Translations under genes and position numbers: made by a program
The notes under the pieces: generated by a model
What the model was told of the DNA's origin: nothing
The model's database searches: none
Seen by the model: the letters and a program-made list of their open reading frames with translations, nothing else
Virus record (IMG/VR): IMGVR_UViG_3300038988_000159
Location: 1-29,377 of that record
Length of the DNA stretch: 29,377 nucleotides
Direction: 5' to 3' (one strand)
Source: a virus
Taxonomy: Duplodnaviria; Caudoviricetes
In this document: in pieces, positions 1 to 29,377 of the stretch
Position numbering within the stretch: position 1 is the stretch's first letter
Layout of the letters: each line of letters opens with the position of its first letter

Positions 1-53
1 GCGGCCTGCTCCAGGGCCAGTTCGCGCAGGCCCGGGTCGTAGGCCCGGCCCAT
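1..53 (-). pseudogene. Host gene fragment cut by the prophage insertion, possibly purine-nucleoside phosphorylase
   Basis: Minus strand reads MGRAYDPGLRELALEQAA off the window edge. This resembles the 'FPDMS.AYDP.LR.LA' segment of PNP-I enzymes, and the frame begins right at the phage-end junction. Only 18 codons are visible. Confidence 0.4.
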
Positions 54-63
54 GTGATCACGG

Positions 64-132
64 GCAGGATAATTGGAGGGGGTGTGCAGGATAATTGGGA
101 TGAAACGGGACGTGGCGGGATGAGTCGGGACG
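64..132 (+). repeat. Phage left-end direct repeats (putative transposase binding sites)
   Basis: GCAGGATAATTGG at 64-76 and 86-98 (22-bp period); GGGATGAnnCGGGACG at 97-112 and 117-132. They begin ~10 bp inside the TG terminus. Confidence 0.7.
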
Positions 133-172
133 GGCTCGAATGAAACAATATTTCACTATATGAAATAAAAAA

Positions 173-520
173 TCAGCCGAAGAGGGTGTGCTGTTTTGGC
201 ATCCGCTCGGCCCGCATGGCTTTGACGATGCGATAGACCATCTGCACCGAGAGCTTGTATTCCAGGGCAAGCTCGGCCTGGTTGGCGCCGTTGAATCGCC
301 TGTAAATCTGCTCATTGCGCTCGCTGCGCCGACCGGCCATATCCATAGGGATATAGAGGTTCTGCCCGCCCCAGTTCTCGGCGATGCGGAAAGCGATTTC
401 TTTGCCAAAGTCCTGGGCCTTGCGCGGGGTGGCCCCGAGCATATCACGGGCGAGGTCGGCGGCCTGGTCCGCAAGATCCTTGAGCAGCTCGGCCGCGATG
501 TGGCGGGGTGTCTCTTCCAT
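173..520 (-). CDS. mor: Mor/C family transcription activator
   Basis: 'WGGQNLYIP...RNEQIYRRFNGANQAELALEYKLSVQMVYRIVK' is the Mor dimerisation motif plus C-terminal HTH. Confidence 0.93.
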   Translation of the reverse strand: MEETPRHIAAELLKDLADQAADLARDMLGATPRKAQDFGKEIAFRIAENWGGQNLYIPMDMAGRRSERNEQIYRRFNGANQAELALEYKLSVQMVYRIVKAMRAERMPKQHTLFG

Positions 521-522
521 AT

Positions 523-954
523 CTAGATCCGCCCAATCCAGCGCTTGAGGGACTCTATCACGGTCGCGGCCTGGTAGCTGTTGAGCCAGCGCAGGCTCTC
601 CACACCGGTCTGACGTTTAACAAAGGCCGCCAGGGCCTCCTCGCTGGAGTCCTGGATCGCGTCCATCTCATGCAGCTCCAGCCACAGGGACCTGATTTTT
701 CGGCTCTGCGGATCGCTCTCCAGCGCCTTGCCCTTGTGCGATTTGGTCTCCGCGAACCCTGCCGCGCGCAGGTGGTCCAGCACGGCCTCCAGCTGGCCGA
801 TGGTCAGCGCCTTGGAGGACTCCCGGCCGCCGGACTTGGCGCGCAGCAGGCCGCGGTAGGCCTCGTCATCCAGGCCGAGCTTGGACTTGGCCACATGCAC
901 GAGCTGGATGAGCTTGCGCTTGTAGGGTTCGAGGTTGCGGGCCGGAATGGACAT
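523..954 (-). CDS. gemA: Mu gp16/GemA (DUF1018) regulatory protein
   Basis: 'LIQLVHVAKSKLGLDDEAYRGLL...SSKALT', 'KIRSLW', 'LAAFVKRQTGVESLRWL...VIESLKRW'. Confidence 0.9.
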   Translation of the reverse strand: MSIPARNLEPYKRKLIQLVHVAKSKLGLDDEAYRGLLRAKSGGRESSKALTIGQLEAVLDHLRAAGFAETKSHKGKALESDPQSRKIRSLWLELHEMDAIQDSSEEALAAFVKRQTGVESLRWLNSYQAATVIESLKRWIGRI

Positions 955-958
955 AGTC

Positions 959-1147
959 CTACCTGTCCCTCGTGTTGTTCAGCGCCCGCGCGCAGGTGTT
1001 GAGCATGCGCATGGCGTCAAGGGTGGCCAAGGTTTCGATGATGTCCGTGTTGCGCAGGGCCACGAGCACAAACCTCCGCTCCTGGGTGTCATAGACGCAG
1101 GGCGATCCCAGGGAACTGCGGGTTACGGTGTAGCGCTCTGGGGCCAC
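959..1147 (-). CDS. Hypothetical small early protein (62 aa)
   Basis: Fills the gap between neighbours with 4-nt spacers; GTG start. Confidence 0.6.
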   Translation of the reverse strand: MAPERYTVTRSSLGSPCVYDTQERRFVLVALRNTDIIETLATLDAMRMLNTCARALNNTRDR

Positions 1148-1151
1148 GTCA

Positions 1152-1454
1152 TCACCAACCCTTGGACCCGGAGCGCCGGGCCTCGCGTTCGTGGCGTCGC
1201 CTTTCCTGGCCAGGCATCCTGGCCAGGCGCTTGGGCCCGGGCTTGGCCGGATGCGGCCTGCTGGCGCAGACCGTGATGATGGTGCGGTGCTCGATGCTGA
1301 CCAGCACGCGCAGGTTGCAGAGCCGGTAGCAGACCGCGCCGTCCCCGGCCGCTGGTTCGCTGGAGCCGGACAGGAGCACCGCGGCGACCATCGGTGCCGT
1401 GATGTCTCTCTCGCGCATCCGCCGACAGGCGTGGAGGGTCAGGGGCAGGCGCAT
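1152..1454 (-). CDS. DUF4258-like protein (predicted RelE/BrnT-like nuclease fold)
   Basis: 'LTLHACRRMRERDITAPMV..VL..G' and 'LRVLVSIEHRTIITV'. Confidence 0.65.
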   Translation of the reverse strand: MRLPLTLHACRRMRERDITAPMVAAVLLSGSSEPAAGDGAVCYRLCNLRVLVSIEHRTIITVCASRPHPAKPGPKRLARMPGQERRRHEREARRSGSKGW

Positions 1455-1456
1455 GG

Positions 1457-1780
1457 CTAGGCCCTCGCCTGCGGCCTGGCGCAGCGCGGCAGGAAGTGAT
1501 TTTTGAGATGGCCCGTGGTGCGGTTGAGGCAGTTGCGGATGCCCAGCACGTCATGCATGAGGTTGAAATCGTCAGCCCGCAGCAGCTTCTCGAAATCCAG
1601 GGGGCAGGCGTGATTGTGGCAGGCTATCAGGTCCATGACGCGGTCGACCCTGTCACCCAGCGGGATGCCCGCCGTGGCCGCCAGATTTATGGCGCGGTCA
1701 ACAATAGCCTCGGCATGGGCGCGGTCCTCCTGGGACAGGAGCCAGTTGAACTTTTGGAGCCGCTTGATGTCCTTGTCCAT
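1457..1780 (-). CDS. Phage protein, DUF6874-like
   Basis: 'MDLIACHNHACPLDFEKLLRADDFNLMHDVLGIRNCLNRTTGHLKNHFLPR'; SD GGAGG at 1790-1786. Confidence 0.75.
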   Translation of the reverse strand: MDKDIKRLQKFNWLLSQEDRAHAEAIVDRAINLAATAGIPLGDRVDRVMDLIACHNHACPLDFEKLLRADDFNLMHDVLGIRNCLNRTTGHLKNHFLPRCARPQARA

Positions 1781-1791
1781 TTGCTCCTCCT

Positions 1792-1854
1792 GTGGCTGCT
1801 CATCAGGCCCGGCGCGCCACCGCCGGACGACCGGCCCACAAGGGCCGGTTTCGC
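1792..1854 (-). ncRNA. Type II hammerhead ribozyme
   Basis: Minus strand: GC-GAAA-CCGGCCC-UUGU-GGGCCGG-UC^-GUCCGGCG-GUGGCG-CGCCGGGC-CUGAUGA-GC-A-GCCAC. All core nucleotides are present, with a 2-bp stem II and a loop I GUGGC / 3' GCCAC pseudoknot. Predicted cleavage between 1829 and 1828. Confidence 0.93.
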
Positions 1855-1855
1855 G

Positions 1856-2146
1856 CTAGGACAAGGTCTCCTTGAGGGTCTTGCCCACTTTGAGGACCAC
1901 GGCCCGCTTGGCCGGGATCTGCACGACATCGCCCGTGCTGGGATTGCGGCCCTCACGGGCGGCGTGATCCTTGACGGCCAATTTGCCGATGCCGGGCAGG
2001 GGCACCTCGTGGCCCGCCGCCAGCTCGGCCGCGGCCACGCGGCCCAGACAATCCAGGATGTTCTCGATCATGGTCCGGGTCGCCCCGGACCCGAAGACCC
2101 TTTTGGCCTCGTTGTCCACAGCCGCGATCAGTTCTGCCTTGGTCAT
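1856..2146 (-). CDS. HU/IHF family DNA-binding protein
   Basis: 'MTKAELIAAV...LPGIGKLAVKDHAAREGRNPSTGDVVQIPAKRAVVLKVGKTLKE'. Start trimmed to ATG 2146 (SD AAGGAG). Confidence 0.93.
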   Translation of the reverse strand: MTKAELIAAVDNEAKRVFGSGATRTMIENILDCLGRVAAAELAAGHEVPLPGIGKLAVKDHAAREGRNPSTGDVVQIPAKRAVVLKVGKTLKETLS

Positions 2147-2178
2147 GATGCGTCTCCTTGTCTTTCGGCTTGCGCCGG

Positions 2179-2379
2179 TTATCTCGTCCACATGGCGCGG
2201 TAGCCGTCCCAGAAGCGCCGCAGTTCGTCCGGGGCGAACTCCTCCCGCGCCACAGAACAGAAAGTTACAGCAGCAAAGTAGAGGCATCTAACCAGGACGG
2301 CGGCAGGAAACAAAAGCGCGGTGCAGGTCAAGATGATGGACCCCAGAAGCGCCGTGCCGATGTGTTTGAGCATCTTCAT
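2179..2379 (-). CDS. Hypothetical small membrane protein (66 aa)
   Basis: Hydrophobic N-terminal half; GAGAGGG upstream of ATG 2379; operon packing. Confidence 0.55.
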   Translation of the reverse strand: MKMLKHIGTALLGSIILTCTALLFPAAVLVRCLYFAAVTFCSVAREEFAPDELRRFWDGYRAMWTR

Positions 2380-2389
2380 GATTCCCTCT

Positions 2390-2581
2390 CTAGCCCTGCA
2401 GCTCGGCCGCCTGGGCCTGCTCTTCCAGGTTCTTGGCCTCATCCATCATGTCGCGCGGGAGCAGCCTGTCTGCCCGCATCCGCTGGAGGAACTTCCCCAT
2501 CTTTTTGATGAGGGCCTGCTGCTTGAGACAGCGGGCTTCCACCTCTTGCAGGGCCCGCAGCGCGCCGCGATCCTCACCCAT
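2390..2581 (-). CDS. Hypothetical helical protein (63 aa)
   Basis: Overlaps the gam stop by 8 nt; SD GAAGGAG; coiled-coil-like. Confidence 0.65.
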   Translation of the reverse strand: MGEDRGALRALQEVEARCLKQQALIKKMGKFLQRMRADRLLPRDMMDEAKNLEEQAQAAELQG

Positions 2582-3032
2582 GACGCTTCTCCTTCAACTC
2601 GTAGCCCCAGGTCTCCTTGCTCTTCCGCTCCGTGCCGATGGCGGCCAGGCGCTCGTCGGTCCAGCCCGCGACCTTGTCCCAGTTGACCGACTCCGTGACC
2701 TGTATGCCGTCGGTCCAGCCCAGGCGCTTGAGCAGCTCCACGGTGACGACCTTGGCCTTGCGCACCACGCGGGTCACGCCGTGGAGCAGGGCGCCCGGCC
2801 CCAGGTCCACGCGGTCGCGGTCCCCGAAGATCTCGCCCTGGTGCTTTTGGCAGTGCCGCTCCAGCTCACGCTCGAACGCCTCCAGATCGGCCTTGGCCGC
2901 CTGTACGGCCGGGGCGAATTGGGCGCGGACCTTTTCCAGGGCCTCGTTGGCGTCCTGGGTCTTGAGGCGCAGGCTCTCCGTGGCGCTGGCCACGTCGCGC
3001 AGCAAGGCCTCGGCTTTTTGCTTCGCGTCCAT
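2574..3032 (-). CDS. gam: Host-nuclease inhibitor Gam family protein
   Basis: N-terminal coiled coil, then 'LKRLGWTDGIQVTESVNWDKV...LAAIGTERKSKETWGYE'; position in the Mu early operon. Confidence 0.8.
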   Translation of the reverse strand: MDAKQKAEALLRDVASATESLRLKTQDANEALEKVRAQFAPAVQAAKADLEAFERELERHCQKHQGEIFGDRDRVDLGPGALLHGVTRVVRKAKVVTVELLKRLGWTDGIQVTESVNWDKVAGWTDERLAAIGTERKSKETWGYELKEKRHG

Positions 3033-3416
3033 CTAGGCCTCCGCGCTCATGCGCAGGTTGAGCTGCACCTCGTCCAGGATGCGGGGCAGCGTGGACTTGC
3101 GCAGCTTGGATTCCAGGGCCAGCATTTTGAGCGCCCGGGCCCGGACCGTCTTGCAGTAGTCGTTCAGCTCGCTCCCGGCGCTGGCTAGGTAGTAGCCGCC
3201 GCCCTCCACGTCCGCGATGGAGCAGATGGGCGTGCCCTCCTCGCGCAGGTCCGTGATGAGCTTGCGCAGGGGCCGGGTGTTGTTGATCTTGTGCTTGTAC
3301 GGCCTGCCGTAGACCCGCTCGAATAACTCGCCCATGCCGATGGCCCGGCCCCGGCCCACGTGCAGGGTGAGTTCCTTGAGCAGCAGCTCGCGTTTCTTGG
3401 CGTGTTCTTCGTTCAT
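3033..3416 (-). CDS. Winged-helix DNA-binding phage protein
   Basis: 'RPLRKLITDLREEGTPICS...GGGYYLA'; start set at ATG 3416 with SD AAAGGAG. Confidence 0.75.
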   Translation of the reverse strand: MNEEHAKKRELLLKELTLHVGRGRAIGMGELFERVYGRPYKHKINNTRPLRKLITDLREEGTPICSIADVEGGGYYLASAGSELNDYCKTVRARALKMLALESKLRKSTLPRILDEVQLNLRMSAEA

Positions 3417-3436
3417 GTCCGTCTCCTTTCCGGCGG

Positions 3437-4594
3437 TCAGACCTGCCGGATCACGTCGCCGGTGACCTGGGGCACGCCCAGCTCGGCGGCCAAGTTGAGG
3501 GCCGCAGTCATGGTGTTGCCCACGGCCAGGGGGTAGCAAAGGGACCGCGTCTCCCGGACGCGGTTGCGGACCACGGGGCCGGTGAGCCGCGCGCGCAGGG
3601 CCTCCACGCCCTCGTCGGTGATGACGCCCGCCATGTCCTTGACCCCGGCCCGCGTGAGCTTGTGCTCCAGGTAGGCGCGCAGCTCCTCACCCAAGGGCCG
3701 CAACTCCAGGACCTCGCAGCGCTGCACGACCTCGCGCACCTGGTAGTTGCCCTGGGCCAGCTTGTGGCGCAGCTCGGGCTGGCCGATGAGGATGATGGAG
3801 AGCAGGCGCCGGAAACCATCCTCCAGCTCGTAGAATCTTTTCAGATGCTTGAGCGTGGCGATAGGCAACCCGTGGGCCTCCTCAATGACCAGACAGTGAG
3901 CCTGGCCGGTGCGCGACGAGTCACGGAGGACCTTGTGGACCTGCCGGAACCGGGCCTCCGCGCTGGAGGCGCTGGTCTCGCCCGGGGCCACCACGTCCAT
4001 GATTGCCTCGGCGATGTGCAGGCTGCGCAGCCGCTTGCCACGCTCCTCGCTGTCCTCCATGCCGAGCACGTAGGGCTCGATGATCCGCACGTTGGGCGAA
4101 TCCTTGTCCACGCGCTCGATGAGGTCGCGGCGCAGGGTGGACTTGCCGGAGCCGGACTCGCCCACCAGGGCCATGAATCCGCCGCTGCGGGCCACATGGA
4201 ACATGGCCTCGCGGATGTAGCGGATCTCGGCCGTCAGGAACACGTCCTCCGGGCCCTGCAGGTCGGCGTTGAACGGGTCCTGGAACAGCCGGAAATGCTT
4301 CTTGGTCTGGGCCAGCAGCGTCTGCCTGCTCAACAGCATGATCTCCTCCTGGGGTTCGGTATGCTCGTTATCGCCGTCGCTCTCGAACAGATCCTTGAGG
4401 CAGTCCTTGCCGACCTTGCGCTCACGCAGGAACGCCAGGATCTTCTCCTCCAGGTTCTTGCGCTCGGTGCGCAGGGGCCAGTTGTTGTGGAGCACGATCC
4501 TGCAGGCCGTGGGCTCGGACACGCCGATGGCCCTGCCCAACGCGGCCTGGCTGATCCCGTGCTTGGCGAGGCAATCCTTGAGACGGTGCAACAT
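3437..4594 (-). CDS. Transposition ATPase (MuB-equivalent, ExeA-like AAA) with N-terminal XRE HTH
   Basis: HTH 'ISQAALGRAIGVSEPTACRIV', Walker A GESGSGKST, Walker B LVIEEAH, 'IILIGQPEL'; abuts the transposase. Confidence 0.92.
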   Translation of the reverse strand: MLHRLKDCLAKHGISQAALGRAIGVSEPTACRIVLHNNWPLRTERKNLEEKILAFLRERKVGKDCLKDLFESDGDNEHTEPQEEIMLLSRQTLLAQTKKHFRLFQDPFNADLQGPEDVFLTAEIRYIREAMFHVARSGGFMALVGESGSGKSTLRRDLIERVDKDSPNVRIIEPYVLGMEDSEERGKRLRSLHIAEAIMDVVAPGETSASSAEARFRQVHKVLRDSSRTGQAHCLVIEEAHGLPIATLKHLKRFYELEDGFRRLLSIILIGQPELRHKLAQGNYQVREVVQRCEVLELRPLGEELRAYLEHKLTRAGVKDMAGVITDEGVEALRARLTGPVVRNRVRETRSLCYPLAVGNTMTAALNLAAELGVPQVTGDVIRQV

Positions 4595-6343
4595 CTAGAG
4601 CCCTCCTTGTGCGGCCAGACGCAGCGGCACGGCCTTGGCCTGGGCCGGGCCGGTGAGCTGGGCCGCGATGTCGTCCACGGCGTCGGCAGGCACGCCGTCG
4701 GGGTAGCGTTGGGTGAGCCAGGCGTAGGATTCGGCCGTCCAGGCCGCGCCCACGCGGGACTTGATCTGTTGGGCCGCCTCCACGTGGGAGAGCGGCGGGA
4801 TCTCGCGGCGCGAGGCGTCCAGGCCCAGGTCCTGGCCGCGGCGCGGGATGTAGGCCGGGGCTTCGCGCAGGTCGGCCATCACGTCCAGGCCGTAGGGGGC
4901 CTCGCCGCTCTGCCGCCCGGCCACGGCCCCGGCGGCTTCGATTTCCTTGAGATTGCGGTCGGCCACGGTGTCCGGCAAGGCCTTGTGCTCCTGGCCGATG
5001 ACCGGGGAGCCCGCGCGGAACCCTGCCTCGTTGATCTCCACCGGCTCCACGGTCCAGATCGCCTCGTCCCCGCGCTCGTCCGTGGTGATGACGTCGCAGG
5101 CCGGGGCACGGTAGGGGTTGACCACCACAGTGACCTTCATTTTGGGCACCAGGCCCGGCACGTAGCGCAGGTCGTAGGTGTTGCGCCCGTGGCGCTTGGT
5201 GGCGTGGGCGATGGTCATGTCGGGCCGCACAGTGGCTTCCACCGGCTTGGTGGTCACCAGATCGCGGCACAGCTCCATGTCCGGGGCCAGGCGCAGCTGC
5301 TCCTCGGTGATGGAGAGCCAGACCGCGTTGCGGGTCTTGCCGGTGCGGCCGTGCACGGCCCAGGCGTTGTAGTGCATGCGCCATTTGTCCGCAGCCGCCT
5401 GGAGCTGCTCCAGGGTCTCGATCCGCAGATAGGCCAGCCGGCCCTCAAAAAGCGTCTCCACCAGGTTCTGCGCCTGCTCCACCTGGCCCTTGGCGCGGGA
5501 ATTTCCGGGCGTGTGCACCAGGTGCCGGACGCCCAGGCGGTCCAGAAGGTTGAGGAACAGGTGGGAGGTGTTGGCGCTGCCAGCGTCCATGAGCAGATGG
5601 AAGGGCACGCCATTCAAGGGGTCGTCCTGGCCACGCTTCTGAATGGCCTGCAGGAAGGTTTCGGTGAGGTTTTCGCTGGTCTCGCCAGCGGCCTGGACAT
5701 AGCGCAAGTAGAAGGCCCCGGAGTAGTGGTCCGTGACCACGTAGCGCCACACGCGCTCTTTCTCCACCCGGGCCAAGTTGGCGGGCTTGTTCTTGTAGAA
5801 CACGCCCTCGGGCATGACCTGGACGCCCTGCTTGGGCAGGTAGAAGAGCACGCACAGGCTCGCGTCCACCTCCCAGGCGTGATTGGGGTGCAGGCTCTGC
5901 ATGCGCGCGCAGGGCTTGCCCGCGGCCAGCATGGCCGGGTGGCAACCGAAGCGTCGCATGGCCCGCGACAGCGTGGAGGCCGAGGCGGGCAGGATCACCT
6001 CGCCGGTGTCCGGCTGCACCATGCCGCAGCCGTTGTCGCGCAGGATGTCCAAGGTCGTGGTCAGGGGCAGGGTCTTTTTGCCGGTCTGCCTGCGCGCGCC
6101 CTGGACCAGGGCCGCGGCCTGCTTGGCAACCTCCTGGGTGACCAGGCTCCGGCCCCGGTCCGCACGGCGCTTGCGGCCCGAGGAGTAGCCCACCTCGGCG
6201 AGGCGGCGGTACACGGCCTGACGGCTCATGCGCAGGGTCCGGGCCGCGCCGTCCACCAGGGACGGGCGGGCGCCGGGTGGGGCCTGGGCCAGCCGTCCGG
6301 CCAGGGCGCGCAGGAGATCCAGCTCGCCGAGGGCCGCGTTCAT
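4595..6343 (-). CDS. DDE transposase (MuA-equivalent)
   Basis: N-terminal HTH, then 'HPNHAWEVDAS', 'LLMDAGSAN', 'PGNSRAKGQVEQAQNLVE' (D-D-E). ATG 6343 overlaps the upstream TGA (ATGA). Confidence 0.95.
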   Translation of the reverse strand: MNAALGELDLLRALAGRLAQAPPGARPSLVDGAARTLRMSRQAVYRRLAEVGYSSGRKRRADRGRSLVTQEVAKQAAALVQGARRQTGKKTLPLTTTLDILRDNGCGMVQPDTGEVILPASASTLSRAMRRFGCHPAMLAAGKPCARMQSLHPNHAWEVDASLCVLFYLPKQGVQVMPEGVFYKNKPANLARVEKERVWRYVVTDHYSGAFYLRYVQAAGETSENLTETFLQAIQKRGQDDPLNGVPFHLLMDAGSANTSHLFLNLLDRLGVRHLVHTPGNSRAKGQVEQAQNLVETLFEGRLAYLRIETLEQLQAAADKWRMHYNAWAVHGRTGKTRNAVWLSITEEQLRLAPDMELCRDLVTTKPVEATVRPDMTIAHATKRHGRNTYDLRYVPGLVPKMKVTVVVNPYRAPACDVITTDERGDEAIWTVEPVEINEAGFRAGSPVIGQEHKALPDTVADRNLKEIEAAGAVAGRQSGEAPYGLDVMADLREAPAYIPRRGQDLGLDASRREIPPLSHVEAAQQIKSRVGAAWTAESYAWLTQRYPDGVPADAVDDIAAQLTGPAQAKAVPLRLAAQGGL

Positions 6344-7644
6344 GCCTGGGCCTCCGCCACCGGGGAGGCCTTGGCCGTCTCGCGCATCCAGGTGGGCAGC
6401 ACAATCTCGGCCATGTCTGCCTGGATGCCGTTCTCCTGGAGCGCGTACTGGATCTGCTGGCACAGCCACGAGGCCGTGGCGTCCGCGTGCTGCTGGGTGT
6501 AGATGCTCACCTCGGCGCCCTTGATGTCCGCCAGCTGGCGGCAGAACTCGTTCACCGCGGCCTGCACCCCGATGACCGCCTCGGCGAGTTTCATGGCCGC
6601 CTGCTCTTCCTGCTCCAACCGGAGCTTCTGCCGCTTGTTCTCGGGCAGGCTGCGGAGCTTCTCCAGCTTCACGGTCAGGCCGTCCAGCTTCTCGGACTTG
6701 TCCTTGAGCAGCTTGTCCAGGGCGTCCTTGTCGGCCTTGAGTTCGTCGGACTCCTTTTTGGCCGCCTCGCGCTCGGCCGCCCGGGCCGCGGCGAAGTCCT
6801 GGAGGATGTCGAGCACCTGCTCCTTGGACTCGCTGGCCAGGGCCTGCTTGATCACTTCCTGCTCGGCCGCGGGAAGGGCCTTGAGCGCGGCGTAGTCCTT
6901 GGCCCGGAAGCCGACGGATTCGGCCGCCTCGTAGAGGTCGGAACCGAGGGTGTGAAGGTTGCTCACCAGGTCGCGGACGTAGCGGCCGGTCTTGCCCAGG
7001 AAGACCTCACAGAACTCGTCGAAATCGGAAATGTATTTCCGTTTTCCGTCCTGGTCGTTGTAGGGCAACCCCTTGTATTTCTTGCCCTGGCGCACCTGCT
7101 GGGCAAACTGCGCGGCGGAAATATTTCCGATTCTGGCGAAGAACGCCGAGGCCTCGATCCGCCCCAGGGCCTTGAAGACGTCGGCCGAATCCATGATGGC
7201 CTGATCCATGAGCGCGGCCGTGCCCTGCATCTGGGTCAGCTCGGCCCCGCGCTCTTCCGTGATCTCGGGAACGGCCGGTGCCTCCGGCTCGGCAGGCTCT
7301 GTCTGCACGGCCTTGGCCTTGCCCTTGCCGCGCTTGGGGTCCCAGGGCAGGCGCACACTGGACACGTCAGGGCCGAGCCAGCTCACCATCGTGTGTCGCG
7401 TGTGCAGGGCGGATTCGCCCGGCTCGGCCCAGCCAGCTGCCGCACACGCGATGCTGGCCAGGGCCTCGTCCGTGAGTTCGCGCCCTGCGGCCTCGGCCAG
7501 TTCCAGGGCGATCTTCACGGAGGAGTAGCCTCGATTCAGGAGTTCTCCTCGCACGTCCTCGTCCGGGCCGGCCGTGTTCCCCAGGGCCTCCTGGAACGCG
7601 CCGCATTCGAGTATGGACTGCGCCCTCTCGATGTCGACTTTCAT
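6340..7644 (-). CDS. Conserved Mu-like phage protein upstream of the transposase (DUF3102-like, coiled-coil C-terminus)
   Basis: 'FDEFCEVFLGKTGRYVRDLVSNLHTLG' plus a long coiled coil; ATG 7644 with SD AAGGGAG. Confidence 0.75.
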   Translation of the reverse strand: MKVDIERAQSILECGAFQEALGNTAGPDEDVRGELLNRGYSSVKIALELAEAAGRELTDEALASIACAAAGWAEPGESALHTRHTMVSWLGPDVSSVRLPWDPKRGKGKAKAVQTEPAEPEAPAVPEITEERGAELTQMQGTAALMDQAIMDSADVFKALGRIEASAFFARIGNISAAQFAQQVRQGKKYKGLPYNDQDGKRKYISDFDEFCEVFLGKTGRYVRDLVSNLHTLGSDLYEAAESVGFRAKDYAALKALPAAEQEVIKQALASESKEQVLDILQDFAAARAAEREAAKKESDELKADKDALDKLLKDKSEKLDGLTVKLEKLRSLPENKRQKLRLEQEEQAAMKLAEAVIGVQAAVNEFCRQLADIKGAEVSIYTQQHADATASWLCQQIQYALQENGIQADMAEIVLPTWMRETAKASPVAEAQA

Positions 7645-7663
7645 TGGGTCTCCCTTCCTGTTT

Positions 7664-7975
7664 TCAGTCCATCGCCCCGGCGGCGATGCGGCTGGTGGTT
7701 TCGCGGATGCGGGCCAGGGTGCCGTCCACATGCTCGGCATGGGCCTGGGCGATCTGGAGCAGGGCCACGGAGTGGGCCCAGCGTCCCGTGGGCAGCTGGG
7801 CCACAAAGCCCTCCTCGGCCAGCACGGCCAGGGCCCGGGTGATGTTGACGGCGCTCTCGCCCAGGCCCCGGGCCAGCTCCTTGTTGGAGAGCCCGTCCAG
7901 GCTGTGGCCCTTGAGGGCCTTGAGCACGCGCAGCGCGAGGATGGCCGAGGAACCCGATCCCTTGCGTCTGGTCAC
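7664..7975 (-). CDS. IclR-like HTH DNA-binding protein
   Basis: 'ALRVLKALKGHSLDGLSNKELARGLGESAVNITRALAVLAEEGFV'; GTG 7975 with SD AGGAGGT. Confidence 0.85.
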   Translation of the reverse strand: MTRRKGSGSSAILALRVLKALKGHSLDGLSNKELARGLGESAVNITRALAVLAEEGFVAQLPTGRWAHSVALLQIAQAHAEHVDGTLARIRETTSRIAAGAMD

Positions 7976-8151
7976 GGCCGCACCTCCTGGGCCCGGGCGT
8001 TGAGCACGGACTACTTGATGAAGTCGCCCAGGGTCTCGCCGGGCCGCAGCACGGCCTGGCCGATCAGGCGGCGGCCGGTCCAGACCTGCACCACTCGCTG
8101 GCCGCCCTGGCCCGGGTCCACCTGCCTCGCGGTCACGCGCAGGGGGGTCAT
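7972..8151 (-). pseudogene. Small ORF with an in-frame TAG at 8013-8011 (46 aa, or 59 codons if read through)
   Basis: MTPLRVTARQVDPGQGGQRVVQVWTGRRLIGQAVLRPGETLGDFIK*SVLNARAQEVRP*. SD GGAGG, ATGA overlap upstream, and the second stop overlaps the next start (GTGA). Confidence 0.6.
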
Positions 8152-8393
8152 TTCTGGACCTCCAGTGGGGGATAGTGGACGTCGAAACCAACATCTTCCG
8201 GCCGGGAAATCTCGACGGTGATGTCCCTGCCGCGCCCGTCGTCCAGCACTGCATCGGTTTCGAAGTGGACACTGACGTCGAATTCGTCAGGATCGACATC
8301 CGCCACTATGTCCCATGCGTCCTTTGCGCTCTTGGCCTCCACGGTCGCGACGAACCCGATGCTTTTGGTCACGTTCACCTTGAATCTTGGCAT
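8148..8393 (-). CDS. Acidic small protein (81 aa), DpnD/PcfM-like N-terminus
   Basis: 'MPRFKVNVTKSIGFVATVEAKSAKDAWDIV'; TAATG coupling to the upstream gene; SD AGGAGG. Confidence 0.7.
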   Translation of the reverse strand: MPRFKVNVTKSIGFVATVEAKSAKDAWDIVADVDPDEFDVSVHFETDAVLDDGRGRDITVEISRPEDVGFDVHYPPLEVQK

Positions 8394-8602
8394 TATGCAG
8401 CCCTCCTGGCCTTGGTGTTGGAAGCCCCGAGGTATGCGACTGGACAGCCGCATCTCCTGAACCACTGGTGGATGCGCGCGGAGCGCAATTTGCCATTCAA
8501 GAATCTGGAGATGGCCGTGGAACTGACCCGGTTGGCCACCGCCACGTCCTTGACCCGCAGGCCACGCAAGATCATCCATGCCCGGATCTGTCGCTCGTTC
8601 AT
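8393..8602 (-). CDS. Cro/Ner-like HTH regulator
   Basis: 'IRAWMILRGLRVKDVAVANRVSSTAISRFLNG'; ATGA coupling. Confidence 0.8.
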   Translation of the reverse strand: MNERQIRAWMILRGLRVKDVAVANRVSSTAISRFLNGKLRSARIHQWFRRCGCPVAYLGASNTKARRAA

Positions 8603-9051
8603 TTGCTGCCGATCCTTTCAAACAGAGCCTTCTTGAGCGCCGCGCGCTGGCGGTCCTCGGCCGTGAGTTTGCCCAGCTCGTAGAGCGGGGCCTCCTCGGC
8701 CGTGAGCACCACGAGCCCGGCGGCCTCCACCGCGGCCCGGATCACGCCCGCGTCGCCCGTGACCACGGCCAGGGCCGCGGCGTATTCCAGGGGTACGGGC
8801 CTGTCGGTTTTTTCGGGGGCGGCCCAATTGTTCACGGTATGGACGCCGATTTTATCCCCCGTGAGCCGGGACAGCTCGTCGGCCACGGTTTCACGCGACA
8901 GGCCGCACTGCCGCAGCGCTTGCCGCAGAGTGTCCTTGACGGCCTCTTTTGCACGGAGGGAGCCAGCTCTACGTTTTTGCGAGGGGAGTTCAGACAGGGG
9001 AAGGGTCAGTTGGACCATTCCGGGGTCTGTTTTTTGCGGAGTCTTTGACAT
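8599..9051 (-). CDS. Phage regulatory HTH protein, first gene of the early operon
   Basis: 'LSRETVADELSRLTGDKIGVHTVNNWAAP'; SD GGGGG; divergent from the repressor. Confidence 0.75.
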   Translation of the reverse strand: MSKTPQKTDPGMVQLTLPLSELPSQKRRAGSLRAKEAVKDTLRQALRQCGLSRETVADELSRLTGDKIGVHTVNNWAAPEKTDRPVPLEYAAALAVVTGDAGVIRAAVEAAGLVVLTAEEAPLYELGKLTAEDRQRAALKKALFERIGSK

Positions 9052-9116
9052 TGCACCCCCAGCCTTTTGCGGCTAAAAACGGGGTAACGAGGTTATTTTC
9101 GTAACCCGACGCCTGT

Positions 9117-9145
9117 GATTTACGTTTTAACTTAACTAGTGTCAA
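9117..9145 (-). promoter_or_regulatory. Putative early promoter (sigma70) in the lysis/lysogeny switch region
   Basis: Minus strand TTGACA (9145-9140)-17 bp-TAAATC (9122-9117) in an AT-rich tract. Nearby dyads TAAC-N3-GTTA (9085-9095) and GGTTA-N6-TAACC (9091-9106) may be operators. Confidence 0.55.
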
Positions 9146-9180
9146 GCATGGGCGAAACTTTTTTAGAGAAAGTCGAAACA

Positions 9181-9840
9181 ATGCCGAACCGGGCGCTCCC
9201 TTTTGAAGAAATTCTTGAGCAGATGATCGCCATCGCCGGGGTTAAAAACCAATCCGAACTGGCGCGGGAGCTAGGCGTGACACCTGCGAGCATATCCGAC
9301 GCCAAGCGCCGCGGACAAATTCCGCTAGCCTGGATAGAAAAGCTCGCGCGTAAAAAAAATGTAAGTATGGACGTAATGCTTGGCAGGGCCCAGGCGGGGC
9401 CGACTGTTCAACGCCAAGAGTCTGATCTGCTTATGGTGCCCAAGGTCACTGCCCGGTTGTCTGCTGGCAGCGGCTCGTTTGAGACGGATGCAGAGGTGAA
9501 GGGTCTCTACGCCTTTCGCTCTGAATGGCTCCACGCGAAAGGAAATCCCAAACACATGGTGCTCATGGAAGTAAGCGGTGATTCTATGGAGCCGCTACTC
9601 GCCAACGGTGACACGGTTTTGATCAACCGGGACCAGCGGGACATTCTTGCTGGAAAGATTTACGCGGTGGGCATTGAGGATACTGTTGTGGTCAAGCAGG
9701 TGGACAAGGAGCCCGGCAAGCTCATCCTGCGAAGTTTCAACCCTCGCTATCAGCCGATGGAGGTGCCGATGACCGGGGACATGCTCGGGGTGGTGCGCGT
9801 CATCGGCAGGGTCATCTGGTGGTGCCACGAGGCGTTGTAG
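9181..9840 (+). CDS. CI/LexA-type repressor: HTH plus S24 autopeptidase
   Basis: HTH 'NQSELARELGVTPASISDAKRRGQIP', 'SAGSG' cleavage-type site, catalytic 'GDSMEP' and 'VVKQV', terminal 'VIGRVIW'. Alternative start at 9148. Confidence 0.93.
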   Translation: MPNRALPFEEILEQMIAIAGVKNQSELARELGVTPASISDAKRRGQIPLAWIEKLARKKNVSMDVMLGRAQAGPTVQRQESDLLMVPKVTARLSAGSGSFETDAEVKGLYAFRSEWLHAKGNPKHMVLMEVSGDSMEPLLANGDTVLINRDQRDILAGKIYAVGIEDTVVVKQVDKEPGKLILRSFNPRYQPMEVPMTGDMLGVVRVIGRVIWWCHEAL

Positions 9841-9852
9841 GAGGGGCGGGCT

Positions 9853-10437
9853 ATGAATTGGATGTATCCAGCGGTGGCAGGCGGTGTCGGCGCGGTCTTT
9901 TTCGGGATCGCTCTCGCGGACATTCTGACGAATTGGGAGCGATACCGCCTGAAGATGCAGGCAAAGGGCTCCAACTTGTCACGGCCTATGGCCGCGACGC
10001 TCGCGGGAGTCATGTTCGCGGCGTCTTTGTTCGCTCTGCACGTCGCCTGGACAAGCTACAGAGAAAAGCACCCGGCTGTTCCGAAGAGCCCGGCGGCGGC
10101 AAAGCAATATGTCGTTGGAACGTGGGTTTTCACAGCGCCGCTCACTTTGGAAATGCCCCACGTTGTCTCTTGGCAGCGCTGGATTATACGGGATGACGGG
10201 ACCGTGGACATCTTTGAGACTCCCCCGGCCAGCGACTCATGGGGCAAGCCGGTAACGCGCCAATACGAGATAGCCACAGCGAAATATCGGGACACCGGGG
10301 AACGGTTTTATTGCGTCAAGATTTCGGGATCGCCCTTGTACGCCACCATTTTGGAGGATGGCTCTCTGGTGGTGCAGGGGCAGGACAAGGTTTGGGCCGT
10401 CCTGGAGCGAGGCGACCGCAACCCGTTCTCGAAGTAG
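9853..10437 (+). CDS. Accessory membrane protein (2 TM segments plus beta-rich soluble domain), downstream of the repressor
   Basis: SD AGGAGG; two hydrophobic segments; more A/T-ending codons than the structural genes. Confidence 0.75.
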   Translation: MNWMYPAVAGGVGAVFFGIALADILTNWERYRLKMQAKGSNLSRPMAATLAGVMFAASLFALHVAWTSYREKHPAVPKSPAAAKQYVVGTWVFTAPLTLEMPHVVSWQRWIIRDDGTVDIFETPPASDSWGKPVTRQYEIATAKYRDTGERFYCVKISGSPLYATILEDGSLVVQGQDKVWAVLERGDRNPFSK

Positions 10438-10456
10438 CTTCACCGCACTCCCTCTT

Positions 10457-10483
10457 CCCCCGGGCCGCGCCGCGGCCCGGGGG
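10457..10483 (+). terminator. Perfect GC-rich inverted repeat after the repressor operon
   Basis: CCCCCGGGCCGCG-C-CGCGGCCCGGGGG (13-bp arms); the U-tail is weak. Confidence 0.45.
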
Positions 10484-10513
10484 CCGTTCTACCCCCTCTG
10501 CCCGTCCGCAGCT

Positions 10514-10557
10514 TTTAACGCGCGTTAAACGACTCCTCCGCAGGCCCGGCCTATAGT
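10514..10557 (+). promoter_or_regulatory. Putative Mor/C-activated late (lysis) promoter
   Basis: Perfect palindrome TTTAACGCGCGTTAAA (10514-10529), 22 bp, then -10 TATAGT (10552-10557); no consensus -35. Confidence 0.7.
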
Positions 10558-10660
10558 CGGGCCTGCTTCGGTTGTTGCCCTCCTGGTCCTGGGCCGGAAG
10601 CGCTCCCAGCATGGCGCTTCCGGCCGCCCAGGGCGGGCCGCCCCGAACAAGGAGGAGATC

Positions 10661-11023
10661 ATGCCCATCGACCGCCGCCCGTTTATTGAGCGCCACCGCT
10701 ACTGGATACTCTTCGCCGTCACCGCGTTGCTGCTGCTGGTTTTGGTGACCCTGGCCCCGCAGCAGATGCCCCTGGTTCCCTACAAACTGGTTCTCCCGAT
10801 GATCGGGGCCCTGGATTTTTTGTGGCTCGACCATGCGATCTGGCCGTTTGCCCAGCCCGAGGGCTACTTGGCCCAGGCCTACGCCACGGCCACGGGCAAT
10901 GGCCCGGATGGAGAGCCCGACTACAAAATCGCAGAGGGCTACATGCTCGCGTTCCTGGTGGCCTGCCTGCGTCAGGCCGTTTTGGTCTGCATCGGGGCCC
11001 TGGCCGTGAGCCTGGGGCTGTGA
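10661..11023 (+). CDS. Putative holin
   Basis: 2-3 TM segments, 'D..IWPFAQPEGYL' motif, directly before the endolysin; SD AAGGAGG. Confidence 0.8.
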   Translation: MPIDRRPFIERHRYWILFAVTALLLLVLVTLAPQQMPLVPYKLVLPMIGALDFLWLDHAIWPFAQPEGYLAQAYATATGNGPDGEPDYKIAEGYMLAFLVACLRQAVLVCIGALAVSLGL

Positions 11024-11025
11024 CC

Positions 11026-11706
11026 ATGTCCCGCGATTCCCGCCTCGCCACCCTGATAGCCCTTGCCGTGACGTTCGCCGTCGCGGCCCTGCTGTTGCTG
11101 GCCGCCCTGGTCTTCATCCCTGCGGAGGAGGCCAGGGCCGCCAGTTCGCCGCCCCGCGCCATGCAGGCGTACCGCTCCCTCATCATCCGCGCGGCCCGGT
11201 CCTCGGCTTGGGGCATGGCCGCGCCCGTGGCCGTGCTGGCCGCGCAAATCCATCAGGAGTCCCGGGGCGACGAGCGCGCCAGGTCCCCGGTGGGCGCGAT
11301 GGGCCTGTGCCAGATCATGCCCTCCACAGCCGCCTGGCTGGCCGAGACGCATCCCGAGCTGGGGCGTCCCGACTCCCTGAATCCGGCCTGGGCCGTGCGC
11401 GCCATGTGCGCCTACGACCGCTGGATCTGGGAGCGCGTCCGGGGCGCGGCGTCCGGGTGCGACCGCTGGGCCATGACCCTCTCGGCCTACAACGGCGGCT
11501 TGGGTTGGGTGGTTAAAAAGCGCGCCGCAGCCGCGCGCCTGGGCCTGGAGCCCGGGGCCTGGTGGGACCAGGTGGAAGCTGTGGAGGTTGGCCGAGCCAC
11601 GGCCAACGAGCGCGAAAACCGCGGCTATTCGCGGCTCATCCTGCTGCGGCATCAATCCCTGTACCGCGCCTGGGGTCCGGGCGTGGCTTGCGAGGTGCGG
11701 CCATGA
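11026..11706 (+). CDS. Endolysin, SLT lytic transglycosylase with N-terminal signal/SAR-like segment
   Basis: 'AQIHQESRG..ARSPVGAMGLCQIMPST', 'LSAYNGGLG', 'RENRGY'; start at ATG 11026. Confidence 0.92.
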   Translation: MSRDSRLATLIALAVTFAVAALLLLAALVFIPAEEARAASSPPRAMQAYRSLIIRAARSSAWGMAAPVAVLAAQIHQESRGDERARSPVGAMGLCQIMPSTAAWLAETHPELGRPDSLNPAWAVRAMCAYDRWIWERVRGAASGCDRWAMTLSAYNGGLGWVVKKRAAAARLGLEPGAWWDQVEAVEVGRATANERENRGYSRLILLRHQSLYRAWGPGVACEVRP

Positions 11707-12353
11707 GCCTGCTGACCACCGGCATTAAGACGTTTTTTGGTAGTGCGAGCCCCGCCACATGGCTGGCCATCGCCCTGGCGGTGCTCCTGGCCCTGGGGGC
11801 CGCGACGTGGCGCGGGTACGCATGGGGCCACGGCGTGGCCGAAACCGAGGGCCGGGCCGAGCTGGCCGAGTACCGCGCCCAGGTGTCCGAGGCCAACGCG
11901 CTGGCCCAGGACACGGCGCGCCGCGTCCTGGACACGGAGATCGTGCGCCGGGACGGCCTGGAGCGGGATCTGGGCGCGGCCTTGAAAACCGTCGCGGCCC
12001 AGCGCCGCGAGATCACCAAATGGAGGATGGCCGATGCGGCTCGTGATGTGTCTTTTGCTGGTGGCGGTGTGCTGCTGGGGCCTGATTGGCTGTGCCTGTA
12101 CAACGCGGCCCTCGGCCTCGGCGACGGTCAGTGTCTGCCCAGGGCCGCCTCCGGTCCTGACGGAGACGCCGGACGAGCCGGAGCCCCTGACGCCGGGGTA
12201 CTTCGAGCGAGCCGGGGAGTGACCCCGGCGGACGTCCTGGCTCACGCCCGCGACGTGGGCCGCTACATGATGGAGCTGCGCGCCCGTTACCTGGCGCTCA
12301 TCGCCTGGGCCGACGGCCTGCCGCGCACCCAGACCGCCACCGAAGGGAGGTAG
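11703..12353 (+). CDS. Inner-membrane spanin (Rz-like)
   Basis: N-terminal TM segment plus coiled coil; ATGA overlap with the endolysin stop. Confidence 0.75.
   Translation: MSLLTTGIKTFFGSASPATWLAIALAVLLALGAATWRGYAWGHGVAETEGRAELAEYRAQVSEANALAQDTARRVLDTEIVRRDGLERDLGAALKTVAAQRREITKWRMADAARDVSFAGGGVLLGPDWLCLYNAALGLGDGQCLPRAASGPDGDAGRAGAPDAGVLRASRGVTPADVLAHARDVGRYMMELRARYLALIAWADGLPRTQTATEGR
12034..12222 (+). CDS. Nested outer-membrane spanin lipoprotein (Rz1-like)
   Basis: +1 frame inside Rz; SD GGAGG; signal peptide with lipobox-like 'LIGC'; Pro-rich 'CPGPPP...PDEPEPLTPG'. Confidence 0.7.
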   Translation: MRLVMCLLLVAVCCWGLIGCACTTRPSASATVSVCPGPPPVLTETPDEPEPLTPGYFERAGE

Positions 12354-12356
12354 GCC

Positions 12357-12728
12357 GTGCTGGAAATTCCCTGGGACAAACTCGTCAACGTCGCCTCGCT
12401 CCTGGTGCTCGTGCTCCAGGGCGTCATGGCCTGGGTGGTCTGGAGCCTGCGCAAGCAGTTCATGACCCGCGAATCCTGCGACGGCAGGTGCGGGCAGGTC
12501 GAGGAGCGCCAGTCCAAGGCGGACTCCCGCATGACGGAGATGGAGGCCGCTCAGCGGTCCATGCCCACGGCCAAGGACATCAACAGCCTCAACGGCAAGC
12601 TGGGGGGCATCGAGGGGGAGATCAAGGCCCTGCTCGCCACGGTGCGCGGCCAGGCCGACACCATGCGGCGCATCGAGCACCCCCTGAACCTGCTCTTGGA
12701 GCATCACCTGAACGGGGAACGCAAATGA
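12357..12728 (+). CDS. DUF2730-like protein (Mu gp25 position)
   Basis: N-terminal TM, coiled coil, 'SMPTAKDI..L', 'LNLLLEHHL'. Confidence 0.75.
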   Translation: MLEIPWDKLVNVASLLVLVLQGVMAWVVWSLRKQFMTRESCDGRCGQVEERQSKADSRMTEMEAAQRSMPTAKDINSLNGKLGGIEGEIKALLATVRGQADTMRRIEHPLNLLLEHHLNGERK

Positions 12729-13021
12729 GCTTCGCCGAGCTGCTCGCCGAGGACCGCCGCTTGAGCCTCCTGCGCCTGCTTGCCGAGGCCCCGGCCACGT
12801 CCGCCAACACCTACGTGCTGCACACCGCGCTCCAGGCCGTGGGCCACGCCTGCTCCGGGGCCCAGGTGGAAACCGACGCGGCCTGGCTGGCCGAGCAGGG
12901 CCTCGTCACCGTGGAGGACTTGGGTCAGGTCCGGGTGGTCCACCTCACGGCTCGCGGTGATGACGTGGCCGCGGGCCGGGCCGTGGTGCCGGGCGTCAAG
13001 CGGCCCGTGCCGGGGGTGTAG
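12725..13021 (+). CDS. Mu gp26-like winged-helix protein
   Basis: 'EDRRLSLLRLL...WLAEQGLV...LTARGDDVAAGRAVVPGVKRP'; ATGA overlap. Confidence 0.85.
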   Translation: MSFAELLAEDRRLSLLRLLAEAPATSANTYVLHTALQAVGHACSGAQVETDAAWLAEQGLVTVEDLGQVRVVHLTARGDDVAAGRAVVPGVKRPVPGV

Positions 13022-13023
13022 CC

Positions 13024-13620
13024 ATGCCCCGCCAGTCCACGGTCAAGCGCCTGCCCCCGGAGATCCGCGAGGTCATCGGCGCGCTCCTGGACCAGGGCCG
13101 CACCCTGGACGAGATACTGACCAAGCTTCGGGAGCTGGGCGTGGACAACGTGTCCCGCTCGGCCCTGGGCCGCTACAGCAAGGACCTGGCCAAGGTGTCC
13201 GAGCGCATCCGGCGTGGCCGCGAGGTGGCCGAGGCCCTGGTGCGCAAGCTGGGCGACGCCCCGGAATCCAAGATCACGCGCATGAACGTGGAGCTGGTGC
13301 ATAGTGTCATCACGGACCTGACGATGGCCGCCCTGGAGGCCGAGGGCGAGGATGCCGAGGGGGGCGACGCCAAGGCCACCAAGCTCACGACCCTGAATCC
13401 GATGGGGGCCATGCTCCTGGCCAAGGGCCTGGACCACCTGGCCAAGGCCAGCAAGGCGGACGCGGACCTGGTCAACAAGTTGCGCGAGCAGGCCCGCAAG
13501 GAGGCCGAAGCCAAGGTGGATGAGGCCGTCGCCGAGGCGGGCGAAGTGGCCAAGCGCGACAAGCTGTCACCCCAGGAAGTCCTGGCGTTGCTCAAGAAAA
13601 TTTACCGGGGCGAGGCGTGA
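13024..13620 (+). CDS. DUF3486 / Mu gp27 (putative terminase small subunit)
   Basis: 'MPRQSTVKRLPPEIRE...VSRSALGRY'; precedes TerL with a GTGA overlap. Confidence 0.85.
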   Translation: MPRQSTVKRLPPEIREVIGALLDQGRTLDEILTKLRELGVDNVSRSALGRYSKDLAKVSERIRRGREVAEALVRKLGDAPESKITRMNVELVHSVITDLTMAALEAEGEDAEGGDAKATKLTTLNPMGAMLLAKGLDHLAKASKADADLVNKLREQARKEAEAKVDEAVAEAGEVAKRDKLSPQEVLALLKKIYRGEA

Positions 13621-14939
13621 GCGGCATTCTCCTGCCCTATCAGCGCCGCTGGGTGGACGATGCGAGCCGGTTCAAGATCGGCATGTTCGCCCGCCAGACC
13701 GGCAAGACGTTCTCCACGACCTATGAGATCGCCGAGGACGCGATGGAGCACGACGTGCTCGGCGGCAGGACGCGTTGGGTCATCCTTTCCCGTGGCGAGC
13801 GCCAGGCCAAAGAGGCGATGGACGAGGGGCTCAAGCTGCACCTCAAGGCGATGGGCGCGGCCTTCGAGTTTCTGGAGGAGGATTCCGGCTATCGCTTCGA
13901 GGACGGCACGCGCATCAAGGCCCTGGAGGTGATCCTGGGGCACGGATCGCGGATCACGGCGCTTCCGGCCAACCCGGACACCGCGCGTGGCTTTTCGGCC
14001 AACGTCTTCCTGGACGAGTTCGCCTTCCATGCCGACTCGCGCAAAATCTGGAGCGCCCTGTTCCCGGTGATCTCCAAGCCGGGGCTCAAGCTGCGCATCG
14101 TGTCCACGCCCAATGGCAAAGGCAACAAGTTTTTCGACTTGATGACCGGCAAGGACAAGGTCTGGAGTCGGCACATTGTGGACATCCACCAGGCCGTGGC
14201 CGAAGGCCTGGAGCGTGACGTCGAGGAGTTGCGCGCCGGCTGCGACGACGAGGACGCCTGGGACCAGGAGTACGAGCTGAAATGGCTGGACGAGGCCTCG
14301 GCCTGGCTGCCCTTCGAGCTGATCAACTCCTGCGAGCACGAGCGCGCCGGGATTCCCGACGCCTACCAGGGCGCGCCCTGCTTCATTGGCGTGGACATCG
14401 GGCGGCGCAAGGACCTGTTCATTATCTGGGTGCTTGAGGCCATCGGCGACGTGCTCTGGACCCGGGAGGTCGTCGTAGGCAAGGGGATCACCTTCGCGGC
14501 CCAGGACGCCCTGCTGGACGACGTGTTCGCGCGCTACTGCGTGATCCGCTGCTGCATGGACCAGACAGGCATGGGCGAGAAGCCGGTTGAGGACGCCAAG
14601 GGCCGCCACGGAAGCCTGCGCGTGGAGGGTGTGCTTTTCACGGGCCCGAACAAGCTGACGCTGGCGACCCGGGGCAAGGAGGCCTTTGAGGACCGCGAGG
14701 TCCGCATTCCGTCCGGGGACCCCGAGCTGCGGGCCGATCTGCACAAGCTCAAGAAGGTGTCCGGGCCGACCGGAGCGCCGCGGTTCGTGGCCGATTCGGA
14801 CAGCGCCGGGCACGCGGACCGCGCCTGGGCACTGTTCCTGGCCCTGAACGCGGCGCAGCACTCCGTGACGCCCATCGAGTTCGCCACCACCGACAAGCCC
14901 CGCGCCGGGTACCAGATCAACGACTACCTGCCGGAGTAA
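13617..14939 (+). CDS. terL: Terminase large subunit
   Basis: 'LLPYQ', Walker A 'ARQTGKT', Walker B 'VFLDEFA', nuclease 'GVDIG' and 'HADRAWA'. Confidence 0.95.
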   Translation: MSGILLPYQRRWVDDASRFKIGMFARQTGKTFSTTYEIAEDAMEHDVLGGRTRWVILSRGERQAKEAMDEGLKLHLKAMGAAFEFLEEDSGYRFEDGTRIKALEVILGHGSRITALPANPDTARGFSANVFLDEFAFHADSRKIWSALFPVISKPGLKLRIVSTPNGKGNKFFDLMTGKDKVWSRHIVDIHQAVAEGLERDVEELRAGCDDEDAWDQEYELKWLDEASAWLPFELINSCEHERAGIPDAYQGAPCFIGVDIGRRKDLFIIWVLEAIGDVLWTREVVVGKGITFAAQDALLDDVFARYCVIRCCMDQTGMGEKPVEDAKGRHGSLRVEGVLFTGPNKLTLATRGKEAFEDREVRIPSGDPELRADLHKLKKVSGPTGAPRFVADSDSAGHADRAWALFLALNAAQHSVTPIEFATTDKPRAGYQINDYLPE

Positions 14940-14942
14940 GCC

Positions 14943-16385
14943 ATGCAAAAGGATCTGCGTCTTGAAATCGCCACCGTGGAGCGGGACATCACCTTCCCGG
15001 CTTTCGGCGGCGTGCTGCGCGTCACCGACGACACCCTGCTTTCCCGGGGCGGGGCCCTTGGCCTCAAGCTCTATGACGACATCGAGCGGGATTGCCTGGC
15101 CTATGGCCTGATCACGAAGCGCAAGCTGGCGGTCATCGCCCGGTCCTGGGAGGTGGTCCCCGGCGGCGAGTCGCGCAAGGACAAGAAAGCGGCCGACATG
15201 GCCGCCGCTATGCTCAAAGCCCTGGACTTCGACCGGCTCACCGAGGACCTCCTGGACGCTGTGCTCAAGGGCTTCGCCGTGGGCGAGATCATCTGGGCCT
15301 CTGACGGGTCCACCATCTACCCCGAGGCGGTCAAGCCCAAGGACCAGCGGCGCTTCACCTTCGGCGAGGACTACGCCCTGCGCCTGCTCACGCCCTCGGA
15401 CTTCGTCTTCGGCATGCCCGTGCCCGAGCGCAAGTTCATCGTGCACACCTTCGGCTCCAAGGACGGCAGCCCCCGCGGCCTGGGCCTGGGCTCCCGGCTG
15501 TTCTGGCCGGTGTTCTTCAAGCGCCAGGGAATCCGTTTCTGGCTCACCTTCATCGACAAGTATGGCAGCCCCACGGCCGTGGGCAAATACCCCACAAACA
15601 CCTCCCAGGAGGACAAATCCAGGCTCCTGCAGGCCTTGGACGCCATCTCCCGTGAGGCGGGCGTGGTCATCCCCGAGGGCCTGGCCATCGAGCTGCTTGA
15701 GGCCAAGCGCCAGGGAATCGGGACGCACGAGCAGCTCTGCCGTTACATGGACGAGCAGATCTCCTTCGCCATCCTGGGTGACGCGCCCGGGGCCAAGGAC
15801 TCCGGCGGGGCCCTGGCCAGCGCGGCCATCCTGCGCAACGAGGTGCGTCTGGAGCTGGTCCAGGCCGACGCGGACATGCTCTCCGCCACCCTGAACAAGA
15901 CCCTGCTCGCCTGGATCACGGAGCTGAACGTGCCTGGGGCCGTGCCGCCCCAGGTCTGGCGCGACGCCAAGCCTTCCGAGGATCTCAAGACCCGCTCCGA
16001 GCGGGATAAGAACCTCGTCGAGGTCGGATACCGCCCGACCTTGGAGCACATCACCGAGGCCTACGGCGGCGAATGGGAGCCGGTTCCCGCGTCCGCGCCC
16101 GCCGCGCACCCGGTGGAGCCCGGGCAGGAGTTCGCCGAGGGGCGGTTCCCGGACCAGGAAGCCCTGGACCGGGCCGCCGATGGCCTGCCCGCCGCCCGGC
16201 TGGACCAGGACATGACCGCCATGCTGGAGCCCGTGTTCGAGGCCCTGCGCCGTGGCGACGCCGCCGAGGCCCAGAGCCTCCTGGCCGACGCCTACCCCGG
16301 GCTGGACGCCAAGGGCCTGGAGGACCTGCTGGCCCGGGCCCTGTTCGTCTCCGAGCTGTGGGGGCGGCTCAATGCCGGACGTTGA
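14943..16385 (+). CDS. Portal protein (DUF935 / Mu gp29)
   Basis: 'LLDAVLKGFAVGEIIW', 'FIDKYGSPTAVGKYP', 'DEQIS..ILG'; position after TerL. Confidence 0.93.
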   Translation: MQKDLRLEIATVERDITFPAFGGVLRVTDDTLLSRGGALGLKLYDDIERDCLAYGLITKRKLAVIARSWEVVPGGESRKDKKAADMAAAMLKALDFDRLTEDLLDAVLKGFAVGEIIWASDGSTIYPEAVKPKDQRRFTFGEDYALRLLTPSDFVFGMPVPERKFIVHTFGSKDGSPRGLGLGSRLFWPVFFKRQGIRFWLTFIDKYGSPTAVGKYPTNTSQEDKSRLLQALDAISREAGVVIPEGLAIELLEAKRQGIGTHEQLCRYMDEQISFAILGDAPGAKDSGGALASAAILRNEVRLELVQADADMLSATLNKTLLAWITELNVPGAVPPQVWRDAKPSEDLKTRSERDKNLVEVGYRPTLEHITEAYGGEWEPVPASAPAAHPVEPGQEFAEGRFPDQEALDRAADGLPAARLDQDMTAMLEPVFEALRRGDAAEAQSLLADAYPGLDAKGLEDLLARALFVSELWGRLNAGR

Positions 16386-17595
16386 CCTGTCCTACGCCAT
16401 CGGCCTGCCGCCCAAGGAGGCCGTGGCCTACTTCGAAGCCAAGGGCTACGCCCTGTCCTTCGACTGGCGCGAAGTCTGGCAGGAGGCCCACGCCCGGGCC
16501 TTCACCGTGGCCGGGGTGACCAAGCTCGACGTGCTCAAGGACATCCGGACGACGATGAGCGACGCGCTCAAGCAGGGCCGGACCCTGTCCCAGTTCCGGC
16601 AGGATCTGGAGCCGACGCTTCGGCGCAAGGGCTGGCTGGGCCGCGGCCAGATCGTGGACCAGGCCACGGGCGAGGTGGGCAAACGCCTGGCCCCATATCG
16701 GCTGGAGACCATCTACCGGACCAATATGCAGACGGCCTACATGGCCGGGCGCTGGAAGCAGTTCAAGGCCAACGCCTCCACCCGGCCCTACTGGCGCTAT
16801 GTCGCGGTCATGGACGCCCGCACCCGGCCCGAGCATGCGGCGCTTAACGGCCTGGTCTTTCCCCACGACGACCCCTTCTGGTCCTCCTACTGGCCACCCA
16901 ACGGCTGGCGCTGCCGGTGCCGGGTGGAGGCCCTGGACCGCGAGGATCTGCGCGCCGAGGGGGTCGAGCCTGGGACCAGCTCCAGCCGGATCTCCGAGGT
17001 GAGCGTGCCCTCGGGCCGCGAGCCCGGGGCTCCGCGCGTGGCCGTGGCTCGCTTCGAGGCCAGGCCGGGGTTCTTCGTCTCCCCGGACCCGGGCTGGTCC
17101 TACAACCCGGGCCGGGCGGCCTGGCCCGAGCTGCAGGAGTTGACCGCCCGCAAGATGGCCGCAGCGCCGTGGGAGTTCTCCGCGGCCCTGGCCAGGGAAC
17201 AGGCGGCCGGGCCGGGGTTCGCTCGGTTCTACGCGCGGCCCGAGGGCCGCTGGCCCATCGCGGTACTGCCGGGCGAGGATGCGCGGCTCATCGGAACCGA
17301 CTCGACCGTCGTGCTGCTTTCCGAGGACACCGCGCGGAAGCAGAAGCTGCACCATTCAAAGATGAACGCGGCGGACTATGTCCTGGTCCAGGACGCCATA
17401 GATCGCGGCGAGCGCATCCGCCAGGGCCCCAGGAAGCTGGCGTATGTGCTGGACGACGCGGAGGGCGGCGTCGCCGTGGTCAAGGCGACGAAGACCGGCG
17501 TGGAGGTGTATCTCGTGAGTTCATGGAAGTTTGGCGGGGACGCGAAAGAGAGGGCGCGCGAACTGGCCAGGCTGCGCAGGAAGGCCCTCGAATGA
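16372..17595 (+). CDS. MuF (gp30) head morphogenesis protein with C-terminal PBECR2-like nuclease extension
   Basis: MuF motifs 'RLETIYRTN...YVAVMDARTRPEH...PPNGWRCRC'. After 'DPGWSYNPG' comes a ~130-aa domain 'LSEDTARKQKLHH...DY..VQDAI..G...VVKATKTG.EVYLVS'. Start at ATG 16372. Confidence 0.9.
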   Translation: MPDVDLSYAIGLPPKEAVAYFEAKGYALSFDWREVWQEAHARAFTVAGVTKLDVLKDIRTTMSDALKQGRTLSQFRQDLEPTLRRKGWLGRGQIVDQATGEVGKRLAPYRLETIYRTNMQTAYMAGRWKQFKANASTRPYWRYVAVMDARTRPEHAALNGLVFPHDDPFWSSYWPPNGWRCRCRVEALDREDLRAEGVEPGTSSSRISEVSVPSGREPGAPRVAVARFEARPGFFVSPDPGWSYNPGRAAWPELQELTARKMAAAPWEFSAALAREQAAGPGFARFYARPEGRWPIAVLPGEDARLIGTDSTVVLLSEDTARKQKLHHSKMNAADYVLVQDAIDRGERIRQGPRKLAYVLDDAEGGVAVVKATKTGVEVYLVSSWKFGGDAKERARELARLRRKALE

Positions 17596-17596
17596 G

Positions 17597-17736
17597 CAAG
17601 AGCCCGACCGTCCCCGGCCAGGCTCTTGTTTCTGCGGGCGGCGGGGCCTCCCATCCGCTTGCGCGGGAACCCCGCATGGCGCTCCGGCGTCGCCGCCGTG
17701 CTACGGCAGGGAGAGTATCACCGTGTCGCGCCAGCT
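17597..17736 (-). ncRNA. Putative structured non-coding RNA, antisense to the late operon (family not recognised)
   Basis: Five helices on the minus strand, three capped by GNRA loops (GCGA, GCAA, GGGA), G-U pairs valid only on this strand, and a CUCCC/GGGAG pseudoknot. Confidence 0.75.
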
Positions 17737-17741
17737 TGATC

Positions 17742-17772
17742 ACCATATAAGGGGGAGGCCGAGGCAAGTCAA
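17742..17772 (-). promoter_or_regulatory. Putative antisense sigma70 promoter for the structured RNA
   Basis: TTGACT (17772-17767), then TATATG at 17 bp or TATGGT at 19 bp. Predicted +1 ~17736, just before the first helix. Confidence 0.6.
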
Positions 17773-18288
17773 ATGGACCCGATCCGGCTCAAAATAGACT
17801 CCGACCGCATGGACGAGGCCATGCGCGGCCTAATCTCGGCCGGGCGCGACGCCTCCCCGCTCATGCGGGCCATCGCGGGCGACATGCACGCCGCCGTGGA
17901 GACCAACTTCCGGCTGGAGGGCCGTCCTCCCTGGGCCGGGCTCGCGCCGTCCACCCAGGCGGCCCGGGCCGCCAAGGGATTTTGGCCCGGCAAGATCCTC
18001 CAGCGCACCGGCCCGCTGGCCGCGGCCATCAGCGAGGACTACGACGCCACCAGCGCCGTGGTCGGCACCAAACTGGCTTACGCCGCAGCCCACCAGCTCG
18101 GGGCCAGGACCAAGGCGCACCGCATCGCGCCGCGCCACAAGAAGGCCCTGGCCTTCGGCGGCCGGGTGGTCAAGAGCGTGATGCACCCGGGCTCGGACAT
18201 CCCGGCCCGGCCCTTCCTCTTCCTGGACGACTCGGACGAGGACAAGATCGTCGGCCGGGTCACCGCCTATCTCCAGGGCCTCATCTGA
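17773..18288 (+). CDS. Virion morphogenesis protein (Mu gpG-like)
   Basis: 'NF..EGRP.W..L..ST', 'VGTKLAYAAAHQLG', 'IPARPFL'. Confidence 0.9.
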   Translation: MDPIRLKIDSDRMDEAMRGLISAGRDASPLMRAIAGDMHAAVETNFRLEGRPPWAGLAPSTQAARAAKGFWPGKILQRTGPLAAAISEDYDATSAVVGTKLAYAAAHQLGARTKAHRIAPRHKKALAFGGRVVKSVMHPGSDIPARPFLFLDDSDEDKIVGRVTAYLQGLI

Positions 18289-18424
18289 TCCCGGCGCGGG
18301 CAACCCCTGCCTGAACAGCCCCTGACGCGCGAGAGGGCCTTTCTAAAGGCCCGGAAAGGCATTTCTGCGGGCGGCTTCACCCTGCAGAACCAAGCCAGCA
18401 TATCACACCCCGGAACGCGCATGT

Positions 18425-18468
18425 TGTAACGCCCGTTAAAAGACGTGTCCGTCCGATGCCGTCAGGGT
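18425..18468 (+). promoter_or_regulatory. Second putative Mor/C-activated promoter (head operon)
   Basis: TGTAACGCCCGTTAAA (18425-18440) matches the 10514 box at 14/16. A weak -10-like CAGGGT lies at the same 22-bp spacing. Confidence 0.65.
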
Positions 18469-18475
18469 GGCGGAC

Positions 18476-19582
18476 ATGAGCAAGCCCATCCATATCTTCA
18501 AGGTCGGCAGACACACGGCCATGAACGGGCGGACCATCCCGTTCAGCGAGGCCGACCTGGCGGCCACGGCCGAGGCTTACGACCCGGCGAAGCACGAGGC
18601 CCCGCTGGTGGTCGGCCATCCCACGCTGGACGCTCCGGCCTACGGCTGGGTCAAATCCCTGTTTTTCGCCGAGAGCGGCCTCCAGGCCGTGCCGGACCAG
18701 GTGGACGAGGGTTTCGCCGAGCTGGTGGGGGCTGGGAGGTTCAAACACGTCTCGGCCTCGTTCTACGCGCCCGATTCCCCCCGGAATCCCGTGCCCGGCG
18801 TCTACTACCTGCGCCATGTGGGGTTCCTCGGAGCCGCCGCCCCGGCGGTCAAGGGACTGCGGCCGGTGAGCTTCGGCCAGGCCGAGGAGGGCGTGCTGGA
18901 GTTCGGCGAGGACGGCCGCAAGGCGTCCCGCCTCATGCGCTGGCTGCGCGACTGGCTCATCAGCAAGTTCGGCATGGAGGAGGCCGACAAGGCCCTGCCC
19001 GGCTGGATGGTCGAGAATCTCGCGGCCGAGGATCGTGTGCCGTTCGCGGAAGACAACCCGGCGGGAGTCCCCGCCAACAAGGAGGAGACCGTGAAGCCCG
19101 AGGAAGCCGCCGCCATCAAGGCGGAGAACGAAGCCCTCAAGAAGCAGAGCGCCGAGTTCGCCGAAGCCCAGAAGAAGCGCGACGCCGAAGAGGCCGAGCG
19201 CCTGGCCAAGGAGAACCTGGCGTTCGCCGAGGGCCTGGTCAAGGACGGCCGCCTGTCTCCGGCCCACAAGGCCGTGGTCGCCGCCGCCCTGACCGGCATG
19301 GCCGACGCCGCCGCCGTGGAGCTCGGCGAGGGCGACAAGAAGGAGAAGAAGCCCTTGGCCGAGGCCTTCAAGGAGATGCTCGGCCAGCTGCCCCAGATGG
19401 TGCGGTTCGGCGAGGTCGCCGGAGGCGTGGGAGCGGGCGCGGACACGGTCAGCTTCGCCGCTCCGCCCGGTTTCTCCGTGGACGCCGACCGGCTGGATAC
19501 CCACGCCAAGGCCTTGGCCTACCAGGCCAAGAACCCCAACACCGACTACCTGACGGCCGTGAAGGCCGTGGGAGGCAAGTAA
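18476..19582 (+). CDS. Prohead protease/scaffold (Mu gpI/Z-like)
   Basis: 'YDPAKHEAPLVVGHP..DAPAYGWV', 'VSASFY', 'YLRHVGFLGAAAPAVKGL', then a charged helical C-terminus. Confidence 0.92.
   Translation: MSKPIHIFKVGRHTAMNGRTIPFSEADLAATAEAYDPAKHEAPLVVGHPTLDAPAYGWVKSLFFAESGLQAVPDQVDEGFAELVGAGRFKHVSASFYAPDSPRNPVPGVYYLRHVGFLGAAAPAVKGLRPVSFGQAEEGVLEFGEDGRKASRLMRWLRDWLISKFGMEEADKALPGWMVENLAAEDRVPFAEDNPAGVPANKEETVKPEEAAAIKAENEALKKQSAEFAEAQKKRDAEEAERLAKENLAFAEGLVKDGRLSPAHKAVVAAALTGMADAAAVELGEGDKKEKKPLAEAFKEMLGQLPQMVRFGEVAGGVGAGADTVSFAAPPGFSVDADRLDTHAKALAYQAKNPNTDYLTAVKAVGGK
19091..19582 (+). CDS. Nested in-frame scaffolding protein (Z-like)
   Basis: AAGGAGGAGACC-GTG in frame at the protease/scaffold boundary. 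Confidence 0.65.
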   Translation: MKPEEAAAIKAENEALKKQSAEFAEAQKKRDAEEAERLAKENLAFAEGLVKDGRLSPAHKAVVAAALTGMADAAAVELGEGDKKEKKPLAEAFKEMLGQLPQMVRFGEVAGGVGAGADTVSFAAPPGFSVDADRLDTHAKALAYQAKNPNTDYLTAVKAVGGK

Positions 19583-19583
19583 C

Positions 19584-19922
19584 ATGGGTCAGCAGAACAT
19601 TTCCGTGCTGGCGCTCACCGTGGTGGCCACCGGCGTCATCACCAAGCACCGGTTCGTCACCGTGGCCGGGGCCCAGGCCGGCGCCGGCGCGAACGCTCTG
19701 GGCGTGTCCCAGGAGGCCGCGGGTGTCGGCGACGCCCTGGCCCTGGACGTGCTCGGCACCACCGTGGTGGAGGCCGGAGCCGCCGTGGCCAAGGGCGCGG
19801 CCCTGCAGTCGGACGCCAACGGCCGCGCCGTGACCAAGGACGCCGGGGCCGCCACGGCCCGGGCGCTGAACGCGGCCGCCGCCGAGGGTGACCTCATCGA
19901 GGCCGTTCTCATCCCCAACTAG
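19584..19922 (+). CDS. Capsid cement/decoration protein (DUF2190-like)
   Basis: Ala/Gly/Val-rich, 'VEAGAAVAKGAALQSDANGRAV', between scaffold and capsid. Confidence 0.85.
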   Translation: MGQQNISVLALTVVATGVITKHRFVTVAGAQAGAGANALGVSQEAAGVGDALALDVLGTTVVEAGAAVAKGAALQSDANGRAVTKDAGAATARALNAAAAEGDLIEAVLIPN

Positions 19923-19939
19923 AACAAGGAGCAGCGCAC

Positions 19940-20860
19940 ATGAATCTGTCCCAGGTCCGGGTCATCGACCCCATCCTGACCACTGTGGCCCAGGGGTACA
20001 AAGACCCCGGCTTCGTGGGCATGACCCTGTTCCCGCCCGTTCCGGTGCAGGTCTCCGGCGGCAAGGTGATCGAGTTCGGCAAGGAGGCCTTCATGGCCTA
20101 CAACACGCGCCGCGCCCCGGGCGGTGCCACCAAGCGCGTGCGGTTCGGGTACGAGGGCAAGCCCTTCAGCCTGGAAGGGCACGACCTGGAGGCCGCCGTG
20201 CCCCGGGAGTGGATGCGCGACGCTTCCCGGGCGCCGGGCGTGGACCTGGCCACCCGCGCCATCCGCATGGTCCAGACCGTGCAGGCCCGCTCCCTGGAGA
20301 TCCAGCAGGCCGGGCTGGCCACGAACCAGGCCAACTACGACTCCAGCCACAAGGTCACTCTGTCCGGCACCTCCAAGTGGTCCGACCCGGCCTCCAACCC
20401 CGAGGCCACCATCGAGACCGGCAAGGAGGCCATCCGGTCCTCCTGCGGCATGTACCCCAACGTGCTCGTCCTGGGCCCCACGGTCTTCGCCAAGGCCAAG
20501 ACCAACCCCGCGCTCAAGGACCGCTTCAAGTACACCAGCAAGGAGTCCATCACGGCCGAGATGCTGGCCAACGCCTTCGACGTCGACAAGGTCGTGGTGG
20601 GCAAGGCCGTGCAAGCCACGGACGCCGGGGTCATGTCCGACATCTGGGGCGACGTGGCCGTGCTGGCCTATGTGGCCCCCTCGTCCCTGTCCGCCGAGGA
20701 GCCGTCCTACGGCTACACCTACACGATGGAGGGGCACCCGCTCGGGGAGCAGCCCTACTACGACAACAACGCCAAGTCCTGGATCTACGGCGTGGGCTAC
20801 GAGCGCATCCCGGTGCTCTCGGGCATCACCTCCGGCTACCTGATCCAGGATCTGGTCTAG
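19940..20860 (+). CDS. Major capsid protein
   Basis: 'RVIDPILTTVAQGY', 'TRRAPG', 'KWSDPASNP', 'PSYGYTY'; 306 aa; synteny. Confidence 0.92.
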   Translation: MNLSQVRVIDPILTTVAQGYKDPGFVGMTLFPPVPVQVSGGKVIEFGKEAFMAYNTRRAPGGATKRVRFGYEGKPFSLEGHDLEAAVPREWMRDASRAPGVDLATRAIRMVQTVQARSLEIQQAGLATNQANYDSSHKVTLSGTSKWSDPASNPEATIETGKEAIRSSCGMYPNVLVLGPTVFAKAKTNPALKDRFKYTSKESITAEMLANAFDVDKVVVGKAVQATDAGVMSDIWGDVAVLAYVAPSSLSAEEPSYGYTYTMEGHPLGEQPYYDNNAKSWIYGVGYERIPVLSGITSGYLIQDLV

Positions 20861-20870
20861 GAGACGCGTC

Positions 20871-21050
20871 ATGCCCGAGTACATCGTGATGAGCCCCCTG
20901 CACCATGACGGCAAGTTCTTCGGCCAGGGCGACGGCGTGGCGATGGAGGCACAGGCCGCCAAGCCGCTCCTGGCCAAGGGCGTGATCGTGGTCCCCAAGG
21001 CCGCGGCCAAGACCGAAGCCACGGCCAAGGCCGAGGCCAAGGGGAAGTAG
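20871..21050 (+). CDS. Small head-associated protein (59 aa; absent from the ORF track)
   Basis: MPEYIVMSPLHHDGKFFGQGDGVAMEAQAAKPLLAKGVI...; SD AGGAG; fills the capsid-gp36 gap. Confidence 0.75.
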   Translation: MPEYIVMSPLHHDGKFFGQGDGVAMEAQAAKPLLAKGVIVVPKAAAKTEATAKAEAKGK

Positions 21051-21053
21051 CGC

Positions 21054-21482
21054 GTGGCCTACGCCAGCCGCGAAGACATGGAAGCCCGGTTCGGTGAGCG
21101 CGAGGTCATCGCGCTCACCGACCGCCAGGGCTCCGGGGCCGTGAACGAGGCCGTGCTTTCCGAGGCCCTGGAGGCCGCCGACGACGAGATCAACGGCTAC
21201 CTCCGGGGCCGCTACGGCCTGCCTCTGCCCACTGTCCCGCGCCTGATCACGCGGCTGGCCTGCGACATCGCCCGCTACCGCCTCTGCGGGGCCGAAGTCA
21301 CCGAGACCGAGCCCGTGCGCAACCGCTACAAGGACGCGGTCAAGCTCCTGGAGTCCATCGCCGCCGGGAAGATCTCCCTGGGCCTGGACGAGTCCGGAAG
21401 CGTCGCCCCCGAGCCCTCCGGCGTCGGGATCTCGACCGGTCCCAGGACGTTCACGGACGAAACCCTGGGGGACTACTCGTGA
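21054..21482 (+). CDS. Head-tail adaptor (Mu gp36 / DUF1320)
   Basis: 'MAYAS..DM..RFGE.E', 'EINGYL.GRY.LPL', 'ACDIARYRL', 'RYKDAVKLL'. Confidence 0.92.
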   Translation: MAYASREDMEARFGEREVIALTDRQGSGAVNEAVLSEALEAADDEINGYLRGRYGLPLPTVPRLITRLACDIARYRLCGAEVTETEPVRNRYKDAVKLLESIAAGKISLGLDESGSVAPEPSGVGISTGPRTFTDETLGDYS

Positions 21483-22051
21483 TCGCCGAGATCGAGGACG
21501 CCATCATCAACGCGGTCAGGTCCGCGTCCCTGGGCTACCGCCTGGCCGAGGTGGCCAGCTACGGCGGCCAGTACGACGAGGATTTGAGCCAGGTCGTGCG
21601 GTCCTTCCCGGCGGTCTGGGTCGTGTTCGGCGGGTCGGCCAAGCCGCAGAAGATGGGACCGGACAAGTGGAAGGTGCCCTGCACCTTCGTGGTCCTGGTG
21701 GGATCGCGCAGCGTGGCCAAGGAGGCCGCCACCCGCAAGGGCGACACCGCGGGAAGCCCGGGCACCTACCGGATGCTGGAGGACGTGGCCGGCCTGCTCG
21801 TGGGTCAGGATCTCGGCCAGCCCATCGCCGAGTTCGAGCCCGGCGCGGTCAAGACCCTGTTCAGCACGCGGCTCAACGGCCATGCCGTCAGCGTGTTCAG
21901 CCAGGAATTCCACACGGCCTACATCCAGAAGGGCCAGGCCCAGCGCGCGGCCGAGGCCGCGCCGGATCTCCAGGCCGTGGGCCTCAACTACCACCTGACG
22001 CCCGACGATGGCAAAGCCGACGCCTCGGACCAGGTGACCCTCAACCCGTAG
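21479..22051 (+). CDS. Mu gp37-like neck/tail terminator protein (DUF1834)
   Basis: 'IAEIEDAII', 'VASYGG', 'PAVWVVFGG'; synteny. Confidence 0.85.
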   Translation: MIAEIEDAIINAVRSASLGYRLAEVASYGGQYDEDLSQVVRSFPAVWVVFGGSAKPQKMGPDKWKVPCTFVVLVGSRSVAKEAATRKGDTAGSPGTYRMLEDVAGLLVGQDLGQPIAEFEPGAVKTLFSTRLNGHAVSVFSQEFHTAYIQKGQAQRAAEAAPDLQAVGLNYHLTPDDGKADASDQVTLNP

Positions 22052-22063
22052 AGGAGACGCGCC

Positions 22064-22237
22064 ATGCTCGTGCAGGCCAGACCCGGCATCAAGGTGCCCA
22101 AGGAAACCAAGCCCAGGGAGTTCATCACCGACACCAAGGCCGTGGACGTGCCCGACACCGCCTACTACCGCCGCCGCCTGCGGGACGGCGACCTGGTGGC
22201 GGCCGTGGCCACCGGCAAGAAGTCCAAGGGGGACTAG
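22064..22237 (+). CDS. Mu gp38-like protein (DUF2635; absent from the ORF track)
   Basis: MLVQARPGIKVPKE...VDVPDTAYYRRRLRDGDLV; SD GAGGAG. Confidence 0.85.
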   Translation: MLVQARPGIKVPKETKPREFITDTKAVDVPDTAYYRRRLRDGDLVAAVATGKKSKGD

Positions 22238-23659
22238 ATGGCCAGCAAGAACATCACCTTCGACGCGATCCCGGCCAGCATCCGCAAGCCGGGCAAGTAT
22301 TTCGAGTTCAACACGGCCCTGGCCGTGCGCACCCTGCCCGCCAATGCGCAGCTCGTGCTCATCGTGGCGCAGCGCCTGGCCGCGGGCAGCGTCCCGGCCC
22401 TGACGCCGGTGAACGTGTTCTCGGACGTCCAGGCCGCCGGATACTTCGGCCAGGGCAGCGTGGCCCACCGCATGGTCCGGGCCCTGCTCACCTGCTACGC
22501 CTACCTGGACGTCACGGTCGTCGCCGTGGACGACGACGCCGCGGGCGTCGCCGCGGCCGGAACCGTGACCATCACCGGCCCGGCCACCGGGTCCGGCCTG
22601 GTCACCCTGCGCGTGGGCGCGGACACGGTCCGGATCGCGGCCGAGTCCGGGGACACGGCCACGGAAATCGTCGCGGCCCTGGCCGCCCAGGTGGCCCAGC
22701 AGCCCGACCTGCCGGTCACGGCGTCGGCCGCCGCCGGAGTGCTCACCCTCACGGCCAAGAACCAGGGCGCCCTGGGCAACCAGATCCCGCTCGCCGCGGT
22801 CTGCGAGGCCGCCGGGGTCTCGGCCATTGTCGCGGCCATGACGAACGGCGCGGCCGACCCGTCCATCGCCGACGCCTTGGCCGCCGTGTGGTCCTCGGGC
22901 CATGACGTCATTGTTACCCCGTACAACGACCAGACCTCGCTGACCGCCCTGCGCACCCACCTGGACAACGTGAGCGGCCCCCTGGAGCAGCGCGGCGCGG
23001 TGGGTGTGTACGCCACCACCGGCACCCTGGCCGCGGCCACGACCCTGGCCGGGCTCATCAACTCCGGCCGGATCACCGGCGGCCTGCTGCCCGGGACCAA
23101 AAGCCTGCCCTGCGAAGTCGCCGCGGCCTACGCCGCGCGCGTGGCCTTTGAGGAGGACCCGGCCCGGCCGCTGAACACCCTGGCCCTCACCGGCATCGAC
23201 GTCCCGGCCGTGGAGGACCGGCTGTCGCGCACCGAGCAGGAGAACGCCCTGCGCAACGGCGTCACGCCCCTGGAGGTCGGGCCCGGCGACGTGATCCAGA
23301 TCGTGCGGGCCATCACCACCTACACCGTGGACCCCCAGGGCATCGAGGACATCTCGCTGCTCGACCTGACCACCATCCGGACCCTGGACTACGTGCGCTA
23401 CGCCTGCCGCCAGCGCATCAGCCTGCGCTTCCCGCGCGAGAAGCTCTCCGCGCGGACCCCGGCCAAGGTCCGCTCCGAGCTGCTGGACGTGCTCTACAAG
23501 CTGGAGGAGCTGGAGATCGTCGAGGAGGTGGAGGCCAACAAGGACGGTCTGATCGTGGAGCGCGACCTCCAGGAACCCAACCGGCTCAACGCCAAGATTC
23601 CCTGCGACGTGGTCAACGGCCTGCACGTGTTCGCCGGTCGCATCGACCTGCTCCTGTAA
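22238..23659 (+). CDS. Tail sheath protein (Mu gpL-like)
   Basis: 'FDAIPASIRKPGKYFEF', 'EEDPARPLNTL', 'RAITTY', 'LLDLTTIRTLDYV'. Confidence 0.95.
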   Translation: MASKNITFDAIPASIRKPGKYFEFNTALAVRTLPANAQLVLIVAQRLAAGSVPALTPVNVFSDVQAAGYFGQGSVAHRMVRALLTCYAYLDVTVVAVDDDAAGVAAAGTVTITGPATGSGLVTLRVGADTVRIAAESGDTATEIVAALAAQVAQQPDLPVTASAAAGVLTLTAKNQGALGNQIPLAAVCEAAGVSAIVAAMTNGAADPSIADALAAVWSSGHDVIVTPYNDQTSLTALRTHLDNVSGPLEQRGAVGVYATTGTLAAATTLAGLINSGRITGGLLPGTKSLPCEVAAAYAARVAFEEDPARPLNTLALTGIDVPAVEDRLSRTEQENALRNGVTPLEVGPGDVIQIVRAITTYTVDPQGIEDISLLDLTTIRTLDYVRYACRQRISLRFPREKLSARTPAKVRSELLDVLYKLEELEIVEEVEANKDGLIVERDLQEPNRLNAKIPCDVVNGLHVFAGRIDLLL

Positions 23660-23677
23660 CCCGCGAAGGAGAACGCA

Positions 23678-24052
23678 ATGGCTCTGGAAGAATACGCCGG
23701 CTCCATCGTCCTGGAAATCGACGGCGTGGAAATCGACGTGGAGTCCCTGGACGAGACCAACCGCACCGGCCGCAAGCTGGTCAAGACCATGAACAAGACC
23801 GGCCGGGCCAAGGGGTTCAGCCGGGGCATCGCCGAGTACGAGCTGAAGGCCACGGTGGTCATCCCGCTCACCGGCGATCTGGACTGGGAGAATGTCGAGG
23901 GGGCCAAGATCACCATCTATCCCCTCAACGCCCTGGAGCAGCGCACCACCTACCAGGACTGCTTCGTCACCGAGGTGGGCAGCAAGTACACCGTGGACGG
24001 CGAGGCCAAGCGTGACCTCTCGATTCAGGCTCTGCGGAAGGTGGGCGAATGA
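23678..24052 (+). CDS. Tail tube protein
   Basis: 124-aa beta-rich protein directly after the sheath; SD AAGGAG. Confidence 0.85.
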   Translation: MALEEYAGSIVLEIDGVEIDVESLDETNRTGRKLVKTMNKTGRAKGFSRGIAEYELKATVVIPLTGDLDWENVEGAKITIYPLNALEQRTTYQDCFVTEVGSKYTVDGEAKRDLSIQALRKVGE

Positions 24053-24540
24053 GCGAGCTGCTGCAGAAGCTCAAGGCCGGGCGCTCGGCCGTGGCCCGGG
24101 TGAAGCTGGGGGAGGTGGAGCTGGGGCTCGTGGTGCTCACAGAGCAGGACTACCTGGAGTCCGGCTTGGAGAGCCTGGAGGCCATGAAGGCCGCCGGGCA
24201 CGACGCCGCCAACGTGGCCAACTCCGAATACTTCGAGCAGCTCAAGGCCACGGAGCTGCTCGTCCGGGCCGTGGTGGACCCGGCCACGGGCCAGCGGGTC
24301 TTCAAGACCGGCAAGGACCTGCGCGACGCCATCTCCAGGACCGAGAAGGCCTATTTGGTGGAGCGCTACGTGGACCACGAGCGCAACCACAGCCCGGCCG
24401 AGTGGAACATGGGCGAGGCCGAATTCGCGGCGCTGCTCGAGGAGGTAAAAAAAACGCCCGAGACGACTCGCTTGAACGATTTCGGTTCCGTTACGCTGAA
24501 AAGGCTCGTGCGCTCTTTGGCGTGCCCGCCCTCCAGCTGA
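24049..24540 (+). CDS. Tail assembly chaperone (a -1 frameshifted form would extend to 24695)
   Basis: Lies between tube and tape measure; A8 run at 24447-24454; the -1 frame stays open to TGA 24693-24695. Confidence 0.8.
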   Translation: MSELLQKLKAGRSAVARVKLGEVELGLVVLTEQDYLESGLESLEAMKAAGHDAANVANSEYFEQLKATELLVRAVVDPATGQRVFKTGKDLRDAISRTEKAYLVERYVDHERNHSPAEWNMGEAEFAALLEEVKKTPETTRLNDFGSVTLKRLVRSLACPPSS

Positions 24541-24681
24541 CGCGCGGGCAGTGGCTGTACGTCCTGGCCCTGGCCCTGGCCGAGGTCGAGGACGTGACCG
24601 GAGGGGGCGGCGAGCGCAAGCGCTACCGCTCCCTGCGGCGCAAGAATGGGCGGAAGACGGTGAACAAGGGCGGGGCGCATC

Positions 24682-26490
24682 GTGGCAAGCGGTGACATGA
24701 GGGTCTTCCTGCGGCTCGACTACGACGGGGGCCGCCTCACCTCGGGCCTGAACCAGGCCCAGGGGGCCATGCGCCGCTTCACCAGCTCCGCGCGCACCGG
24801 GCTCACGGCCCTGTCCGCGCAGATGAGCCGCCTGCACGCCGCAATCGGCGGCTTCTCCACCATCACCCGCTTGGCCGGGGGCTACTTCGGCATGCAGGGT
24901 CTGCGCCAGGTCATGCAGGCCAACCTGGAGTTCGAAAGAACGCTCCTCGAGGCCAAGCAGCTGGCGGGGATGAGCAACTCCCAGGCCGCGCAGATGCGCC
25001 GCGACGCCGTCGAGATATCCAAGCTGTACACGGCCTCGCCGCTGGAAACCGCCGGAGCCATGCAAAAGCTCGCCAACGCCGGGATGAAGTTCGAGGCCAT
25101 CAAGGGAACCATCCAGGAGTCCGCAAGGGCGGCGACAGCGTTCCGCTCCTCGGTCGAGGACATCGCCAACATGGACTTCGATCTGCAGGAGAAGCTCGGG
25201 ATCGACCCCGCGCGGATCAAGGAAGTCCACAACCTGCTCTACTACCACTCCAAGGCCGGACGGTTCGAAGCCAAGAGCATGAGCCAGTTCGCGCCCGTGT
25301 ACCTCAACGAGCTGAAACAGTGGGGCATCCGGGGAGTGGAGGGCGCGAATTTCGGCGGCGCGCTCTTGCAGACCCTCCAAAAGGTCGCCCCGGCGTCCGA
25401 GCCGGGCGAAACCGTGACCATTCTCAAGCACGGCCTGTCGCATCTGGCTGCCCCCCGCACCAGCAAACACTTGCGGGAAATGGGCATCGACGTGCGCAAG
25501 TACGCCCCTGGCGGCAAGTTCGGCAGCGTCGATGATCTGCTGGACCTGGTGGAGACCATGAAGGCCAAGGGCCTGCAGGACACCTTCAAGGCGGGCAAGG
25601 TCTTCCATGAGGAGCTGACCCGCAAGTTCTGGCTCCAGCTCATGGAGGACGCCGACGCCATCCGCGCTGGGATGGCCGAGGGCCGCAAGGCCATGCTGGA
25701 GGACATGGTCGGCCGCGATGTGGCCGAGATCATGGGCAGCGACTTCGGGAAGGTCCAGAAGAGCATGAACGCCCTGCAGCGCGGCGAGCTGTCCAAGCCC
25801 GGGAGCAAGGGCACCTCGGTCATGGCCCGGCTCTTCGAGTACGCCACCGAGCACCCCCTGCAGGCCCTCATGGGCGGCGGCGGCCTGTTCCTGGCCGGGC
25901 GCATGGCCTGGAACCGCTATCGTGGAGGCGGCGGTGGGGGCGGCGCGCTGGGCGGCCTGGCCGGAGCGGCCGGGGTCCAGCGCGTGTTCGTGGTCAATTT
26001 CCCAGGCATGGGCGGCAGCGGCGTCTTGTCCGGCGGCAAGGACCCCTTCGGTCTGGGGGGCGGCGGCGCGGCCGGTGGCGCGACGCGCGGCCTGTCCCGC
26101 TTGGGACGCGGCCTGGCCGGAGCCAAGGGCGCGTTCAAGATCGGCCTGCCTCTGGCCCTGCTCATGGGCGGGGTGGAGGCCTTCAACACCTGGTCCGATG
26201 ACTCGCTCTCGGCCGAGGCCAAGAAGACCGAGTACAGCCGCATCGCCGGGGGTACGGCCGGGGGGATCGCCGGGGCCTCGATTGGCGCGGGCATCGGCGC
26301 GCTGGTCGGCGGTGTGGGCGCGATCCCCGGGGCCTTGATCGGCGGCTGGCTGGGGCAATGGCTTGGCGAAAAGGCCGGGCAGGCCGCAGGGGAGAAGATT
26401 TTCAAGGTGGAGAACAAGATCGTTCTGGACGGCCGGGAGATCGCCCAGAGCGTCAACGAGTTCAACGAGCTGCAGGGGGCGCGGGAATAA
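24682..26490 (+). CDS. Tail tape measure protein
   Basis: 602 aa, Ala/Gly-rich helical, 'VQRVFVVNFPG', Gly-rich hydrophobic C-terminus; synteny. Confidence 0.9.
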   Translation: MASGDMRVFLRLDYDGGRLTSGLNQAQGAMRRFTSSARTGLTALSAQMSRLHAAIGGFSTITRLAGGYFGMQGLRQVMQANLEFERTLLEAKQLAGMSNSQAAQMRRDAVEISKLYTASPLETAGAMQKLANAGMKFEAIKGTIQESARAATAFRSSVEDIANMDFDLQEKLGIDPARIKEVHNLLYYHSKAGRFEAKSMSQFAPVYLNELKQWGIRGVEGANFGGALLQTLQKVAPASEPGETVTILKHGLSHLAAPRTSKHLREMGIDVRKYAPGGKFGSVDDLLDLVETMKAKGLQDTFKAGKVFHEELTRKFWLQLMEDADAIRAGMAEGRKAMLEDMVGRDVAEIMGSDFGKVQKSMNALQRGELSKPGSKGTSVMARLFEYATEHPLQALMGGGGLFLAGRMAWNRYRGGGGGGGALGGLAGAAGVQRVFVVNFPGMGGSGVLSGGKDPFGLGGGGAAGGATRGLSRLGRGLAGAKGAFKIGLPLALLMGGVEAFNTWSDDSLSAEAKKTEYSRIAGGTAGGIAGASIGAGIGALVGGVGAIPGALIGGWLGQWLGEKAGQAAGEKIFKVENKIVLDGREIAQSVNEFNELQGARE

Positions 26491-27674
26491 TGGCCTGGGC
26501 CGACAACCTGCTCGACGCCAGTTTCCGGGGGGTGCGCTTTGACTGCGTGGACGTGTCCGGGAGCGCCGACCGCGCCAACGCGGAACACTCCTGCCCATAC
26601 AAGGACGGCGCGAACATGGAGGACCTGGGCCGCGGGCCTCGGCGCTTCCGCATCGAGGCCGTCTTTTTCGGCGACAACTACGACTCCGCCATGCAGTCCT
26701 TCCTCAAGGCCCTGGACGAGGGAGGCGAGGGCGACCTGGTGCATCCCGTGCATGGGACCCTCAAGGCCACCGTGCTGCACTACGAGGACCGCCACACGGC
26801 GGACGAGGTCGATTGCTGCCGCATCGCCGTGGACTTCGCCGAATCCACGCCCGGCGCCAAACTCTTCGACCGGACCCTGGCTGTGCAGCGGGCCTCGGAC
26901 ATCGGCTCCTACACCAGCCTGTCGCGCCTGGCGGGCCTGTCCCTGCTCCGCACCTACGTTTCCAGGCTCAAGCGGACCCTTCACTCCACGGACGTGGTGA
27001 GCGGCGCGTCCCTGGACGCGCTGTCCGGCCTCCAGGCCTTGTCGCCCAGATCCGTGTTCTCGGGACTGGACGTGATCACGGACCCGGAATCCTGGGCCGC
27101 GGACCTGGCCGGGGCCTTCGGCGATATGCTGGACTCCTACTCCTGGTCCGAGGACAGCGCGTACTCGGACTGGAAATCCAGCCGCGCCAAGATCCACAGT
27201 CCACTCTCCGGCGTGGACGACGTCGAGGAGACGGCGGGAGTCTCGGCGGTCACCGAATACCTGGCCCTGGAGCGGGCCCTGGCCTCCGCCGACGCGGCCC
27301 AGGCCGTGCTGGAGTCCGAAGCGGACGCCCCCACGCTCTCCCCGGTGGAAATCGAGGAGGTCGCCGGGGGCGCGCGCGAGGATTTGGACGCCGCCATTGA
27401 GACCTACCGCGAGAATCACGGCATCGAGGAGTCCCGCCCGGTCACCGAGAGCCTCAAGGACGTGGCCCTGGCCGTGCAGGAGGCCGCCCAAGCCGTGATC
27501 ATGTCCAGGCCGTCCTTGGTGGAGCGCACCCTGACCGCCCCGGGCAATCTGCGGCTCATCGCCCACCGCCTCTACGGCGACCACAGCCGGGCCCCGGAGA
27601 TCTACCGGCTGAACCGGCCGCGCAACCCCAACACCCTGACCAATGGGGACACGCTCCATGTCTATGCGAGCTGA
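26490..27674 (+). CDS. DNA circularisation protein (Mu gpN-like)
   Basis: 'MAWADNLLDASFRGVRF', 'EDLGR', 'LVHPVHG', C-terminal 'LIAHRLYGDHSRA.EI..LN'; TAATG coupling. Confidence 0.92.
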   Translation: MAWADNLLDASFRGVRFDCVDVSGSADRANAEHSCPYKDGANMEDLGRGPRRFRIEAVFFGDNYDSAMQSFLKALDEGGEGDLVHPVHGTLKATVLHYEDRHTADEVDCCRIAVDFAESTPGAKLFDRTLAVQRASDIGSYTSLSRLAGLSLLRTYVSRLKRTLHSTDVVSGASLDALSGLQALSPRSVFSGLDVITDPESWAADLAGAFGDMLDSYSWSEDSAYSDWKSSRAKIHSPLSGVDDVEETAGVSAVTEYLALERALASADAAQAVLESEADAPTLSPVEIEEVAGGAREDLDAAIETYRENHGIEESRPVTESLKDVALAVQEAAQAVIMSRPSLVERTLTAPGNLRLIAHRLYGDHSRAPEIYRLNRPRNPNTLTNGDTLHVYAS

Positions 27675-28803
27675 CGACAAGCTGGCCCTGCTCATCGGCG
27701 GCAGGGTGCATGACGACTGGCAGGCCTACGAGGTGGAGTCGGATCTCCTGACCCCGGCCGACGCCTGGAGCGTGCGCCTTGCCATTCCGCAAGGCCAGAT
27801 CCCGGACATCGTCGCGGCGGGGGTGAAGGTTGAGGCCCGCGTCGGCGGGGAAACCGTGCTCACCGGCCGCGTGGACCGCGTTCGGCACCTCGTGGACAAG
27901 CGCAACCACTCCCTCGTGCTCACCGGCCGCGACGCCGCGGCCGTGCTCGTGGACTGCTCCGCGCCCATCTTCACGGCGCGCAAGGTGGACCTCGATGAGG
28001 TCATCGCCAAGGTGGTCCGGCCCCTGGGCATCACCAAGATCCGCATCGAGACGGCCGAGGCGCCCGAGGGCTGCGACAAGGTCAACGTGGAGCCCGGGGA
28101 AAAGGCCTGGGACGCGCTGGTCAATGCCGCCGAAGCCCGCGGACTCTGGCCCTGGTTCGAGCCGGACGGCACCCTGGTGGTCGGCGGGCCGGACTACTCC
28201 GCGGCGCCCGTGGCCAGCCTGATCCTGCGCCGCGCCCCAGGCGAGGACAACAACGTCCTGTCCCTGGAGGTGGAGACCTCGGTCGCCGACCGCTACAGCG
28301 ATGTCACGGTCCTGGGCCAGCATCCCGGGGATGAGGAGGAGGACGGCGCGGCCGACCTGCGCTTCACGGCCAAGGACTCCGACATGACCGCGCTCTGGAA
28401 GCGGCCGATGGTGACCGTGGACCACGACGCGGACAGCGAGGCCATCTGCCGCAGCCGGGCCCGCAAGCTCCTGGCCGACTCCCGCCTCACCGGCCTGACC
28501 ATCACCGCCCGGGTTCATGGCCACCGCATCGGCGACGGGGGCGCGCTTTGGCGGCCCGGCCAGCGCGTGGCCCTTGTCTCCGAGCCCCACGGCCTGGACG
28601 GCGTGTTTTTCCTCATGGCCAGGCGTTTCAGCCTGGACCGCCAGGAAGGCACCGTGACCACCCTGACGCTTAAGGAGGACAAGGTCTGGACCCTGGATGC
28701 CCACCCGCACAAGGGACGCAAGCGCCACGAGCTTTTTGAGGACGGCGAAGAGCCGGAAACCGAGACGACCCTGGGCCGCGAAAGGTGGGTGACATGGCAT
28801 TGA
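27664..28803 (+). CDS. Baseplate hub protein (Mu gpP/gp44-like)
   Basis: 'DWQAYEVESDLLTPADAW', 'GRDAAAVLVDCSAP', 'WFEPDGTLVVG', 'LWRPGQRV'. Confidence 0.92.
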   Translation: MRADDKLALLIGGRVHDDWQAYEVESDLLTPADAWSVRLAIPQGQIPDIVAAGVKVEARVGGETVLTGRVDRVRHLVDKRNHSLVLTGRDAAAVLVDCSAPIFTARKVDLDEVIAKVVRPLGITKIRIETAEAPEGCDKVNVEPGEKAWDALVNAAEARGLWPWFEPDGTLVVGGPDYSAAPVASLILRRAPGEDNNVLSLEVETSVADRYSDVTVLGQHPGDEEEDGAADLRFTAKDSDMTALWKRPMVTVDHDADSEAICRSRARKLLADSRLTGLTITARVHGHRIGDGGALWRPGQRVALVSEPHGLDGVFFLMARRFSLDRQEGTVTTLTLKEDKVWTLDAHPHKGRKRHELFEDGEEPETETTLGRERWVTWH

Positions 28804-29377
28804 GCCTGGCAAAACAGATCAATGCCTGCGTCCAGCGCGCCCTGGCGCGCATCCGCCTTGCGTTCCGGGCCGTGCTCACGGCCCTGGACACGGCCCCGCG
28901 CGTGAGCCTGGTCCAGGCCGAGGGCCTGTCCAGCGAGCAGCTCCAGGCCCTGGAGCTGTTCCAGCACTACGGCTTCACCAGCGCGCCGCCTCCCGGGACC
29001 ATGTGCGTGGTCCTGCCCCTGGGCGGACAGACGGCCCACGGCATCGTGGTGGCCACGGAACACGGGGCCTACCGCATCAAGAGCCTCCAATCCGGCGAAG
29101 TGGCCATCTACACCGACGAGGACCAGGCCGCGGACGGCTGCCGCATCGTGCTCCAGCGCGGCAATAAGATCGAAATCCAGGCCCGGGACATCGACATCCG
29201 AGCCGAGCACTTGCTCCACATCTCGGGCCGCGAGGTCGAGATCCACGCGGACGAGCGCCTGGAGACCGACGTCTACGGCTACGGAGAGGCGGTCAACTAC
29301 GGTTCCGGCGGCTACACCATCGATTCCTACCATGCCGGGGCCACGCCGTTGACCTCCATCGAGCACGGCATCCAGCC
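28794..29377 (+). CDS. Baseplate spike protein (Mu gp45 / gpV-like), truncated by the window end
   Basis: MALSLAKQINACVQRALARIR...'ELFQHYGFTSAPPPG...LPLGG...VVATEH..YR...LQSGEVAIY'; open to the end of the window. Confidence 0.9.
   Translation, partial: MALSLAKQINACVQRALARIRLAFRAVLTALDTAPRVSLVQAEGLSSEQLQALELFQHYGFTSAPPPGTMCVVLPLGGQTAHGIVVATEHGAYRIKSLQSGEVAIYTDEDQAADGCRIVLQRGNKIEIQARDIDIRAEHLLHISGREVEIHADERLETDVYGYGEAVNYGSGGYTIDSYHAGATPLTSIEHGIQ

Follow-up and report, generated by a model that had tools for sequence, protein, structure and literature searches.

In the 177-nt gap that follows the MuF gene of a Mu-like phage (the whole 29,377-base record analysed here, hereafter the window), an antisense motif of about 100 nt is found. 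Judged by the strong covariation of its homologs, this element is a real RNA class, and one that is absent from Rfam. The explanation that we prefer, with a probability of roughly 0.65 on comparative grounds, is that it is a tRNA-derived decoy RNA, antisense to MuF, which would inhibit the predicted RNase domain of the virion-borne MuF protein.

Genomic setting and the predicted nuclease domain of MuF

The MuF gene sits between the portal and gpG genes, and the start of the gpG-like gene abuts the promoter of the antisense element (Table 1). As in MuF polymorphic toxins, a MuF domain is joined to a C-terminal effector within a phage head module. The predicted PBECR-type domain of the window keeps K323, Q324, H328, Y336 and S383; H328 and S383 fall in conserved PBECR columns, and a His and a Ser form the PBECR active site according to the available text of PMC5512222, where the activity and target of PBECR domains are only predicted. 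A Pfam scan gave no match for the window's own C-terminal domain, while its homologs showed weak PBECR3 matches (three of six in one set; below cut-off in 6 of 51). The nearest named clusters in the Atlas were PBECR3, PBECR2 and MuF_C, with a recognition value below the tool's threshold. The domain was modelled at a pLDDT of 95.6, and its best fold matches, all weak, were BrnT (Z 5.8), CdiA-CT (Z 4.4) and RelE (Z 3.9). A clade profile search returned 1,607 representatives at E 0.001 or better, whereas the single-protein search of GTDB with the window's domain gave 318 pattern matches and no relatives, and the sequence search of solved structures gave nothing useful. At positions 17518-17529 the window reads S-S-W-K where most homologs read S-F-R-R; since two close proteins (P0002 and P0003) have the same change, it may mark a subclade rather than decay. 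Elsewhere in the window, the early operon has a type II hammerhead ribozyme between its HU-like and DUF6874 genes, immediately ahead of a ribosome-binding site.

Table 1 Features of the window discussed in the text
Feature	Position	Strand	Basis or remark
Type II hammerhead ribozyme	1790-1856	-	61.6 bits, gathering 37
MuF (gp30-like) minor head protein, 407 aa, with C-terminal predicted RNase domain	16372..17595	+	Pfam Phage_Mu_F, E 9e-28
PBECR-type predicted RNase domain of MuF	17212..17592	+	Homolog matches, model, motif columns
52-codon ORF across the element	17592..17750	+	Judged not a gene
14-bp hairpin (P5)	17597..17628	-	Not conserved; likely terminator or 3' protecting hairpin
tRNA-like cloverleaf core	17634..17735	-	Covariation, covariance model R1
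Closing stem	17735-17729 with 17640-17634	-	One mismatch in the window
D-like arm	17724-17703	-	
Variable anticodon-like arm	17701-17681	-	
5-nt linker	17680-17676	-	
T-like arm	17675-17641	-	Optional insert hairpin 17666-17655
Loop-loop pseudoknot	D-like loop 17713-17709 with T-like loop 17652-17648	-	
Predicted sigma-70-type promoter	17744..17772	-	-35 at 17772-17767, -10 at 17749-17744, final T missing
gpG-like virion morphogenesis gene	17773..18288	+	Pfam Phage_tail_S, E 5.5e-26

A covarying cloverleaf RNA with a predicted promoter of its own

In the element, a closing stem and a short linker lead into a D-like arm; one base, an arm that varies freely and a linker of five bases then separate this from the T-like arm, which continues into the closing stem. 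Folding is better for the minus strand than for its shuffles (z -3.44, 0 of 200 as good), but the plus strand is not clearly better than its own (z -1.52, 19 of 200). An earlier note on this DNA, made from the letters alone, had likewise placed the fold on the minus strand; the GNRA loops that it adduced are, like the P4 insert, variable or absent among homologs.

Homologs were collected with a 22-letter core pattern, which gave 86 viral loci, 83 of them the element and three of them chance matches. In an alignment of 66 distinct sequences (out of 70, after removal of near-duplicates and mis-cut rows), the four-arm fold had 94.5% of its cells paired with 367 compensatory cells, and none of 500 shuffles scored as high, so that the covariation check proposed in the earlier note came out in favour of an RNA. 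Slid-pairing controls reached only 38-48% paired, and a second covariation test gave 96.6% paired cells and 335 compensatory cells, again with 0 of 500 shuffles as high. The closing stem is 90.1% paired, shows two-sided changes at eight of nine pairs and is recovered by plain folding in 97 of 118 homologs.

The sequences quoted in the earlier note all occur where it had put them, and the homologs support its helices P2, P3 and P4, the last being 99.3% paired with two-sided changes at four of seven pairs. Its outer helix P1 (UGGCGC/GCGCCA), which was to close a three-way junction, is paired in only 66.3% of cells; the homologs instead agree on a four-way cloverleaf with another closing stem. 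This misreading is understandable because the two alternative folds lie about 1 kcal/mol apart in the window (-71.4 versus -70.2 kcal/mol). The P5 hairpin is present in the window but is not conserved, its place being taken in most homologs by a U-rich tail or by another, unrelated hairpin. The anticodon-like arm varies in both length and sequence among homologs.

Because the search pattern had fixed one half of the CUCCC/GGGAG pseudoknot, this contact was tested on loci found from the protein instead, in an alignment fitted to the nested model only. Among 64 distinct protein-first sequences, 317 of 317 cells were paired, including 21 compensatory cells at two of the five pairs, which bears out the pseudoknot drawn in the earlier note. 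Distant members have more complementary variants of the kissing loops; as these sequences vary freely yet stay complementary, it is shape and not sequence that is kept.

A search of Rfam with the element gave no family (best E 0.58-2.4, far below the gathering scores) and no match for 14 related loci, in agreement with the earlier note, which did not recognise it as a tRNA, a riboswitch or a known ribozyme. The asX1 family was considered and rejected, its match having an E of only 1.6 and resting on the P5 hairpin. The RNA clade of the window had no match to the tRNA model, and blastn of the RNA against named phages gave none either.

The element is likely transcribed from its own promoter, as suggested by the upstream signals. 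The TTGACT-N17-TATATG promoter described in the earlier note is present, and its -10 stands at the modal position of the 118 homologs, among which 90 show a -10-like hexamer at a fixed upstream distance (22.6 in shuffles, 44 on the opposite strand); 46 of those 90 also have a -35-like hexamer. On the other side, a strict scan of the window for promoters and terminators gave no site. The window's copy is off consensus at the -10, in the closing stem and at the Arg after the catalytic Ser.

Co-occurrence and co-loss of the RNA and the nuclease motif

On the loci compared, the link of the intact nuclease motif with the RNA is near-complete, and both are lost together. When loci were sought from the protein and the best 80 of 91 relatives were taken, the RNA lay antisense just 3' of the nuclease gene in 79. 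This count is not fully independent, since proteins next to the RNA had served to build the query and some 20 of the 80 contigs also belong to the RNA-first set. The sole miss is a contig that ends at the match (L153), and K-Q-x3-H and the Ser are kept in all 80 loci. Starting from the RNA, the nuclease domain was found at 71 of the 86 viral loci; the other 15 comprise the three chance matches, three short flanks, three copies behind a MuF with another PBECR type, and six orphans. Starting from MuF, the covariance model R1 matched 4 of 37 loci, all from the window's domain clade. One further locus (L024) has a domain of this clade and no R1 match, with a variant seen by eye only. Where the MuF tip is an ADP-ribosyltransferase, a small downstream ORF takes the place of the RNA, and in a locus with a PBECR2 tip (L007) MuF overlaps gpG (3239-3751) and leaves no room for an RNA.

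Phage B23 has a MuF without the motif, and the co-loss is best seen among the 18 relatives of this protein. Twelve of them lack the Lys, His and Ser as well as the RNA; the other six keep K-Q-x3-H, five with the RNA and one on a contig that ends, and three motif-intact relatives are 75-76% identical to the motif-less query. The tips of Mu and of a Klebsiella phage are degenerate, their MuF overlaps the next gene and no RNA is present; the Mu domain is called inactive in the available text of PMC5512222. The 12 motif-less loci represent only two lineages and, together with Mu and the Klebsiella phage, about four lineages rather than 14 events. No nuclease with an intact motif was found to lack the RNA at loci that had the flank and belonged to a clade within reach of the model. 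RNA-bearing and RNA-less loci could not be told apart by the folding z-scores of their 3' flanks, and another structured RNA is possible behind L218 and L221. In some RNA-bearing distant members (L339, L340 and L243), an Arg-type motif replaces the His.

The arrangement of the pair shows some variation. The MuF stop codon lies inside the element in L045, L053, L054, L081 and L088, and the pair persists where an extra gene stands between nuclease gene and RNA, namely a methyltransferase-like ORF in L067 and a small antisense ORF in L028 (3655-4180).

Sister RNAs and probable kinship with tRNA

A sister nuclease clade, homologous by hhalign (88%, E 3e-6, with the His aligned), has tRNA-like elements in the same slot and orientation 3' of MuF (L226-L246). 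By eye, canonical D- and T-loops are present in all 20 sister loci among the 26 examined. Two of nine loci submitted passed the Rfam tRNA threshold, and ARAGORN calls two sister loci as tRNA. The anticodon arms of these RNAs are odd, and two of the RNAs stand in tandem in L238 and L240; it may be that some sister genes of this kind are wrongly annotated as pseudo-tRNAs. In phage SuMu, a distant member whose T-loop looks canonical is still recognised by R1, at 21.9 bits. From the canonical loops of the sister RNAs and the T-loop of SuMu, we infer that the RNA likely descends from tRNA. Further nuclease clades appear, by eye, to go with further RNA types. Additional distinct structured antisense elements were noticed by eye behind PBECR2-type and other MuF tips (L247-L250, L031, L022, L023, L343-L345 and L205).

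Copies of the RNA apart from the nuclease

Among 87 matches in cellular genomes, the domain was present within 1.8 kb in 35 and absent in 42, while six had short flanks and four were chance matches; these figures include five of nine script-flagged rows that were reclassified by eye. By record titles, the class occurs in many bacterial groups. The domain was also absent elsewhere in nine orphan-bearing genomes and in one complete provirus, with positive controls being detected. The earlier note would have expected the RNA only where the nuclease domain is present; the 42 copies without the domain are, at face value, the independent occurrence that the note had said would speak against its proposal.

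In a neighbour tally that covered 75 of 116 ORFs and had no background control, eight orphans were flanked by integrases, resolvases or transposases, eight stood beside Mu-like head or Mor genes, and six beside restriction, methylase, SIR2 or Uma2 genes. An orphan RNA is located at one end of a CRISPR array in four unrelated genomes (L283, 1730-1900; L290; L317; L329), among six loci picked without a background control. Copies can also form arrays, with five in L325, two in L299 and mixed types in L075 and L093. A precedent for such arrays is offered by polymorphic toxins, whose immunity genes also occur as orphans, and we infer that RNA-only copies are orphan immunity genes.

Two further observations concern such copies. 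In one genome (G023; L325 and L341-L346), 15 matches to the PBECR-type domain were counted, some of which stand in tandem and several of which belong to MuF-like proteins. The RNA occurs there in at least 32 copies (150 of 6,610 candidates were scored), many of them arrayed with differing kissing-loop sequences, and the whole looks like a domesticated toxin-immunity repertoire. In addition, the Mu-like elements of L075, L093, L112, L291 and L328 have an unusual order of major head gene, decoration gene and protease and no adjacent MuF. Upstream of their head genes lie orphan RNAs, singly or in greater number and in part of mixed type. These elements are possibly satellites.

A proposed decoy antitoxin and other readings of the RNA

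An intact nuclease that was not seen without the RNA at the loci covered, an RNA that is often alone, and the disappearance of both together form the pattern of an antitoxin. Several BECR toxins cut tRNA according to the available text of PMC5512222, which would make a tRNA-shaped RNA without a fixed anticodon a natural decoy. With the fold redrawn as a cloverleaf, a tRNA decoy is also a closer analogy than the ToxI-type H-pseudoknot repeat. We therefore picture the following course. The RNA would be made constitutively, lysogens included, and would mimic the elbow and closing stem of a tRNA. The PBECR domain would cut tRNA or another essential RNA, and an RNA with no conserved anticodon would occupy this enzyme instead of decoding. 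The producer might thereby be protected during late MuF synthesis, and also when a related phage injects the same effector, while other phages, mobile elements and hosts may keep orphan copies for the same protection. The earlier note's proposal of an antisense RNA as immunity against the MuF nuclease thus gains comparative support from the covariation, the 79 of 80 loci, the co-loss and the lack of a conserved peptide, with a fold that differs from the one it drew. The decoy antitoxin is weakened by how often the RNA occurs without the domain (42 of 87 genome matches), which is also compatible with an RNA that has a separate role.

Such a role is what one alternative supposes, in which the RNA is a tRNA mimic directed at host machinery (anti-phage tRNA nucleases, the ribosome or stringent-response sensors) and is linked to the nuclease by offsetting tRNA damage rather than by binding the enzyme. 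The many orphans in genomes without a cognate domain and the closeness of the sister RNAs to real tRNAs agree with this, as does the co-loss with the catalytic motif. We nevertheless consider it unlikely, as each nuclease clade seems to own an RNA type, suggesting pairwise recognition, and as the unconstrained anticodon-like arm makes decoding unlikely. The tight linkage and the co-loss could also reflect a positive partner, that is, a cofactor, activator, scaffold or processed substrate in a packaged and injected ribonucleoprotein of MuF, and RNA binding by MuF-C domains is suggested in the available text of PMC5512222. But a lone cofactor would be useless, yet orphans and arrays are common; the RNA has no conserved variable single-stranded segment suited to guiding; and its predicted promoter, a separate one on the opposite strand, suits constitutive rather than late expression. 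We judge a positive partner improbable as well.

The remaining alternatives attract still less belief. Since the element is convergent with MuF and overlaps its last codons in some homologs, it might act on the late MuF-gpG transcript, as a regulator in antisense or in cis. Antisense pairing, though, needs no covarying tertiary fold, the fold is specific to the minus strand, the link persists across the intervening genes of L067 and L028, and orphans have no cis target, which together make regulation very improbable. A pseudoknot with an invariant core, in a phage that also has a hammerhead ribozyme, might bring to mind a new self-cleaving ribozyme; the predicted promoter of its own, the closing stem and the U-rich tail instead indicate a stand-alone transcript, and its tie to the active site of one enzyme and its tRNA-like sister RNAs leave a ribozyme hardly credible. 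As for the 52-codon ORF as a protein immunity gene, it starts at the MuF stop, the usual site of MuF-toxin immunity ORFs in the available text of PMC5576092. We rejected this candidate because its presence, frame and length are not conserved: a spanning ATG ORF is found in only 43 of 117 homologs and is spread over all three frames, element lengths fall 49/42/27 by length modulo 3, and variation tracks base pairs rather than codons. No conserved ORF for a small downstream immunity protein was found among these 117 homologs, and the peptide alternative raised in the earlier note is accordingly disfavoured, with a negligible chance of being right.

Returning to the decoy antitoxin, a wider picture can be drawn, which we offer tentatively and place somewhat on the doubtful side of even. 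Temperate phages may inject MuF-borne tRNA nucleases, against which tRNA-derived decoys that co-diversify clade by clade would protect; orphan arrays, sometimes at CRISPR ends, would be a shared layer of RNA immunity, and the immunity genes would be domesticated tRNAs. If so, orphan arrays near defence genes and CRISPR would amount to a tiny non-coding defence against phage effectors, invisible to protein-based scans. If the RNA is an antitoxin, it would also explain MuF-PBECR genes without an immunity protein. It would help to clone the nuclease and would hint at the substrate of this enzyme, by which the activity and target of PBECR domains become testable.

Comparison with known systems

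This RNA was not found described in the literature searched, from which most subscription journals were absent, so that an earlier description is possible. MuF polymorphic toxins (PMC5576092) and MuF-PBECR effectors (PMC5512222), in the text available for each, share with the window the MuF N-terminus, the swappable C-terminal effector and a putative immunity locus downstream. In the available text of PMC5576092, immunity is ascribed to a small protein ORF (in 89.4% of 191 toxin genes), and an RNA at the immunity slot is not mentioned in the available main text of either paper. A 2026 survey of BECR proteins (bioRxiv 10.64898/2026.08.28.747851) has, in its available part, no terms for an ncRNA or RNA antitoxin.

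The resemblance to tRNA (RF00005) includes four arms, single-base and five-base linkers, a T-like arm stacked on the closing stem, and contact of the D- and T-loops. The RNA differs from tRNA in having no conserved anticodon arm, an optional hairpin in the T-like loop, and a loop contact that is a 5-bp Watson-Crick helix.

Bacterial Y RNAs, the partners of Ro60, are protein-bound RNAs that mimic tRNA, and AbiF is a HEPN-type nuclease; unlike the system of the window, those of AbiF and the Y RNAs are neither BECR nor virion-borne. AbiF and its non-coding RNA, as described in the available text of bioRxiv 10.1101/2025.04.15.648962, resemble it in that a non-repetitive RNA is the partner of a phage-encoded nuclease. 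The DUF3800, drum and skipping-rope motifs are likewise stand-alone structured RNAs with 3' terminators, associated with one protein domain and with several RNA types per family, although the protein family differs from that of the window (PMC5737381, available text).

The closest functional counterpart is type III toxin-antitoxin, in which a pseudoknotted non-coding RNA inhibits a protein endoribonuclease (PMC13682666, available text). The proposed function is the same as in ToxIN, CptIN and TenpIN, and the RNA is pseudoknotted here too, through a loop-loop contact and not an H-type repeat. Pfam scans gave no ToxN, CptN or TenpN toxin family, only Phage_Mu_F and, in homologs, PBECR3 or MuF_C. 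In type III systems, one operon contains tandem H-type repeats upstream and then a terminator that precedes the toxin gene (PMC13682666, available text), whereas the window has a single cloverleaf downstream, on the opposite strand (79 of 80 loci) and with a predicted promoter of its own; its predicted BECR-type domain is fused to a virion protein, and orphan copies are common. Taken together, these comparisons of sequence and arrangement indicate that the RNA class is most likely a tRNA-derived variant of an RNA antitoxin, which, if it is one, would represent an independent origin of RNA immunity, built on a tRNA scaffold and acting on the BECR fold.
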